The notes under the pieces are model-generated. The model did not search any database, was not told the origin of the DNA, and saw only the letters and a program-made list of their open reading frames with translations. Shown here piece after piece: positions 1 through 64,000 of a stretch of DNA of 64,000 nt. The stretch spans positions 416,001 to 480,000 of the forward strand of contig OZ219865.1 of NCBI GenBank assembly GCA_964291675.2, given 5' to 3'. How positions within the stretch are numbered: the stretch's first letter is position 1; every line of letters starts with the position of its first letter. Source of the stretch: Alphaproteobacteria bacterium. Lineage in GTDB: Bacteria > Pseudomonadota > Alphaproteobacteria > MPNO01. The position numbers and the translations under genes are program-made.

Positions 1-1
1 T

Positions 2-313
2 CAGCGCGACCGAAGCGGTGAAGGCGGGGAAGCGGTCGGGGTAGCGGTCGCAGAGTTCTGCCATGCCGTCATTGGCGATGCGCGCGAGCTCGGCGCTTTC
101 CGCCGGGGTGCCGAGCGCCTCGAGCGGCGGGTTGGCGAGCGACAGCACCTGACAGTAGTCCGCGAAGCCGTCCATCATGCGCAGCCGCGCCTCGACATCG
201 GTCAGCGTCGGCAGCAGCGGATAGCGGCCCAGCATCCGCTTGTCCGGGATGACCGCCTTCAGCCTCTCGAAATAGGCGGCGGGCAGGATGTGGTTGAAGA
301 CGTCGAGTTTCAT
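2..313 (-). CDS. Amidohydrolase_2 family metal-dependent hydrolase/decarboxylase (N-terminal part, runs off window)
   Basis: Not in the ORF track. Manual reverse translation from ATG at 313 gives MKLDVFNHILPAAYFERLK...RLRMMDGFADYCQVLSLANPP...ARIANDGMAELCDRYPDRF. The DxxxH start, QVLS and ND...YPDRF motifs match ACMSD/LigJ-like amidohydrolases. Confidence 0.8.
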   Translation of the reverse strand, partial: MKLDVFNHILPAAYFERLKAVIPDKRMLGRYPLLPTLTDVEARLRMMDGFADYCQVLSLANPPLEALGTPAESAELARIANDGMAELCDRYPDRFPAFTASVAL

Positions 314-404
314 CGCTTGTCGTCCGGCACGCTTTTCCCATCGGCGCCCGCATTGTAGCGTTGCGCCGCGACCGCCGCTGCCCGAACGACCGGGAGGCTC
401 CGCC

Positions 405-983
405 ATGGCCGGCTACACCGTCCCCGCCTTCGCGCGCTTCATCGACGATTTGCGCGCCCATTTCGCTAACGACCTGCCGGAACGGGAGCGCTGGCGCGGC
501 GTGAGGGACCTGCTCGGAATTCTCGTCGCCGACCCGCAGATGCGCGCGGCCTCGCGCGGCTGGACCGCGAAGAAGGGGCGCGAATACGTGCTCCACCACG
601 ACCCGGATCACGGCTTTTTCGTCGGCGCGCTGGTGCGCGAGCCCGGCCACCGCGCCTTCATCCACGACCACGCCCACACATGGACGGTCTATGGCGTGCT
701 CGACGGGGCCGAGATCACCCATGTCTACCAGCGCACCGACGACGGCGGCACGCCCGGCAAGGCGACGCTGGAGCTGATCGACAGGCACGATGCGCCGACC
801 GGCCATGTCGACCTGATCGGCCCCTGGGTGCCGCATTCCGAATGGGGCGCGTCCGACCGCTCGGTGGCGATCACGGTGCGCAGCGACCGCCCCGGCGGCT
901 ACAGCCAGAACCGCTTCTTCCCCGGGACCGGCAGCACCGACAACACCCATCGCGGGCTGGTGCTGGTGCCGCTCGCGGTCTGA
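405..983 (+). CDS. Cysteine-dioxygenase-like cupin (double-stranded beta-helix) protein
   Basis: GGGAGG RBS at 392-397 before ATG 405. Motif HDHAHTWTVYGVLDGAE plus a distal PH gives a 3-His cupin site. Confidence 0.7.
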   Translation: MAGYTVPAFARFIDDLRAHFANDLPERERWRGVRDLLGILVADPQMRAASRGWTAKKGREYVLHHDPDHGFFVGALVREPGHRAFIHDHAHTWTVYGVLDGAEITHVYQRTDDGGTPGKATLELIDRHDAPTGHVDLIGPWVPHSEWGASDRSVAITVRSDRPGGYSQNRFFPGTGSTDNTHRGLVLVPLAV

Positions 984-990
984 GCGGCGC

Positions 991-3390
991 TCAGGCGGCG
1001 CGGCGCCGGCGCCACTGGCTCAGCAGCACCAGGGCGAGCACCGCCAGGCCGAACGGGTAGACGATCTCCTTGGGCGGGCGGTCGACCTGCTCGACGTCGA
1101 TATCGGTGATCCGGTCGCCGAAGGTGAGCCCCGCCTTCTCGGCCGGGCCGTTGAAGGCGGTGTCGCTCACCTCGTAGCCGCCGCCCTCGGCCGGGCCGAG
1201 CTCGATCCCGACGCGCTGCGCCAGCGACTGCCGGCCCTCCGGCGGCGGCGGGACGATGGTGAACAGCTTGTAGCGGTCGCCGTAATCGGTCGACCGCACC
1301 GCGTGCAGGCGGATCTTGCGGTCCTCCGGGATCTGTCCGGGCGATGCCTCGACTTCGGCGAGTCCTATGGACGAGAACTCGGGCTTGACCAGGTTGAGCA
1401 CGAAATCCGGCCGGAACAGCGAGACGATCACCAGCGCCAGCAGAACCCCCTCCCAGAGGCGCACCCTGACCAGCAGCCAGCCCTGGGTCAGCGCGCTGAA
1501 GGCGAGGATCGCGATCAGCGAGACCGCGAACACCAGCGCGCCGTGGCCCACGCTGTCGACGCCGATGAGCAGGAGCTCCGGGTTGAACACGAAGACCAGC
1601 GGCAGGATCGCGGTGCGGATGTCGTAGAGGAAGGACTGCACCCCGGTGCGCAGCGGATCGGCCCCCGATATGGCCGACGCGGCGAAGGCCGCGAGACAGA
1701 CCGGCGGCGTCGAATCCGCCATCAGCCCGAAATAGAACACGAACAGGTGGACGGCGATCAGCGGCAGGACGAGCCCCGACGCGTTGCCCAGCTCGACGAT
1801 GACGCCGGCCATCAGCGAGGCGACGACGATGTAGTTCGCCGTCGTCGGCAGACCCATGCCGAGGATGATGCAGACCACCGCGGTGAGCAGCAGCAGGATG
1901 TAGACGTTGCCGCCCGAGATCGCCTCGACCACGCCGACCATGGCGTTGTTGAGCCCGGTCGAGGAGACCGCGCCGACGATGATTCCGGCGGTCGCGACCG
2001 CGACCGCGATGTTCACCATGTTGCGCGCGCCGGACACCAGCCCGTCATAGATCTCCACGAACCCGTCGGCGACCGCGCGGGCGATGCCACGCTCGCCGCC
2101 GCGCAAGGCGGCCACCGCGTGCTGGATCACGATGATCGCCATCAGCAGCATGATCGACCAGAAGACGGCGCTGCCCGCGGTCCAGCGCTCGACCATCAGC
2201 AAATAGATCAGCACGACGATCGGGATCAGGAAATGAACGCCGCGCACGAAGGTGCGGCGCAGATGCGGAATATCCGCCCGCGGCAGCCCGGACAGGCCGA
2301 GCTTGAGCGCCTCGAGGTGCGAGATGTAGAGCAGCGCCATGTAGCTGATCGCCGCGGGTATGGCGGCGGCGACGATGACGTCGAAATAGCTGATGCCGAT
2401 GAACTCGGCGATGATGAACGCCGCCGCCCCCATGATCGGCGGCATGATCTGGCCGTTGGTCGAGGCGGCGACCTCGATCGCGCCCGCCTTGGTGGCGGGC
2501 ATGCCGATGCGGCGCATGACCGGGATGGTGAAGGTGCCGGTGGTCACGACATTGGCGATCGACGAGCCGGAGATCATGCCGGTCATGCCCGAGGCCAGGA
2601 TCGCCGCCTTGGCCGGACCGCCGCGATAGCGCCCGACCATGGCAAACGACAGGTCGAGGAAGTACTGGCCGGCGCCCGCCTTGTCCAAGAGCGCGCCGAA
2701 CAGCACGAACAGGAAGACGAAGCTGACCGATACGTCGATCGGGATGCCGAAGATCGCCTCGCCGCCGAGCCACTGATAGCCGATCAGACGCTCCAGCGAG
2801 ACCCCCTTGTGGGAGACGATCTCGGGCATCGACTGGCCGAAGATCGAATAGAGCAGGAACACCCCGGCGACGATCACCAGCGGGATGCCGATGCTGCGCC
2901 GCGTCGCCTCCAGCAGGAGCAGGATCCCGATGCCGCCGACGATCGCCTCGACCGGGAGGGCGAACTCCCGGCCGAACAGCGAGACGTCGTAGCTCAGCAG
3001 GATTCCCTGGCGCGCGACCAGGCCGTCATAGCCGAGAAACAGGTAGAGCGCCGCGCCGCAGCCGAGCAGCGCGAGCGCGACATCGTAGAGCGGCAGGCCG
3101 CGGTCGCGCCCGAGCCGCTTGGAGAGCGGAAACAGGAGGAAGCAGAGGACCAGCCCGAAGGCGAGATGGACGCCCCGCGCCGGCACGTCGACGATGATGC
3201 CGAAGCCGAGCGCGAACGGCAGCGGCGAGGCGATCCAGAGCTGGAAGAGCGACCACAGCGCGGCGATGCCGCCGACCAGGGCGGCGAGCCATGGCGCCAT
3301 CCCGCGGCCGCCGTCCTCCAGCTCTTCGAGCGTTTCCCGGACCCGCGCCGCCGATGGCTCCGCCTGGTCGCCGTAGTCGCGCTCCGCCAT
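991..3390 (-). CDS. TAXI-TRAP transporter fused 4TM/12TM permease with C-terminal DUF3394-like domain
   Basis: Motifs GGPAKAA, GSSIANVVTTGTFTIP, GQIMPPIMGAAAF, LGMGLPTTANY and TPPVCLAAFAA; adjacent to a TAXI binding protein. Confidence 0.93.
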   Translation of the reverse strand: MAERDYGDQAEPSAARVRETLEELEDGGRGMAPWLAALVGGIAALWSLFQLWIASPLPFALGFGIIVDVPARGVHLAFGLVLCFLLFPLSKRLGRDRGLPLYDVALALLGCGAALYLFLGYDGLVARQGILLSYDVSLFGREFALPVEAIVGGIGILLLLEATRRSIGIPLVIVAGVFLLYSIFGQSMPEIVSHKGVSLERLIGYQWLGGEAIFGIPIDVSVSFVFLFVLFGALLDKAGAGQYFLDLSFAMVGRYRGGPAKAAILASGMTGMISGSSIANVVTTGTFTIPVMRRIGMPATKAGAIEVAASTNGQIMPPIMGAAAFIIAEFIGISYFDVIVAAAIPAAISYMALLYISHLEALKLGLSGLPRADIPHLRRTFVRGVHFLIPIVVLIYLLMVERWTAGSAVFWSIMLLMAIIVIQHAVAALRGGERGIARAVADGFVEIYDGLVSGARNMVNIAVAVATAGIIVGAVSSTGLNNAMVGVVEAISGGNVYILLLLTAVVCIILGMGLPTTANYIVVASLMAGVIVELGNASGLVLPLIAVHLFVFYFGLMADSTPPVCLAAFAASAISGADPLRTGVQSFLYDIRTAILPLVFVFNPELLLIGVDSVGHGALVFAVSLIAILAFSALTQGWLLVRVRLWEGVLLALVIVSLFRPDFVLNLVKPEFSSIGLAEVEASPGQIPEDRKIRLHAVRSTDYGDRYKLFTIVPPPPEGRQSLAQRVGIELGPAEGGGYEVSDTAFNGPAEKAGLTFGDRITDIDVEQVDRPPKEIVYPFGLAVLALVLLSQWRRRRAA

Positions 3391-3408
3391 CCGTCACCCG
3401 GACGAATA

Positions 3409-3449
3409 GGGGCGGGTCCCGCGCGGCATCGCCGGCGGGTACCCGCCCC
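3409..3449. other. Intercistronic stem-loop between TAXI binding protein and permease genes
   Basis: GGGGCGGGT (3409-3417) pairs with ACCCGCCCC (3441-3449), with inner CCCGC/GCGGG pairing. The position is typical of hairpins that stabilise binding-protein mRNA. Confidence 0.55.
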
Positions 3450-3482
3450 GGTCGGAGTAGAACCAGATGCGCCGGCGGCCGG

Positions 3483-4481
3483 CTACATCAAGCCCTTCTC
3501 CTTGTAGTACTTGGCCGCTCCGTTGTGCAGCGGCGCCGACAGCCCGTCCTTCATCATCCGCTTCGGGTCGAGGTTGCGGAACGCCGGATGCAGCTTGCGG
3601 AAATCCGCGATGTTCTCCAGCGCCGCCCGGGTCACCTCATAGACCACCTGGTCGGACACGTCGGCGCTGGTGACGAACGTCGCCATCACGCCGAAGGTCG
3701 TAACGTCGGCGGCGGTGCTCTTGTAGGTCCCCTTCGGGATGGTCGCGAACGCATAGAACGGGTTCCCGGAGACCAGCTTCTTCTCGACCATGCCGGCCAG
3801 GTTGATGATGCGCGCGCCGCACCCGTCGGTGGCGACCGCGACCCCGGCATTGGGCACGCCGACGGTGTAGCCGTAGCCGTCGATCTTGCCGTCGCACAGC
3901 GCCTTGGACTGCTCGGTCGAGGTCAGCTCGGAGGCCAGCTTGAAGTCGCCGACCTTGGTTCCATAGGCCTTCATCAGCACTTCGGTGGTGCCGCGCTGGC
4001 CGGAGCCGGGATTGCCGATATTGAACCTCTTGCCCTTCAAATCGGCCCAGGAATTGATGCCCGAATCCTTGCCCACGATGATGTGGTAGGGCTCCGGATG
4101 GACCGAGAACACCGCGCGCAGCTTCTTGAAGTGGGTCACCTTGTCGGACGACCCGTTATAGGAATGGTATTGCCAGTCGGACTGGGCGACGCCGAAATCG
4201 AGCTCGCCGGCGGCGATCTGCCCGATATTGTAGGTCGACCCGCCGGTCGAGGGCGCCGAGCAGCGGATGCCGTGCTTGCGGCCCTTCTTGCGGCCTTCCG
4301 CGGCCTCCTTGTGGACCAGACGGCAGATCGTGTTGCCGACGACGAAATAGACGCCGGTGGGACCGCCGGTACCGATGGAGATGAATGTCCGCTTGCTGGC
4401 CGCCTCGGCCGTACCCGCCGCGCTCAGCGCAAGCCCGGCGGCGGCCGCGACGGCGGCGAGCGCTCCGATTCTCTTAACCAT
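3483..4481 (-). CDS. TAXI family TRAP transporter periplasmic solute-binding protein
   Basis: Signal peptide; IGTGGPTGVYF, STGGSTYN, GNPGSGQR and PLHNGAAKYYKE motifs. Confidence 0.93.
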   Translation of the reverse strand: MVKRIGALAAVAAAAGLALSAAGTAEAASKRTFISIGTGGPTGVYFVVGNTICRLVHKEAAEGRKKGRKHGIRCSAPSTGGSTYNIGQIAAGELDFGVAQSDWQYHSYNGSSDKVTHFKKLRAVFSVHPEPYHIIVGKDSGINSWADLKGKRFNIGNPGSGQRGTTEVLMKAYGTKVGDFKLASELTSTEQSKALCDGKIDGYGYTVGVPNAGVAVATDGCGARIINLAGMVEKKLVSGNPFYAFATIPKGTYKSTAADVTTFGVMATFVTSADVSDQVVYEVTRAALENIADFRKLHPAFRNLDPKRMMKDGLSAPLHNGAAKYYKEKGLM

Positions 4482-4569
4482 GATGTGTTCTCCCTAGCTG
4501 TCGGGTTCCGGCGCTCCGCGCCGACGACTTGAGCGACGCGATCTTCCCGCATGGAAGTGCCGGGACTTC

Positions 4570-4598
4570 AGGCTAGTGAGGGGCCGGGGGGGCGTCAA
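4570..4598 (-). promoter_or_regulatory. Putative sigma70 promoter of the TAXI-TRAP operon
   Basis: Minus strand TTGACG-17 nt-TAGCCT, about 90 nt upstream of the binding-protein start. Confidence 0.55.
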
Positions 4599-4663
4599 GC
4601 GCGATACGCCCCGCGGGCGCCGGTTTGTCCGGCCCCTCCAAGGGACACCAATGCGCGGAAGCC

Positions 4664-4870
4664 CTACGGCAGGCGAATCAGCAAGCCGAGGACGATCACC
4701 GCAAGGGAGAACATGCCGGCAACCGCCAGCAACAGGCGGGTTTCGCGCTTCGCCATGTCCTCGGCGAGGCGCGCGATGTCGGTCCGGTACTCGGCCTGCC
4801 GCGTTTCGGTCCTCGCTTCTACCGCCGCCACTTCGCCCTCCAGCCGCGCCAGCCGTTCGGAAAGCGCCAT
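4664..4870 (-). CDS. Small (68 aa) coiled-coil protein with C-terminal transmembrane anchor (DUF1640/CCDC90-like architecture)
   Basis: [45 protein letters not shown] shows a heptad pattern, followed by hydrophobic [20 protein letters not shown]. It fills an otherwise empty intergenic space. Confidence 0.7.
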
Positions 4871-4949
4871 GTCCCGAAGGTAGCAGCGGCCTGCTCTTTC
4901 TTCAAGTTTCGGCCCGCGCGACGGGTTGGGGAGCGGGGCCCGCATTTGT

Positions 4950-4978
4950 TTGAATTTCCGGTGCCATGTGCCTATAAG
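4950..4978 (+). promoter_or_regulatory. Putative sigma70 promoter of the nuo operon
   Basis: TTGAAT-17 nt-TATAAG in an AT-rich patch 60 nt upstream of nuoA. Confidence 0.65.
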
Positions 4979-5038
4979 TCCTGCATCGAATTGCCTGCCG
5001 CCGGGGCGGTTCCGCGGACAACCCCGGGGAGGGGAGAG

Positions 5039-5410
5039 ATGGCGCTGGACTCGATGCTGCTCGAGTATCTGCCGATCCTGATTTTCCTCGGCATCGCCGT
5101 GGCGATGGCCGTGGCGGCGGTGGCCGCCTCCTACATCATCGCCCGGCAGCGGCCCGACAGCGAGAAGGTCTCGGCCTACGAATGCGGTTTCGAGGCGTTC
5201 GACGACGCGCGCAGCCAGTTCGACGTGCGCTTCTACCTCGTCGCCATCCTGTTCATCATCTTCGATCTCGAAATCGCGTTCCTGTTCCCCTGGGCGATCT
5301 CGCTCGGGGCGATCGGCATGCTGGGCTTCTGGTCGATGGTGGTCTTCCTCGCGGTGCTGACCATCGGCTTCGTGTACGAATGGAAGAAGGGCGCACTCGA
5401 ATGGGAGTGA
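5039..5410 (+). CDS. nuoA: NADH-quinone oxidoreductase subunit A
   Basis: [24 protein letters not shown] and [11 protein letters not shown]; GGAGG RBS. Confidence 0.97.
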
Positions 5411-5922
5411 GCGTCAACCCCGCCGACACCGGCGCGGCGATGCGGGCGATCGGTGCCGAGCTGTCCGACAAGGGGTTCATCGTCACCCAGGTCGACAAGC
5501 TGATGAGCTGGGCGCAGAGCGGGTCGCTGTGGCCGATGACCTTCGGGCTGGCCTGCTGCGCGGTGGAGATGATGCACTCGGCGGCGAGCCGCTACGATCT
5601 CGACCGCTTCGGGGTGATCTTCCGCCCCAGCCCGCGCCAGTCCGACGTGATGATCGTCGCCGGAACGCTGACCAACAAGATGGCCCCGGCGCTGCGCAAG
5701 GTCTACGACCAGATGGCCGAGCCGCGCTGGGTGATCTCGATGGGGAGCTGCGCCAATGGCGGCGGCTACTACCACTACTCCTACTCCGTGGTACGAGGCT
5801 GCGACCGGATCGTCCCGGTCGACATCTACGTTCCCGGCTGCCCGCCGACGGCGGAGGCGCTGCTCTATGGGATTCTCCAGCTTCAGAAGAAGATCAAGCG
5901 GACGAGCAGCTTCGCCCGTTGA
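5401..5922 (+). CDS. nuoB: NADH-quinone oxidoreductase subunit B
   Basis: [21 protein letters not shown] and [10 protein letters not shown] (N2 cluster ligands). Confidence 0.97.
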
Positions 5923-5960
5923 CCGGTGACATCGACCCAGCGGACCGCGCAAGGCACAGG

Positions 5961-6578
5961 ATGAACCAGGCGCTCATCGAACTCGGCGAGTATGTCGGCG
6001 CGGCGCTGCCGGTCGACGGCGCCGAAATCTCGGCGGCCGGGGACGAGCTCGTGCTCGCCGTGCCGGCCGCCGAGCTCGAGCGCGCGCTGACCTGGCTGCG
6101 CGACGACCCGCAATGCCTGTTCGAGATGCTGGTCGACATATGCGGCGTCGACTACCCGGAACGCGCGCGGCGCTTCGAGGTGGTCTACAACCTGCTCAGC
6201 CTGCGCCACAACCAGCGCATCCGGGTCAAGCTGTCGGCCGATGCCGAGACCCCGGTGCCGTCGGCGGTCGGCGTCTACTCCGCCGCCGGCTGGTACGAGC
6301 GCGAGGCCTGGGACCTCTACGGCATCTTCTTCACCGGCAACCCGGATCTGCGCCGGATCATGACCGATTACGGGTTCGAGGGGCATCCGCTCAGGAAGGA
6401 CTTTCCGCTGACCGGCTTCGTCGAGCTGCGCTACGACGACGAGCAGAAGCGCTGCGCCTACGAGCCGGTGCAGCTCACCCAGGATTTTCGCGACTTCGAC
6501 TTCATGAGCCCGTGGGAGGGTGCCCGATACGTCCTGCCGGGCGACGAGAAGGCCGCCGAGGGCGGCGACGGGGACTGA
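5961..6578 (+). CDS. nuoC: NADH-quinone oxidoreductase subunit C
   Basis: [12 protein letters not shown] and [15 protein letters not shown]. Confidence 0.97.
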
Positions 6579-6579
6579 C

Positions 6580-7758
6580 TTGGCCGAGACCGAGATCAAG
6601 AACCTGACGATGAATTTCGGCCCGCAGCACCCTGCCGCGCACGGCGTGCTCAGGCTGGTGGTCGAGATGGACGGCGAGGTGATCGAGCGCGCCGACCCGC
6701 ATATCGGCCTCTTGCACCGCGGCACCGAGAAGCTGATCGAGCACAAGACCTATGTCCAGGCGGTGCCCTATTTCGACCGGCTGGACTACGTCTCGCCGAT
6801 GTGCCAGGAGCACGCCTTCGCGCTGGCGACGGAAAGGCTGCTGGGCATCGCGGTGCCCGAGCGCGGGCAATACATCCGGGTGCTGTTCAGCGAGATCACC
6901 CGCCTGCTCAACCACATCATGAATGTCTGCGCCTTCGCGCTCGACGTGGGCGCGATGACGCCGTTCCTCTGGGGCTTCGAGGAACGCGAGAAAATGATGG
7001 GGTTCTACGACAAGGTCTCCGGCGCCCGGCTGCACGCCGCCTATTTCCGGCCGGGCGGGGTGCACCGCGACATGCCGGCCGGGCTGGCCGACGAGATCGC
7101 CGCGTTCTGCGGGACCTTCCCGAAATTCATCGACGATACCGAGTCGCTGCTCACCGAGAACCGCATCTTCAAGCAGCGCACCGTCGACATCGGCACGGTC
7201 TCCCGCGAGGACGCGCTCGACTGGGGGCTCACGGGCCCCATGCTCAGGGGCTCGGGCGTGCCCTGGGATCTGCGCAAGGCCCAGCCCTACGACGTCTACG
7301 GGCGGATGGATTTCGACATTCCGGTAGGCCGGAACGGCGACTGCTACGACCGCTACCTCGTGCGGATCGAGGAGATGCGCCAGTCGCTGCGCATCGTCGA
7401 GCAGTGCCTCGGCGCGCTGCCCGACGGTCCGGTCAAGACCGAGGACGGCAAGGTATCGCCGCCCTCCCGGGCCGAGATGAAGGGCTCGATGGAGGCGCTG
7501 ATCCACCACTTCAAGCTCTATACCGAGGGCTACAAGGTGCCGGCGGGCGAGACCTATACGGCGGTCGAGGCGCCGAAGGGCGAGTTCGGCGTCTATCTCG
7601 TCTCCGACGGCAGCAACAAGCCCTATCGCTGCAAGATTCGCGCGCCCGGCTTCGCCTTCCTCCAGGCGACCGAGTTCATGTCCAAGGGCCACATGCTGGC
7701 CGATCTGGTGGCCATCGTGGGCTCGATGGACATCGTGTTCGGGGAGATCGACCGGTGA
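6580..7758 (+). CDS. nuoD: NADH-quinone oxidoreductase subunit D (TTG start inferred)
   Basis: [23 protein letters not shown] and C-terminal DIVFGEIDR. Confidence 0.97.
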
Positions 7759-8357
7759 GCGGGGGTTTCGCGCTGACGCCCGAGAACCGGGCCAAGGCCG
7801 AGGCCTTCGTCGCGCGCTACCCCGAAGGGCGGCAGGCCTCGGCGGTGCTCGCCGTGCTTGACATCGCGCAGCGCCAGAACGGCGGCTGGCTGTCGCCGTC
7901 GGCGGTCGAGCACGTCGCCCGGATGCTCGACATGGCGGAGATCCGGATCTACGAGATCGTATCGTTCTACGAGATGCTGCACGCCGAACCGGTGGGCGAG
8001 CACATGGTCAGGGTCTGCACCACCACCCCCTGCATGCTGCGCGGCAGCACCGACATTCTGGAGGCCTGCAAGGGCGAGCTCGGCGTCGAGATCGGCGGCA
8101 CCACCGCGGACGGCAAGTTCACCCTGACCGAGTTCGAGTGCCTCGGCGCCTGCGTCAACGCGCCGATCGTCTGGATCGACGACGACTACTACGAGGATCT
8201 CGACCCGGAGAGGGTTGTGGCGATCCTCAAGGCGTTGCGCGCCGGAGAACCGCCCGAGCCGGGCTCGCAGATCGGCCGCCGGGGATCGGCGCCGCTCGGC
8301 GAATGGACCTCGCAGACCGGGTTCGCGCCCGCCGGCGGGGCGGGGGAGGGCGGCTGA
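7755..8357 (+). CDS. nuoE: NADH-quinone oxidoreductase subunit E (GTG start)
   Basis: [10 protein letters not shown] and [10 protein letters not shown] 2Fe-2S ligands; GTGA overlap with nuoD. Confidence 0.96.
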
Positions 8358-9646
8358 TGGCGCTCGCCGACAAAGACCGCATCTTCACCAACCTCTACGG
8401 CCAGGACGACTGGCGGCTCGCCGGGGCCAGGCGGCGCGGCGACTGGGACGGTACCGGCGCGCTGCTCGCCAAGGGGCGCGACTGGGCGGTCGAGGAGGTC
8501 AAGTCGTCGGGGCTTCGCGGGCGCGGCGGGGCCGGGTTCCCGACCGGGCTCAAATGGTCCTTCATGCCCAGGGAATCGGACGGCCGGCCGTCATATCTCG
8601 TCGTCAACGCGGACGAGAGCGAGCCCGGAACCTGCAAGGATCGCGACATCTTGCGGAACGATCCCCACAAGCTGATCGAAGGGTCGCTGCTGGCCGGCTT
8701 CGCCATGGGGGCGCACACCGCCTTCATCTACGTGCGCGGCGAGTTCTTCCGCGAGGCCGAGCGGCTGGAGACGGCGGTCGGCGAGGCGCGCGAGGCCGGG
8801 CTGATCGGTCCCGACGCCTGCGGCTCGGGCTGGGATTTCGACATCGTCGTCCATCGCGGCGCCGGCGCCTATATCTGCGGCGAGGAGACCGGGCTCCTGG
8901 AAAGCCTCGAGGGCAAGAAGGGGATGCCCCGGATCAAGCCGCCGTTTCCGGCCAATACCGGTCTCTACGGCTGTCCGACGACGATCAACAACGTCGAGAC
9001 GATCGCCGTGGTGCCGGCGATCCTGCGCCGCGGCGCCTCCTGGTTCGCCGGGTTCGGACGGGAGAACAACACCGGCACCAAGGTGTTCTGCATCTCCGGC
9101 CATGTGAACGACCCGTGCAACGTCGAAGAGGAGATGGGGATCCCGCTGCGCGAGCTGATCGAGAAGCACGCCGGCGGGGTGCGCGGCGGCTGGGACAACC
9201 TCAAGGCGGTGATCCCGGGCGGCTCGTCGGTACCGCTCATCCCGAGATCGCTGTGCGACACCGCGATCATGGACTTCGACGGGCTGCGCGACCTCAAGTC
9301 GGGGCTCGGCACGGCGGCGGTGATCGTCATGGACGAATCGACCGACGTGGTCGCAGCCATCGCCCGGCTGTCGAAGTTCTACATGCACGAATCCTGCGGC
9401 CAGTGCACGCCCTGCCGCGAGGGCACGGGCTGGATGTGGCGGGTGATGGAGCGGCTGGTCCGCGGCGATGCCGAGGTCGAGGAGATCGACATGCTGCTCG
9501 CCGTGAGCTACGAGATCGAGGGCCACACGATCTGCGCCCACGGCGACGCCTCGGCCTGGCCGATCCAGGGCCTGATGCGCCACTTCCGCGACGAGGTGGA
9601 GAGCCGCATCGTCGCCCGCAAGTCGGGCCGCGAGGCGGCGGCGTAG
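8357..9646 (+). CDS. nuoF: NADH-quinone oxidoreductase subunit F
   Basis: [28 protein letters not shown] and [13 protein letters not shown]. Confidence 0.97.
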
Positions 9647-9651
9647 ACGGG

Positions 9652-10248
9652 ATGTCCGAGCTCCGGATCGAGTATCTGGTCCTGTTCGCGGGGTTCGTGC
9701 TGCCCGGCGCGATATCGATGTATGTGTATGCGTTGAATGTTCCTCAAAGAGAAGAAAACCTGAAGAATAAGATAATCGAATGTATTTGCTTCAGCATTTT
9801 GAATTTTATTGTTATGATAGTTCCGATCCGATACGCGCTGGAACACTGGAACTTGAACGATAACTTTATATGGAGCTATGCTCTCTTAATTTTGTCCTTT
9901 ATTGCGATGCCCATTATTTGGCCATATATTTTGATCCAGTTGCTGGATAAATTCGAGAAGTTTCGTTGGATCGCTCCGCGCCCGAAGACTTCTTGGGATT
10001 TCGTGTTCCAAAAAGAGACCGGCTGTTGGCTGCAGGTCGCGATGAAGGACGGTAGCCGGATCGGCGGGAAGTTCAGCCAGAATTCATACGCAACCGCCTA
10101 TCCGGATCCCGGCCATCTCTATCTTGAAGAGGTCTGGGAAGTGGATGGCGATGGCGGTTTCCTGAGGCAGTACCTGAACGAGCCCGGGATAATCTTGAGG
10201 CCCGAAGACTATAACTATGTCCTCGTCTATGGAGGTGGAGATGGATGA
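9652..10248 (+). CDS. DUF6338-like membrane protein (about 3 TM segments plus beta-rich C-terminal domain), AT-rich, inserted in the nuo operon
   Basis: FVLPG in TM1, further hydrophobic helices, then SWDFVF...WLQVAMKDGSRIGG...YATAYPDPGHLYLEEVW. The family was recognised from memory, not by search. Codon usage is strongly AT-rich relative to the flanks. Confidence 0.75.
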   Translation: MSELRIEYLVLFAGFVLPGAISMYVYALNVPQREENLKNKIIECICFSILNFIVMIVPIRYALEHWNLNDNFIWSYALLILSFIAMPIIWPYILIQLLDKFEKFRWIAPRPKTSWDFVFQKETGCWLQVAMKDGSRIGGKFSQNSYATAYPDPGHLYLEEVWEVDGDGGFLRQYLNEPGIILRPEDYNYVLVYGGGDG

Positions 10249-10417
10249 AAAACGGAAGGGACAAAGGCGAGTTTCCTCGCGCGGCGTCTTGGGGGAGAGG
10301 TTCGGTTATCAGCCGCAAACCGCCGCGCCGGCCAATCCGCCCACGGGCAAAGGTTCGAAGTCTGCGCCAAAGAGCGGTGCGAGCGGTTCGTCGTCCGATA
10401 GCAAGAAAACGAAGTAG
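10241..10417 (+). CDS. Small basic low-complexity peptide (58 aa) with GYQP...NPP.G.GS core
   Basis: GGAGG at 10231-10235 precedes ATG 10241. The start overlaps the upstream stop by 8 nt and the ORF fills the gap before nuoG. Confidence 0.6.
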   Translation: MDEKRKGQRRVSSRGVLGERFGYQPQTAAPANPPTGKGSKSAPKSGASGSSSDSKKTK

Positions 10418-10470
10418 GCCCGCGGCGGGGCGGGATCGCTGACAGGTTAAGCGTCTGAAATGACTATGCC

Positions 10471-12528
10471 ATGGCCACACTGACCATCGACGGAATCGAG
10501 ATCGAGGTCGAGGACGGGATCACCGTCCTGCAGGCCTGCGAGGAGGCCGGCATCGAGATCCCGCGCTTCTGCTATCACGAGCGGCTGTCGATCGCCGGCA
10601 ATTGCCGCATGTGCCTGGTCGAGATGGAGCGCTCGCCCAAGCCGATCGCCTCCTGCGCCATGCCGGTCGGCAACAACATGGTGATCCGCACCGACACGCC
10701 GATGGTCCAGAAGGCGCGCCAGGGGGTGATGGAGTTCCTGCTGATCAACCATCCGCTCGACTGCCCGATCTGCGACCAGGGCGGCGAGTGCGATTTGCAG
10801 GACCAGGCGATGGCCTACGGCTTCGACCGCTCGCGCTTCGCCGAGAACAAGCGCGCCGTGCCGGACAAGGATTTCGGCCCGCTGGTCGAGACCCACATGA
10901 CGCGCTGCATCCACTGCACGCGCTGCATCCGCTTCGTGACCGAAATCGCCGGCGTCGAGGAGCTCGGCGCCACCGGGCGCGGCGAGCACATGGAGGTCGG
11001 CACCTATGTCGAGAAGGCGCTCGCCTCCGAGCTGTCGGGCAACATCATCGATCTCTGCCCGGTGGGCGCGCTGACCTCGAAACCCTACGCCTTCAACGCG
11101 CGTCCCTGGGAGCTCGCCAAGACCGAGACCGTGGACGTGATGGACGCGGTCGGCAGCAATGTCCGCGTCGACTCGCGGGACGGCGAGGTGCAGCGGGTGA
11201 TCCCGCTGCTGAACGAGGACATCAACGAGGAGTGGATTTCCGACAAGGCGCGGTTCGCCTGCGACGGGCTGCGCCGCCAGCGCCTCGACACGCCCTATGT
11301 GCGCCGCGACGGCAGGCTGGCGCCCGCGAGCTGGGCGGAGGCGCTCGGCGCGGTCGCCGACAGGCTGGGCGGGACCGCGCCGGAGCGCATGGCGGCGATC
11401 GCCGGCGACCTGGCCTGCTGCGAGTCGATGGCGATGCTGAAGGACCTGTTCGCCGCGCTCGGCTCGCCCCATGTCGATGCGCGCCAGGAGGGGGCGAAGC
11501 TCTCGGCGGCGGCGCGCGCCGGCTACCTGTTCAACACCGCCATCGCCGGGATCGAGGACGCCGATGCCTGCCTGATCGTGGGCGCGGACGTGCGCCGCGA
11601 AGCCCCGCTGGTCAATGCGCGCCTGCGCAAGCGGCATTCGATGGGCGGCTTCCCGGTCGGGCTGATCGGCGAGCCGGTCGACCTCGCCTGGCGCTACGAC
11701 CATCTCGGCAACGACGCCGCCCTGCTCTCTGAAATCGCCGTCGGCGAACACCCGTTCCGCTCAAAACTGGAAGCGGCCGCGCGTCCGATGATCGTCCTCG
11801 GCGAGGCGGCCTACGCGCGCGACGACGGGGCGCGAATCCTCGGCACCGCCCGTGCGATCGCCGAACGCTTCGGCATGGCGGGCGAAGAGTGGAACGGGTT
11901 CAACGTGCTGCACCGTGCCGCCGCCCGGGTCGGCGGGCTCGATCTCGGCCTGGTGCCGGGCGAGGGCGGGCGCGACGTGGACGCGATCCTGGCGGGCGCG
12001 GAAAGCGGCGAGATCGAAGCGGTCTATCTGCTCGGCGCCGACGAGATCGACACGCAAAGGCTCGGCGAAGCCTTCGTGGTCTATCAGGGCCATCACGGCG
12101 ACGCCGGGGCGATGCGCGCCGACGTCATCCTGCCGGGCGCGGCCTATACCGAGAAGGAGGCGACCTACGTCAACCTCGAGGGCCGGCCGCAGCGCACCGC
12201 CCGCGCGGTGCATCCGCCGGGCGAGGCGCGCGAGGACTGGCGCATCCTGCGCGCGCTGTCCGAGATTCTCGGCCGGAAGCTGCCCTGCGACACGGTGGAC
12301 GAGGTGCGCGCGCGGATGGCGGCGATCGCCCCGGTCCTCGCCGGGATCGGCGCGGTCGAGCGGGCGCCCTGGCAGGCGTTCGGCGAGGACGGGCCGCCCG
12401 ATCCCGGACCGCTCGGCACCGCGATCGGCAACTACTACATGACCGACCCGATCTCGCGGTCGTCGGAGACCATGGCGGCCTGCACGCGGGCCTTCCTGGA
12501 GACCTCCCGGGCGGCGGCGCATGGATAG
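10471..12528 (+). CDS. nuoG: NADH-quinone oxidoreductase subunit G
   Basis: [32 protein letters not shown] and RCIHCTRC. Confidence 0.97.
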
Positions 12529-13540
12529 CTTCCTCGACATCTATGTCTGGCCGACGGTGCTGATCGTGCTGTCGATCGTCGCCATCGTGGTGCCGGTGCT
12601 GGCGGGGGCGGCCTACATGACCCTGGCCGAGCGCAAGGTCATCGCGGCGATCCAGCTCCGCAAAGGCCCCAACGTGGTCGGCCCGTTCGGCCTGTTCCAG
12701 CCGATCGCCGACGGCATCAAGATCCTGTTCAAGGAGACCATCATCCCGACCGGCGCCAACCGGGCCGTGTTCCTGATGGCGCCGATGCTGACCTTCATCC
12801 TGAGCCTGGTCGCCTGGGCGGTCATCCCGTTCGACGACGGCTGGGTGCTGGCCGACATCAATGTCGGGATCCTCTATCTGTTCGCGATCTCCTCCCTCGG
12901 GGTCTACGGCATCATCATGGCCGGGTGGGCGTCGAACTCGAAATACGCCTTTCTCGGCGCGCTGCGCTCGGCCGCCCAGATGGTGTCCTACGAGGTGGCG
13001 ATCGGCTTCGTGATCATCAGCGTGCTGCTCTGCGTCGGCTCGCTCAATTTGAGCGAGATCGTCAAGGCGCAAGAGGGGCTGTGGTTCTGCATCCCGCTAT
13101 TGCCGATGTTCGTGATGTTCTTCGTCTCGACGCTCGCCGAGACCAACCGCGCGCCGTTCGACCTGCCCGAGGCCGAGGCCGAGCTGGTGGCGGGCTACAA
13201 CGTCGAATACTCGTCGATCACGTTCGCGCTCTTCTTCGTCGGCGAGTACGCCAACATGATCCTGATGAGCGCGATGACGACGGTGCTGTTCCTCGGCGGC
13301 TGGCTGCCGCCGATCGACATCGCGCCGTTCAACTGGATCCCGGGCGCGATCTGGTTCGGCGCCAAGGTGGCGTTCTGCCTGTTCGTCTTCCTGTGGGTGC
13401 GCGCAACCTTCCCGCGCTACCGCTACGACCAGCTGATGCGGCTCGGCTGGAAGGTGTTCCTGCCGGGCTCGCTGCTCTGGCTGGTGCTGGTAGCGGGCTA
13501 TCTGGTGGCCACCGGCACGGCGCCGATGGGGGTGAAGTGA
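12521..13540 (+). CDS. nuoH: NADH-quinone oxidoreductase subunit H
   Basis: ERK...[21 protein letters not shown] and [13 protein letters not shown]. Confidence 0.97.
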
Positions 13541-14028
13541 TGGCCCTGCTCGACCGATCCGCCCGGGCGCTGTTCCTGACCGAGCTCCTGTCGGGGATGG
13601 CGGTGACGCTGCGCTATTTGTTCAAGCCCAAGGTGACGCTGAACTACCCCTACGAGAAGGGTCCGCTGAGCCCGCGCTTCCGCGGCGAGCACGCGCTCAG
13701 GCGCTACCCCAACGGCGAGGAGCGCTGCATCGCCTGCAAGCTGTGCGAGGCGATCTGCCCGGCCCAGGCGATCACCATCGAGGCCGAGCCGCGCGCCGAC
13801 GGCAGCCGGCGGACGACGCGCTACGACATCGACATGACCAAGTGCATCTATTGCGGGTTCTGCGAGGAGGCCTGCCCGGTCGATGCCATCGTCGAGGGGC
13901 CGAACTTCGAGTTCGCCACCGAGACCCGCGAGGAGCTGATGTACAACAAGGAAAAGCTCCTCGACAACGGCGATCGCTGGGAGGCGGACCTCGCCGCCAG
14001 GCTCGGCGCCGATGCGCCCTACCGCTAG
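13540..14028 (+). CDS. nuoI: NADH-quinone oxidoreductase subunit I
   Basis: Two CxxCxxCxxxCP motifs: [12 protein letters not shown] and [12 protein letters not shown]. Confidence 0.97.
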
Positions 14029-14037
14029 GCGCCGGCG

Positions 14038-14652
14038 ATGATCGTCCAGACCGCCGCCTTCTACCTGTTCGCCGCCGTCGCCGTGGCGGCCGCGGTCATG
14101 GTGATCTCGGCGCGCAACCCGGTCCACTCGGTGCTGTTCCTGATCCTCGCCTTCTTCAACGCGGCCGGGCTGTTCGTGCTGATGGGCGCGGAGTTCATCG
14201 CCATGACGCTGGTCATCGTCTATGTCGGCGCGGTGGCGGTGCTGTTCCTCTTCGTCGTCATGATGCTCGACATCAACTTCGTCGAGCTGCGCCAGGGCTT
14301 TCTGCAATATCTGCCGACCGGGGCGCTGATCGGCGTGGTCCTGCTGGCCGAGCTGGTGCTGGTCTTCGCCGGCTGGGCGTTCGCCCCCGACGAGGCGGTG
14401 GTCCGCGCCGCGCCGACCCCGCCGGCGAACGAGATCACCAATACCCACGCGCTCGGGCGCATCCTCTACACCGACTACATCTACGCCTTCCAGGCGGCCG
14501 GGGTGATCCTGCTGATCGCCATGATCGGCGCCATCGTGCTGACGCTGCGGGCGCGCGAGGGGGTGCGCAAGCAGCGCATCGGCGACCAGCTCGGGCGCGC
14601 CCGCGCGGATGCCGTGGAGCTCAAGAAGGTCGAGCCGGGGAGCGGCGTCTGA
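14038..14652 (+). CDS. nuoJ: NADH-quinone oxidoreductase subunit J
   Basis: [10 protein letters not shown] and [17 protein letters not shown]. Confidence 0.96.
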
Positions 14653-14653
14653 C

Positions 14654-14959
14654 GTGGTCGGTCTCGCGCACTACCTGACGGTCGCCGCGATCCTGTTCAC
14701 GCTCGGGATTTTCGGCATCTTCCTCAACCGCAAGAACGTGATCGTCATTCTGATGTCGATCGAGCTCATCCTGCTCGCGGTCAACATCAACCTGGTCGCC
14801 TTCTCGGTCCACCTCCAGGACCTGGCTGGCCAGGTCTTCGCGCTGCTGGTGCTCGCCATCGCCGCGGCGGAGGCGGCCATCGGGCTTGCCATCATCGTCG
14901 TCTATTTCCGCAACCGCGGCTCGATCGCGGTCGAGGACATCAACCTGATGCGGGGCTAG
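14654..14959 (+). CDS. nuoK: NADH-quinone oxidoreductase subunit K (GTG start)
   Basis: [19 protein letters not shown] and [11 protein letters not shown]. Confidence 0.96.
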
Positions 14960-14962
14960 GGC

Positions 14963-16893
14963 GTGCTGTATTCGCTTGCCGTCTTCCTGCCGCTGATCGG
15001 CGCCGCGATCGCCGGGCCGTTCGGCCGGCTGATCGGCGACCGGGCCGCGCAATACGTGACCTGCGGGGCGCTGATCGGCTCGGCCGCGATCTCGACCCTG
15101 ATCCTCTACGAGGTGGCGCTCGGCGGCGAGCCGCGCTCGATCGTGCTGTTCTCCTGGATGACCTCGGGCACGTTCGACGCGGTCTGGTCGCTGCGCTTCG
15201 ACCAGCTCGCCGCGGTGATGGTCTTCGTGGTGTCGGTGGTCTCGGCCTGCGTGCATGTCTACTCGATCGGCTACATGCACCACGACCCGTCGATCCCGCG
15301 CTTCATGGCCTATCTCAGCCTGTTCACCTTCTTCATGCTGGCGCTGGTGACGGCGGACAACCTGCTCCAGCTTTTCTTCGGCTGGGAGGGGGTGGGGCTC
15401 TGCTCCTACTTCCTGATCGGCTTCTGGTACGACCGGCCGGCCGCCAACGCGGCCGCGATCAAGGCCTTCATCGTCAACCGGGTGGGCGATTTCGGCTTCG
15501 CGCTCGGCATCATGGGCGTGTTCCTGGTGTTCGGCTCGATCGAGCTGCCGGCGATCTTCGGCGCCGCGCCGGAGAAGGCCGAGGCGACGATCTCCTTCCT
15601 CGGCCTGGAGGGGCATGCGCTGACCGTGCTCTGCATCCTCTGTTCATCGGCGCGATGGGGAAATCGGCGCAGCTCGGCCTGCACACCTGGCTGCCCGACG
15701 CGATGGAGGGGCCGACCCCGGTCTCGGCCCTGATCCACGCGGCGACGATGGTCACCGCGGGCGTCTTCCTGGTCGCGCGCATGTCGCCGCTCTTCGAATA
15801 CGCCCCCGCGGCGCTCACCCTGGTGGCGATCGTCGGCGCCGCGACCGCGTTCTTCGCCGCGACCATCGGGCTCTGCCAGAACGACATCAAGCGGGTGATC
15901 GCCTATTCGACATGCAGCCAGCTCGGCTACATGTTCTTCGCCTGCGGGGTCTCGGCCTATTCCGCCGGCATCTTCCACCTGATGACGCATGCCTTCTTCA
16001 AGGCGCTCCTGTTCCTCGGCGCGGGCTCGGTGATCCACGCGATGTCGTCCGAGCAGGACATGCGCCGGATGGGCGGGCTCTACCGGCTGATCCCGACGAC
16101 CTACGGGCTGATGTGGATCGGCAGCCTGGCGCTCGCCGGCATCCCGGTCTTCGCCGGGTTCTATTCCAAGGACGTGATCATCGAATCGGCCTTTGCCGCG
16201 CATACCCTGGCCGGGGACTTCGCCTTCTGGGCCGGCATCGCGGCGGCCTTCATGACCGCCTTCTATTCCTGGCGGCTGCTGATCATGACCTTCCACGGCG
16301 CGCCCAGGGCGGACGAGCGCACCATGGCGCATGTCCATGAATCGCCGCTGTCGATGATCGCGCCGCTGGTCGTGCTGGCCGCCGGCGCGGTGTTCTCCGG
16401 CATGCTCGGCTACCGCTACTTCGTGGGCGACGGTCTCGCCTCGTTCTGGGGCGATTCGATCCTCGTCCTGCCCGGCCACGACGCGCTCGCGGACGCCCAC
16501 CACGCGCCGCTCTGGGTCATCGCGCTCCCCGTCGCCGTCGCCGTCGCCGGGATCGCGCTCGCCTACTGGTTCTACATGTTGCGGCCCGGCCTGCCGGTCG
16601 CGCTCGCCGCAAGGTTCGCGCGCCTCTACCGGTTCCTGCTCAACAAGTGGTATTTCGACGAGCTTTACGACTGGCTGTTCGTGCGCCCGGCCCACCGCAT
16701 CGGCCGCGGGCTGTGGAAGGAGGGCGACGGCACGCTGATCGACGGGCTCGGCCCCGACGGGCTGTCCGCGGTCGCCCGCACGCTGGCGCGCCGGGCCAGC
16801 ATGCTGCAGTCGGGCTATGTCTACCACTACGCCTTCGCCATGCTGATCGGCGTCGCCGCCTTCGTGACCTGGTACCTCTATGCGCAGGGCTGA
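14963..16893 (+). CDS. nuoL: NADH-quinone oxidoreductase subunit L, split by one frameshift near 15640
   Basis: The N-part ([19 protein letters not shown]) and C-part ([21 protein letters not shown]) lie in different frames. ATC CTC TG TTC lacks one base of [10 protein letters not shown]. Confidence 0.93.
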
Positions 16894-16905
16894 GGGGAGA
16901 CCGGC

Positions 16906-18420
16906 GTGACCGACTGGCCGATTCTCAGCCTGGTGATCTTCCTGCCGACGGTGGGCGCGCTGTTCGTGTTCATCGTGCGCGGGGACGCGCGCACGGTCGC
17001 GCGCAACGCGCGGATGACCGCGCTCTGGACCTCGCTGATCACCTTCGCGCTGTCGCTCGGCCTCTGGATCGACTTCGACAACTCGACCGCGTCCTTCCAG
17101 TTCGTCGAGCGCGCCGACTGGATCCCCATCCTCGGCGCCAGCTACCATCTCGGGGTGGACGGCATCTCGATGCTGTTCGTGATCCTGTCCACCTTCCTCA
17201 CCCCGCTCTGCGTGCTGGCGAGCTGGGAGGCGATCCAGACCCGCGTCAAGGAGTACATGATCGCCTTCCTGCTGCTCGAGACCTTCATGGTCGGGATGTT
17301 CTGCGCGCTCGACTTCGTGCTGTTCTACATCTTCTTCGAGGGCGTGCTGATCCCGATGTTCCTGATCATCGGGGTCTGGGGCGGCGCCAACCGGGTCTAC
17401 GCGGCGTTCAAGTTCTTCCTCTACACGCTGACCGGCTCGGTGCTGCTGCTGGTCGCGGTCATGGTGATCTATTTCGACGCCGAGACCACCGACATCGTCC
17501 GCCTGATCGGGATCGGCTTCGATCCCGAGCTGCAGATCTGGCTGTGGCTCGCCTTCTTCGCGAGCTTCGCGGTCAAGGTGCCGATGTGGCCGGTCCACAC
17601 CTGGCTGCCCGACGCCCATGTCGAGGCGCCGACCGCGGGCTCGGTGATCCTCGCCGGCGTGCTGCTCAAGATGGGGGCCTACGGCTTCCTGCGCTTCTCG
17701 CTGCCGATGCTGCCGGTGGCGAGCGAGTTCTTCGCGCCCTTCGTCTACACGCTGAGCATCATCGCGATCGTCTACACCTCGCTGGTCGCGCTCGCCCAGG
17801 AGGACATGAAGAAGCTGATCGCCTATTCGTCGGTCGCCCATATGGGGTTCGTCACCATCGGCATCTTCACGGTGCAGACCCAGGGCGTCGAAGGGGCGAT
17901 CGTCCAGATGCTGAGCCACGGCGTGATCTCGGCCGCCTTGTTCCTCTGCGTCGGCGTGGTGTACGACCGCCTCCACACGCGCGAGATCGCGCGCTATGGC
18001 GGGCTGGTCCACCGCATGCCGGTCTACGCGGCGGTGTTCATGGTCTTCACCCTGGGGGCGGTGGGGCTGCCGGGGACCAGCGGGTTCGTGGGCGAGTTCC
18101 TGGTCCTGGTCGGCGCCTTCCAGGTCAATACCTGGCTCGCCCTGCTGGCCACCACCGGGATCGTGCTCGGCGCGGCCTACATGCTCTATCTCTATCGCCG
18201 GGTGATCTTCGGCGCGCTCACCAGGGAAGACCTCAAGACCATGGCGGATCTCAACCGGCGCGAGATCGCCGTCTTCGCGCCTTTGGTGGCGGCGACGCTG
18301 TGGATGGGCATCTGGCCGGAGCCGTTCCTCGACGTGATGCACGCCTCGGTCGCCAACCTGATCGAGAACTACCAGGTCGCGCTCGATGCGTCGGGCACGC
18401 TCGCGGTCGCCGGACGATGA
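16906..18420 (+). CDS. nuoM: NADH-quinone oxidoreductase subunit M
   Basis: [23 protein letters not shown] and [13 protein letters not shown]. Confidence 0.97.
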
Positions 18421-19868
18421 CGCCCCTGGTGCCCGATCTCGCGCTGATCCTGCCCGAGCTGATCCTCGTCTGCGGCGCGATGGCGCTGCTGATGCTGGGG
18501 GTCTTTCTCGGCGACCGGTCCTACCACAGCGTGAGCTGGCTCTCGGTGGCGCTGATCCTCGGCGCCGGGGTCGCGGCGAGCCTGACCACCGAGATCCGCG
18601 CCACCCTGTTCGACGGCCGGTTCGTGGTCGACGCCTTCGGACATTTCATGAAGTGGCTGGCCTTCGCTGGGCTCCGCGCTCGCCATCGTCATGTCCTTCG
18701 GCTACAACCGCCGCGAGCGGATCGGCCGGCCGGAATACCCCATCCTGATCGTCTTCGCGACGCTCGGGATGTCGATGATGATCTCGGCCAACGACCTGAT
18801 CTCGCTCTATGTCGGGCTCGAGCTCCAGTCGCTGGCGCTCTACGTGATCGCCGCCTTCCGGCGCGATTCGGCGCGCTCCTCGGAGGCCGGGCTGAAATAT
18901 TTCGTCCTCGGCGCGCTGTCGTCGGGCATGCTGCTCTACGGCTGCTCGATGGTCTACGGCTTCGCCGGCTCGACCGGTTTCGAGACCCTGGCCGAGCTGT
19001 TCTCGCGCCCCGGCACCGGGATCGAGATCGGCGTCGTCGTCGGGCTGGTCTTCGTCATCGCCGGGCTCGCCTTCAAGATCTCCGCCGTGCCGTTCCACAT
19101 GTGGACGCCCGACGTCTACCAGGGCGCGCCCACGCCGGTGACCGCCTTCTTCGCCATCGCCCCCAAGATCGCCGCGATGGCGCTGTTCACGCGCGTGCTC
19201 ATCGGGCCGTTCTTCGATCTGTTCCAGCAATGGCAGCAGGTCGTCATCTTCATCTCGATCCTGTCGATGATCCTGGGCGCGCTGGCGGCGATCTGGCAGA
19301 CCAACATCAAGCGGCTGCTCGCCTACAGCTCGATCGGCCATGTCGGCTACGCCCTGGTCGGCCTGGCGGCGGGCAGCGCCGACGGCGTGCGCGGCATCGT
19401 GATCTACATGGCGGTCTATCTGGTGATGACCGCGGGCACCTTCGCCTGCGTGCTGGCGATGCGCCAGAACGGCCGCATGGTCGAGGGGCTCGCCGACCTC
19501 GCGGGGCTCTCGCGGAACGCGCCGCTGCTCGCGCTGGCGCTGGCCATCTTCATGTTCTCGATGGCCGGAATCCCGCCGCTCGCCGGTTCTTCTCCAAGCT
19601 CTACGTGTTCCTCGCGGCGATCGACGCGGGGCTCTACACGCTCGCGGTGATCGGCGTGCTGACCAGCGTGATCTCGGCCTTCTACTATCTGCGGATCGTC
19701 AAGATCATGTATTTCGACGAACCTGCCGAGGCGTTCGACAAGCCGATGGGGCGCAGCCTCGCCGCGATCGCCGCGGTCTCCAGCGTGCTGGTCGTCGTGT
19801 TCATCGCCTTCCAGACCCCCATCGTGCGGGCGGCCGAGATTGCCGCGACCGTGCTGTTCTTCACCTGA
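18417..19868 (+). CDS. nuoN: NADH-quinone oxidoreductase subunit N, with two compensating frameshifts (~18670 and ~19586)
   Basis: The N-terminus (LILPELIL) and C-terminus (FFSKLYVF...YYLRIVK) share one frame. The core ([33 protein letters not shown]) is in another. Confidence 0.92.
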
Positions 19869-19871
19869 CCG

Positions 19872-20586
19872 GTGGCTCTTCCGGCAGGCTACCGGCTGGT
19901 CGGGCTGCGGCGGATCGACAGCACCAACGCCGAGGCGCTGCGCCGCGCCGCCGGCGGGGCGCCGCACGGCACGGTCGTCCTCGCCGGGGAACAGACCGCC
20001 GGGCGCGGCCGGCGCGGCCGAAGTCTGGATCTCCGCGCCGGGGAACCTGTTCATGACCATCCTCGTCCGCCCGCCCGAGGGCTGCGCCATGGCCCAGCTC
20101 TCCTTCGTCGCCGCCGTCGCGCTCGGCGACGCCTTGGCGGCGGAGGTCGATTTTCGCTTCAAATGGCCGAACGACCTGCTGGTGGAGGGACGCAAGATCG
20201 CCGGCATCCTGATCGAGGCCGATGGCGCGGCGGCGGCGGTGGGGGTGGGCGTGAACACCGCGCGTACGCCGGAGGCGGTGGGCGACAGTGCCGGCGATCT
20301 CGCCGGGTGCAGGCCCGCCGCCGAGCTTGCCAGCCACATCTGTCGCGCCTTCGACCCCTGGTACCGGCGCTGGCTCGCCGAGGGGTTCGGGCCGGTGCGC
20401 GCGGCCTGGCTCGCCCGTGCCGCCGGGATCGGGGAGGAGGTCGCCGCCCGTTCGGCGGGCGGTCCGGTCACCGGCCGCTTCGATCGGCTCGCGGCGGACG
20501 GCGCGCTGATCCTCGTCGACGCATCGGGAGCGGAAGTCGAGATCTCCGCCGGCGAGGTGGTCTTCGGGAGGGGCGGGTGCTGCTGA
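19872..20586 (+). CDS. birA: Biotin-[acetyl-CoA-carboxylase] ligase, frameshift near 20021
   Basis: DSTN...[10 protein letters not shown] lies in one frame and WISAPGNL...KWPNDL...KIAGIL in the next. Confidence 0.9.
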
Positions 20587-21350
20587 CCATCGATTCGGGC
20601 AACACCAATATCGTCTTCGCGCTCTATGACGGCGAAGAGCAGATGGGCGTCTGGCGGAGCTCCAGCGATCCGCGCCGCACGGCCGACGAATACGCGGTCT
20701 GGCTGAGCCAGCTCATGTCGCTGCGCGATCTCTCGGCGGGCGATGTCGACGCCGCGATCGTCGCCACCGTCGTGCCCGAGGCGCTGTTCAGCCTGCGCAC
20801 GCTGTGCCGCTCCTATTTCGGCTGCGAGGCGCTGGTGATCGGCGAGCCGGGGGTCGAGCTCGGCATCGGCGTCAAGGTGGACAACCCGGCCGAGGTCGGC
20901 ACCGACCGCCTGGTCAACGCGGTCGGCGCACATGAGCGGTTCGGCGGACCCCTGATCGTCATCGATTTCGGCACCGCGACCACCTTCGACGTGGTCGACG
21001 GCGAGGGCAGCTATGTCGGCGGCGTGATTGCGCCCGGGATCAACCTGTCGCTGGACGCGCTCCACGCGGCGGCCGCGCAGCTCCCCCGCGTCGCCGTCCG
21101 GCGGCCGCCCCGGGTGATCGGCAAGCGCACCGTGCCGGCGATGCTGTCCGGCATCTATTGGGGCTATATCGGGCTGATCGAGGGGCTGGTGGCGCGCATC
21201 GCCGAGGAATACGGCGCCGACATGAAGGTGATCGCCACCGGCGGGCTGGCGCCGCTCTTCGCCGAGGGGACGCCGGTCATCGGCGACGTCGATCCCGAGA
21301 TGACGCTGCGCGGCCTGGCCTCGATCTGGCGGCGGAACCGGGACGCATGA
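20577..21350 (+). CDS. coaX: Type III pantothenate kinase (GTG start)
   Basis: [25 protein letters not shown] and ATGG. Confidence 0.95.
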
Positions 21351-22996
21351 AGAGCGCGCAAGAGCTTTCGTTCGTCGCCCTCGGCGGCGCCGGCGAGATC
21401 GGCATGAATCTCAGCCTCTACGGTTGTGGCGGGCGCTGGCTGATGGTCGATCTCGGGCTCGGATTCGCGGACGACTCGACACCGGGGATCGACATCCTGG
21501 TTCCCGATCCGGCGTTTATCGTCGAACGCCGCGAGGCGCTTGACGGGATCGTGCTGACCCATGCGCATGAGGACCATCTGGGTGCGGTCGCCACCCTCTG
21601 GCCGCGGCTGCGCCGCCCGGTCTACGCCTCGCCCTTCGCGGCGGCGGTGCTGGGCCGGAAGCTGGCGGAGGCCGGGCTGAAGAACGTGCCGCTCCGCATC
21701 GTCCAGCCCAACGCGCGCTTCGATGTCGGCCCCTTCGAGATCGAGTATCTGACCGCGGCGCATTCGATCCCCGAGGGCCACGTGCTCGCCATCCGGACGG
21801 CCGCGGGGCTTGCCGTCCATGCCACCGACTGGAAGCTCGATCCCTCGCCGCTGGTCGGCGCGACGACCGACGAGAACCGCCTGCGCGCGCTGGGCGCCGA
21901 GGGCGTCAGCGCGCTCACCGTCGATTCGACCAACGCCATGGTTGAGGGGCGCGCCGGTTCCGAGGGCGTGCTGAGGGACAGCCTGACCGAGATTGTCGCG
22001 AACTGCGCCGGCCGCGTCGCGATCGCCTGTTTTTCCAGCAACATCGCGCGCATCGAGACCATCGCGCATGCCGCGGCGGCCAACGATCGCCAGGCCTGCC
22101 TGGTGGGGCGGTCGCTCTGGCGCATGGTCGAGGCGGCGCGCGAGACGGGCTATCTGGCCGACACGCCGCCCTTCCTCACCGAGCACGACGCCGGGTACCT
22201 GCCGCCGGACAGGGTGGCGATGGCGGTCACCGGAAGCCAGGGCGAGAAGCGCTCGGCGCTGGCTCGGATCGCCGCCGGCGACCACCCCGCGGTGGCGCTG
22301 GAGCCCGGCGACACGGTGATATTTTCCTCGCGCCAGATCCCCGGCAACGAGCTCGCGATTTCGCGCGTGCAGAACCAGCTCGTGAGGCGGGGGATCGAGG
22401 TGATCGACGACGGCGCACGCGACACCCACGTCTCCGGCCACCCGGCGCGCGAGGAACTGCGCGCGCTCTATGAATGGCTGGCCCCCGCCGCCGTGGTGCC
22501 GATCCACGGCGAGGCGCGCCATCTCTTCGAGCAGGCCGCGCTCGCCCGCTCCGCCGGGGTGCCCGATGCGATGGTGGCGGAGAACGGCACGCTCGTCAGG
22601 CTGATACCCGGGCCGCTGGAGGCGCTGGGCGAGGTCGAGACCGGGCGGCTCGGGCTCGACGGCAAGCGGCTGGTGCCGGTCGACGGCGGGGCGGTGCGGA
22701 TGCGCCATCGCATCGGCTTCGCAGGCTCCGCGGTCGCCACGGTGGTCCTCGACCGCCGCGGCGCGCTGGCGGCCGACCCCCGGGTGACGCTGCACGGGGT
22801 GGTCGAGCCCGACGATGCGGAAGAGATCGAGGAGGAGGCGATCGACGCGGTGATCGATGCCATAGACGACCTCCCGAAGGGCGCCAGGCGCGACGACGAA
22901 GGTATCGCCGAAGCCGCGCGCCGCGCCCTGGTGCGCGCCGTCCGGCGGGCGATCGGAAAGCGCCCGGTGGCCCAGGTCCATGTCGTCCGGGTCTGA
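21347..22996 (+). CDS. rnj: Ribonuclease J
   Basis: [27 protein letters not shown] and HVSGH. Confidence 0.94.
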
Positions 22997-23011
22997 GCGG
23001 AGCCCGCGCGG

Positions 23012-23257
23012 ATGAGCTGGTTCACCGGACTCATGGTCTTCCTGATCCTCTGGTGGCTGGTCTTCTTCGTCACGCTTCCCTTCGGGGTCCGCGCGCCGCA
23101 CGAGGCGGGCGAGAGCGTCGAGCCGGGCCATGCCGACGGCGCGCCGGTTCGGCCGCGGCTGTGGTTCAAGGTCGGGATCACCACCGTGGTAACGGCCGTC
23201 CTCTGGGGCATCGCCTATTGGCTGATCGCCTCCGACCTGATTTCGTTCCGCGGCTGA
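23012..23257 (+). CDS. DUF1467 family small membrane protein
   Basis: WWLVFFVTLPFG...G...GAP motif; usual position between rnj and proS in alphaproteobacteria. Confidence 0.85.
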   Translation: MSWFTGLMVFLILWWLVFFVTLPFGVRAPHEAGESVEPGHADGAPVRPRLWFKVGITTVVTAVLWGIAYWLIASDLISFRG

Positions 23258-23263
23258 ACGCGC

Positions 23264-23827
23264 ATGTCCTATTGCGACATCGCCCCCGGCCATCCCGTGC
23301 ACGGCCCCTATCACGACACCGAATACGGCTTTCCGGTGCGCGAGGATCCGGTGCTGTTCGAGCGCCTCGCGCTGGAGATCAACCAGGCGGGGCTTTCCTG
23401 GCTCACCGTGCTCGCGAAACGGGATGCCTTCCACGCCGCCTTCGACGGCTTCGACGTCGCCACGGTGGCGCGCTACGGGGACGCCGAACGGGCGCGGCTT
23501 CTGGGCGATGCAGGGATCATACGCAACCGCCTGAAGATCGATGCCGTGATCGCCAACGCACGCACCCTCGAGGGGCTGATCGCCGAACATGGCTCCTTCG
23601 CCGCCTGGCTCGACGATCACCACCCGCTGCCGAAAGACGCGTGGGTGAAGCTGTTCAAGCAGACCTTTCGTTTCACCGGCGGCGAGATCACCGGGGAGTT
23701 CCTCATGAGCACCGGCTACCTGCCCGGCGCGCATGCCGAGAGCTGCCCGGTCTGGCGCCGGATCATGGCGCTGGATCCGCCCTGGGCGGAGGCGCACGGT
23801 GACGCGCGCCGGGCGGATGTGCCATGA
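23264..23827 (+). CDS. tag: DNA-3-methyladenine glycosylase I
   Basis: YHDTEYG, QAGLSW, GIIRNRLKI, FRFTG and C-terminal HxxxC zinc ligands. Confidence 0.93.
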   Translation: MSYCDIAPGHPVHGPYHDTEYGFPVREDPVLFERLALEINQAGLSWLTVLAKRDAFHAAFDGFDVATVARYGDAERARLLGDAGIIRNRLKIDAVIANARTLEGLIAEHGSFAAWLDDHHPLPKDAWVKLFKQTFRFTGGEITGEFLMSTGYLPGAHAESCPVWRRIMALDPPWAEAHGDARRADVP

Positions 23828-23898
23828 TCGCCGCCGCCGCGGGGTCGGGACGATAGCGGGGACGCCTGGGAGACCGATGCAAGTCTGGGAGTTCGGCG

Positions 23899-25484
23899 GT
23901 GGCGCCTGACGACGCGAAGGCGCGTCTCGCGCTCACCGACATCTGCAAGACCTTCCCCGGGGTCGTCGCGAACGACCGCGTCTCGCTTTCCCTCCGGCCG
24001 GGCGAGATCCACGCGCTGCTTGGCCAGAACGGCGCCGGCAAGTCGACGCTCGTGAAGATCGTCTATGGCGTGCTGCGCGCCGATTCGGGCGAGATGCGGT
24101 GGAACGGAACCCCCGTGCAGGTCGCCTCGCCGGCCCAGGCGCGCCGGCTCGGCATCGGCATGGTGTTCCAGCATTTCTCGCTCTTCGATTCGCTGACCGT
24201 GGCGGAAAACATCGCGCTCGGAATCGACGAGAACGTGCCGATGCGCGACCTCACCGAGCGCATCGGCCAGGTCTCGGCACGCTACGGCCTGGCCCTCGAT
24301 CCGGGGCGCCACGTGCACACGCTTTCGGTCGGCGAGCGCCAGCGGGTGGAGATCGTCCGCTGCCTGCTGCAGAGCCCGAGCCTCCTGATCATGGACGAGC
24401 CGACCTCGGTGCTCACCCCGCAGGAAGCCGACCGGCTGTTCGAGACGCTGCGCCAGCTCGCCTCGGAAGGCGTGACGGTGCTCTATATCTCGCACAAGCT
24501 GGAGGAGATCCGCGCGCTCTGCGAGGCGGCGACGGTGCTGCGCGGCGGAGGGTGGTGGCGACCTGCGATCCGCGCACGCGAGACCGCCCGCGGCCTGGCC
24601 CAGATGATGATCGGCGGCGAGCTCGCGACGCCGGTGCGCGGCGCCGAGGGAGGGGAAGGCGCGGAACGGCTGGAGGTCCGGGGGCTGTCGCTCGAACCGG
24701 ACCACCCCTTCGGCACCCCGATCCGAAATGCGAGCCTCGCCGTGCGCGCCGGCGAGATCCTCGGCATCGCCGGGGTCGCGGGGAACGGCCAGCCCGAGCT
24801 TCTGGCCGCGTTGAGCGGCGAGACCCTGTGCCCGGACGCCGGGGCGGTCCTGCTCGACGGCGAGCCGGTCGGCCGCCTCGGCCCGCGCGAGCGCCGGGCG
24901 CGCGGGCTCTGCGTGGTGCCCGAGGAACGGCTCGGCCAGGCCACGGTGCCGGAGATGACGCTCGCCGAGAACGGGTTTCTGAGCGCCTATCTCCGCGAGG
25001 GCCTGCTGCGCCACTGGCTCCTGCAGCTCCGCGCCATGCACCGTTTCGCCGCCGACATCGTCCAGTCCTATAGCGTGATGACCCCCGGCACCGCCGCCAG
25101 GCCGGCAGCCTGTCCGGCGGCAATCTGCAGAAATTCATCATCGGCCGGGAAATCCTCCAGAACCCGGAGATCCTGATCGCCGCGCACCCCACCTGGGGCG
25201 TCGATGCCGGCGCCGCGGCGGCGATCCAGCAGGCCCTGCTCGACCTCGCCAAGGCGGGCGCGGCGGTCCTCGTGGTCTCGCAGGACCTCGACGAGCTGTT
25301 CGCGATCAGCGACCGCCTCGCCGTGATCTGCGAGGGCCGGCTGTCGGCCAGCCGGCGGACCGAGGACACCACCGTCGCCCAGGCCGGGCTCCTGATGGGC
25401 GGCATGTTCGACGACGCACGGCGAGATCGTCGAGACCCATGCTGCCTAGGCTGGAACCGCGCGGCGGCGTCTCCGCCGCGATGA
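23899..25484 (+). CDS. Nucleoside/purine (CUT2-type) ABC transporter ATP-binding protein, with frameshifts (~24548/~24579 compensating, ~25098, possibly ~25415)
   Basis: GQNGAGKST, LSVGERQ, DEPT and SHKL in the first domain. The second domain LSGGNLQK...PTWGVD...SQDLDEL is in a shifted frame. The true end may be TAG at 25449. Confidence 0.88.
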
Positions 25485-26530
25485 TGGTGCTGACGCCGCT
25501 GATCGCCGTCGGCGTGACCCTGATCGCCGGGGTGATCCTGTTCGCCGCGCTCGGCTTCGATCCCGGCCTCGCGCTCTATACCTTCTTCGTCAAGCCGGTC
25601 TCCAGCGTCTACGGGGTGTCCGAGCTGCTGCTCAAGGCGACGCCGCTGGCGATCATCGCCATCGGGCTGGCGTTCGGTTTCCGCGCCAATGTGTGGAATA
25701 TCGGGGCCGAGGGGCAGTTCACCCTGGGCGCGGTCTGCGGCGGCGGCGTGGCGCTGGCGCTGCACGGCGTGGACAGCTTCCTGGTGCTGCCGGCGATGGC
25801 GCTCGCGGGCATCGCGGGCGGTCTCGCCTGGGCGGCGGTCCCGGCCTTTCTCCGGGTGCGGTTCAACGCCAACGAGATCCTGACCAGCCTGATGCTGACC
25901 TACGTGGCGATACTGGTCCTGAGCTACCTGGTGCACGGGCCGTGGCGCGACCCGGAAGGGCTGAACTTCCCGGAATCCCGCATGTTCGAGGACCCGGCGC
26001 TGCTCCCGGTGATCCTCGACGAGACCCGGCTCTCGATCGCCGCGCCGATCGCGCTGCTGATCGTCCTCGCCGGCTGGCTGGTGCTGAGCCGCGCCTTCGT
26101 CGGCTTCCAGATCAAGGTGGTCGGGCAGTCGCCGGCGGCGGCGAGCTATGCCGGGTTCTCGGAGAAGAAGCTGATCTGGACCGTGCTCTGCGCCTCCGGC
26201 GCGCTGGCCGGGCTCGCCGGCATGTTCGAGGTGTCCGGCCCGATCGGCCAGCTCCACCCGGTCATCTCGCCGGGCTACGGCTTCACCGCGATCATCGTCG
26301 CCTTCCTCGGCCGGCTGCATCCCGTCGGCGTTCTGCTTCGCCTCGCTGCTGGTCGCGCTCAGCTATCTCGGCGGCGAGCTGGCGCAGATCGAGCTCAAGC
26401 TGCCGCTGGCGCTCACCGGGGTGTTCCAGGGGATGCTGCTGTTCTTCCTGCTCGGGACCGACGTGCTGATCCGCTACCGCATCCGCTTCCGGCCGCGCGG
26501 CGCGCGCTCGCCGCGGCCGAGGGGGGCTGA
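25439..26530 (+). CDS. Nucleoside/purine ABC transporter permease 1, with compensating frameshifts (~26338, ~26497)
   Basis: NIGAEGQ, NEILTSLML and GYGFTAIIVAFLGRLHP; the C-terminal helices are read in the alternate frame. Confidence 0.88.
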   Translation: MLPRLEPRGGVSAAMMVLTPLIAVGVTLIAGVILFAALGFDPGLALYTFFVKPVSSVYGVSELLLKATPLAIIAIGLAFGFRANVWNIGAEGQFTLGAVCGGGVALALHGVDSFLVLPAMALAGIAGGLAWAAVPAFLRVRFNANEILTSLMLTYVAILVLSYLVHGPWRDPEGLNFPESRMFEDPALLPVILDETRLSIAAPIALLIVLAGWLVLSRAFVGFQIKVVGQSPAAASYAGFSEKKLIWTVLCASGALAGLAGMFEVSGPIGQLHPVISPGYGFTAIIVAFLGRLHPVGVLLRLAAGRAQLSRRRAGADRAQAAAGAHRGVPGDAAVLPARDRRADPLPHPLPAARRALAAAEGG

Positions 26531-26531
26531 G

Positions 26532-27452
26532 TTGGATACCGCCGCCGCCGTTCTGGTCTCCATGATGGCCGCCGCCACGCCGCTGCTCTACGCCGCGCTC
26601 GGCGAGCTGGTGACCGAGAAGTCGGGCGTGCTCAATCTCGGCGTCGAGGGGATGATGATCACCGGCGCGGTGACCGCCTTCGCGACCGCGACGATCACCG
26701 GGAGCTCGGCGCTCGGCATCGTCGCCGGGGCCGCGGCGGCGACCGCGCTGTCGCTGATCTTCGCCTTGCTTACGCTCACCCTGGTCGCCAACCAGGTGGC
26801 GACCGGGCTTGCGCTCACCATCTTCGGCATCGGGCTCAGCGCGCTGATCGGCCAGGGCTATGTGGGGGAGCCGCTGGACGCGCTGCCCGCGCTCCACATC
26901 CCGGGCATCAGCGACATCACCTTCATCGGCCCGGTGCTCTTCGGCCACGACTTCCTGATCTATTTCTCCTTCGTCATGGTGGGTGCGGTGGCCTGGTTCC
27001 TGTACCGCACCCGCGCCGGGCTGGTGCTGCGCGCGGTGGGCGAGTCGCACGACGCGGCGCATGCGATCGGCTATCCCGTCATCGCCATCCGCTATCTCGC
27101 GGTCGCCTTCGGCGGCGCCATGGCGGGGCTCGGCGGCGCCTATCTGTCGGTCGCCTATACCCCGATGTGGATCGAGAACATGACCGCGGGACGGGGCTGG
27201 ATCGCGCTCGCCCTGGTCGTGTTCGCGACCTGGCGGCCGGGCCGGGTGCTGCTCGGCGCCTATCTGTTCGGCGGCGTCACCATATTGCAGCTCCACGGCC
27301 AGGGGTTCGGGCTCGGCGTCGCATCGCAGATCTTCTCGATGCTGCCCTATCTCGCGACCATCCTCGTCCTGGTGCTGATCTCCAGCGACCGCGCCCTGAT
27401 CCGGCTCAACGCGCCGGCCGATATCGGCAGGATTTTCCGCCCCGCGAGCTGA
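26532..27452 (+). CDS. Nucleoside/purine ABC transporter permease 2 (TTG start inferred)
   Basis: EKSGVLNLGVEGMM, LRAVGE, GRGWIALALV and LPY. Confidence 0.9.
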   Translation: MDTAAAVLVSMMAAATPLLYAALGELVTEKSGVLNLGVEGMMITGAVTAFATATITGSSALGIVAGAAAATALSLIFALLTLTLVANQVATGLALTIFGIGLSALIGQGYVGEPLDALPALHIPGISDITFIGPVLFGHDFLIYFSFVMVGAVAWFLYRTRAGLVLRAVGESHDAAHAIGYPVIAIRYLAVAFGGAMAGLGGAYLSVAYTPMWIENMTAGRGWIALALVVFATWRPGRVLLGAYLFGGVTILQLHGQGFGLGVASQIFSMLPYLATILVLVLISSDRALIRLNAPADIGRIFRPAS

Positions 27453-27523
27453 TTCGCGGCCTTACCACCGGCGACTTTGTTGGGTTATTCTGACGCGAGT
27501 TGCAAGACAAGGAGAGGCGATCC

Positions 27524-28597
27524 ATGAAACGTGCAGGACTCTTGCTTGCGGCGGCGGCCGCTCTCGGCCTCGCCGCCGGCGCCCAGGCCGCCGACAAGCT
27601 CAAGGTCGGCTTCGTCTATGTCGGCCCGATCGGCGACCACGGCTGGACCTACCGCCACGACGTCGGCCGCCTGGCGGTCGCCAAGGCGCTCGGCGACAAG
27701 GTGGAGACTACCTATGTCGAGAGCGTGAGCGAGGGCGCCGACGCCGAACGCGTCATCCGCCAGCTCGCCTCGACCGGCCACGGGCTGATCTTCACCACCT
27801 CGTTCGGCTTCATGAACCCGACCGTCAAGGTCGCCAAGAAGTTCCCCAAGGTGAAGTTCGAACACTGCTCGGGATTCAAGCGGGCGGCGAACGTCTCGAC
27901 CTATCTGGCGCGGTTCTACGAGGGCCGGACGATCTCGGGCCTGATCGCCGGCAAGATGACCAAGTCGAACGTCATCGGTTACATCGCCTCCTTCCCGATT
28001 CCCGAGGTGGTGCGCGGCATCAACGCCTTCACGCTCGCGCTCCGCGAGGTCAATCCCAAGGCCGAGGTCAAGGTGGTCTGGGTCAACACCTGGTACGACC
28101 CGGGCAAGGAGGGCGATGCCGCCAAGGCGCTGATCGACCAGGGCGCCGACGTCATCCTGCAGCACACCGATTCGCCCGCTCCGGCGCAGATCGCGCAGCA
28201 ACGCGGGGTGTGGGCGGTCGGCCAGGCCTCCGACATGACCAAGTTCGCGCCCAAGGCCCATCTGACGGCGATCATCGACGACTGGAACAGCTACTACGTC
28301 GCCCGGACGAAGGCGGTTCTCGACGGAACCTGGAAGTCGGAGGATGTCTGGGGCGGGCTCAACACCGGCATGATTGCGATGGCGCCCTACAACTCCGCCA
28401 TCCCGAAGGACGTGGTCGCGCTCGCCAAGCAGGCCGAGGCCGACATCAAGTCGGGCAAGCGCCACCCCTTCCAGGGGCCGGTGCGCAACCAGGCGGGCAA
28501 GGTCGTCATCCCCGAGGGCAAGTCGGCCGATGACGGGATGCTGCTCTCGATGGACTGGTACGTGGAGGGCGTGCAGGGCAAGCTGCCCGGCAAGTAG
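27524..28597 (+). CDS. BMP (PnrA-like) family ABC transporter substrate-binding protein
   Basis: Signal peptide; VGPIGDHGW, TSFGF, IPEVVRGINAF, WYDP and QHTDS; AGGAG RBS. Confidence 0.92.
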   Translation: MKRAGLLLAAAAALGLAAGAQAADKLKVGFVYVGPIGDHGWTYRHDVGRLAVAKALGDKVETTYVESVSEGADAERVIRQLASTGHGLIFTTSFGFMNPTVKVAKKFPKVKFEHCSGFKRAANVSTYLARFYEGRTISGLIAGKMTKSNVIGYIASFPIPEVVRGINAFTLALREVNPKAEVKVVWVNTWYDPGKEGDAAKALIDQGADVILQHTDSPAPAQIAQQRGVWAVGQASDMTKFAPKAHLTAIIDDWNSYYVARTKAVLDGTWKSEDVWGGLNTGMIAMAPYNSAIPKDVVALAKQAEADIKSGKRHPFQGPVRNQAGKVVIPEGKSADDGMLLSMDWYVEGVQGKLPGK

Positions 28598-28612
28598 ACC
28601 CAAGCAGGGAAG

Positions 28613-28643
28613 AGCCCGGCGCGCCCGCCGCGCCGGGCTTTTT
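28613..28643 (+). terminator. Rho-independent terminator after the BMP gene
   Basis: AGCCCGGCGCG-cccgc-CGCGCCGGGCT forms a perfect 11-bp stem, followed by TTTT. Confidence 0.85.
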
Positions 28644-28652
28644 CACGGCCGT

Positions 28653-28680
28653 TTGCCGCCCGCCCGGTTTTTTGTAGAGT
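28653..28680 (+). promoter_or_regulatory. Possible sigma70 promoter of proS
   Basis: TTGCCG-16 nt-TAGAGT just downstream of the terminator. Confidence 0.4.
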
Positions 28681-28711
28681 GCGGCCTTCCCGACCCCGGC
28701 CCGAGAATCGA

Positions 28712-30055
28712 ATGCGGCTCTCCAGCTTCTTCCTGCCCACGTCGAGGGACGACCCGGCCGAGGCGCAGATCGTCTCGCACCGGCTGATGCTGCGCGCCGG
28801 GATGATCCGCCAGGCCAGCGCCGGCATCTACTCCTGGCTGCCGCTCGGCTTGCGCGCGCTGCGCAATGTCGAGCGCATCGTGCGCGAGGAGCAGGACCGC
28901 GCGGGCTGCCAGGAGATGCTGATGCCGACCATCCAGTCGGCGGATCTGTGGCGCGAGAGCGGGCGCTACGAGGGTTACGGCAAGGAGATGCTGCGCATCG
29001 AGGACCGTCACGGCCGCGATATGCTGTACGGTCCGACGAATGAGGAACAGATCACGGAAATCTTCAGGCATTACATCAAGAGTTACCGTGAACTGCCCAA
29101 GCTGCTTTATCATATCCAGTGGAAGTTCCGCGACGAGGTACGCCCGCGCTTCGGCGTGATGCGGGGCCGCGAGTTCCTCATGAAGGACAGCTATTCCTTC
29201 GATCTCGACTACGAGGGCGCGCGCCGGTCGTACAACAAGATGTTCGTCTCGTATCTGCGCACCTTCGCGAGGCTCGGGCTCAGGGCGATCCCGATGCAGG
29301 CCGATACCGGCCCGATCGGCGGCGATCTCAGCCACGAGTTCATCATCCTCGCGGGCACCGGCGAGAGCGAGGTGTTCTGCCACCGCGCGCTCGTCGAGCA
29401 GGACGTGCTCGGCGACGACGTGGACTACGAGGCGGATCTGGCGCCCGAGGTCGCGCGCTGGACCGGGCACTACGCGGCGACCGACGAGAAGTTCGACGAG
29501 GCCGAGGCCGCGGCGCTCGGCGGCGACCTGGTGCGGGCGCGGGGTATCGAGGTCGGCCATATCTTCTATTTCGGCACCAAGTACTCCAAGGCGATGAACG
29601 CGGCGGTGCGCGGCCCGGACGACGACGAGATCTTCCTGGAGATGGGCTCCTACGGGATCGGCGTGTCGCGCCTGGTGGGCGCCATCATCGAGGCCTCGCA
29701 TGACGAGGACGGCATCGTCTGGCCGGAAGCGGTCGCGCCGTTCCGGGTCGGGCTGATCAACCTGAAGGCCGGCGACGGGAGGTGCGACGACGCCTGCGAG
29801 GAGATTTACCGGACGCTGGAAAGGGCGGGCTGCGAGACTTTGGTGGACGACCGCGCTCTGCGCGCGGGCGCCAAGTTCGCCGACATGGACCTGATCGGCC
29901 TGCCGTGGCAGGTCATCGTCGGCCCGCGCGGGGTCGCCGGCGGCAGCGTCGAGCTCAAGCGGCGCGACAGCGGCGCGCGCGAGGAGCTGTCGCTGGAGTC
30001 CGCGCTCGCCCGGCTGACCGCGCCGCCCGGCGCCGGAGGCTCGGCTAGTTCGTGA
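28712..30055 (+). CDS. proS: Proline--tRNA ligase (short alphaproteobacterial type, no INS editing domain)
   Basis: [34 protein letters not shown] and [10 protein letters not shown]. Confidence 0.97.
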
Positions 30056-31299
30056 TTTTCTCGCCGCTTGAGCGCATGATCGCGATGCGCTACCTGCGGG
30101 CCCGGCGCGAAGAGGGTTTCATCTCCGTCATCGCGGGGTTCTCGCTGGCCGGCATCGCGCTTGGCGTCGGTACGCTGATCGTCGTCATGTCGGTGATGAA
30201 CGGCTTCCGGGCCGAGCTCATGTCCCGCATCCTCGGGCTCAACGGCCATCTCGGCGTGCGCGCGGCGTCGGGCAGTCTCAAGGACTTCGATTCGCTGGCC
30301 GAGAGGCTGAGGGCGCTCCCGGGCGTGGTCAGCGTGACCCCGCTGGTCGAGGGCCAGGTGATGGCGACCGCCAACGGGGTGGCTGGCGGCGCCCTGGTGC
30401 GCGCGCTGCGCCCGGGCGATCTCAAGGCGAGGCGCGCCATCGCCGAAGGCATCGAGCGCGGCAGCCTCGACGACTTCAAGGGCAGGAGCGCCGTCCTGGT
30501 GGGCGACAGCTTCGCCAGGCGCTACGGGCTGGCGCCCGGCTCGAAGCTGCGGCTGATCTCGCCGGAGACCAGCACCACCGCCTTCGGCACCATGCCCCGG
30601 ACCAAGACCTACAGGGTCGCCGCGATCTTCGACGTCGGCATGTTCCAGTACGACAACGGCTTCGTGTTCATGACCCTCGACGCCGCCCAGCGCCACTTCC
30701 GCACCGGGCAGGCGGTGACCCAGCTCGAAGTGTTTCTCGACGACCCCGAGGGCGTCGACGGCATCAAGCCGCGGATCCGCGGACAGACCGAGCGCAAGCT
30801 GCGGCTGATCGACTGGCAGCAATCGAACGCCGCCTTCTTCAACGCCATCGAGGTGGAGAGGAACGTGATGTTCCTCATCCTGACGCTGATCATCCTGGTG
30901 GCGGCGTTCAACATCGTTTCCAGCCTGATCATGCTGGTCAAGGACAAGGGCTCCGACATCGCGATCCTCAGGACCATGGGGGCGAGCCGGGCGGCGGTGA
31001 TGCGTGTGTTTCTGCTGGCCGGCGCCTCTATCGGCATCGTCGGTACGCTGATCGGCTTCGGTCTCGGCCTCGCCTTTGCGAGCAATATCGAGACCATCCG
31101 CGGCTGGCTGGAGGCGCTTTCGGGCACCAATTTGTTCGCCGCCGAGATCTATTTCCTGTCGCGCCTGCCGTCGCGTGTCGAGGCGGACGACGTGCTGTTC
31201 GTCGTCGCGCTGTCGATCGCGCTGTCGCTGCTGGCGACGCTCTACCCGGCCTGGCGGGCGGCGCGGCTCGATCCGGTCGAGGCGCTGCGCTATGAGTGA
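30052..31299 (+). CDS. lolE: Lipoprotein-releasing ABC transporter permease LolC/E
   Basis: [17 protein letters not shown] and [18 protein letters not shown]. Confidence 0.93.
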
Positions 31300-31999
31300 T
31301 CCCGCGCCCGCCCTCGCCCTGCACCAGGTCGCCAAGACCTACCGCCAGGCGGGCGGCGGGCTGGAGGTGCTGAAATCGGTCAGCCTCTCGGTGATGCCGG
31401 GCGAGATCGTCGCCGTCGTCGGCCCCTCGGGTGCCGGCAAGTCGACCCTGCTCCATATCGCCGGGCTGCTCGACCGGCCGACCGGCGGATCGGTCCGCTT
31501 CGGCGACCAGGACTGCAGCGCGCTCGGCGACGACCGGCGGACCGCGCTCAGGCGCGGCGGCATCGGCTTCGTCTACCAGTTCCACCATTTGCTGCCCGAG
31601 TTCTCCGCGCTCGAGAACATCGTGCTGCCGCAGATGATCGCCGGCCGCCACAGGCGGGAGGCGGCGGTCCGGGCGCGCGAGCTCCTCGGGCGGATGGGGC
31701 TCGCCGAACGCGCCAGCCACCGCCCGGCGCGGCTTTCCGGCGGCGAACAGCAACGGGTGGCGATCGGCCGGGCGCTGGCCAACCGTCCGAAAGTGCTGAT
31801 CGCCGACGAACCGACGGGAAATCTCGACCCGCAGACCGCCTCGTCGGTGTTCGAGATGCTGCTGTCCGCGGTGCGCGATCACGGGGTGGCGGCGCTGATC
31901 GCCACCCACAACACCGAGCTCGCCGCCCGGATGGACCGCCGCCTGGTGCTGCGCGACGGCGCAATCCAGCCCGGCGACATATCCCGGACCGTCGAGTAA
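31292..31999 (+). CDS. lolD: Lipoprotein-releasing ABC transporter ATPase
   Basis: [27 protein letters not shown] and DEPTGNLD. Confidence 0.95.
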
Positions 32000-32079
32000 T
32001 CCACAGGCGAGGACGCCCTGCGCGATTGGTGATTCGCCGCGCGCGTGGAATCCTGTGCTGCCCACAGCGTCCGCCGCCC

Positions 32080-35000
32080 ATGTCACACGCCGATTACGTC
32101 CATCTCCGGGTCCATACCGCCTACTCGCTCTCCGAAGGGGCGATAAAGATCCCCGACCTCGTCCGGCTCTGCGTTGCCGAGGCGATGCCCGCGGTCGCGG
32201 TCGCCGACACCAACAACCTGTTCGGCGCGCTCGAATTCGCCATGGCCGCGGCGGCCGAGGGGGTGCAGCCGATCGTCGGCTGCCAGCTCGCCGTAGCCCC
32301 GATGGACACCGCCTCGGCGATCGAGAGCGCTTGGGCGGGGGCGCGCAACGGGCGCAAGAGAAGGCGCGATTCGCTCGTCCTGCTGGTGCAGAACGAGGCG
32401 GGCTACGGCAACCTGATGCGCCTGGTCTCGCGCGCGTTCCTCGAATCCGAGGCGGGCGACCCGCATGTCTCGTTCGCCGACGTGGCGGCGCATGGCTCGG
32501 GGCTGATCGCGCTGACCGCCGGCACCTCGGGCGCGCTCGGCCGGCTGCTGGCGGACGGGCAGGTGCAGAAGGCGTCGGGCGCGCTGCAACAGCTTCGGAA
32601 AGCGTTCCCCGACCGGCTCTATATCGAGCTCACCCGGCACGGCGAGGAGCTGGAGCGGCGGATCGAGGACGATCTGATCGACCTCGCGATGACCCACGAC
32701 CTGCCGCTGGTCGCCACCAACGAGGCGTTTTTCGCCGACGCCGCGATGTACGAGGCGCATGACGCGCTGTTGTGCATCGCCGAGGGCGCCCATGTGGTCG
32801 AGCAGGACCGGCGCCGGCTGACCGCCGAGCACCGGTTTCGCAGCGCCGCCGAGATGCGCGCGCTGTTCGCCGATCTGCCCGAGGCGCTCGACAACACGCT
32901 GGTGATCGCCCGGCGCTGCGCCTTCATGCCGGAGCCGCGCGAGCCGATTCTGCCGCGCTACCGGGCGGCCGCGGGAAAGACCGAAGCGGACGCGCTGACC
33001 GCCGCGGCCGAGGCCGGGCTCGAAGCCCGTCTCGAAGCCGGCGTCTACCCCGCCGGCGCGACCGCCGAACGGAAGGAGGAGGCCGCGAGACCCTATCGCG
33101 AGCGGCTCGCCTACGAGCTGGAGACCATCATCGGGATGGGGTACCCCGGCTATTTCCTGATCGTCGCCGACTTCATCCAGTGGGCGAAGAAGCAGCAAAT
33201 CCCGGTCGGGCCGGGGCGCGGCTCCGGCGCCGGGTCGGTGGTCGCCTGGGCGCTCACCATCACCGATCTCGACCCGCTGCGCTTCGGGCTCCTGTTCGAG
33301 CGATTTCTCAACCCGGACCGGGTGTCGATGCCGGATTTCGACATCGACTTCTGCCAGGACCGGCGCGACGAGGTGATCCGCTACGTCCAGGACAAGTACG
33401 GCACCGACCGGGTGGCCCAGATCATCACCTTCGGAACGTTGCAGGCGCGGGCGGCGATCCGCGACGTGGGGCGGGTCCTGGGCATGCCCTACGGCCAGGT
33501 CGACCGGATTTCCAAGCTGGTGCCGTACAACCCGGCCCATCCGCCCACCCTCGCCGAAGCGCTGGAGAAAGAGCCGCAGCTGCGCGAGATGCGCACCGGC
33601 GACGAGCAGGTGGCGCGGCTGCTCGACCTCGCGATGGCCCTCGAAGGGCTGTACCGCCACACCTCCACCCATGCCGCCGGGGTGGTGATCGGCGACCGGC
33701 CGCTCGACGAGCTGGTGCCGCTCTACCGGGATCCCCGCTCGGACCTGCCGGCGACCCAGTTCTCGATGAAATACACCGAGCTGTCCGGTCTGGTTAAGTT
33801 CGACTTCCTCGGGCTGAAGACGCTGAGCGTGCTCGACCGCGCGCTCAAGCTGATCCCCGAGGGGGTGCGGCCCGATTTGCTGGCGCTGCCCTTCGACGAC
33901 GAAAAGACCTACGCCATGCTGGGGCGCGGGGACACCGCCGGGGTGTTCCAGATGGAGAGCGCCGGCATGCGCGACGCGCTGCGCCAGATGAAGCCCGACT
34001 GCATCGAGGATCTGATCGCCCTGGTGGCGCTGTACCGCCCGGGGCCGATGGACAACATCCCGCGCTACAACAACTGCAAGCACGGGCGCGAGCTGCCCGA
34101 CTACCTGCACCCCGACCTGGAAGACATCCTGCGCGAGACCTTCGGCGTGATCATCTACCAGGAACAGGTGATGCAGATCGCGCAGAAGCTGTCCGGCTTC
34201 AGCCTCGCCAGGGCCGACCTGCTGCGCCGCGCGATGGGCAAGAAGATCCAGGCCGAGATGGACGCCCAGCGCGGCGCCTTCGTCGAGGGCGCGGTCGCGC
34301 GCGGCGTGGACGAATCGAAGGCGCGGCAGATCTTCGAGCAGGTCGACAAGTTCGCCGGCTACGGCTTCAACAAGTCGCACGCCGCAGCCTATGCGCTGAT
34401 CGCCTACCAGACCGCCTGGCTGAAGGCCAATCACCCGGTCGAGTTCTTCGCCGCCCTGATGACCCTCGACCTCGGCAACACGGACAAGCTCGGCGTCATC
34501 CGCCAGGAGCTGCAGCGCCTCGACATCCCGCTGCTGCCGCCCGACGTCAACCGCTCGGCCGCCGCGTTCTCGGTCGAGGAAGCCAGCAACGGGAGCCGGA
34601 GAAGAGCGATCCGCTACGCCCTTGCGGCGATCCGCAAGGTCGGCGGGCAGGCGATGGAGGATCTCGCGGCCGAACGCGAATCGGGCGGGCCGTTCCGCGA
34701 CGAGTTCGATTTCGCGCAAAGGCTCGGCGGGACGCTGGCCAACCGCCAGCAGCTCGAGAACCTGGTGCGGGCGGGCGCGCTCGACTGCCTGAACCCCAAC
34801 CGCCGCCAGATCTTCGAGGCGATCGACCGTCTGGTGCGGATCGGCCAGTCCGCCGCCCAGGCGCGCGACAGCAACCAGACCAGCCTGTTCGGCGAGGACG
34901 GGGACGGGCTGCCGCCGGTGGAGCAGCAGCGCCCCGAGGTCGCGGACTGGACCCCCATGGAACGCCTCGACCATGAATTCGACGCGGTCGGCTTCTACCT

Positions 35001-35571
35001 CTCCGCCCACCCGCTGGACGGCAACGAGCGCCGTCTCAGGCGGCTCGGGGTCGAGTCCCACGCCGAGATTGTCCGCCGCGCCGAATCGGGGACCTGCAAG
35101 CTCGCCGGCATCGTCGCCGCGCGGCAGGAACGCACCTCGCCCAAGGGGAACCGCTTCGCCTATGTCCGGCTGACCGATTCCTCGGGCGCCTTCGAGGTGG
35201 TTGTGTTCAACGAGCTGCTCGGCCAGTCGCGCGATCTGCTGGAGGCCAACAGCAGGGTGCTCGTCACCGCCGAATCGCGCGCGGAAGGCGACGGCACACG
35301 CCTGATCGCGCACCGTATCGAGCCGCTCGACCGGGCGATCGACGGAATGGAGACCGGGCTCCAGGTGCGGGTGGCCGATTGCGCCTGCCTGCCGACCGTC
35401 AGGTCCGAGGTCGGGCGCTGGAAGCAGGGACGCGGCCGGGTGAGCATCCTGATCGCCATCGATTCGGGGCAGGAGGTCGAGGTGTTGCTGCCCGGCGGCT
35501 ACACGGTGCCGGCCGACGGTCCGCCGGCGCTCGACGCTCTCGCCGGGGTCAGCGAAGTCAACGAGCTCTAG
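32080..35571 (+). CDS. dnaE: DNA polymerase III alpha subunit
   Basis: PHP-domain HLRVHTAYS, GPGRGSGAGS, PDFDIDF and FAGYGFNKSH; no intein seen. Confidence 0.97.
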   Translation: MSHADYVHLRVHTAYSLSEGAIKIPDLVRLCVAEAMPAVAVADTNNLFGALEFAMAAAAEGVQPIVGCQLAVAPMDTASAIESAWAGARNGRKRRRDSLVLLVQNEAGYGNLMRLVSRAFLESEAGDPHVSFADVAAHGSGLIALTAGTSGALGRLLADGQVQKASGALQQLRKAFPDRLYIELTRHGEELERRIEDDLIDLAMTHDLPLVATNEAFFADAAMYEAHDALLCIAEGAHVVEQDRRRLTAEHRFRSAAEMRALFADLPEALDNTLVIARRCAFMPEPREPILPRYRAAAGKTEADALTAAAEAGLEARLEAGVYPAGATAERKEEAARPYRERLAYELETIIGMGYPGYFLIVADFIQWAKKQQIPVGPGRGSGAGSVVAWALTITDLDPLRFGLLFERFLNPDRVSMPDFDIDFCQDRRDEVIRYVQDKYGTDRVAQIITFGTLQARAAIRDVGRVLGMPYGQVDRISKLVPYNPAHPPTLAEALEKEPQLREMRTGDEQVARLLDLAMALEGLYRHTSTHAAGVVIGDRPLDELVPLYRDPRSDLPATQFSMKYTELSGLVKFDFLGLKTLSVLDRALKLIPEGVRPDLLALPFDDEKTYAMLGRGDTAGVFQMESAGMRDALRQMKPDCIEDLIALVALYRPGPMDNIPRYNNCKHGRELPDYLHPDLEDILRETFGVIIYQEQVMQIAQKLSGFSLARADLLRRAMGKKIQAEMDAQRGAFVEGAVARGVDESKARQIFEQVDKFAGYGFNKSHAAAYALIAYQTAWLKANHPVEFFAALMTLDLGNTDKLGVIRQELQRLDIPLLPPDVNRSAAAFSVEEASNGSRRRAIRYALAAIRKVGGQAMEDLAAERESGGPFRDEFDFAQRLGGTLANRQQLENLVRAGALDCLNPNRRQIFEAIDRLVRIGQSAAQARDSNQTSLFGEDGDGLPPVEQQRPEVADWTPMERLDHEFDAVGFYLSAHPLDGNERRLRRLGVESHAEIVRRAESGTCKLAGIVAARQERTSPKGNRFAYVRLTDSSGAFEVVVFNELLGQSRDLLEANSRVLVTAESRAEGDGTRLIAHRIEPLDRAIDGMETGLQVRVADCACLPTVRSEVGRWKQGRGRVSILIAIDSGQEVEVLLPGGYTVPADGPPALDALAGVSEVNEL

Positions 35572-35597
35572 CGCTCCGCCAAATACCCTGATTTCGC

Positions 35598-35626
35598 TTG
35601 CGAATGCGGGGCTTCGGGTTTATCAC
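35598..35626 (+). promoter_or_regulatory. Putative sigma70 promoter of rpsB-tsf
   Basis: TTGCGA-17 nt-TATCAC. Confidence 0.5.
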
Positions 35627-35642
35627 AGCCGCGCTTCAGAGA

Positions 35643-35751
35643 ACGCACGCGGGCAGCGGGAGACGCGCCGTCTTCCTTCCGGTCGGCACGGGGTTTGCGC
35701 GATCCCGGGCCGCATTGCCCGCGGAGGGACAACCGGACGAGGACCGACATC
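35643..35751 (+). promoter_or_regulatory. rpsB 5' leader (S2 autoregulatory/t44-like structured RNA)
   Basis: ACGCACGCGGG...CCGGT...CCCGCGGAGGGACAACCGG resembles the conserved GGAGG-N-AACC core of rpsB leaders. CCGGT (35679) can pair with ACCGG (35732). Confidence 0.6.
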
Positions 35752-36639
35752 ATGGCAATGCCAGACTTCACCATGCGCCAGCTGCTGGAGGCAGGGGTTC
35801 ATTTCGGCCACCATACCAAGCGCTGGAATCCCAAGATGGCGCCCTACATCTTCGGCGTCAGGAACGGCATCCACATCATCGACCTGCAGCAGACCATGCC
35901 GATGCTGTATGCGGCGCTGGCCGCGATCCGCGAAATCACCGCGGCTCGCGGGCGCATCCTGTTCGTCGGCACCAAGCGCCAGGCGAGCGAGCTGGTCGCC
36001 GATGCGGCCGGGCGCTGCGGCCAGTATTTCGTGAACCACCGCTGGCTCGGCGGAACGCTCACCAACTGGAAGACCATCACCGCCTCCATCCAGCGGCTGC
36101 GCGACCTCGACGAGACGCTGGAGACCGAGGAGAGCGGGCTCACCAAGAAGGAGCTGCTGGGCCTGACGCGCGAGCGCGAGAAGCTGCAACGCGCGCTCGG
36201 CGGCATCAAGGAGATGGGCGGGCTTCCCGACGCCCTGTTCGTGATCGACACCAACAAGGAGTCGATCGCGATCAAGGAAGCGAAGAAGCTCAACATTCCG
36301 GTCGTCGGCGTGATCGACAGCAACTCCGACCCCGACGACATCTCCTTCGCGATTCCCGGCAACGACGATGCGATACGCTCGATCGCGCTCTATTGCGACC
36401 TCGTGTCCCGGGCGGTGCTGGACGGTTTGCAGCAGGAGGCGATCGCCAGCGGAAGCGACATCGGCGAGTCCGAGGAAGCGCCGCTGGAGGATCTTCCCGA
36501 AGAGGGCGAAGCCGAGAGCGACGGGGACTCCCCCGACGCCGGTTCCGGGGACGCGGCCGATCCGGCGCCGGAACCGGCCACGGAAGCCGCGGCCCAACCC
36601 TCTCCGGAAGCGGCTGCGGACGGCGCTGCCGCGAGCTAG
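35752..36639 (+). CDS. rpsB: 30S ribosomal protein S2
   Basis: [19 protein letters not shown] and [10 protein letters not shown]. Confidence 0.98.
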
Positions 36640-36714
36640 CCCGGCCGGCGGCAACGCCGGGTACCGATTGACGCAGGGGCCCGCCCCGGGTTCCCGACAA
36701 CCGACGAGGACACG

Positions 36715-37635
36715 ATGGCGCAGATTACGGCGAGCCTGGTCAAGGCGCTGCGAGACAAGACCGGCGCCGGCATGATGGATTGCAAGAAAGCGCTGACCGA
36801 ATCCGGCGGCGAGATCGACGCCGCGGTCGACTGGCTGCGCAAGAACGGCCTCGCCGCCGCGGCCAAGAAGGCGGGGCGGGTTGCTGCCGAGGGGCTCGTC
36901 GCGCTGGCCACCGAAGGCACCGAAGGCGCCGTGGTCGAGGTCAACGCGGAGACCGACTTCGTCGGGCGCAACGCCGAGTTCCAGACCTTCGTTCAGGAGG
37001 TGGCGAAGATCGCGCTGCGGAGCGGCGATTCCGTCGAGGCGCTGGGCGAGGCGCCGATGGGGGAGGGGACGGTGGCGTCCCGGCTCACCGACCTGATCGC
37101 CAGGATCGGCGAGAACATGTCGCTCAGGCGCGTCGAGCGGCTGTCGGTCGCAAACGGGGCGATCGGCAGCTACGTCCACAACAGCGTCGCACCGGGGCTG
37201 GGGCGCATCGCCGTGCTGGTCGGGCTCGAATCCGCCGGCGCATCCGAGCGGCTCGACGGGCTCGCGCGCCAGCTTGCCATGCATGTCGCGGCGGCGAGCC
37301 CGCAATGGACCGCGATCGACGGCATCGACCCGGCCGCGCTGGAGCGCGAGCGCGGCGTTCTGTCCGAACAGGCCCGCGCCAGCGGACGGCCGGAACACAT
37401 CGTCGAGAAGATGGTCGAAGGACGGCTCAGAAAGTTTTACGAGGACACCGTGCTGCTCGAACAGACCTTCGTCATCGACGGCGAAACGAAGGTTTCCGCA
37501 GTGGTGGGAGCGCTCGCCGGGGAGATCGGTACGCCGGTCTCGGTGGCGGGCTTCCGGCGCTTCGCCCTCGGCGAGGGGATCGAGAAGCCGGATGGGGATT
37601 TCGCCGCCGAGGTCGCAGCAACCGTCGACGGGTGA
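36715..37635 (+). CDS. tsf: Elongation factor Ts
   Basis: [16 protein letters not shown] and NAETDFV. Confidence 0.98.
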
Positions 37636-37665
37636 GGGCGTGCGCCAACCGCATGAAACCGGTCC

Positions 37666-38379
37666 GTGACCTATAAGCGCATCCTGCTCAAGCTGTCCGG
37701 CGAGGCGCTCATGGGCCCCGGGCAGTACGGGCTCGATTCCGCCACCGTGGAGCGTATCGCGCAGGAGATCCGCTCGGTCGCCCGGCTCGGCGTCGAGCTT
37801 TGCGTGGTCATCGGGGGCGGCAACATATTTCGCGGCGTCTCCGGCGCCTCGCTCGGCATGGAACAGGCCACGGCCGACTATATCGGCATGCTGGCCACGG
37901 TGATGAACGCGCTCGCCCTCCAGGGCGTGCTCGAACGGCACGAGGTCCACACGCGGGTGCTGTCGGCGGTCCGCATGGAATCGGTGTGCGAACCCTATAT
38001 CCGGCGGCGGGCGATCCGCCATATGGAGAAGGGTCGGGTGGTGATCTTTGCCGCCGGCACCGGCAATCCGTTCTTCACCACCGATACCGCGGCCGCGCTC
38101 AGGGCCAGCGAGATGGGGTGCGACGCGCTGTTCAAGGGCACCCAGGTGGATGGGGTATACTCGGCCGATCCCAAGCTGCATCGCGACGCGGTGCGCTACG
38201 ACCGGCTGGCCTATCTGGAGGTTCTGTCGCGCGACCTGAAGGTGATGGATGCATCGGCGGTATCTCTGGCACGCGAAAACAAGATACCAATTCTGGTATT
38301 TTCGCTTCACACTTCGGGGGCGTTTGCCGACATCGTAGCCGGCGGGGGAACCTACACACTGATCGCCGAAGGGGGGTGA
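37666..38379 (+). CDS. pyrH: UMP kinase
   Basis: [17 protein letters not shown] and [10 protein letters not shown]. Confidence 0.98.
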
Positions 38380-38383
38380 GACC

Positions 38384-38941
38384 GTGGCGGACCCTGAAAT
38401 TGCCGATATCGAGAGGCGGATGAACGGCGCCGTCGAGGCGCTGCGCCGCGAGTTCGCCGGGCTGCGCACCGGCCGCGCATCGGCGGCCCTGCTGGAGCCG
38501 CTGACGGTCGAGGCCTATGGCAACAAGATGCCGATCAACCAGGTCGGAACCATCGGCGTCCCCGATCCGCGCATGCTCACCGTCCAGGTCTGGGACCAGA
38601 GCCAGGTCGGCGCCGTCGAGCGGGCGATCCGGGATTCCGGGCTCGGGCTCAACCCCCAGACCGAGGGCAATCTCATCCGGGTGCCGATCCCGCAGCTCAC
38701 CGAGGAACGCCGGGTGGAGCTCACCAAGGTGGCCAACAAATATGCGGAACAGGCCCGGGTGGCGGTGCGCAACGTGAGGCGCGACGGCATCGAGCGGTTC
38801 CGCAAGAAGGAAAGGGAAGGCGAGATCTCGCAGGACGAACAGCGCGCCTGGTCGGCCGAAATCCAGCAACTCACCGATGCGACCGTGGCGACGATCGACG
38901 ACGCGCTGTCATCCAAGGAGACCGAGATTCTTCAGGTCTGA
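38384..38941 (+). CDS. frr: Ribosome recycling factor
   Basis: [15 protein letters not shown] and VRNVRRD. Confidence 0.98.
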
Positions 38942-38946
38942 AGTCC

Positions 38947-39681
38947 ATGGAGCCCGTGCTTGCATATCCCGACGAGGTGGCGCCGACCCATGTTGCCGTG
39001 ATCATGGACGGCAACGGCCGCTGGGCGCAGGCGCGGGAGATGGACCGCGCGGCCGGGCATCGGCAGGGGGCGGAGGCGGCCATGCAGGCGGTCAGGAGCG
39101 CGGTCGAGCTCGGTGTCTCCTACCTCACCCTCTACGGGTTCTCGAGCGAGAACTGGAGCCGCCCGGCGCACGAGATCGACGAGCTGATGGCGCTGCTCAG
39201 GCGCTATCTCCGCGACGAGGTGGAAGAGCTCGACCGGCAGGGCGTCAGGATTCTCTTCATCGGGGATCGCAGCAGACTCGCCGGAGACATCGTCGCTCTG
39301 GCCGAGACCGCGGAGGAGCGCACGCGCGGCAACACCCGTCTGACGCTGGTGCTTGCGCTGAGCTACAGCGGGCGGCAGGAGATCGCCCGGGCCGCCCGCA
39401 GACTCGCCCGGAAGGCGGCCGCGGGGGACATGGATCCGGACGCGATAGACGAGACCGCGCTGGCCGGCGAATTGTTCACGGCGAACATTCCCGATCCCGA
39501 CCTGGTGATCCGCACCAGCGGGGAACAGAGAATCAGCAACTTCCTGCTGTGGCAGAGCGCCTATGCCGAGCTGGTGTTCGTCGACACGCTGTGGCCGGAT
39601 TTCTCGCGCGAGGACTTCGTCTCCGCAGTACGCGAATTCCACCGGCGCGAGCGTCGTTTCGGAACGACCCGTGTCGGCTAG
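38947..39681 (+). CDS. uppS: Undecaprenyl/polyprenyl diphosphate synthase
   Basis: HVAVIMDGNGRW, FSSENW and RTSGEQRISNFLLWQ. Confidence 0.97.
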   Translation: MEPVLAYPDEVAPTHVAVIMDGNGRWAQAREMDRAAGHRQGAEAAMQAVRSAVELGVSYLTLYGFSSENWSRPAHEIDELMALLRRYLRDEVEELDRQGVRILFIGDRSRLAGDIVALAETAEERTRGNTRLTLVLALSYSGRQEIARAARRLARKAAAGDMDPDAIDETALAGELFTANIPDPDLVIRTSGEQRISNFLLWQSAYAELVFVDTLWPDFSREDFVSAVREFHRRERRFGTTRVG

Positions 39682-40489
39682 AGCGGAGAATCCCGAGCTT
39701 GCCAGGCGGGTCTTGTCGGCTGCGGTACTGGGGCCGGTCGTATTGGTGACGTTGTATCTGGGCTCGCCGTTTCTGGAGCTGGTGGTCACTGCGGCGGCCG
39801 TGGCGATGGCGTGGGAATGGGACCGGCTGTGCGGCGAGCGGCGCTTCGGGCTGAGCGGCTGGGCGGCGGTGCTCAGTCTCGTTGTGGCGGGCTTGGCCGC
39901 CTGGAGCCGGCGCTACGACGTGGCGGGCCTCGCGCTGGTCCTGGGAACGCTGGCCGCCTACGCGGCGGCGGCGGCGGCGCATCGCAACCACCGGGCATGG
40001 ATTTCGGCCGCTCCCATCGTCGTCGGCGTTCCCTGCGCGGCCCTGATGTGGCTCCGCGCCCTGCCGATGGACGGCTTCGAGACCGCGCTGTGGTTGATCG
40101 GCGCCGTCTGGGCGACGGATATCGCCGCGTTCGCCGTCGGCCGGCTGGTCGGCGGCACGCGGCTCGCGCCGCGGATCAGCCCGAGCAAGACATGGAGCGG
40201 GCTGATCGGCGGGGTTGCCGTGGCCGCGCTGTGGGGGCTGCTCTTCGCCGTCTGGGCGGGGGCGAAGACGCCGTGGCTGCTCTGTGTTCTCGGCGCCGGT
40301 GCGGCGCTCGTCGCTCAGGCGGGAGATTTGGGCGTATCCTTCGTGAAGCGGCGCTTCGGGGCGAAAGATTCGAGCAACCTGATCCCGGGCCATGGCGGCG
40401 TGCTCGACCGGCTCGACGGCATGCTGACGGCGGCCCCCGCGCTGGTCGCGCTGGTCCTGGTCAGCAATGCGGGAATTCTTGCATGGTAG
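39671..40489 (+). CDS. cdsA: Phosphatidate cytidylyltransferase (GTG start inferred)
   Basis: ISPSKTWSG and KRRFGAKDSSNLIPGHGGVLDRLD. Confidence 0.95.
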   Translation: MSARAENPELARRVLSAAVLGPVVLVTLYLGSPFLELVVTAAAVAMAWEWDRLCGERRFGLSGWAAVLSLVVAGLAAWSRRYDVAGLALVLGTLAAYAAAAAAHRNHRAWISAAPIVVGVPCAALMWLRALPMDGFETALWLIGAVWATDIAAFAVGRLVGGTRLAPRISPSKTWSGLIGGVAVAALWGLLFAVWAGAKTPWLLCVLGAGAALVAQAGDLGVSFVKRRFGAKDSSNLIPGHGGVLDRLDGMLTAAPALVALVLVSNAGILAW

Positions 40490-41661
40490 CCGCCGGCGCA
40501 CCCCGCACGGTGACGGTTCTGGGCTCCACCGGGTCGATCGGTTGCAGCACGATCGACCTGATCGAGCGCGAGCCCGAGCGCTTCGAGGTCGTGGCGGTCA
40601 CCGCCAACACCAATGCCGGGCTGCTCGCCGATCAGGCGCGCCGGGTCGGCGCCGAGTTCGCCGCCATCGCCGATCCGGCGCAATACCGCGCCCTGTCGGA
40701 CGCTCTCGGCGGTACCGGGATCGCGTGCGCGGCCGGCACCGGAGCCCTGGTCGAGGCGGCGGAGAGGCAGGCGGAGTGGGTGATGGCCGGCATCGTCGGC
40801 GCCGCCGGGCTCGCACCCACCCTGGCCGCCGTCCGGCGGGGAGCGATCGTCGCCCTGGCCAACAAGGAGTGCCTGGTCTGCGCCGGCTCGCTGTTCATCC
40901 GCGAGGTGGCGGCGAGCGGCGCGACGCTGCTTCCCGTCGACTCGGAGCACAATGCGATCTACCAGGTGTTCGCATCCGCGGCTCCCGAGACGGTCGAAAA
41001 GATTATCCTGACCGCTTCGGGCGGACCCTTCCGAACCGCGTCGATGGATCGGATCGAGAGCGCCACCCCGGAGCAGGCCGTGGCGCATCCGAACTGGGAC
41101 ATGGGCGCCAAGATCTCCGTCGACTCGGCGACCATGATGAACAAGGGGCTGGAGCTGATAGAGGCCCATCACCTGTTCGGACTGCCCGGCGAGCGGATCG
41201 AGATCGTGGTCCATCCGCAGTCGATCGTCCATTCCATGGTGGCCTACATCGACGGATCGGTGCTGGCCCAGCTCGGTACTCCCGATATGCGTATCCCGAT
41301 CTCCTACGCCCTTGCCTGGCCGCAGAGGATGAGCACGCCGAGCGAGCGGCTCGACCTTTGTGCGATCGCCCGGCTCGACTTCGAGGCGCCCGATCCGGTG
41401 CGCTTCCCGGCGCTGCGCCTGGCGCGCGAGGCGCTGAGCGCCGGGGGTGCCGCGCCGACGGTGCTCAACGCCGCGAACGAGGAGGCGGTTGGGCAGTTCC
41501 TGGCCGGGCGGATCGGCTTCCTCGAAATCGCCCGCATCGTCGAGACGGTGATGGAAGAGATGGCCGGGGTCGGCATATCGACCCTCGACGACGTGCGCGA
41601 GGCCGACCGGGCGGCGCGCCTCCACGCCCGCGCGGCGCAGACCGCACCGGCCGACGGATAG
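40483..41661 (+). CDS. dxr: 1-deoxy-D-xylulose 5-phosphate reductoisomerase
   Basis: LGSTGSIG, LANKE, PVDSEH and HPNWDMGAKISVDSATMMNKGLE. Confidence 0.97.
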   Translation: MVAAGAPRTVTVLGSTGSIGCSTIDLIEREPERFEVVAVTANTNAGLLADQARRVGAEFAAIADPAQYRALSDALGGTGIACAAGTGALVEAAERQAEWVMAGIVGAAGLAPTLAAVRRGAIVALANKECLVCAGSLFIREVAASGATLLPVDSEHNAIYQVFASAAPETVEKIILTASGGPFRTASMDRIESATPEQAVAHPNWDMGAKISVDSATMMNKGLELIEAHHLFGLPGERIEIVVHPQSIVHSMVAYIDGSVLAQLGTPDMRIPISYALAWPQRMSTPSERLDLCAIARLDFEAPDPVRFPALRLAREALSAGGAAPTVLNAANEEAVGQFLAGRIGFLEIARIVETVMEEMAGVGISTLDDVREADRAARLHARAAQTAPADG

Positions 41662-41669
41662 GAAGGCGG

Positions 41670-42839
41670 ATGGAAGTGTTGGGCGGTGCCGCGGACTCGG
41701 TCGTTTCCTTCCTGGTCTTCCTGCAGGATTACGCGATCCCCTTTCTGATAGCGATCACCGTGCTGGTGTTCGTGCACGAGATGGGGCACTACCTGGTCGC
41801 GCGCTGGTGCGGCGTACGGGTCGAGGTGTTCTCGGTCGGTTTCGGCCGCGAGATCTGGGGCCGGACGGATGCCCGGGGCACCCGCTGGAAGCTGGGCTGG
41901 ATCCCGGTCGGCGGCTACGTCAAGATGTTCGGCGAGATGCTGCCGCCGGCCGGCGACCGGGCGGCGGAGCCGGGGCCGAGCGCCGCCGACGAGCGGGTTT
42001 CGTTCCACACCAAGGCGCTGTGGCGCCGTGCCGCGATCGTGTTCGCCGGTCCGTTCGCCAATTTCCTGTTCGCCGCGGTCCTGATGGCGGGCATCTTCGC
42101 CACCGTCGGCGAGCTGTCGACCCCGGCCAACATCACCGCGGTGGCGGAAGGAAGCGCGGCGGAACGCGCCGGGATGAAGCCGGGCGACGTGATCCGGCGA
42201 ATCGACGGCACCGAGGTCGACCGTTTCGAGCAGGTCGCCCGCATCGTGCGCATGTCGGCCGGGATCCGGCTGGAGATCGAGGTCGAGCGGGAAGGGCGGC
42301 TTGTCGCGCTGGTCGCCGTGCCGGACGAGGTCCGCCACGAGGGCCTCGGCGGGTCCCAGAAGATCGGCCGCCTGGGGATTTCCCGAAGCGGCGGCGGGGT
42401 CACGGTGGTGCGCCACGACCCCGGCGAGGCGGTGCTCCGCGGCATCGCCGAGACGTTCCGCATCATCGGCGAGATCTTCCGGGCGATCGGACAGATGCTG
42501 TCGGGTGCCCGGGACGCGAGCGATCTGGGCGGGCCGCTCCGGATCGCCCAGATCTCGGGCGATGTCTGGCAGGCCGGGTTGCTCAGCATGGTGGCCTTCG
42601 TCGCCACGCTGTCGATCAATCTGGGCCTGATCAACCTGTTCCCCATCCCGTTGCTGGATGGCGGGCACCTGATGTTCTATGCCGTCGAAGCGGTAACCGG
42701 ACGGCCGCCCGGCGAGCGGGCCCGGGAATACGGCTACCGCATGGGAATCGCCATGTTGCTCGGCCTTATGGTATTCGTGACATGGAACGATCTGTTGCAG
42801 TTGCAAATCGTCGACTTCTTTGTGGGTCTGGTAACCTGA
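41670..42839 (+). CDS. rseP: RIP metalloprotease RseP
   Basis: HEMGH, a PDZ domain and NLFPIPLLDGG. Confidence 0.96.
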   Translation: MEVLGGAADSVVSFLVFLQDYAIPFLIAITVLVFVHEMGHYLVARWCGVRVEVFSVGFGREIWGRTDARGTRWKLGWIPVGGYVKMFGEMLPPAGDRAAEPGPSAADERVSFHTKALWRRAAIVFAGPFANFLFAAVLMAGIFATVGELSTPANITAVAEGSAAERAGMKPGDVIRRIDGTEVDRFEQVARIVRMSAGIRLEIEVEREGRLVALVAVPDEVRHEGLGGSQKIGRLGISRSGGGVTVVRHDPGEAVLRGIAETFRIIGEIFRAIGQMLSGARDASDLGGPLRIAQISGDVWQAGLLSMVAFVATLSINLGLINLFPIPLLDGGHLMFYAVEAVTGRPPGERAREYGYRMGIAMLLGLMVFVTWNDLLQLQIVDFFVGLVT

Positions 42840-42849
42840 GGCAAGTACG

Positions 42850-45150
42850 ATGCGAGGCGTGGTCTGTTTATTCGGTCGGTCCCCGGCGCGGGCCGGGGCG
42901 CTGGCCGCGGCACTCGCGGTGTTGGCGTTCTCCGACTTGGCTTGGACGCAAGACGCTCGCGAGCCCGTAAGCGCGATTCGGGTGGAGGGCTCCGAGCGGA
43001 TCGAGCCCGAAACCGTTCGTTCCTACATGACGTTCAAAGCGGGCGCCACGATCGGCGACGCCGACCTGGACGAGTCGCTCAAGCGGCTGTTCGAGACCGG
43101 GCTGTTCGCCGACGTCTCGGTGCGGCGCGAAGGCGATGCGGTCGTGGTCCAGGTCGTCGAGAACCCGATCATCAACCGGATAGCGTTCGAGGGGAATCTG
43201 CGCATCGACGACGAAATCCTGCGCGACGAGATCACCCTCCGACCGCGGGTCGTCTACACCCGGTCCCGGGTCCAGGCCGATCTGCTTCGAATCATCGAAA
43301 TCTACAGAAGCAGCGGCAGGTTCGCCGCCCGGGTGGTGCCGAAGGTGGTCGAGCTTCCGCAGAACCGGGTGAATCTGATCTTCGAGATCCACGAAGGCAG
43401 CCCCACCGATGTCCGCCGGATCACCTTCATCGGCAATACCCGGTTCAGCGACGGCGAGTTGAGGGATGCCATCCAGACCCGGGAGTCCGGGTTCCTGAGC
43501 TTCTTCAGCGGCGGCGACCTCTACGACCCCGATCGGCTGGCGTTCGACAGGGAGCTGCTTCGCCGAAAATACCTGAACGCCGGCTACGCGGATTTCCGCG
43601 TCGTCTCCGCGGTCGCCGAGCTCACGCCCGACCAGGATGCCTTCTTCATCACCTTTACCGTGGAAGAGGGCCAGCGCTACAGGTTCGGCAAGATCGGGGT
43701 GACCAGCGGATTGCGGGACCTCGACGTGACGCGGCTGGCGGAGGTCGTCGGAATCGACGAGGGCGGCCCGTACAGCGCGGAGGACATCGAGGTCGCGACC
43801 ACCGCGCTCACCGAGGCGGCGGGCCGTGCCGGCTACGCCTTCATCGCGGTCAAGCCCGAGACAAAGCGCGATCGCGAGCAGCGGCGCATCGACGTCAGCT
43901 TCCAGATCGAGGAAGGACCGCGGGTCTTCGTCGAGCGAATCGACATCCGCGGCAACCTGCGCACCGAAGATCGGGTGATCCGGCGCGAATTCCGCCTCGT
44001 GGAGGGCGACGCCTTCAACAGCGACTACATTCGCCTCGCGCGCCGCAATCTCCGCAATCTCGGCTTTTTCGAGGAGGTCGAGATCAAGAACGTCCGCGGC
44101 TCCGCGCCCGACCGGACGGTGATAGAGGTCACCGTCAGGGAACGCGCGACCGGAGAGGTGTCGTTCGGCGGCGGCTATTCGACCGCGGTCGGCGCGGTGG
44201 CGGACATCGTGCTGCGCGAGAGGAACCTGCTCGGCAAGGGTCAGGACGCGCGGATACGCGCCCAGCTTGCCCAACGGGAGCAGCAGCTCGAGCTCAACTT
44301 CACCGAACCCTATTTCCTCGACCGCAGGCTGGCCGCCGGGTTCGACGTCTTCAGCACGGCGCGCGATTACCAGGAACAAAGCTCGTTCGACCAGGAGACG
44401 GTGGGCTTTTCGCTGCGCATGGCATACCCGCTGGCCCAGGACTTGCGACAGCGCTGGCGGTACACGCTGCGGCGGGACAACATCATCAGCATCCCGACCG
44501 ACGCCGCGCGGGTGATCTCCGAACAGAAGGGCGCCGCCGTGCTCTCGTCGGTCGGCCATGCGGTGGTCTATGACACGAGAGACAGCCGCTTCTCGCCGCG
44601 CGAAGGGATCCTTGCCAGCATCGACCACGACCTGGCCGGGATCGGCGGGCAGGTGCGGTTCCTGAAGACCGAGGTGAGGGGATCCCTGTTCGTCCCGCTC
44701 ACCGACAGCCTGACCGGCAGCGCGACGCTCGGCAGCGGCTACGTCCACGGGCTCGGCGAAGACATACGCATTCTCGACCGGTTCTTCCTGGGCAGCGACG
44801 AAGTCCGGGGGTTTGCACTTTCCGGCGCCAGTCCGCGCGACCTGGCAACCGGCGATGCGGTCGGCGGGAACTGGTACTATGCGGGATCGTTCGGGGTGTC
44901 CTTTCCGCTCGGACTGCCGAACGACGCCGGGATACGCGGCCGTACCTTCGTGGATTACGGAAGCAGCGGCCTCACGGAGGGCGAGGACCCCGGCATCGCT
45001 GCGGATGCCGGTATACGGGCGGCAGGAGGCGTGGGCTTGACCTGGGCGTCGGTGCTGGGGCCGATGAATATCGATTTCGCGTGGCCCATCCGCAAGGAAG
45101 ATCACGACGAGACCCAGCTCGTGCGCTTCAGTTTCGGAACGAGGTTTTAG
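42850..45150 (+). CDS. bamA: Outer membrane protein assembly factor BamA
   Basis: POTRA repeats, ERNLLGKG, VRGF loop motif and C-terminal FSFGTRF. Confidence 0.96.
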   Translation: MRGVVCLFGRSPARAGALAAALAVLAFSDLAWTQDAREPVSAIRVEGSERIEPETVRSYMTFKAGATIGDADLDESLKRLFETGLFADVSVRREGDAVVVQVVENPIINRIAFEGNLRIDDEILRDEITLRPRVVYTRSRVQADLLRIIEIYRSSGRFAARVVPKVVELPQNRVNLIFEIHEGSPTDVRRITFIGNTRFSDGELRDAIQTRESGFLSFFSGGDLYDPDRLAFDRELLRRKYLNAGYADFRVVSAVAELTPDQDAFFITFTVEEGQRYRFGKIGVTSGLRDLDVTRLAEVVGIDEGGPYSAEDIEVATTALTEAAGRAGYAFIAVKPETKRDREQRRIDVSFQIEEGPRVFVERIDIRGNLRTEDRVIRREFRLVEGDAFNSDYIRLARRNLRNLGFFEEVEIKNVRGSAPDRTVIEVTVRERATGEVSFGGGYSTAVGAVADIVLRERNLLGKGQDARIRAQLAQREQQLELNFTEPYFLDRRLAAGFDVFSTARDYQEQSSFDQETVGFSLRMAYPLAQDLRQRWRYTLRRDNIISIPTDAARVISEQKGAAVLSSVGHAVVYDTRDSRFSPREGILASIDHDLAGIGGQVRFLKTEVRGSLFVPLTDSLTGSATLGSGYVHGLGEDIRILDRFFLGSDEVRGFALSGASPRDLATGDAVGGNWYYAGSFGVSFPLGLPNDAGIRGRTFVDYGSSGLTEGEDPGIAADAGIRAAGGVGLTWASVLGPMNIDFAWPIRKEDHDETQLVRFSFGTRF

Positions 45151-45156
45151 CGGCGC

Positions 45157-45759
45157 ATGCGAACCCGGGCGCCACTCCGTCGCTCCTTGCTGGCGGCCGC
45201 GTTGGCGACCGGCATCCATGCGGCAATGGCCGAGACAACCGCGACCGCCCAGGACGGGCTCCCGTCCATCGGCGTGGTCGATGTGCAGATGATCCTCCGC
45301 AACTCCAAGGCTTCCAAGAGCGTCAGGCCGCAGATCGAGAAGCTGCGCAAGGGTTACCAGGCCTCCGTCAGGGAACGCGAGGCCGAGCTGAGGAAGGCCA
45401 GCCAGGAGCTGCAACGCCAGCGGGCGGTTCTTTCTCCGCAGGCTTTCGCGAAGAGACGGGGGGCGTATGAAGAGCAGGCACGCAAGGCGCAGATCGATTT
45501 TCAGAATCGCAAGCGCCGGCTCGACGACGCCTACAGTACCGCCATGCGCGCCGTCCATCGCTCGATGGTGATCGCCGCGGCCAAGATCGCGGAGGAACGC
45601 GAGTTCGACGTGGTTCTGCCGAAATCCGTCGTGCTTCTCGCCGACCAGAAGCTCGATATCACAGCCGAGGTGCTGCGTCGCGTGGACGAGACATTGCCTT
45701 CGATCACGGTGAGCGTGAAGAAACCCCCGGACCGAACGGCGCCGGCGCCGAACAACTGA
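45157..45759 (+). CDS. skp: OmpH/Skp periplasmic chaperone
   Basis: Signal peptide, IGVVDVQ, long coiled coil and DITAEVL; position between bamA and lpxD. Confidence 0.9.
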
Positions 45760-45761
45760 CG

Positions 45762-46784
45762 ATGGCGGATCCTCGATTCTTCGACCGCGCCGGTCCGTTC
45801 TCGCTGGCCAGGCTTGCCGAGCTCGCTGGCGCGTCGCTGTGCGCCGACGCCGATCCGGACCGCGAGATCGTCGACGTAGGGCCGCTCCATACGGCCGGTG
45901 CGGAGGAGATCAGCTTTTTCGACAACCGTCGATACGGCGACAGCCTGACCGCCAGCGCGGCGGGCGCCTGCCTGATCCGCGACGCCGATACCGGAATGGC
46001 GCCGGACGACATGGCCCTGCTGGTGACCGAGACGCCGTATCTCGCCTACGCGCGGGTGAGCCGGGCGTTCTATCCCATTCCACCCGTCGAGCCGGGGATC
46101 GCGGCGACAGCGGCGATCGATCCAAGTGCCACGATCGGACCCGGTTGCCGGATCGAGTCCTTCGCCGTGATCGGGGCCCGGGCGGCGATCGGTCCGCGCT
46201 GCCATATCGGGCCGCACGCGGTGATCGGGCAAGGCGTGGCAATCGGCGAGGACGTCCGCATCGGCGCGGGGTGCAGCCTCGGCCACTGTGTCCTCGGTTC
46301 GCGGGTGCGGCTGCTCGCCGGCGTTCGCATCGGCGAGGACGGGTTCGGTTTCGCGACCGACCGGGACGCCGGCGAGCATGTGGGTATTCCCCAGATCGGG
46401 CGCGTGTTGATCGAGGACGATGTCGAGATCGGCGCCAACTCCACGATCGACCGCGGCGCCGGCCCCGACACGGTGATCGGCCGTGGAACCAGGATTGATA
46501 ACCTGGTGCAGATCGGCCACAATGTCGTCCTCGGACGCGGCTGCATCGTTGTCGCTCAAGCCGGCATATCCGGGAGCACCACTCTTGGGGATTTCGCCGC
46601 CGTCGCCGCTCAGGGGGGTGTCGCCGGGCATCTCAGGATCGGCGCCGGCGCAAGGATTGCCGCCAAGGCAGGGGTGATGCGCGATGTCGCGAAGGGAGAA
46701 ACCGTCGCGGGCGCCCCGGCGGTGCCGATCAAGGAGTTTTTTCGCCGCGTTGCCGCCTTGAGTCGGCTGTCGGAACGAAAATAG
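45762..46784 (+). CDS. lpxD: UDP-3-O-acyl-glucosamine N-acyltransferase
   Basis: Hexapeptide repeats, DGFGF and [10 protein letters not shown]. Confidence 0.96.
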
Positions 46785-46793
46785 CCACAGCCC

Positions 46794-47261
46794 ATGGACA
46801 GTCTGGACAGCGAAGCGCCGATCACCGATGTCGCGATCGAGCGGGTCATGGAGATGATCCCGCACCGCTACCCGTTTCTGATGATCGACCGGATCCTGGA
46901 GCTCGTCCCCGACAAACGGGCGATCGGCCTCAAGAACGTTTCGATCAACGAAGCGCATTTTCAGGGCCATTTCGAGGGCGAAAAGGTGATGCCGGGAGTC
47001 TTGCTGATCGAAGCGATGGCGCAGACGGCGGCGGTGCTTGTCGTGCAGACCCTGGGACCCGAATCCGAAGGCAAGCTGGTCTATTTCATGTCGGTCGAAG
47101 GTGCCCGCTTCCGCAAGCCCGTGGTACCGGGCGATGCGGTCCGGGTCGAGGTGGAGAAGCTGCGCAACCGTGGCAATGTGTGGAAGTTCGGCGGCAGGGC
47201 CGTGGTCGAGGGCGTGGTTGTGGCCGAAGCGACGTACACGGCGATGATCCGGGACAGCTAG
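46794..47261 (+). CDS. fabZ: 3-hydroxyacyl-ACP dehydratase
   Basis: PHRYPFL, FQGHF and PGVLLIEAMAQ. Confidence 0.97.
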   Translation: MDSLDSEAPITDVAIERVMEMIPHRYPFLMIDRILELVPDKRAIGLKNVSINEAHFQGHFEGEKVMPGVLLIEAMAQTAAVLVVQTLGPESEGKLVYFMSVEGARFRKPVVPGDAVRVEVEKLRNRGNVWKFGGRAVVEGVVVAEATYTAMIRDS

Positions 47262-47266
47262 GCTCG

Positions 47267-48067
47267 ATGGCCGAGATTCACCCCACGGCGATCGTGGAGT
47301 CGGGGGCCGCGCTGGGAGACGGAGTCGTCGTCGGCCCCTACTGCACCGTCGGCCCCGAGGCCGTGCTGCGCGATGGCGTCCGGCTGGTCTCGCACGTGGT
47401 GGTCGCGGGCCGCACCGATATCGGCGCCGAAACCTGCGTCTACCCGTTTGCCTCCATAGGAACGCCGCCGCAGGACCTCAAATACGAGGGGGAACCGTCC
47501 CGGCTGGAGATCGGCGTCCGCAACGTCATCCGCGAATACGTCACCATGAACCCGGGGACCGAGGGCGGCGGCATGCTGACCCGGGTCGGGGACGACGGCC
47601 TGTTCATGGTGGGGGCTCATGTGGCCCATGACTGCCGGGTCGGAAATCACGTCATCTTCGCCAACAACGCGACCCTGGGCGGTCACGTCGTCGTCGGCAA
47701 TTTCGCGATCATCGGCGGGCTGGCCGCGGTTCACCAGCATTGCCGGATCGGCGCGCATGCGATCATCGGCGGGGTGTCGGCGGTTGTGCAGGACGTGATC
47801 CCGTACGGTTCGGCGACCGGCGACCGCGCCCGTCTCATCGGCCTCAACGTGGTGGGGCTTCGCCGCCGGGATTTCCCGCGCAGCGAAGTCCAGGCGCTGC
47901 GCACCGCCTACCGGCTGTTGTTTGCCGAAGAGGGCACGCTTTCCGAACGGCTGGAGGATGTGGCGCGGATGTACGCCGACAACGGGCCGGTGATGGACAT
48001 CGTGGCGTTCATCCGTGCCGATTCGACCCGCGCCATCTGTCAACCCAAATCGGGAAATGCGGGTTAG
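47267..48067 (+). CDS. lpxA: UDP-N-acetylglucosamine O-acyltransferase
   Basis: IHPTAIV, PQDLKY, HVAHDC and LGGHV. Confidence 0.97.
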   Translation: MAEIHPTAIVESGAALGDGVVVGPYCTVGPEAVLRDGVRLVSHVVVAGRTDIGAETCVYPFASIGTPPQDLKYEGEPSRLEIGVRNVIREYVTMNPGTEGGGMLTRVGDDGLFMVGAHVAHDCRVGNHVIFANNATLGGHVVVGNFAIIGGLAAVHQHCRIGAHAIIGGVSAVVQDVIPYGSATGDRARLIGLNVVGLRRRDFPRSEVQALRTAYRLLFAEEGTLSERLEDVARMYADNGPVMDIVAFIRADSTRAICQPKSGNAG

Positions 48068-48878
48068 GATCGGGATTGTCGCCGGCGCCGGCGACATGCC
48101 CGACCGGGTGATCGCGGCATGCCGGGAGCAGGGGCGCGATCCTTTCGTCATCGGGCTGAAGGATCAGGCCCGCCCGGCGTCGTTCTCGCACCCGCCCGAC
48201 GCCTGGATCCGGCTCGGCGAAGCGGGGAAAGGCGTCGATCTTCTCAAATCCGCCGGGGCCAAGGAGGTCGTTCTCGTCGGCGGCGTCAACCGGCCGCCGC
48301 TTCGTTCGCTCCGCCCCGACGCCTGGACGGCGCGCCTCCTCCTGCGCGTCGGACGGTCCTACTATCGCGACGGTTCGGTTCTCGGCGCGATCGCCGCGGC
48401 ACTCGAAGCGGAGGGTCTCCGGGTGGTGGCGCCGGAAACCTTCGCGGCCTCTCTCGCCGCCGAGGCGCGCGCCTATAGCGCCCGCGCGCCCGACGCGACG
48501 GAACGCGCCGACATCGCGCGCGGCTTCGACGCCGCCCGCGCCCTCGGTTCCCTCGATATCGGCCAGGCCGTCGTCGTCCAGCAGGGGCGGGTGATCGGGG
48601 TCGAAGCGGCCGAGGGGACCGATGCGCTCGTCGAGCGCTGCGCGGCGCTGCTCTCTCCGGGCGAGGGGGGCGTGCTGGTCAAGGCCTGCAAGCCCGGGCA
48701 GGACGTCCGTATCGACCTGCCGACGATCGGGCCGCGCACGGTCGCCGGCGCGGCCCGGGCGGGGCTCGCGGGCATCGCGGTCGGGGCCGGGCGCGCGCTG
48801 ATCCTCGACAGCGACGAGGTGGCGCGCCTTGCCGATGCCGCCGGCATGTTCGTCATCGGTATCGGCGGGACGGAGTGA
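48057..48878 (+). CDS. lpxI: UDP-2,3-diacylglucosamine diphosphatase LpxI
   Basis: GIVAGAG, DIGQAVVV, EAAEGTD and KPGQDVRIDLPTIG; position between lpxA and lpxB. Confidence 0.93.
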   Translation: MRVRIGIVAGAGDMPDRVIAACREQGRDPFVIGLKDQARPASFSHPPDAWIRLGEAGKGVDLLKSAGAKEVVLVGGVNRPPLRSLRPDAWTARLLLRVGRSYYRDGSVLGAIAAALEAEGLRVVAPETFAASLAAEARAYSARAPDATERADIARGFDAARALGSLDIGQAVVVQQGRVIGVEAAEGTDALVERCAALLSPGEGGVLVKACKPGQDVRIDLPTIGPRTVAGAARAGLAGIAVGAGRALILDSDEVARLADAAGMFVIGIGGTE

Positions 48879-48890
48879 GGAGCGGTTCCC

Positions 48891-50081
48891 GTGGAACCCC
48901 TCTCGCCGTTGTTCTTCTTCATCGCCGGAGAACCGTCTGGAGACGAGATCGGCGGCCGGCTGATCGCGGCGCTGCGCGAGCAGACCGGCGGAAACATGCG
49001 CATTGCCGGGATCGGCGGCGAGGCGATGGCCGCCGAGGGGCTAAACAGCCTGTTTCCGGTCGAGGAGCTCTCCGTCATGGGGCTCGTCGAGGTGGTGCCG
49101 CGGGCGCTCGGGATCGTGCGCCGCATGTCGCAGACCGCCCGCGCGATACGCCGTCTTGCGCCCGACGCCGTGGTGACCATCGACGCGCCGGCCTTCGCGA
49201 ACGGCGTGTGGCGCCGCCTTGGCGAGGTCGACGCCGCGTTGATCCACTACGTTGCGCCCACGGTGTGGGCATGGCGCGCGGGCCGGGCCCGCAAGCTGGC
49301 CCGCAAGATCGACCATCTACTCGCCCTGTTTCCCTTCGAGCCGCCGCATTTCGCGGCGGAAGGGCTCGACTGCACGTTCGTCGGCCACCCGGTGCTGGAA
49401 ACCGAAATCGCGGCCGATGACGGGGCTTCCTTCCGGGCGCGCCACGGCATTTCCGCCGGCCCGGCGATCGGCCTGCTGCCGGGAAGCCGCCGCGGCGAGA
49501 TTTGCCGCCTCATGCCGGTCTTCGTCGATGCGGCGCGACGGATCGCGGATGCCATGCCCGACATCCGGGCGGTGATACCCGCCGTGCCGGCCCATGCCGC
49601 GCTGATCCGGGAGGCCGCCGCCGAGCTGCCGGTCCCGGTCACGGTCACCGCCGAGCGCGGCGAGCGCCACGCGGCGATGGCGGCATGCGATGCCGCGATC
49701 GCCGCGTCGGGCACGGTGTCGCTCGACCTCGCGCTTGCCGGCGTGCCGATGGCCATCGCCTACAAGGTCAACCCGCTGACCGCGACGATCCTGCGGCGGA
49801 TGATCCGGGTTCGCCATGCGACGATCGTCAACCTGGTGCTTGACCGGCCGGCGATCCCCGAGTTTCTTCAGGAGCGCTGCACCGGGGCCGCTTTGGCCGA
49901 AGCCGCGCTCTCGCTGTTGCGCGACGAAGGGGCGAGGCGCACACAGCTTGAGGCGACGGCGAGCGCCCTCGCCGCGCTGCGCCCCGACGGCACGAGACCG
50001 AGCGCCCGGGCAGCCGCGGCGATACTGGACGTCGTGCGCCGCCGGACGAAGCCGCGCATCGAACAGGGAGCAGTCACATGA
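48891..50081 (+). CDS. lpxB: Lipid-A-disaccharide synthase
   Basis: AGEPSGD, YVAPTVWAWR, FVGHP, LPGSR and ASGT. Confidence 0.96.
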   Translation: MEPLSPLFFFIAGEPSGDEIGGRLIAALREQTGGNMRIAGIGGEAMAAEGLNSLFPVEELSVMGLVEVVPRALGIVRRMSQTARAIRRLAPDAVVTIDAPAFANGVWRRLGEVDAALIHYVAPTVWAWRAGRARKLARKIDHLLALFPFEPPHFAAEGLDCTFVGHPVLETEIAADDGASFRARHGISAGPAIGLLPGSRRGEICRLMPVFVDAARRIADAMPDIRAVIPAVPAHAALIREAAAELPVPVTVTAERGERHAAMAACDAAIAASGTVSLDLALAGVPMAIAYKVNPLTATILRRMIRVRHATIVNLVLDRPAIPEFLQERCTGAALAEAALSLLRDEGARRTQLEATASALAALRPDGTRPSARAAAAILDVVRRRTKPRIEQGAVT

Positions 50082-50497
50082 CCGATGCCTCGGACAAGAC
50101 ACACTACCGCTTGCTCCACGCCATGATCCGGGTGAAGGACCTCGATAAATCGCTCGACTTCTACACCCGGCATCTCGGCATGCGCCTGCTGAGGCGTCGC
50201 GAGTTTCCCGACGGTCGGTTCACCCTGGCCTTCGTGGGCTACGGCGAGGAGGCCGACAACACGGTGATCGAGCTGACCCACAACTGGGATCAGGAGGACG
50301 CCTACGACCTCGGCTCGGCCTTCGGCCATCTCGCGGTCGCGGTGCCCGATGTGTACGGCACCTGCGAGGCGCTGGAGAAGGAGGGGGTCGGCATTCCCCG
50401 TCCGCCGGGGCCGATGAAGTTCGGCGGCAGCCAGACCCACATGGCGTTCATCGAGGACCCGGACGGCTACCGGATCGAATTGATCCAGCGATCGTAG
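50078..50497 (+). CDS. gloA: Lactoylglutathione lyase (glyoxalase I)
   Basis: LHAMIRV, FTLAFVGYG, IELTHNW, FGHLA and DPDGYRIEL. Confidence 0.94.
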   Translation: MTDASDKTHYRLLHAMIRVKDLDKSLDFYTRHLGMRLLRRREFPDGRFTLAFVGYGEEADNTVIELTHNWDQEDAYDLGSAFGHLAVAVPDVYGTCEALEKEGVGIPRPPGPMKFGGSQTHMAFIEDPDGYRIELIQRS

Positions 50498-50505
50498 AGC
50501 GCCGC

Positions 50506-51834
50506 TCAGCCGCGCTCGGCGAGCGGTACGAAGCCGCGCTGCTCGTAGCCGGTGTAGAGCTGGCGCGGCCGGCCGATCTTCTGGTTGGGGTCCTCGACCA
50601 TCTCGTTCCACTGGGCGACCCATCCCACCGTGCGGGCGACGGCGAACAGCACCGTGAACATGCTGACCGGGATGCCGATCGCCTTGAAGATGATGCCCGA
50701 ATAGAAGTCGACATTGGGGTACAGGCGGCGCTCGACGAAATAGCTGTCTTCGAGGGCGATGCGCTCGAGCTCCAGCGCCAGCTCGAGCAGCGGCTCGTGC
50801 TCGATTCCGAGCTCTCTCAGCACCTCGTGGCACGACTCGCGCATCAGCCGCGCGCGCGGATCGAAATTCTTGTAGACCCGGTGTCCGAAGCCCATCAGGC
50901 GAAACGGGTGGTCGGGGTCCCTGGCCTTGTCGATGAATTCGCCGATGCGGTTGGGACTGCCGATCTCGTTGAGCATGTTGAGCACCGCCTCGTTGGCGCC
51001 GCCATGGGCGGGGCCCCAGAGGCTGGCGATCCCGGCCGCTATGCAGGCGAACGGGTTGGCGCCGCTCGATCCGGCGAGCCGGACGGTCGAGGTCGAGGCG
51101 TTCTGTTCGTGATCGGCGTGCAGGATCAGGATGCGGTCGAGCGCCCTGGCGATCACCGGGCTGACCTCGTAATCCCCGGCCGGCGTCGCGAACAGCATGT
51201 GAAGGAAGTTCTCGGCGTAGTTGAGGTTGTTGCGCGGATAGATGAAGGGCTGGCCGAGCGAGTACTTGAACGCCCAGGCCGCGATTGTCGGCATCTTGGC
51301 GATCATCCGGTATGACGCCACCATGCGCTGGTAGGGATCGCCGATATCGGTGCTGTCGTGGTAGAAGGCCGAGAGCGCCCCGACGACGCCGCACATGATG
51401 GCCATGGGATGGGCATCGCGGCGGAACCCGTCGATGAACTTGTGCAGCTGCTCGTGCACCATGGTGTGATGCGTGATGGAGTGCACGAAGCGGTCCTTTT
51501 CCTCCTTCGTCGGCAGCTCGCCGTAGAGCAGGAGGTAGCAGACCTCCATGAAGTCGCTGTGCGCCGCAAGCTCCTCGATCGCATAGCCGCGATGGAGCAG
51601 GGTGCCGGCCTCGCCGTCGATGAAGGTGATCTTGGACTCACAACTGCCAGTAGCGGTAAAGCCCGGGTCGTAGGTGAACATGTCGGTCGCGCCGTAGAGC
51701 TTGCGCACGTCGATGACCTTGGGGCCGCAGGTGCCCTGCAGCACGGGAAACGTGACCTGCTCGCCGGAGGCGTTGTTGACGATCGTAACGCTGTCCTCCG
51801 GCGAAGCACCGTTGCCGGTCGGGTCGCTGCTCAT
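50506..51834 (-). CDS. gltA: Citrate synthase (type II)
   Basis: [25 protein letters not shown] and YPNVDFYSG; GGAG RBS before ATG 51834. Confidence 0.97.
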
Positions 51835-51908
51835 CTCCGTTGTCCCCCGTTGGCCAGAAGGTCCGGCGGCGCGCCGGCGCCGGACTCTAATGATTTGGCG
51901 CCCCCGGA

Positions 51909-53342
51909 TCAAATTTCCGGGAGGTCGGGGTCGGGATCGGGAAATTGGAGCGCATCGCGGATGCGGCCGATGGTTTCGTCCCGCCCGAGGATCGCCGCCA
52001 CCTCGAAGATCCCGGGCGAAACGGTGCTGCCGGTGAGGCTTGCCCGGAGCGGTTGCGCGACGGCGCCCAGCTTGACGCCGCGCTGCTGCGCGAGGCCGCG
52101 AACGGCCTGCTCGATCGTGCTCTCGTCCCAGGGATCGATCGCTGCGAGCGTCTCGGCGAGCGCCTCGAGGGAGAATCTGGCGTCGCCGCCCAGGAGCTTC
52201 CGCGCCTTGGCGTCGATCGGAACCGGCCGCTCCCTGACGTAGAAGGCCGCGCTCTCGGCCAGGGCGACGAGGCTGTTCGCGCGCGGCGTGAGACCCGGCA
52301 TCGCCCGGGTCAGCCTCGCCACCCGGCGGTCGTCGAGCGTGGTGCCCGGCGCCTGCTCCAGCCGCGGCCGGATCAGCGCCACCAGAGTATCGGCGTCGGT
52401 TTGCCGGAGGTAATGCGCGTTGAGGCTCATCAGCCGGTCGAGATCGAACCGCGCGGCGCCGCGCCCGATACGGTCGAGGTCGAACCAGGCGATCGCCTGG
52501 TCGCGGCCGATGATCTCGTCGTCGCCATGGCTCCAGCCGAGGCGCACAAGGCCGTTCACCATGGCATCGGGCAGGATTCCCAGCTCGCGATAGGCTTCCA
52601 CGCCGAGCGCGCCGTGCCGCTTTGACAGCTTGGCGCCGTCGGCGCCGTGGATCAGCGGGATATGGGCGTATGCTGGCGGCTCCCAGCCGAGAGCGCGGAA
52701 CAGCTGGGTCTGGCGGAACGCGTTGTTCAAATGGTCGTCGCCGCGGATCGCGTGGGTGATGCCCATCTCGTGGTCGTCGACCACGACGGCAAGCATGTAG
52801 GTCGGCGTGCCGTCGCTCCGCAGCAGCACCATGTCGTCGAGCTGACGGTTGGAAACCCGGACGGTTCCCTGTACCGCGTCCTCGATCGCCGTCTCCCCCT
52901 CGCGCGGCGCCCTGAAGCGGATCGCCGGGTCAACGCCGGCCGGCGCGTCGCCGGGATCGCGGTCGCGCCAGCTTCCGTCATACAGCACCGGCCGGCCTTC
53001 GGCCTTGGCCCGCTTGCGCATTTCGGCAAGCTCCTCCGCTGTGGCATAACAGCGATAGGCTTTGCCCTCGTCGAGCAGGCGGCGCGCCGCCTCGACGTGG
53101 TGCGGGAGGCGCGAGAACTGGCTCACCGGTTGACCGTCCCAGTCGAGACCGAGCCAGGAGAGGCCGTCATAGATCGCCGCCACGGCCTCTTCGGTGGAAC
53201 GGCGGCGGTCGGTGTCTTCGATCCGCAGCAGAAACCGCCCGCCGTGACGCCGCGCGAACAGCCAGTTGAACAGCGCCGTCCGCGCGCCGCCTATATGGAG
53301 GAACCCGGTCGGGGAGGGGGCGAAGCGGGTGACGACCGTCAT
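51909..53342 (-). CDS. gltX: Glutamate--tRNA ligase
   Basis: [21 protein letters not shown] and KLSKRHG. Confidence 0.97.
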
Positions 53343-53413
53343 GGCGGCTCCTCGGCGAATCGGCCTTCGCGCGGCGCGGCAACCGGCCGGCGGCGCGGGT
53401 CAGCGCTTACACG

Positions 53414-55513
53414 ATGAACGGCGGGCTTGGCAACGCGGGCTTTCTGCCGGGCAGCTTCTCCGGCCAGCGCGGCCGCTGGGTCCTCTGGCTGCCGGTCCTT
53501 CTCGGGCTCGGAATCGCGATCTATTTCGCGCTGCCGGTCGAACCGGCGCAGTGGACGATCGCGGTCCCGGCGGTGCTGATCGCTGCCGCCTGCGCGCTCC
53601 GGCGCAACGCCTTCGGCCCTGCCCTGATCGCTCTCGTCGCGCTCGCCGCCGGGTTCTCGCTTGCCCAGATCCGCGCGCTCGCGGTCGCCTCGCCGGTACT
53701 GGAACGACGCATCGGCCCGGTCGCGGTCAGCGGAACGATAGAAGCCGTCTCGCGGTCGAAGCGCGGCGGATGGCGTGTAACGATCGTCGAGCCCCGGATC
53801 GATCGCCTCGCTCGCGAAGCGACGCCGCGCCGCGTTCGGATCGGCATTCGCGCCGCCCGTCCTGTGCCCGAACCCGGCCGCCACCTGTCGGTGCGCGCGA
53901 TTCTCCAGCCGCCGCTCGCCCCCCTGGTTCCCGGCGGGTTCGATTTCGCGCGACGGGCGTGGTTCCTCGGCCTGGGCGCGGTCGGTTTTGCGGTCTCCCG
54001 GCCGACGGTCGTTTCGGCGCGGGACTCGCCCGGCTGGCGAATGCGCATCAACCGGCTGCGCCAGCATATAACCCGGCGCATCGCGTCTGCCCTCCCGGGC
54101 GCGGAAGGGGCGGTGGCGGCCGCCCTGACCACCGGCGAACGCGGTGCCATCCCGGAACGGGTGCTGGTCGCGATGCGCGATGCGGGGCTGGCTCACCTGC
54201 TCGCCATCTCGGGGCTCCACTTCTCGCTGGTGGCGGCCCTCCTGTTCGGCGGCATGCGCGCGGGTCTCGCCGCCATCCCGGCCGTCGCGCTGAGATACCC
54301 GATCAAGAAATGGGCGGCGGCGGGAGCGTTCGCGGGCGCCCTGGTCTACCTGATGATCTCGGGCGCCTCGATCCCCACCCAACGCGCCTTCCTCATGCTT
54401 TCCGCGGTGCTGCTGGCGGTGCTGCTGGACCGCGCGGCAATCTCGATGCGGCTCGTCGCGGCGGCCGCCGCGGTGGTGCTGGCGATCGCCCCGGAAAGCC
54501 TGCTGGGCGCGAGCTTCCAGATGTCTTTCGCGGCCGTGGTCGCCCTGGTCGCGGTCTACGAGTCGATTCGGGAACGGCTTGCCGGGCTGCGCGCAGATGC
54601 CGGGCTCCTGCGGCGCTTCGCCCTGTACGCGTTCGGTGTTGCCCTGACCACCCTGGTCGCCGGCCTCGCCACCGCTCCGTTCGCCGCCTATCACTTCAAC
54701 CGGCTCGCGGCGTTCGGCGTGGTGGCCAACCTGCTCGCCGTGCCGATTACCGGGCTGTGGATCATGCCCTGCGCCATCCTCGCCTTCCTCCTGATGCCGC
54801 TGGGCCTCGAGGGGCTCGCGCTTCAGCCCATGGGATGGGGGATCGCCAGCGTGATCGCCGTCGCCGAAACCGTCTCGTCCTGGCCGTCGGCGGTGCGTCT
54901 GGTTCCCGCTTTGCCGATCGCGTTCCTCGCGCTGGTCGCCGCTGGCGGGCTCTGGCTCTGCCTGTGGCGCGGCCGCCTGCGGGCGTTCGGGCTGATCGGC
55001 ATCGCGGCGGCGCTGCTGGTGGGCTGGCGCGAACGGCCCCCGGACATACTCGTCGGCCTGGACCCGGACGCTTTCGCGGTGCGCATCGCGGACGGCGTCG
55101 CGGTTGCACCGGGGACGCGCCGCTTCACCCGCGAGTATTGGCTGAGAAACGCCGGGCAGGCGAAAGCCGCAATATGGCCCGGCAGGCGCGGCGCCGGCCA
55201 ATCCGCGCTCGCCTGCGACGGGCTCGGATGCATGCTGCGCCGCGGCGGCACCTCTGTCGCCCTGGTTCTCGACCGTGCCGTCCTGGAGGAAGACTGCCAC
55301 CGGGCGGCGCTGCTGATCGCCGCGGTACCGGTCCCGCGGCGGCGATGCCGGGCACCCGACCGGCTGATCGACCGGTGGGAGCGTCGCCGCCAGGGCGCGC
55401 TCGCCATCTGGCTCGAGCCCGACGGCCCGCGGATCCTGAGCGCGCGCGACGTCCGGGGCGCGCGCCCGTGGACGGCTCAGTACCGGCGGAACAGGCAGAC
55501 CAGCCGGCCCTGA
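53414..55513 (+). CDS. comEC: ComEC/Rec2 family DNA-uptake membrane protein
   Basis: [22 protein letters not shown] and SFQMSF; conserved position between gltX and lexA. Confidence 0.92.
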
Positions 55514-56178
55514 ACCTTGACCTGGTCCGGGCCGAAGATGCGGGTCTCGTGTTTCGGGTTGGCGGGCTCCAGCGCTATCGAATCGCGGCGCCGCCGAAAC
55601 CGTTTCAGGGTCACTTCCTCGTCGCCGACCAGGGCGACCACGATATTTCCGTTCTCGGCCGTGTCGCCCCGCCGGATCACCGCGACATCGCCGTCGTGGA
55701 TGCCGGCCTCGACCATCGAATCCCCCTCGACTTCGAGGGCGTAGTGCTCGCCCGCGCCCAGCAGGGATTGGGGCATCGCGAAGCTTTGCGTGTTGTCGCG
55801 CAGCGCCTCGATGGGAACGCCGGCGGCGATCCGGCCATACAGCGGCAGCTCGACGAGCTGCTGGTCGTCGCCGCCGCTCGCGCCGCCGAGTTCGTGGGCG
55901 AAGTCGCCCTCGATGACCTTGGGCGCGAAGCTGGCGGCCCGCTTCGCCGCGCCTTCGGCCATGGTCTCCGGTCGGCGCAGCACCTCAAGGGCGCGCGCGC
56001 GGTGAGGCAGGCGGCGGAGGAAGCCGCGCTCCTCAAGGGCGACGATCAGGCGATGGATGCCCGATTTGGACTTGAGGTTGAGCGCCTCTTTCATCTCGTC
56101 GAAGGAGGGCGATACGCCGTGCTGGCCGATGAACGTGTCGATATAGGCCAGCAGCTCGTATTGTTTGGGTGTCAACAT
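55477..56178 (-). CDS. lexA: SOS repressor LexA
   Basis: [27 protein letters not shown] cleavage site, GDSM catalytic Ser and TLKR catalytic Lys. Confidence 0.98.
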
Positions 56179-56212
56179 GGGTCACCGTCCGGCTCGATCG
56201 CTACCAGATATG

Positions 56213-56252
56213 GAACGAAACATAAACATGCCTACATGTTCTAGTAAAGTTC
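56213..56252. promoter_or_regulatory. Alphaproteobacterial SOS boxes upstream of lexA
   Basis: Perfect GTTC-N7-GTTC at 56238-56252 and imperfect GAAC-N7-AAAC at 56213-56227. The perfect box overlaps a minus-strand TTGACG-17 nt-TAGAAC promoter (56266-56238). Confidence 0.88.
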
Positions 56253-56293
56253 CAATCCCACGTCAACGATCCAGGGCGGATACCGATTCGTTT

Positions 56294-57514
56294 TCAGATT
56301 CGCACCGTGCCGCCTTCGAGCCGCAGGATGCGGACGGGCTCGCCCTTGGCGGCCGGCGGGGCAAAGGGCTCGCGGACGATCAGGCAGTCCGCGCGCGCCA
56401 TGTTGGCGAACATGGAGCTGTCCTGGATGTCGAACGGCGTCGCCGTCAGCCCGGCTTCGGCGTCCATCGCGAGCGAGGCGCGCAGATAGTCCTGTCGTTC
56501 GTCATTGGCGCGGAGACCGGCGCCGAGCCGCGCGGGCTCGCTTGCATCCGGCGACGCGGCGGCGGCCAGCATCGCCGACAGCGCGGGTTTGACGAAAATC
56601 ATCGCGCAGACCATCGACGAGACCGGGTTGCCCGGCAGGCCGAGCAGCGGCGTGCCGTCCAGGGCGCCGAAGATCAGCGGCTTTCCCGGGCGCATCGCTA
56701 TGCGCCAGAAATCGACCTTTAGCCCGACCTCGCCGAGGACGCTCTGCACCAGGTCGTGATCGCCCACAGACGCGCCGCCTGTGGTGAGCACCAGGTCGGC
56801 ACCGCGCGCGCCCGCCGCCATCGTCTTCAGGGTCTCGGCCGAATCCGGCGCAATCCCCAGATCGATGGGGTCCGCGCCGAGGGCGGCAACAAACCCGGCA
56901 AGCGCCAGCGCGTTGGAGCTCACGATCTGGTCGCGCCCGACCGGCTCTCCCGGCATGACGATCTCGTCGCCGGTCGCCAGGATCGCCACCCGGGGCTTGC
57001 GGCGGACCTTGAGCCAGGGCAGGTTCATCCCCGCCGCCAGCCCGACATCGCGCGCCGTCAGGATTCGGCCCGCCCCGAGCAGCACGTCGCCTTCCGAAAA
57101 GTCCAGCCCGGCGGGGCGGACGAAGCGCCCCTCCGGGGCCTCGCCGTCGACCACCTCGACGCGGCAATCGCCGGCATCCCTGGTGTTTTCCTGGATGACG
57201 ATGGCATCGGCGCCGTCGGGCACCGGCGCGCCGGTGAAGATGCGCACCGCTTCCCCGGGGCCGACCCTGCCCTCGAAGGCGCGTCCGGCCGGGGCGTAGC
57301 CGATCACGGAGAGATGGGCGGGGAGGGTCCGCACGTCTTCCGACCGGACCGCGTAGCCGTCCATCGCCGAGACGGGGAGGGGCGGCTGGGTGCGCCGGGC
57401 CGCCACGTCCTCGGCCAGCACCCGTCCGAGCGCCGCGCCGAGCCCGACCTGCTCGGCCGGCATCGGCCGGAGCGCCGCCAGGATGCGGCTCTGCGCTTCG
57501 CCGACCGAGATCAT
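56294..57514 (-). CDS. moeA: Molybdopterin molybdotransferase MoeA
   Basis: SAMDGYA, IFTGAP, TGDE, GGASVG and LPGNPVS. Confidence 0.96.
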
Positions 57515-57990
57515 TCCGCGGCTTCGAAGGTGCCGGACCGGCCGCCCGCCTTGCGGACCAGCCGGATTTCGCCGATCGCCATCGCCCGGTCCACCGCCTT
57601 GCACATGTCGTAGACGGTCAGCGCCGCCACACTGACCGCCGTCAGCGCCTCCATCTCCACCCCGGTGCGTCCGGCGAGCCGGCAGGTGGCCTCGATCTCG
57701 ACCGCGGAGCGCTGCTCGTCGCAGCGCAAATCCACGTCGATCGCGGTCAGCGCCAGCGGGTGGCAGAGCGGGATGAGCTCGGACGTCCGCTTCGCCGCCA
57801 TGATCCCGGCGAGGCGGGCGACGCTCAGCACGTCGCCCTTGGCGACGACGCCGGCGGCGACCCTGCGCAGCGTGTCGGGCGCCATCGAGACCGAGCCCCT
57901 TGCGGTCGCCATGCGTCGGGTCACGTCCTTGTCCGAGACGTCCACCATGACCGCCTTGCCCTCGGCGTCGATATGGCTGAATTCGGCCAT
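57511..57990 (-). CDS. moaC: Cyclic pyranopterin monophosphate synthase MoaC
   Basis: [22 protein letters not shown] and YDMCKAVD. Confidence 0.97.
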
Positions 57991-57994
57991 CCCG

Positions 57995-58795
57995 TCAGGC
58001 CGCCTTGCGGCGCAGCAGCGCCGCGGTCGCGGCGCGGACGTCGGGCTGGCTCATCAGCGCCTCGCCGATCAGGAAGCTGGTCACCCCGACGGCCTCCATG
58101 GAGGCGAGGTCGTCCGGGCTGGAGAGGCCGCTCTCTCCCACCACCAGCCGGTCGCGGGGCACCAGCGGGGCCAGCCTGCGGGTGGTCGCGATGTCGGTCT
58201 CCAGCGTCTTCAGGTTGCGGTTGTTGATGCCGATCGGCCCGTCGCCGATCGGGAGGGCGCGTTCCAGCTCGGGCTCGTCATGCACCTCGATCAGAACGTC
58301 CATCGCGAGCTCCCCGGCCAGCGCCGCAAGCTCCCCGGCGAGCGCGTCCTCCAGCGCCGCCATGATCAGCAGAACGCAGTCCGCGCCGATCGCGCGCGCC
58401 TCGGCGATCTGGTAGGGATCGAGCATGAAATCCTTGCGCAGCACCGGCAGCCCGACCGCCGCGCGGGCCGTCGACAGGTGCCCGTCGTCGCCCTGGAAAT
58501 AGGGCGGATCGGTCAGCACCGACAGGCAGGTCGCGCCTCCGGCCTCGTAGTCGCGGGCGAGCTCGGCCGGATCGAAATCCTTGCGAATCAGGCCTTTGCT
58601 CGGCGATGCTCGCTTGATTTCCGCGATCAGCCCGTAATCTCCCCGCGCCCGCGCGTGCCGGAGCCGGGCCGCGAAACCGCGCGGCGGCGCGGCTGCCGCG
58701 GCCTCGTCGAGCACGGCGTTCATCGACCGGCGCCGTTTGCAGGCAGCGACATGCTCCCGCTTGACCGTGCAGATCTCCCGCAGCACGTCGCTCAT
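57995..58795 (-). CDS. trpC: Indole-3-glycerol phosphate synthase
   Basis: [24 protein letters not shown] and ESG. Confidence 0.97.
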
Positions 58796-59832
58796 CGCGA
58801 CTCGTCGCCCCGGTTCGAGATCTCGACCATCCGGGCGAGCGCGCCGCGCGCCTTGCCCTCGTCGATCGAGCGCGCCGCGAGCGCCGCGCCCTCGGCCAGG
58901 TCGGCGGCCACACCGGCCACCACCAGCGAACCCGCCGCCGTCATGATGGCGCTGTCGCGATAGGTGCCGGGCTTGCCGTCGAGCAGGGCGCGGAGCCGCT
59001 CGGCGTTGTAGGTCCCGGTGCCGCCCTTGAGGTCCTCGATCCGGCCCTCGGAGAGGCCGGCATCGGCGGCGGTGACGGTGAAGCTGCGCACCGCTCCGTC
59101 CGACCATTCGGCCACCGTCGTCTCCCCGGCGGAGGTGAGCTCGTCGAGCCCGCCCGCGCCATGGACCACCCAGGCCCGCTCGGAACCCAGGCGGCCCAGC
59201 ACCTCGGCCAGCGGTTCGACCCACTCCCCGGCGAACACGCCGACCAGCAGCCGGCGCACGAAGGCCGGGTTGGAGAGCGGGCCGAGCAGGTTGAAGATGG
59301 TGCGTACGGCGAGCTCCACCCTCGGCCCGGCGACATGCCGGGTGGCGCTGTGATGCCGCGGCGCCATCATGAAACCGATCCCGGCCTCGCGGATGGATTC
59401 CTCGATCAGCGGGAACGCGGCGTCGATATTGACCCCGAGCGCGGTCAACACGTCCGCCGCCCCGGCCCGCGACGACAGCGCGCGGTTGCCGTGCTTGGCG
59501 ACCGGTATGCCGCAGCCGGCCACCACCAGCGCGGCGGCGGTGGATATGTTGAGCGTGCCCGCGCCGTCGCCGCCGGTGCCGACCACGTCGACCGCGTTGT
59601 CCGGCGCGCCGATCCGCGCCGCCTTGGCGCGCATGGTCCGTGCCGCCCCGGTGATCTCGTCCACCGTCTCGCCGCGCAGCCTGAGGGCCATCAGGAACGC
59701 GCCGATCTGCGCCGGCGTGGCGTTGCCGGTCATGATGGTATCGAACGCGCGCTCGGCCTCCCCTTCGCTGAGGCGATGCCCGTCCGCGACCCGGCCCAAC
59801 ACGCTCTTGAAAGCGTCGAAATCTTCACTCAT
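58792..59832 (-). CDS. trpD: Anthranilate phosphoribosyltransferase
   Basis: GTGGDG, NIST, KHGNR and RTIFNLLGPLSNP. Confidence 0.97.
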   Translation of the reverse strand: MSEDFDAFKSVLGRVADGHRLSEGEAERAFDTIMTGNATPAQIGAFLMALRLRGETVDEITGAARTMRAKAARIGAPDNAVDVVGTGGDGAGTLNISTAAALVVAGCGIPVAKHGNRALSSRAGAADVLTALGVNIDAAFPLIEESIREAGIGFMMAPRHHSATRHVAGPRVELAVRTIFNLLGPLSNPAFVRRLLVGVFAGEWVEPLAEVLGRLGSERAWVVHGAGGLDELTSAGETTVAEWSDGAVRSFTVTAADAGLSEGRIEDLKGGTGTYNAERLRALLDGKPGTYRDSAIMTAAGSLVVAGVAADLAEGAALAARSIDEGKARGALARMVEISNRGDESR

Positions 59833-59940
59833 GGCTACGAATCGGTTCCGAAAAAGACAAAAATAATAGGGTATTGACGACCTGTTCTAAAGCACTGTTT
59901 CAATTCTGCCCGACCTCGCGCGCCGCCCATTGGGGCGGGC

Positions 59941-61845
59941 TCAAGGCCGGATCGCGCCCTCGTCGAACAGCCGCTGGAGGGCGCCGGAGTTCACCGTTAC
60001 CGAGTAGACCCCGCGCAATGCATCGGTGTACTGGGCGAGGAGATCCGACGCCATCGCGCCCCTTACCTGCTCGCGGATCCCGTCGAGCCCGTCCTTGTCG
60101 GCGGACGGATTCGCCGGTTCGATCCGGTGTAGCGCCGCCACCGCGAACCCCTTTTCCGTCGGGCCCAGGAACGCTTCGCCCTGCCTGGCCTCGAACAACG
60201 GCGTCGCAAGCGAGGATGGGAGCGGCGTGTCGCCGCCCTGGTCGAAGCGTGTAAAGGGGGAGGAGGTCTTTGCCGTCAGCCCCATTTCCCGGGCCGCGGT
60301 ATCGAAGCTGCGTCCGGCCTTGACCTCGCCCAGCAGCTTGTCCGCGCGCTCCTTGGCCGCGGCGTTGAGGCGGTCCAGCCGCCAGGCGGCGGCGACCTTC
60401 TCGCGGACCCGGTCGAACGGTTCGAGCGCCGGCGGGACCACCCTGTCGACCCGGAGCAGGAAATAGCCGCCTTCCGCGGTGTCGATCAGGTCGCTCGTCT
60501 GGCCGTTGCCCGTCTCGAAGGCCGCGTCCAGGAACCGTCGCAGCGTCAGCAGGCCGTCCTCGGGATCGCCGTCGGCGGACCGTCCGCTGCGCTCCACTTC
60601 ACGCAGCTTGAGCAGCTTGGCATTGACCTGGCCCGCCGCCTCCTCCAGCGACGCGCCGCCCGCCAGCGTGTCCTCGACCTGGTTCGCCAGCTTGACCAGC
60701 GCGTCGACCGCCTGTTCGCGGGCAAGGTCCTCGCGGATCTTCGCCCTGACTTCGCCGAATTCGGGGGTCCGGCCCGGTTCGATCCCCTCCACCAGCAGGA
60801 TGTGCCAGCCGAGCGGCGAACGGACCGGCTGGCTCGGAGTGTTCGCTTGCAGCGCAAACGCCGCATCGGCGATCTCCTGCGGCAGCTCCGCCCTGGTGAG
60901 CGAGCCGAGCGAGACCGCTTCCTTATCCATCCCGGCGACCGCGACGGCGACATCGGAGATGTCGCGCCCGCTCCTCAGCGCATCGATCGCGCGCTTCGCC
61001 GTGGCCTCGTCGGCGACGACGATCTGGGAGATGCGTCGACGTTCGGGGACCGAAAGCTGTTCGAGGCGGTGCTCGTATTCGGCGCGCAACGCCTCTTCCC
61101 CGGGCTCGATCTCGGCCGCGACATCCGCGGGGTTGAGGTGGAGCGCCGTCAGGTCGCGCCTCTCCGGCGCGGTGAACGCGGCGGCGTTTTCCTTGTGGAA
61201 ATCGGTGAGCACGCTGTCCCCGGGCGCGGACAGCGTGCTCTCCGGCGGCCGGGCAATCTCGACGAAGCGGGCGATCCGCTTGTCGTTGCGGAAATGGTAG
61301 AGCGACCTGACCAGCCGGTCGGGCGCGGCGCTGGCGCCGTGCAGAACGCCCGTCAAATGCGACATCTTGATCTGCTGGCGCACATCCTCGACATAGCGCT
61401 GTTCGGGGATGCCGACCCGGTTGAGCGCGCTCTCGAAGAGCATGCGGTCGAAGCTGCCGTCGGGGCCATGAAAAGCCGGCTCCGCGTGCAGCTGGCGCAC
61501 CACCTGGTCGTCGCCCACGATGACGCCGTTGTCCTCGGCATAGAGGTCCAGCAGACGTTGCGAGATCAGCCCCTCGACCGTGTTCTCCGCGACGCCGAGA
61601 TCGCGCGCCTGCTCCGAATCGAAATCGGCGCCGAACGTCGCGCGCAGCCTCTCGACCTCGCGGCGGAAGGCGGCGCCGAACTCGTTGGCGGTGATCTTGC
61701 TGTCGCCCACCTCCGCCACGTCGGTGGGAAGCCCGGTCGCCCGGATCATGTCCTCGACGCCCCAGGCGGCGAAGCTGATGATCAGCAGCACGGCAAGAAC
61801 CCGCACCACCCAGGTGGCGGCCTTGTTCTTCATCGCCTGAAGCAT
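59941..61845 (-). CDS. ppiD: PpiD-like periplasmic chaperone (N-terminal TM, SurA-like and parvulin domains)
   Basis: LIISFAAWG anchor and SQPVRSPLGWHIL rotamase motif; divergent from tpiA. Confidence 0.9.
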   Translation of the reverse strand: MLQAMKNKAATWVVRVLAVLLIISFAAWGVEDMIRATGLPTDVAEVGDSKITANEFGAAFRREVERLRATFGADFDSEQARDLGVAENTVEGLISQRLLDLYAEDNGVIVGDDQVVRQLHAEPAFHGPDGSFDRMLFESALNRVGIPEQRYVEDVRQQIKMSHLTGVLHGASAAPDRLVRSLYHFRNDKRIARFVEIARPPESTLSAPGDSVLTDFHKENAAAFTAPERRDLTALHLNPADVAAEIEPGEEALRAEYEHRLEQLSVPERRRISQIVVADEATAKRAIDALRSGRDISDVAVAVAGMDKEAVSLGSLTRAELPQEIADAAFALQANTPSQPVRSPLGWHILLVEGIEPGRTPEFGEVRAKIREDLAREQAVDALVKLANQVEDTLAGGASLEEAAGQVNAKLLKLREVERSGRSADGDPEDGLLTLRRFLDAAFETGNGQTSDLIDTAEGGYFLLRVDRVVPPALEPFDRVREKVAAAWRLDRLNAAAKERADKLLGEVKAGRSFDTAAREMGLTAKTSSPFTRFDQGGDTPLPSSLATPLFEARQGEAFLGPTEKGFAVAALHRIEPANPSADKDGLDGIREQVRGAMASDLLAQYTDALRGVYSVTVNSGALQRLFDEGAIRP

Positions 61846-62012
61846 GGTGCCGGTTCCCGGTTCGGTCGGCCGCGCCGACGGATGGACCACGCGGCTATAT
61901 CTATTGGCTGCGGGATGGGACCGCAACCGCCGACGCGCGCATTCGGTTTCCCGGCCCGGCGCCGCCGTGCTAGAAATCCGACCCGTCCGAACCGCCTCGC
62001 AAACTGCGCTCC

Positions 62013-62768
62013 ATGACCGATTCCCTCCGCCCGCTGGTTGCGGGGAACTGGAAGATGAACGGCTCGCGCGCGATGACGCGCGACCTGCTGGCATCGCTCG
62101 GCGCCGCGCTGGACGGTGCGGGCGGCGCGCCGTGCGAAATCGTCGTCTGCCCGCCCGCCCCCTATCTCGCGGATGCCGCGCGGGCGCTCGCGTCGATCCC
62201 CGGGATCGCGCTCGGCGCGCAGGACTGCCACTCGGCGGACTCGGGCGCCCACACCGGCGACGTCGCCGCGGCGATGCTCGCCGATCTCGGCTGCCTGTAT
62301 GCGATCGTCGGGCATTCGGAACGGCGCGGCGGCCACGGAGAAGACAGCGCGGCGGTCAAGGCCAAGGCGGCGGCGGCGATCGCGGCGGGGCTCGGCGCCA
62401 TCGTCTGCGTCGGCGAGACCGGCGCCGACCGCGAGGCCGGAAGGGCGGAAGCGGTGGTCGGCGAGCAGCTCGATGCCTCGCTGCCCGACGGGGCAGGCGC
62501 CGAAAACTGCGTGATCGCATACGAGCCCGTCTGGGCCATCGGAACCGGCCATACCCCGACCCCGGCGGAGATCGCCGGAATCCACGCCTCTATCCGGGCG
62601 CGGCTGGACCGGCACCTCGCCTATGGTGTGCGCATTCTCTACGGCGGCTCGGTCAAGCCGGAAAACGCCGCCGCGATACTGGCGCTCGCCGATGTCGACG
62701 GCGCCCTGGTGGGCGGTGCGAGCCTCGACGCCGACGCTTTCTGGTCGATATGTCGATCATGTCCATAG
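62013..62768 (+). CDS. tpiA: Triosephosphate isomerase
   Basis: AGNWKMNG, GHSERR, AYEPVWAIGTG and YGGSV. Confidence 0.98.
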   Translation: MTDSLRPLVAGNWKMNGSRAMTRDLLASLGAALDGAGGAPCEIVVCPPAPYLADAARALASIPGIALGAQDCHSADSGAHTGDVAAAMLADLGCLYAIVGHSERRGGHGEDSAAVKAKAAAAIAAGLGAIVCVGETGADREAGRAEAVVGEQLDASLPDGAGAENCVIAYEPVWAIGTGHTPTPAEIAGIHASIRARLDRHLAYGVRILYGGSVKPENAAAILALADVDGALVGGASLDADAFWSICRSCP

Positions 62769-62829
62769 AAATTGCGGCCCAATGGCGCTACATCATTGCC
62801 GGCGCTGACCGCAGGAAGGCCTGCCCGAC

Positions 62830-63147
62830 ATGATCGCTATCATTCTCGTGGTTCATCTTTTCATCGCCATCGCGCTGGTCGCGGTGGTGCTCGTGCAGCG
62901 ATCCGAAGGGGGCGGGCTCGGCATCGGCGGCGGCACGATGGGCGGGCTGATGACGACCCGCGGATCGGCCAACCTGCTGACCCGGGTGACCGCCGGGCTG
63001 GCGGTCTGTTTCATGGCGACCAGCATCGTGCTCGCGATCCTGTCGGGCGCGGGCCAGCAGCCGCGCTCCGTGCTCGACCAGCCGGTGCAGCCGGCGCCTG
63101 TCCAGCCCACCGAACCCCAGCCGCCGAGCGTTCCCTTGGCGCGCTGA
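62830..63147 (+). CDS. secG: Preprotein translocase subunit SecG
   Basis: [12 protein letters not shown] and NLLTRVT, with two TM helices. Confidence 0.95.
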
Positions 63148-63232
63148 GGGAGCATTTCGGCAACGCGTTGCCATAGACCGGAGCGAGCGCGCCACGCCGG
63201 GAGAAACGCGCCGCGACGGCGAACGAGGGGCG

Positions 63233-64000
63233 ATGACACGCTATATCTTCATCACCGGCGGCGTCGTCTCCTCTCTCGGCAAGGGGCTCGCCTCCGCCGC
63301 GCTCGGCGCGCTGCTCCAGGCGCGCGGCTACAGGGTGCGGCTGCGCAAGCTCGACCCCTATCTCAATGTCGACCCGGGCACGATGAGCCCGACCCAGCAC
63401 GGCGAGGTCTACGTGACCGACGACGGCGCGGAAACCGATCTCGACCTCGGCCATTACGAGCGGTTCACCGGCGTGCCCGCTAGCCAGAGCGACAACGTGA
63501 CCACGGGGCGGATCTATCAGGACGTGATAGAGCGCGAGCGGCGGGGCGACTATCTCGGGGCGACGATCCAGGTCATCCCGCACGTCACCGACGCGATCAA
63601 GGCGTTCATCTCTGCCGATGCCGGCGACGTGGATTTCATCCTGTGCGAAATCGGCGGCACGGTGGGCGACATCGAAAGCCTGCCGTTCCTCGAGGCGATC
63701 CGTCAGAAGGCCAACGAGCTCGGCCGCGACCGGGCGATGAACGTGCATCTGACGCTGGTTCCCTATTTGCAATCGGCGCGGGAGCTGAAGACCAAACCCA
63801 CCCAGCATTCGGTGAAGGAGCTGCAGAGCGTCGGCATCCAGCCCGACCTCATCCTGTGTCGCTGCGAGCAGGACGTGCCGCTCGACGACCGCCGGAAGAT
63901 CGCCCTGTTCTGCAACGTGCCCGTCGACAACGCGATCGCGGCGCCCGACATGGACACCATCTACGAGGTGCCGATCTCCTATCACGAGCGCGGGTTCGAC
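63233..64000 (+). CDS. pyrG: CTP synthase (N-terminal part, runs off window)
   Basis: Manual translation gives [18 protein letters not shown]...[15 protein letters not shown]...[12 protein letters not shown]. Confidence 0.97.

Follow-up and report, generated by a model that had tools for sequence, protein, structure and literature searches.

A DUF6338 membrane protein gene and a coupled peptide gene between nuoF and nuoG: a candidate mobile two-gene module in a complex I operon

Why should a small pair of AT-rich genes lie between nuoF and nuoG, inside the operon of respiratory complex I? The question is raised by a 64-kb stretch of alphaproteobacterial DNA (hereafter the window), and it recalls an older observation. 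The nqo/nuo clusters of Paracoccus and Rhodobacter carry extra sense ORFs, including between the nuoF and nuoG equivalents, as described in the literature of the 1990s; in the Paracoccus nqo cluster, unidentified reading frames (URFs) lie between nqo1 and nqo3. The cassette of the window is likened to them by position, as sense ORFs inside the complex I operon. The papers on nqo/nuo clusters that were queried by term search contained no discussion of these URFs, and nothing was found on insertions between nuoF and nuoG. The locus is organized as follows.

8357..9646, plus strand: nuoF (NADH dehydrogenase 51-kDa subunit), the 5' flank of the cassette; Pfam Complex1_51K, SLBB and NADH_4Fe-4S
9601..10251, no strand: low-GC island over gene 1, with a GC minimum of 0.35 (200-nt windows) as compared with 0.685 for the whole window
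9652..10248, plus strand: gene 1, a 198-aa DUF6338 membrane protein; Pfam PF19865, E=1.8e-37
10230..10243, plus strand: Shine-Dalgarno-like GGAGGTGGAG and the gene 2 ATG, overlapping the 3' end of gene 1
10241..10417, plus strand: gene 2, an ORF for a basic peptide of 58 aa (66 aa from the ATG at 10217)
10471..12528, plus strand: nuoG (75-kDa subunit), the 3' flank; Pfam Fer2_4, NADH-G_4Fe-4S_3 and Molybdopterin

The junctions are tight. Five nucleotides separate the nuoF stop codon (TAG, 9644-9646) from the ATG of gene 1 at 9652, and gene 1 ends with a TGA at 10246-10248. The frame of gene 2 is open from an ATG at 10217; the preferable start is the ATG at 10241, which has GGAGGTGGAG ahead of it and overlaps the stop of gene 1 (ATGGATGA). 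Translational coupling of gene 2 to gene 1 is proposed from this layout. An earlier note on this DNA had described a sense-oriented cassette with such a gap and overlap and with a GC content far below that of its flanks. Both descriptions stand: the GC content at 9700-9999 is 0.385-0.41 against ~0.68 in the flanks, and GC3 is 0.62 in gene 1 against 0.93 in nuoF/nuoG. The gene 1 region is the sole marked low-GC island of the 64 kb at a resolution of 200 nt. Elsewhere in the window, another, weak dip (0.51) is seen at 56051-56301. A promoter/terminator scan of 9300-10800 gave one promoter-like and two terminator-like sites, not above shuffles, and a search of Rfam with 9400-10700 gave zero matches at E<=1, which fits co-transcription with nuo, as had also been supposed; the scan speaks neither for nor against an internal transcription unit. 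A repeat search around the cassette yielded matches of 10-20 nt and no attachment-like or terminal flanking repeats; a transposon-like or integron-like insertion is therefore unsupported.

The protein encoded by gene 1 had been tentatively called DUF6338-like, and the HMM search agrees with this call: the match to PF19865 reaches 129.3 bits for a cut-off of 26.5 and pairs residues 8-193 with positions 7-200 of the 205 of the profile. Having passed the gathering cut-off over most of the model, gene 1 is a full-length member of the family. Its nearest clusters in the ESM Atlas are also DUF6338; it has 27 close homologues, and the family comprises 1966 representative clusters at E<=1e-3. The AlphaFold2 model, calculated with an alignment of 144 sequences, has a mean pLDDT of 92.5. 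It contains helices at residues 6-29, 37-65 and 72-103, a short helix at 114-121, and seven strands within 125-193, in keeping with the three or so transmembrane helices and the beta-rich domain that had been anticipated.

9667..9960, plus strand: three transmembrane helices (residues 6-29, 37-65 and 72-103), from the AlphaFold2 secondary structure
9991..10230, plus strand: predicted cytoplasmic helix and Sm-like (LSm-fold) beta-barrel (residues 114-193), from Foldseek against the PDB

Net K+R counts over 144 family members are +1.7 for the segment following the third transmembrane helix, +0.5 for loop 1, -0.8 for the N-terminus and -0.2 for loop 2. By the positive-inside rule, the N-terminus is predicted to be outside and the C-terminus inside. 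In the Foldseek search with gene 1, the top 30 or more PDB matches were all Sm/LSm chains (TM-score to the target 0.5-0.68). The barrel superposes on the LSm domain of Edc3 (6am0 chain D) and on the archaeal Sm proteins 1i5l, 1th7 and 1i4k with target-normalised TM-scores of 0.59-0.68; these Sm matches are weak, with E-values of 0.007-0.04 (none at E<=0.001) and 14-23% sequence identity. In contrast with Edc3 and archaeal Sm proteins, the predicted barrel of gene 1 is fused to three transmembrane helices. According to this confident model, and with the weakness of the Sm matches in mind, gene 1 would encode a small inner-membrane protein made of three transmembrane helices and a cytoplasmic Sm-like barrel. 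A fold search of BFVD gave a single uncharacterised full-length look-alike (E=3e-6) and was otherwise uninformative. With respect to named families, the sole significant Pfam match of gene 1 is DUF6338, complex I core and supernumerary subunit families included. PADLOC-DB v2 returned 0 families for gene 1 or the peptide at E<=1, PHROGs and NCBIfam no significant match for either, and none of the toxin-antitoxin families of Pfam, NCBIfam and PADLOC matched gene 1 or gene 2. Profile A1 against PDB sequences found at best cytochrome c peroxidase and uL13m, at the level of noise (E>0.4). Literature searches found nothing under PF19865, nor on the combination of Sm-like, transmembrane, anti-phage and proline-rich.

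The product of gene 2 had been described as a short disordered peptide, and the prediction concurs: 58-66 aa, depending on the start, zero secondary structure and a pTM of 0.18. It carries a net charge of +9 and 9% of hydrophobic residues. Its recognizable part is a short linear motif.

10295..10345, plus strand: peptide core E-R-F-G-Y-Q-P, seven residues, P-P-T (alignment A3)

In alignment A3 (11 sequences), E19, G22, P25 and P33 are invariant and P34 is nearly so; the best pLDDT block of the peptide model corresponds to residues 21-30. The peptide has no family in Pfam, NCBIfam or PADLOC, and one non-significant match in PHROGs (E=0.059); nine further peptides searched against Pfam and NCBIfam gave nothing meaningful. 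A profile built from the peptides of the related loci retrieves 32 unnamed small proteins.

Is the association of the two genes maintained in evolution? In the nuo-type relatives, a small ORF coupled to the DUF6338 gene comes next in 10/10 cases, and its peptide has the core (L)IIEKGG-Y/F-R/Q-P-x7-PP. Even DUF6338 members that are only ~30% identical, found on plasmids, on a phage-plasmid and in integrated elements of E. coli, are followed by one to three small ORFs, the distant peptides having Pro/Lys tails and repeats of G-[YFW]-x-P. This motif is encoded by a small ORF downstream of the DUF6338 gene, on the same strand, at 11/11 nuo-type loci, 15/18 plasmid or phage loci and 3/3 E. coli loci. 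The window itself has the same-strand downstream ORF, the motif (G-Y-Q-P) and, after seven residues, the P-P-T of a Pro-rich tail. Overall, the exact motif is present at 29 of the 32 loci, with variants at L025 and L032 and none at L026. In an automated control over 26 loci, the motif occurred in 68 of 3020 background segments (2.3%) as against 30 of the 123 segments just downstream of the gene, and 24 of the 26 loci were motif-positive where 2.5 were expected by chance. At all 11 nuo-type loci, a candidate ATG for the peptide ORF lies near the DUF6338 stop, from ~20 nt before the end of the gene to ~23 nt after it, and in most of them a purine-rich GGAG/GAGG-like stretch stands ahead of it. 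The idea of a two-gene system, as put forward in the earlier note, is upheld in that the pair is conserved; homologues devoid of an adjacent conserved peptide, which that note had named among the observations that would speak against it, were looked for, and all 11 nuo-type loci have the peptide. One locus, L011, was dropped as spurious (a 33-residue match in a Bacteroidetes MAG).

Three loci (L009, L023 and L030) display a frameshifted DUF6338 gene beside an intact peptide ORF; such frameshifts may be sequencing errors, L009 being a MAG, and the assembly of L018/L031 looks fragmented. The reverse situation, loss of the peptide beside a clearly intact DUF6338 gene, was found nowhere except at L026, where no peptide is recognisable.

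Expression of comparable peptides has been reported. In a proteogenomic study of P. stutzeri, in the sections considered here, digest-free mass spectrometry detected, with 44-114 spectra, a trio of small Pro-rich proteins (36-47 aa) whose genes come immediately after a DUF6338 gene; the DUF6338 protein itself was not detected, membrane fractions being outside that analysis (PMC10433244). The authors regarded the small proteins as not conserved outside P. stutzeri and as possible new genes (PMC10433244). As in the window, however, the genes of SEP1, SEP5 and SEP2, as given in these sections, form a tandem of short basic Pro-rich ORFs with a Pro-Lys tail after a DUF6338 gene. In a comparison by eye with their Table S5, the Pro/Lys tail is kept and the strict G-Y-x-P core is not.

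Could the peptides themselves be the active agents, antimicrobial or signalling, with the membrane protein acting as exporter or immunity protein? They are short, Pro-rich and basic (a net positive charge in 10/11 of those of nuo type), and some loci have their genes in tandem, up to three at L014, L016 and L017. Their motif is loosely reminiscent of the Tyr-x-Pro core found in proline-rich antimicrobial peptides of insects. From the proline content, an antimicrobial role was raised as a possibility in the sections of the P. stutzeri report considered here (PMC10433244). However, no signal or leader peptide was seen in the peptides, and none of the 32 loci shows a conserved ABC exporter, peptidase or modifying enzyme of bacteriocin/RiPP type next to its pair. 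The internal repetition of the motif (one to three copies per peptide) suits a binding motif better than a cleavage site; moreover, a cytoplasmic location is predicted for the Sm-like domain, and a protein of three helices would make a small transporter. Such a role for the peptides is considered very improbable.

A non-toxic function may also be envisaged, in which the Sm-like domain would tether proteins tagged with LIIEKGGYRP...PP to the membrane for a housekeeping purpose. The motif is indeed placed like a tag in P0195, P0198, P0200, P0201, P0203, P0204 and P0207, longer proteins (99-128 aa) that have it at their N-terminus and continue into an additional C-terminal part, and the P. stutzeri peptides, in the data considered here, are abundant in normally growing cells. 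On the other side, the longer proteins, extensions included, match no Pfam family above the cut-off, and a housekeeping anchor leaves unexplained both the contexts in mobile elements and defence islands and the allele replacement described below. We hold it to be rather doubtful.

The history of the nuo site was approached through its relatives. All close relatives in reference genomes (10/10) occupy the nuoF-nuoG junction, and the NuoF and NuoG of their hosts are 67-96% identical to those of the window; within the nuo-resident clade, NuoG diverges by up to ~40%. The DUF6338 tree agrees with the NuoG tree at clade level. The subfamily is patchy: among 185,579 species representatives, its patterns were matched at just 10 loci. 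In one genome that is ~97% nucleotide-identical in nuoF and nuoG, the cassette is only ~55% identical, a discrepancy indicating allele replacement. Comparison of the window with L002 locates the exchange: nucleotide identity is 95-100% in nuoF, through its stop codon, falls to 32-75% across 9677-10509, and is regained at 95-100% from ~10510 in nuoG. The DUF6338 tree groups the window with L001 (support 98/96), whereas the NuoG tree groups it with L002 (97/97); AU tests gave p=0.013 and 0.037, and the path length between the window and L002 is 1.41 in the DUF6338 tree versus 0.061 in the NuoG tree. Judging from tree path lengths, the cassette evolves at ~2-23 times the rate of NuoG. Gene 1 is AT-rich relative to its flanks at 10/10 nuo loci measured (GC3 0.40-0.68 versus 0.77-0.93), and so is the module at 5/6 non-nuo host loci measured, L014 being the exception. 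The earlier note had envisaged horizontal transfer. Of this idea, horizontal exchange is retained, in the form of allele replacement relative to L002, and a one-off recent insertion is not, with 10/10 relatives at the same site. From these alignments and trees, horizontal exchange at the nuo locus is read as allele replacement at a fixed site.

Such faithful residence may suggest that the pair was recruited to complex I, as an assembly factor, regulator or supernumerary subunit, and is kept in the operon for this reason. The invariant position in the 10 close relatives and the clade-level agreement of the trees speak in this direction, as do the tight junctions without terminator excess; the URFs of the Paracoccus nqo cluster may be a further point in its favor. 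A weak lead came from chloroplast NdhL, a small transmembrane subunit touched by the broad profile A2 in a search of PDB sequences (E=0.074); this match is non-significant and vanishes with profile A1, and kinship with NdhL was rejected. Against recruitment, the pair also occurs far from nuo genes on plasmids, a phage-plasmid and E. coli integrated elements. Furthermore, the cassette evolves faster than NuoG and its alleles are swapped between near-identical nuo backgrounds, its GC3 is far under that of the operon, its distribution is patchy and one nuo-type copy (L009) is frameshifted. A function in complex I appears unlikely on this balance.

Away from nuo, the same pair is found on plasmids, one phage-plasmid and E. 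coli integrated elements, with nuo genes absent nearby. The neighbours listed below were taken from deposited annotation at 21 non-nuo loci, without a background rate; near-duplicates (L016/L030 and L018/L031) are among these loci.

L012: Tn7-like cargo with TIR and caspase genes
L025: TIR and caspase genes
L021: CHAT gene
L016, L018, L030: JAB/E1 genes
L019: nucleotidyltransferase and SLATT genes
L017: RelE/ParE pairs
L013: MazF gene
L026: type I restriction gene
L027, L029: TIR/SIR2 genes in E. coli integrated elements
L023, L028: P2-like CI/integrase regions

TIR, caspase/CHAT, JAB/E1, SLATT, SIR2 and toxin-antitoxin genes are the frequent neighbours. The association with mobile DNA and defence suggested in the earlier note is thus recovered, the family being carried on mobile DNA and often standing beside conflict-type genes according to the deposited annotation. 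It is not a common gene of mobile elements, since it was found in 1 of 50,697 phage records and ~20 of 72,556 plasmid records. The possibility of a typical phage gene was discarded, the phage searches with two queries having given a single record, a Klebsiella phage-plasmid. Its recurrence in many bacteria, on plasmids and on mobile DNA of other kinds, makes the pair look like a self-contained two-gene system, and an undescribed one.

These neighbourhoods also suggest another mechanism, where DUF6338 would be the effector arm of larger defence systems, the peptide would be a substrate or sensor of neighbouring proteases (caspase, CHAT, JAB) or signalling enzymes (TIR, nucleotidyltransferase), and the nuo copy would be an orphan. 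Tight same-strand arrangements exist: DUF6338-peptide-TIR-caspase (L012), DUF6338-peptide-CHAT (L021), E1/JAB-DUF6338-peptides (L016, L018, L030) and nucleotidyltransferase-SLATT-DUF6338-peptide (L019). An unstructured peptide is in this way repeatedly adjoined by three different peptidase families. Nevertheless, the sole constant over the 32 loci is the pair, with neighbours varying from locus to locus; no such enzyme occurs in the stretch examined at the 11 nuo-type loci, L014, L015, L020 and L024, and PADLOC gives no match. A dependence on larger systems is accordingly rated as not very likely.

The two-gene organization has its closest parallels in toxin-first type II toxin-antitoxin systems (HigBA-type order) and in membrane abortive-infection effectors, which also consist of two small coupled genes. 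As in these systems, the partner is unstructured, made in excess and probably labile, plasmids and prophage-like elements carry the pair beside other toxin-antitoxin or defence genes, and some copies combine a broken putative toxin with an intact partner. Differences are also apparent. Neither the sequences nor the profiles resemble known toxin-antitoxin or defence families, the putative toxin is a three-helix transmembrane Sm-like protein and, unlike type II antitoxins, the peptide has no DNA-binding domain.

With these likenesses and differences in view, we tentatively favor, at somewhat less than even odds, a mobile conflict-type two-gene module that hitchhikes in the nuo operon and whose peptide would keep the membrane protein in check. 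The LSm domain of Edc3 binds short linear motifs of Dcp2. Here, the G-aromatic-x-P ... PP motif of the peptide would likely be where the Sm-like domain docks; the predicted location of the C-terminal domain is the cytoplasm, the compartment where a leaderless peptide is made, which counts in favor of this mechanism. So do the dosage of the peptide, with one to three motif copies in each and up to three tandem peptide genes, and the loci at which a frameshifted DUF6338 gene stands beside an intact peptide ORF. By analogy with toxin-antitoxin and abortive-infection pairs, an abundant and probably short-lived peptide would hold the membrane protein inactive. Failure of its supply, cleavage or titration would let the membrane protein act on the membrane, possibly in defence. 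The module would have settled between nuoF and nuoG here and in a clade of Alphaproteobacteria, would be transcribed with the complex I genes, and homologous recombination in the highly conserved flanks would swap its alleles among relatives. On the other hand, long-term stay at one site of an essential operon would equally suit a host-beneficial or a complex I-related role. A bolder and rather improbable extension would be a membrane switch of a new class, in which Sm-like domains anchored in the membrane and arranged in a ring would read the peptide motif and perturb or open the membrane once the fast-turnover peptide is exhausted, nuo copies tying cell fate or control of the proton-motive force to expression of the complex I operon. 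If so, the nuo-resident module would be a built-in monitor of respiratory gene expression and not a mere passenger.

For the family, Pfam DUF6338 has no assigned function, fold or partner. A predicted Sm-like fold, a peptide partner and a nuo-resident subfamily are added here, so that its ~2,000 sequence clusters can be framed as a two-component system, an Sm-like domain and a ~17-residue motif, whose interaction is testable. If the pair proves to be a toxin-antitoxin or defence module, it would represent a new type of membrane effector and a new peptide-based principle of control. The P. stutzeri case illustrates that "species-specific" small ORFs of proteogenomics can belong to widespread families missed by ordinary similarity searches. 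Finally, the nuo-resident subfamily is an accessory cassette that lives in an operon among the most conserved of bacteria and is swapped there. It bears on the use of conserved core genes as recombination handles by mobile genes, as well as on the old puzzle of the URFs in alphaproteobacterial complex I operons.

The cassette lies on the plus strand between nuoF and nuoG, with the following arrangement:

9644-9646, plus strand: stop codon (TAG) of nuoF, read from the sequence
9652 (ATG) to 10248, plus strand: gene 1, a 198-codon ORF for the DUF6338 membrane protein, read from the sequence
10217 (ATG) to 10417, plus strand: ORF of gene 2, in a frame differing from that of gene 1
10471, plus strand: start of nuoG, from the sequence and Pfam

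The earlier note described a low-GC cassette between nuoF and nuoG with a 5-nt gap and overlapping ORFs. This account is accurate, and both coordinates and GC values agree with it. The gap separates the nuoF stop from the gene 1 ATG. GC content falls from about 0.68 to 0.385-0.41 at 9700-9999, and the cassette is the sole marked low-GC island across the 64-kb window. Its GC3 points the same way (0.62 for gene 1 versus 0.93 for nuoF and nuoG). The only other GC dip in the window, at 56051-56301 (minimum 0.51 in 200-nt windows), sits where two minus-strand ORFs meet. As for gene 2, the most plausible start would be ATG 10241, favoured over ATG 10217; it is preceded by GGAGGTGGAG, overlaps the gene 1 stop and would yield a product of 58 amino acids. 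Between nuoF and nuoG, Rfam has no match and promoter-like and terminator-like sites are not in excess; no repeats of note flank the cassette. The cassette is lodged in the complex I operon and is presumably transcribed with the complex I genes.

The family proposed for gene 1 was borne out by HMM search, since its product belongs to Pfam DUF6338 (E=1.8e-37) and is full-length; NCBIfam, PHROGs and PADLOC gave no match. From 1.84 billion representative proteins, a DUF6338 profile retrieved 1966 clusters with E<=1e-3, of which 812 reached E<=1e-10. The AlphaFold2 model is confident (mean pLDDT 92.5, 144-sequence alignment) and contains both the three or so transmembrane helices and the beta-rich domain that had been anticipated: long helices at residues 6-29, 37-65 and 72-103, a short helix at 114-121, then a seven-stranded domain at 125-193. 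Foldseek matches of this model in the PDB are almost all Sm/LSm chains (the Edc3 LSm domain, archaeal and spliceosomal Sm proteins), with TM-scores to the target of 0.5-0.68 and weak E-values of 0.007-0.04. The predicted C-terminal domain is thus read as an Sm-like barrel, at the fold level only. Counts of Lys plus Arg across the family, together with the positive-inside rule, would place the barrel on the cytoplasmic side of the membrane and the N-terminus on the outer side. Conservation reaches at least 90% across the 144 sequences at P18, G19, N51, P87, W115, D116, F119, G139, S145, P151 and G179, among which no catalytic signature is evident.

A genome scan for close relatives left 10 true ones (loci L001-L010); an eleventh, L011, was dropped as a spurious 33-residue match. 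Each of the 10 has its DUF6338 gene between nuoF and nuoG, starting 1-14 nt past the nuoF stop, with a small ORF of 55-76 codons behind it. Every nuo-type locus has a candidate ATG for the peptide near the DUF6338 stop, in most cases behind a GGAG-like stretch. The aligned peptides share a core, (R)LIIEKGG-Y/F-R/Q-P, seven residues, then P-P-T/A, with E19, G22, P25 and P33 invariant (window numbering). The core occurs a second time in L004-L006, and the window peptide carries a divergent version, E-R-F-G-Y-Q-P...P-P-T. A profile of these peptides matched 32 small proteins, all unnamed and without a Pfam domain; in most of them the core is accompanied by another repeat, Y-R-P...P-P, and by Lys-Lys at the C-terminus. 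The 58-residue product of gene 2, earlier described as a short disordered peptide, is indeed modelled without secondary structure (pTM 0.18), and the best-scored block falls on the core. Gene 2 is a genuine gene and the conserved partner of gene 1. Seven of the matched proteins (P0195, P0198, P0200, P0201, P0203, P0204 and P0207) are longer, at 99-128 residues, and have LIIEKGGYRP...PP at the N-terminus and a C-terminal part without a Pfam match, as if the core were a portable tag. Such a tag would suit a harmless anchor-and-tag system, an unlikely function for the pair.

The DUF6338 tree recovers the two host clades of the NuoG tree, so the cassette has long been resident at this site. Nucleotide identity between the window and L002 is 95-100% through nuoF and nuoG, versus 32-75% across the stretch between the nuoF stop and the start of nuoG; protein identity is 95.6% for NuoF plus NuoG and 53% for DUF6338. 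The sister of the window is L001 in the DUF6338 tree (98/96) and L002 in the NuoG tree (97/97), with AU tests on this conflict giving p=0.013 and 0.037, and the window-L002 path is 23x longer in the DUF6338 tree. Judging from these alignments and trees, recombination through the conserved flanks has replaced the cassette allele, because point mutation in place could not have produced this pattern and spared the synonymous sites of the flanks, which are almost untouched. In every nuo lineage, GC3 is lower in the cassette gene (0.40-0.68) than in the flanks (0.77-0.93), which fits repeated import or shielding from the forces holding GC high. Two observations concern individual relatives. The L008 contig (CAZGMC010000048.1), labelled uncultured Mycobacteriaceae, encodes nuoD/F/G/H products 68-74% identical to those of the window, falls inside the alphaproteobacterial clade of the NuoG tree and is probably misbinned. 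In L005, L007 and L008, about 830-1040 nt separate the end of nuoD from the start of nuoF; in the window the distance is about 600 nt. The extra length in these relatives may hold a longer nuoE or another reading frame.

Outside the nuo operon, tblastn with the window protein found full-length DUF6338 matches (about 25-35% identity) in 20 plasmid records as well as a single phage-plasmid, and a nucleotide search matched 6 of 5,426 E. coli genomes. Inspection covered 18 plasmid/phage and three E. coli loci. Downstream of DUF6338 lies a same-strand small ORF, sometimes two or three in tandem, in which G-[YFW]-x-P occurs one to three times and which, in proteobacterial copies, has an end such as P-P-K-K-P. 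In exact form, the motif was seen at 15/18 plasmid/phage and 3/3 E. coli loci; L025 has G-V-Y-V-P, L032 has T-Y-R-P, and L026 shows nothing recognisable as the motif downstream. The earlier note would have counted homologues lacking an adjacent peptide against its proposal. The peptide is conserved, with the exact motif at 29 of 32 loci, a set that includes the 11 nuo-type loci and the near-duplicates L016/L030 and L018/L031. In an automated control on 26 loci, the motif occurred in 68/3020 background open segments (2.3%) and in 30/123 just downstream, making 24 loci positive versus 2.5 expected; the control missed L021, whose annotated 48-aa ORF bears the motif, and its positive at L025 is probably a chance match. 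Several peptide ORFs (L013, L019, L020, L022, L023, L032) lack annotation in the deposited records. The only paper found to mention DUF6338 (PMC10433244) reports three Pro-rich small proteins encoded after a DUF6338 gene of P. stutzeri, detected with 44-114 spectra each and described as not conserved beyond that species. Against this restriction, the present cross-locus comparison shows the partnership to be a family trait. It is very doubtful that such peptides are themselves the product, with DUF6338 as immunity protein or exporter.

Three loci have a frameshifted DUF6338 gene and an intact peptide ORF, which may reflect sequencing error:

L009 (MAG, nuo-type), 5001-5587: DUF6338 gene, split by a frameshift near 5264
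L009, 5591-5794: downstream peptide ORF, intact
L023 (Pantoea plasmid), 3654-4291: frameshifted DUF6338 gene, same pattern as L009
L030 (Acinetobacter soli plasmid), 2501-3093: frameshifted DUF6338 gene, same pattern as L009

In L018 and L031, two plasmids of Acinetobacter ursingii RIVM_C011601, the annotation of these regions shows many genes as short pieces (JAB 156-351 nt, ThiF 417 nt), which suggests an error-rich assembly whose gene breaks are not to be taken as biology.

The settings outside nuo are mobilisable or conjugative plasmids, Tn7-like cargo, a phage-plasmid and opposite-strand inserts in integrated elements. Of six host loci measured outside nuo, all but L014 have a module richer in AT than its surroundings, and the nuo loci show the same. 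With nuo residence on one side and these settings on the other, an accessory role in complex I seems improbable. In E. coli (L027:6001-6764, L029:5627-6498), the pair is inserted on the opposite strand between DEAD-box helicase and VRR-NUC genes, in an element that carries an integrase, adjoins yfhL and bears, as separate inserts, TIR genes and, in one strain, SIR2. Frequent neighbours by deposited annotation, in line with the pair or adjoining it, are TIR, caspase or CHAT, JAB/E1, nucleotidyltransferase-SLATT, SIR2, type I restriction and RelE/ParE or MazF genes. Such company might suggest that the pair is the effector arm of TIR, caspase or JAB systems, for which we see little likelihood; across loci only the DUF6338-peptide pair is constant, and the neighbours change.

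The pair is a conserved two-gene module, carried by mobile DNA, in which a three-TM protein that has an Sm-like barrel goes with a cognate peptide that bears a short linear motif and has no predicted structure. By analogy, we tentatively propose that the cytoplasmic barrel docks the motif, and that the peptide, produced in excess and likely unstable, would hold back a membrane-acting DUF6338 protein, much as in toxin-antitoxin or abortive-infection pairs. No characterised family matches either product, and no description of the pairing, motif, fold or nuo-resident subfamily was found in the literature. In its architecture, the module resembles known two-gene conflict modules; there is a real chance that it is something further afield.
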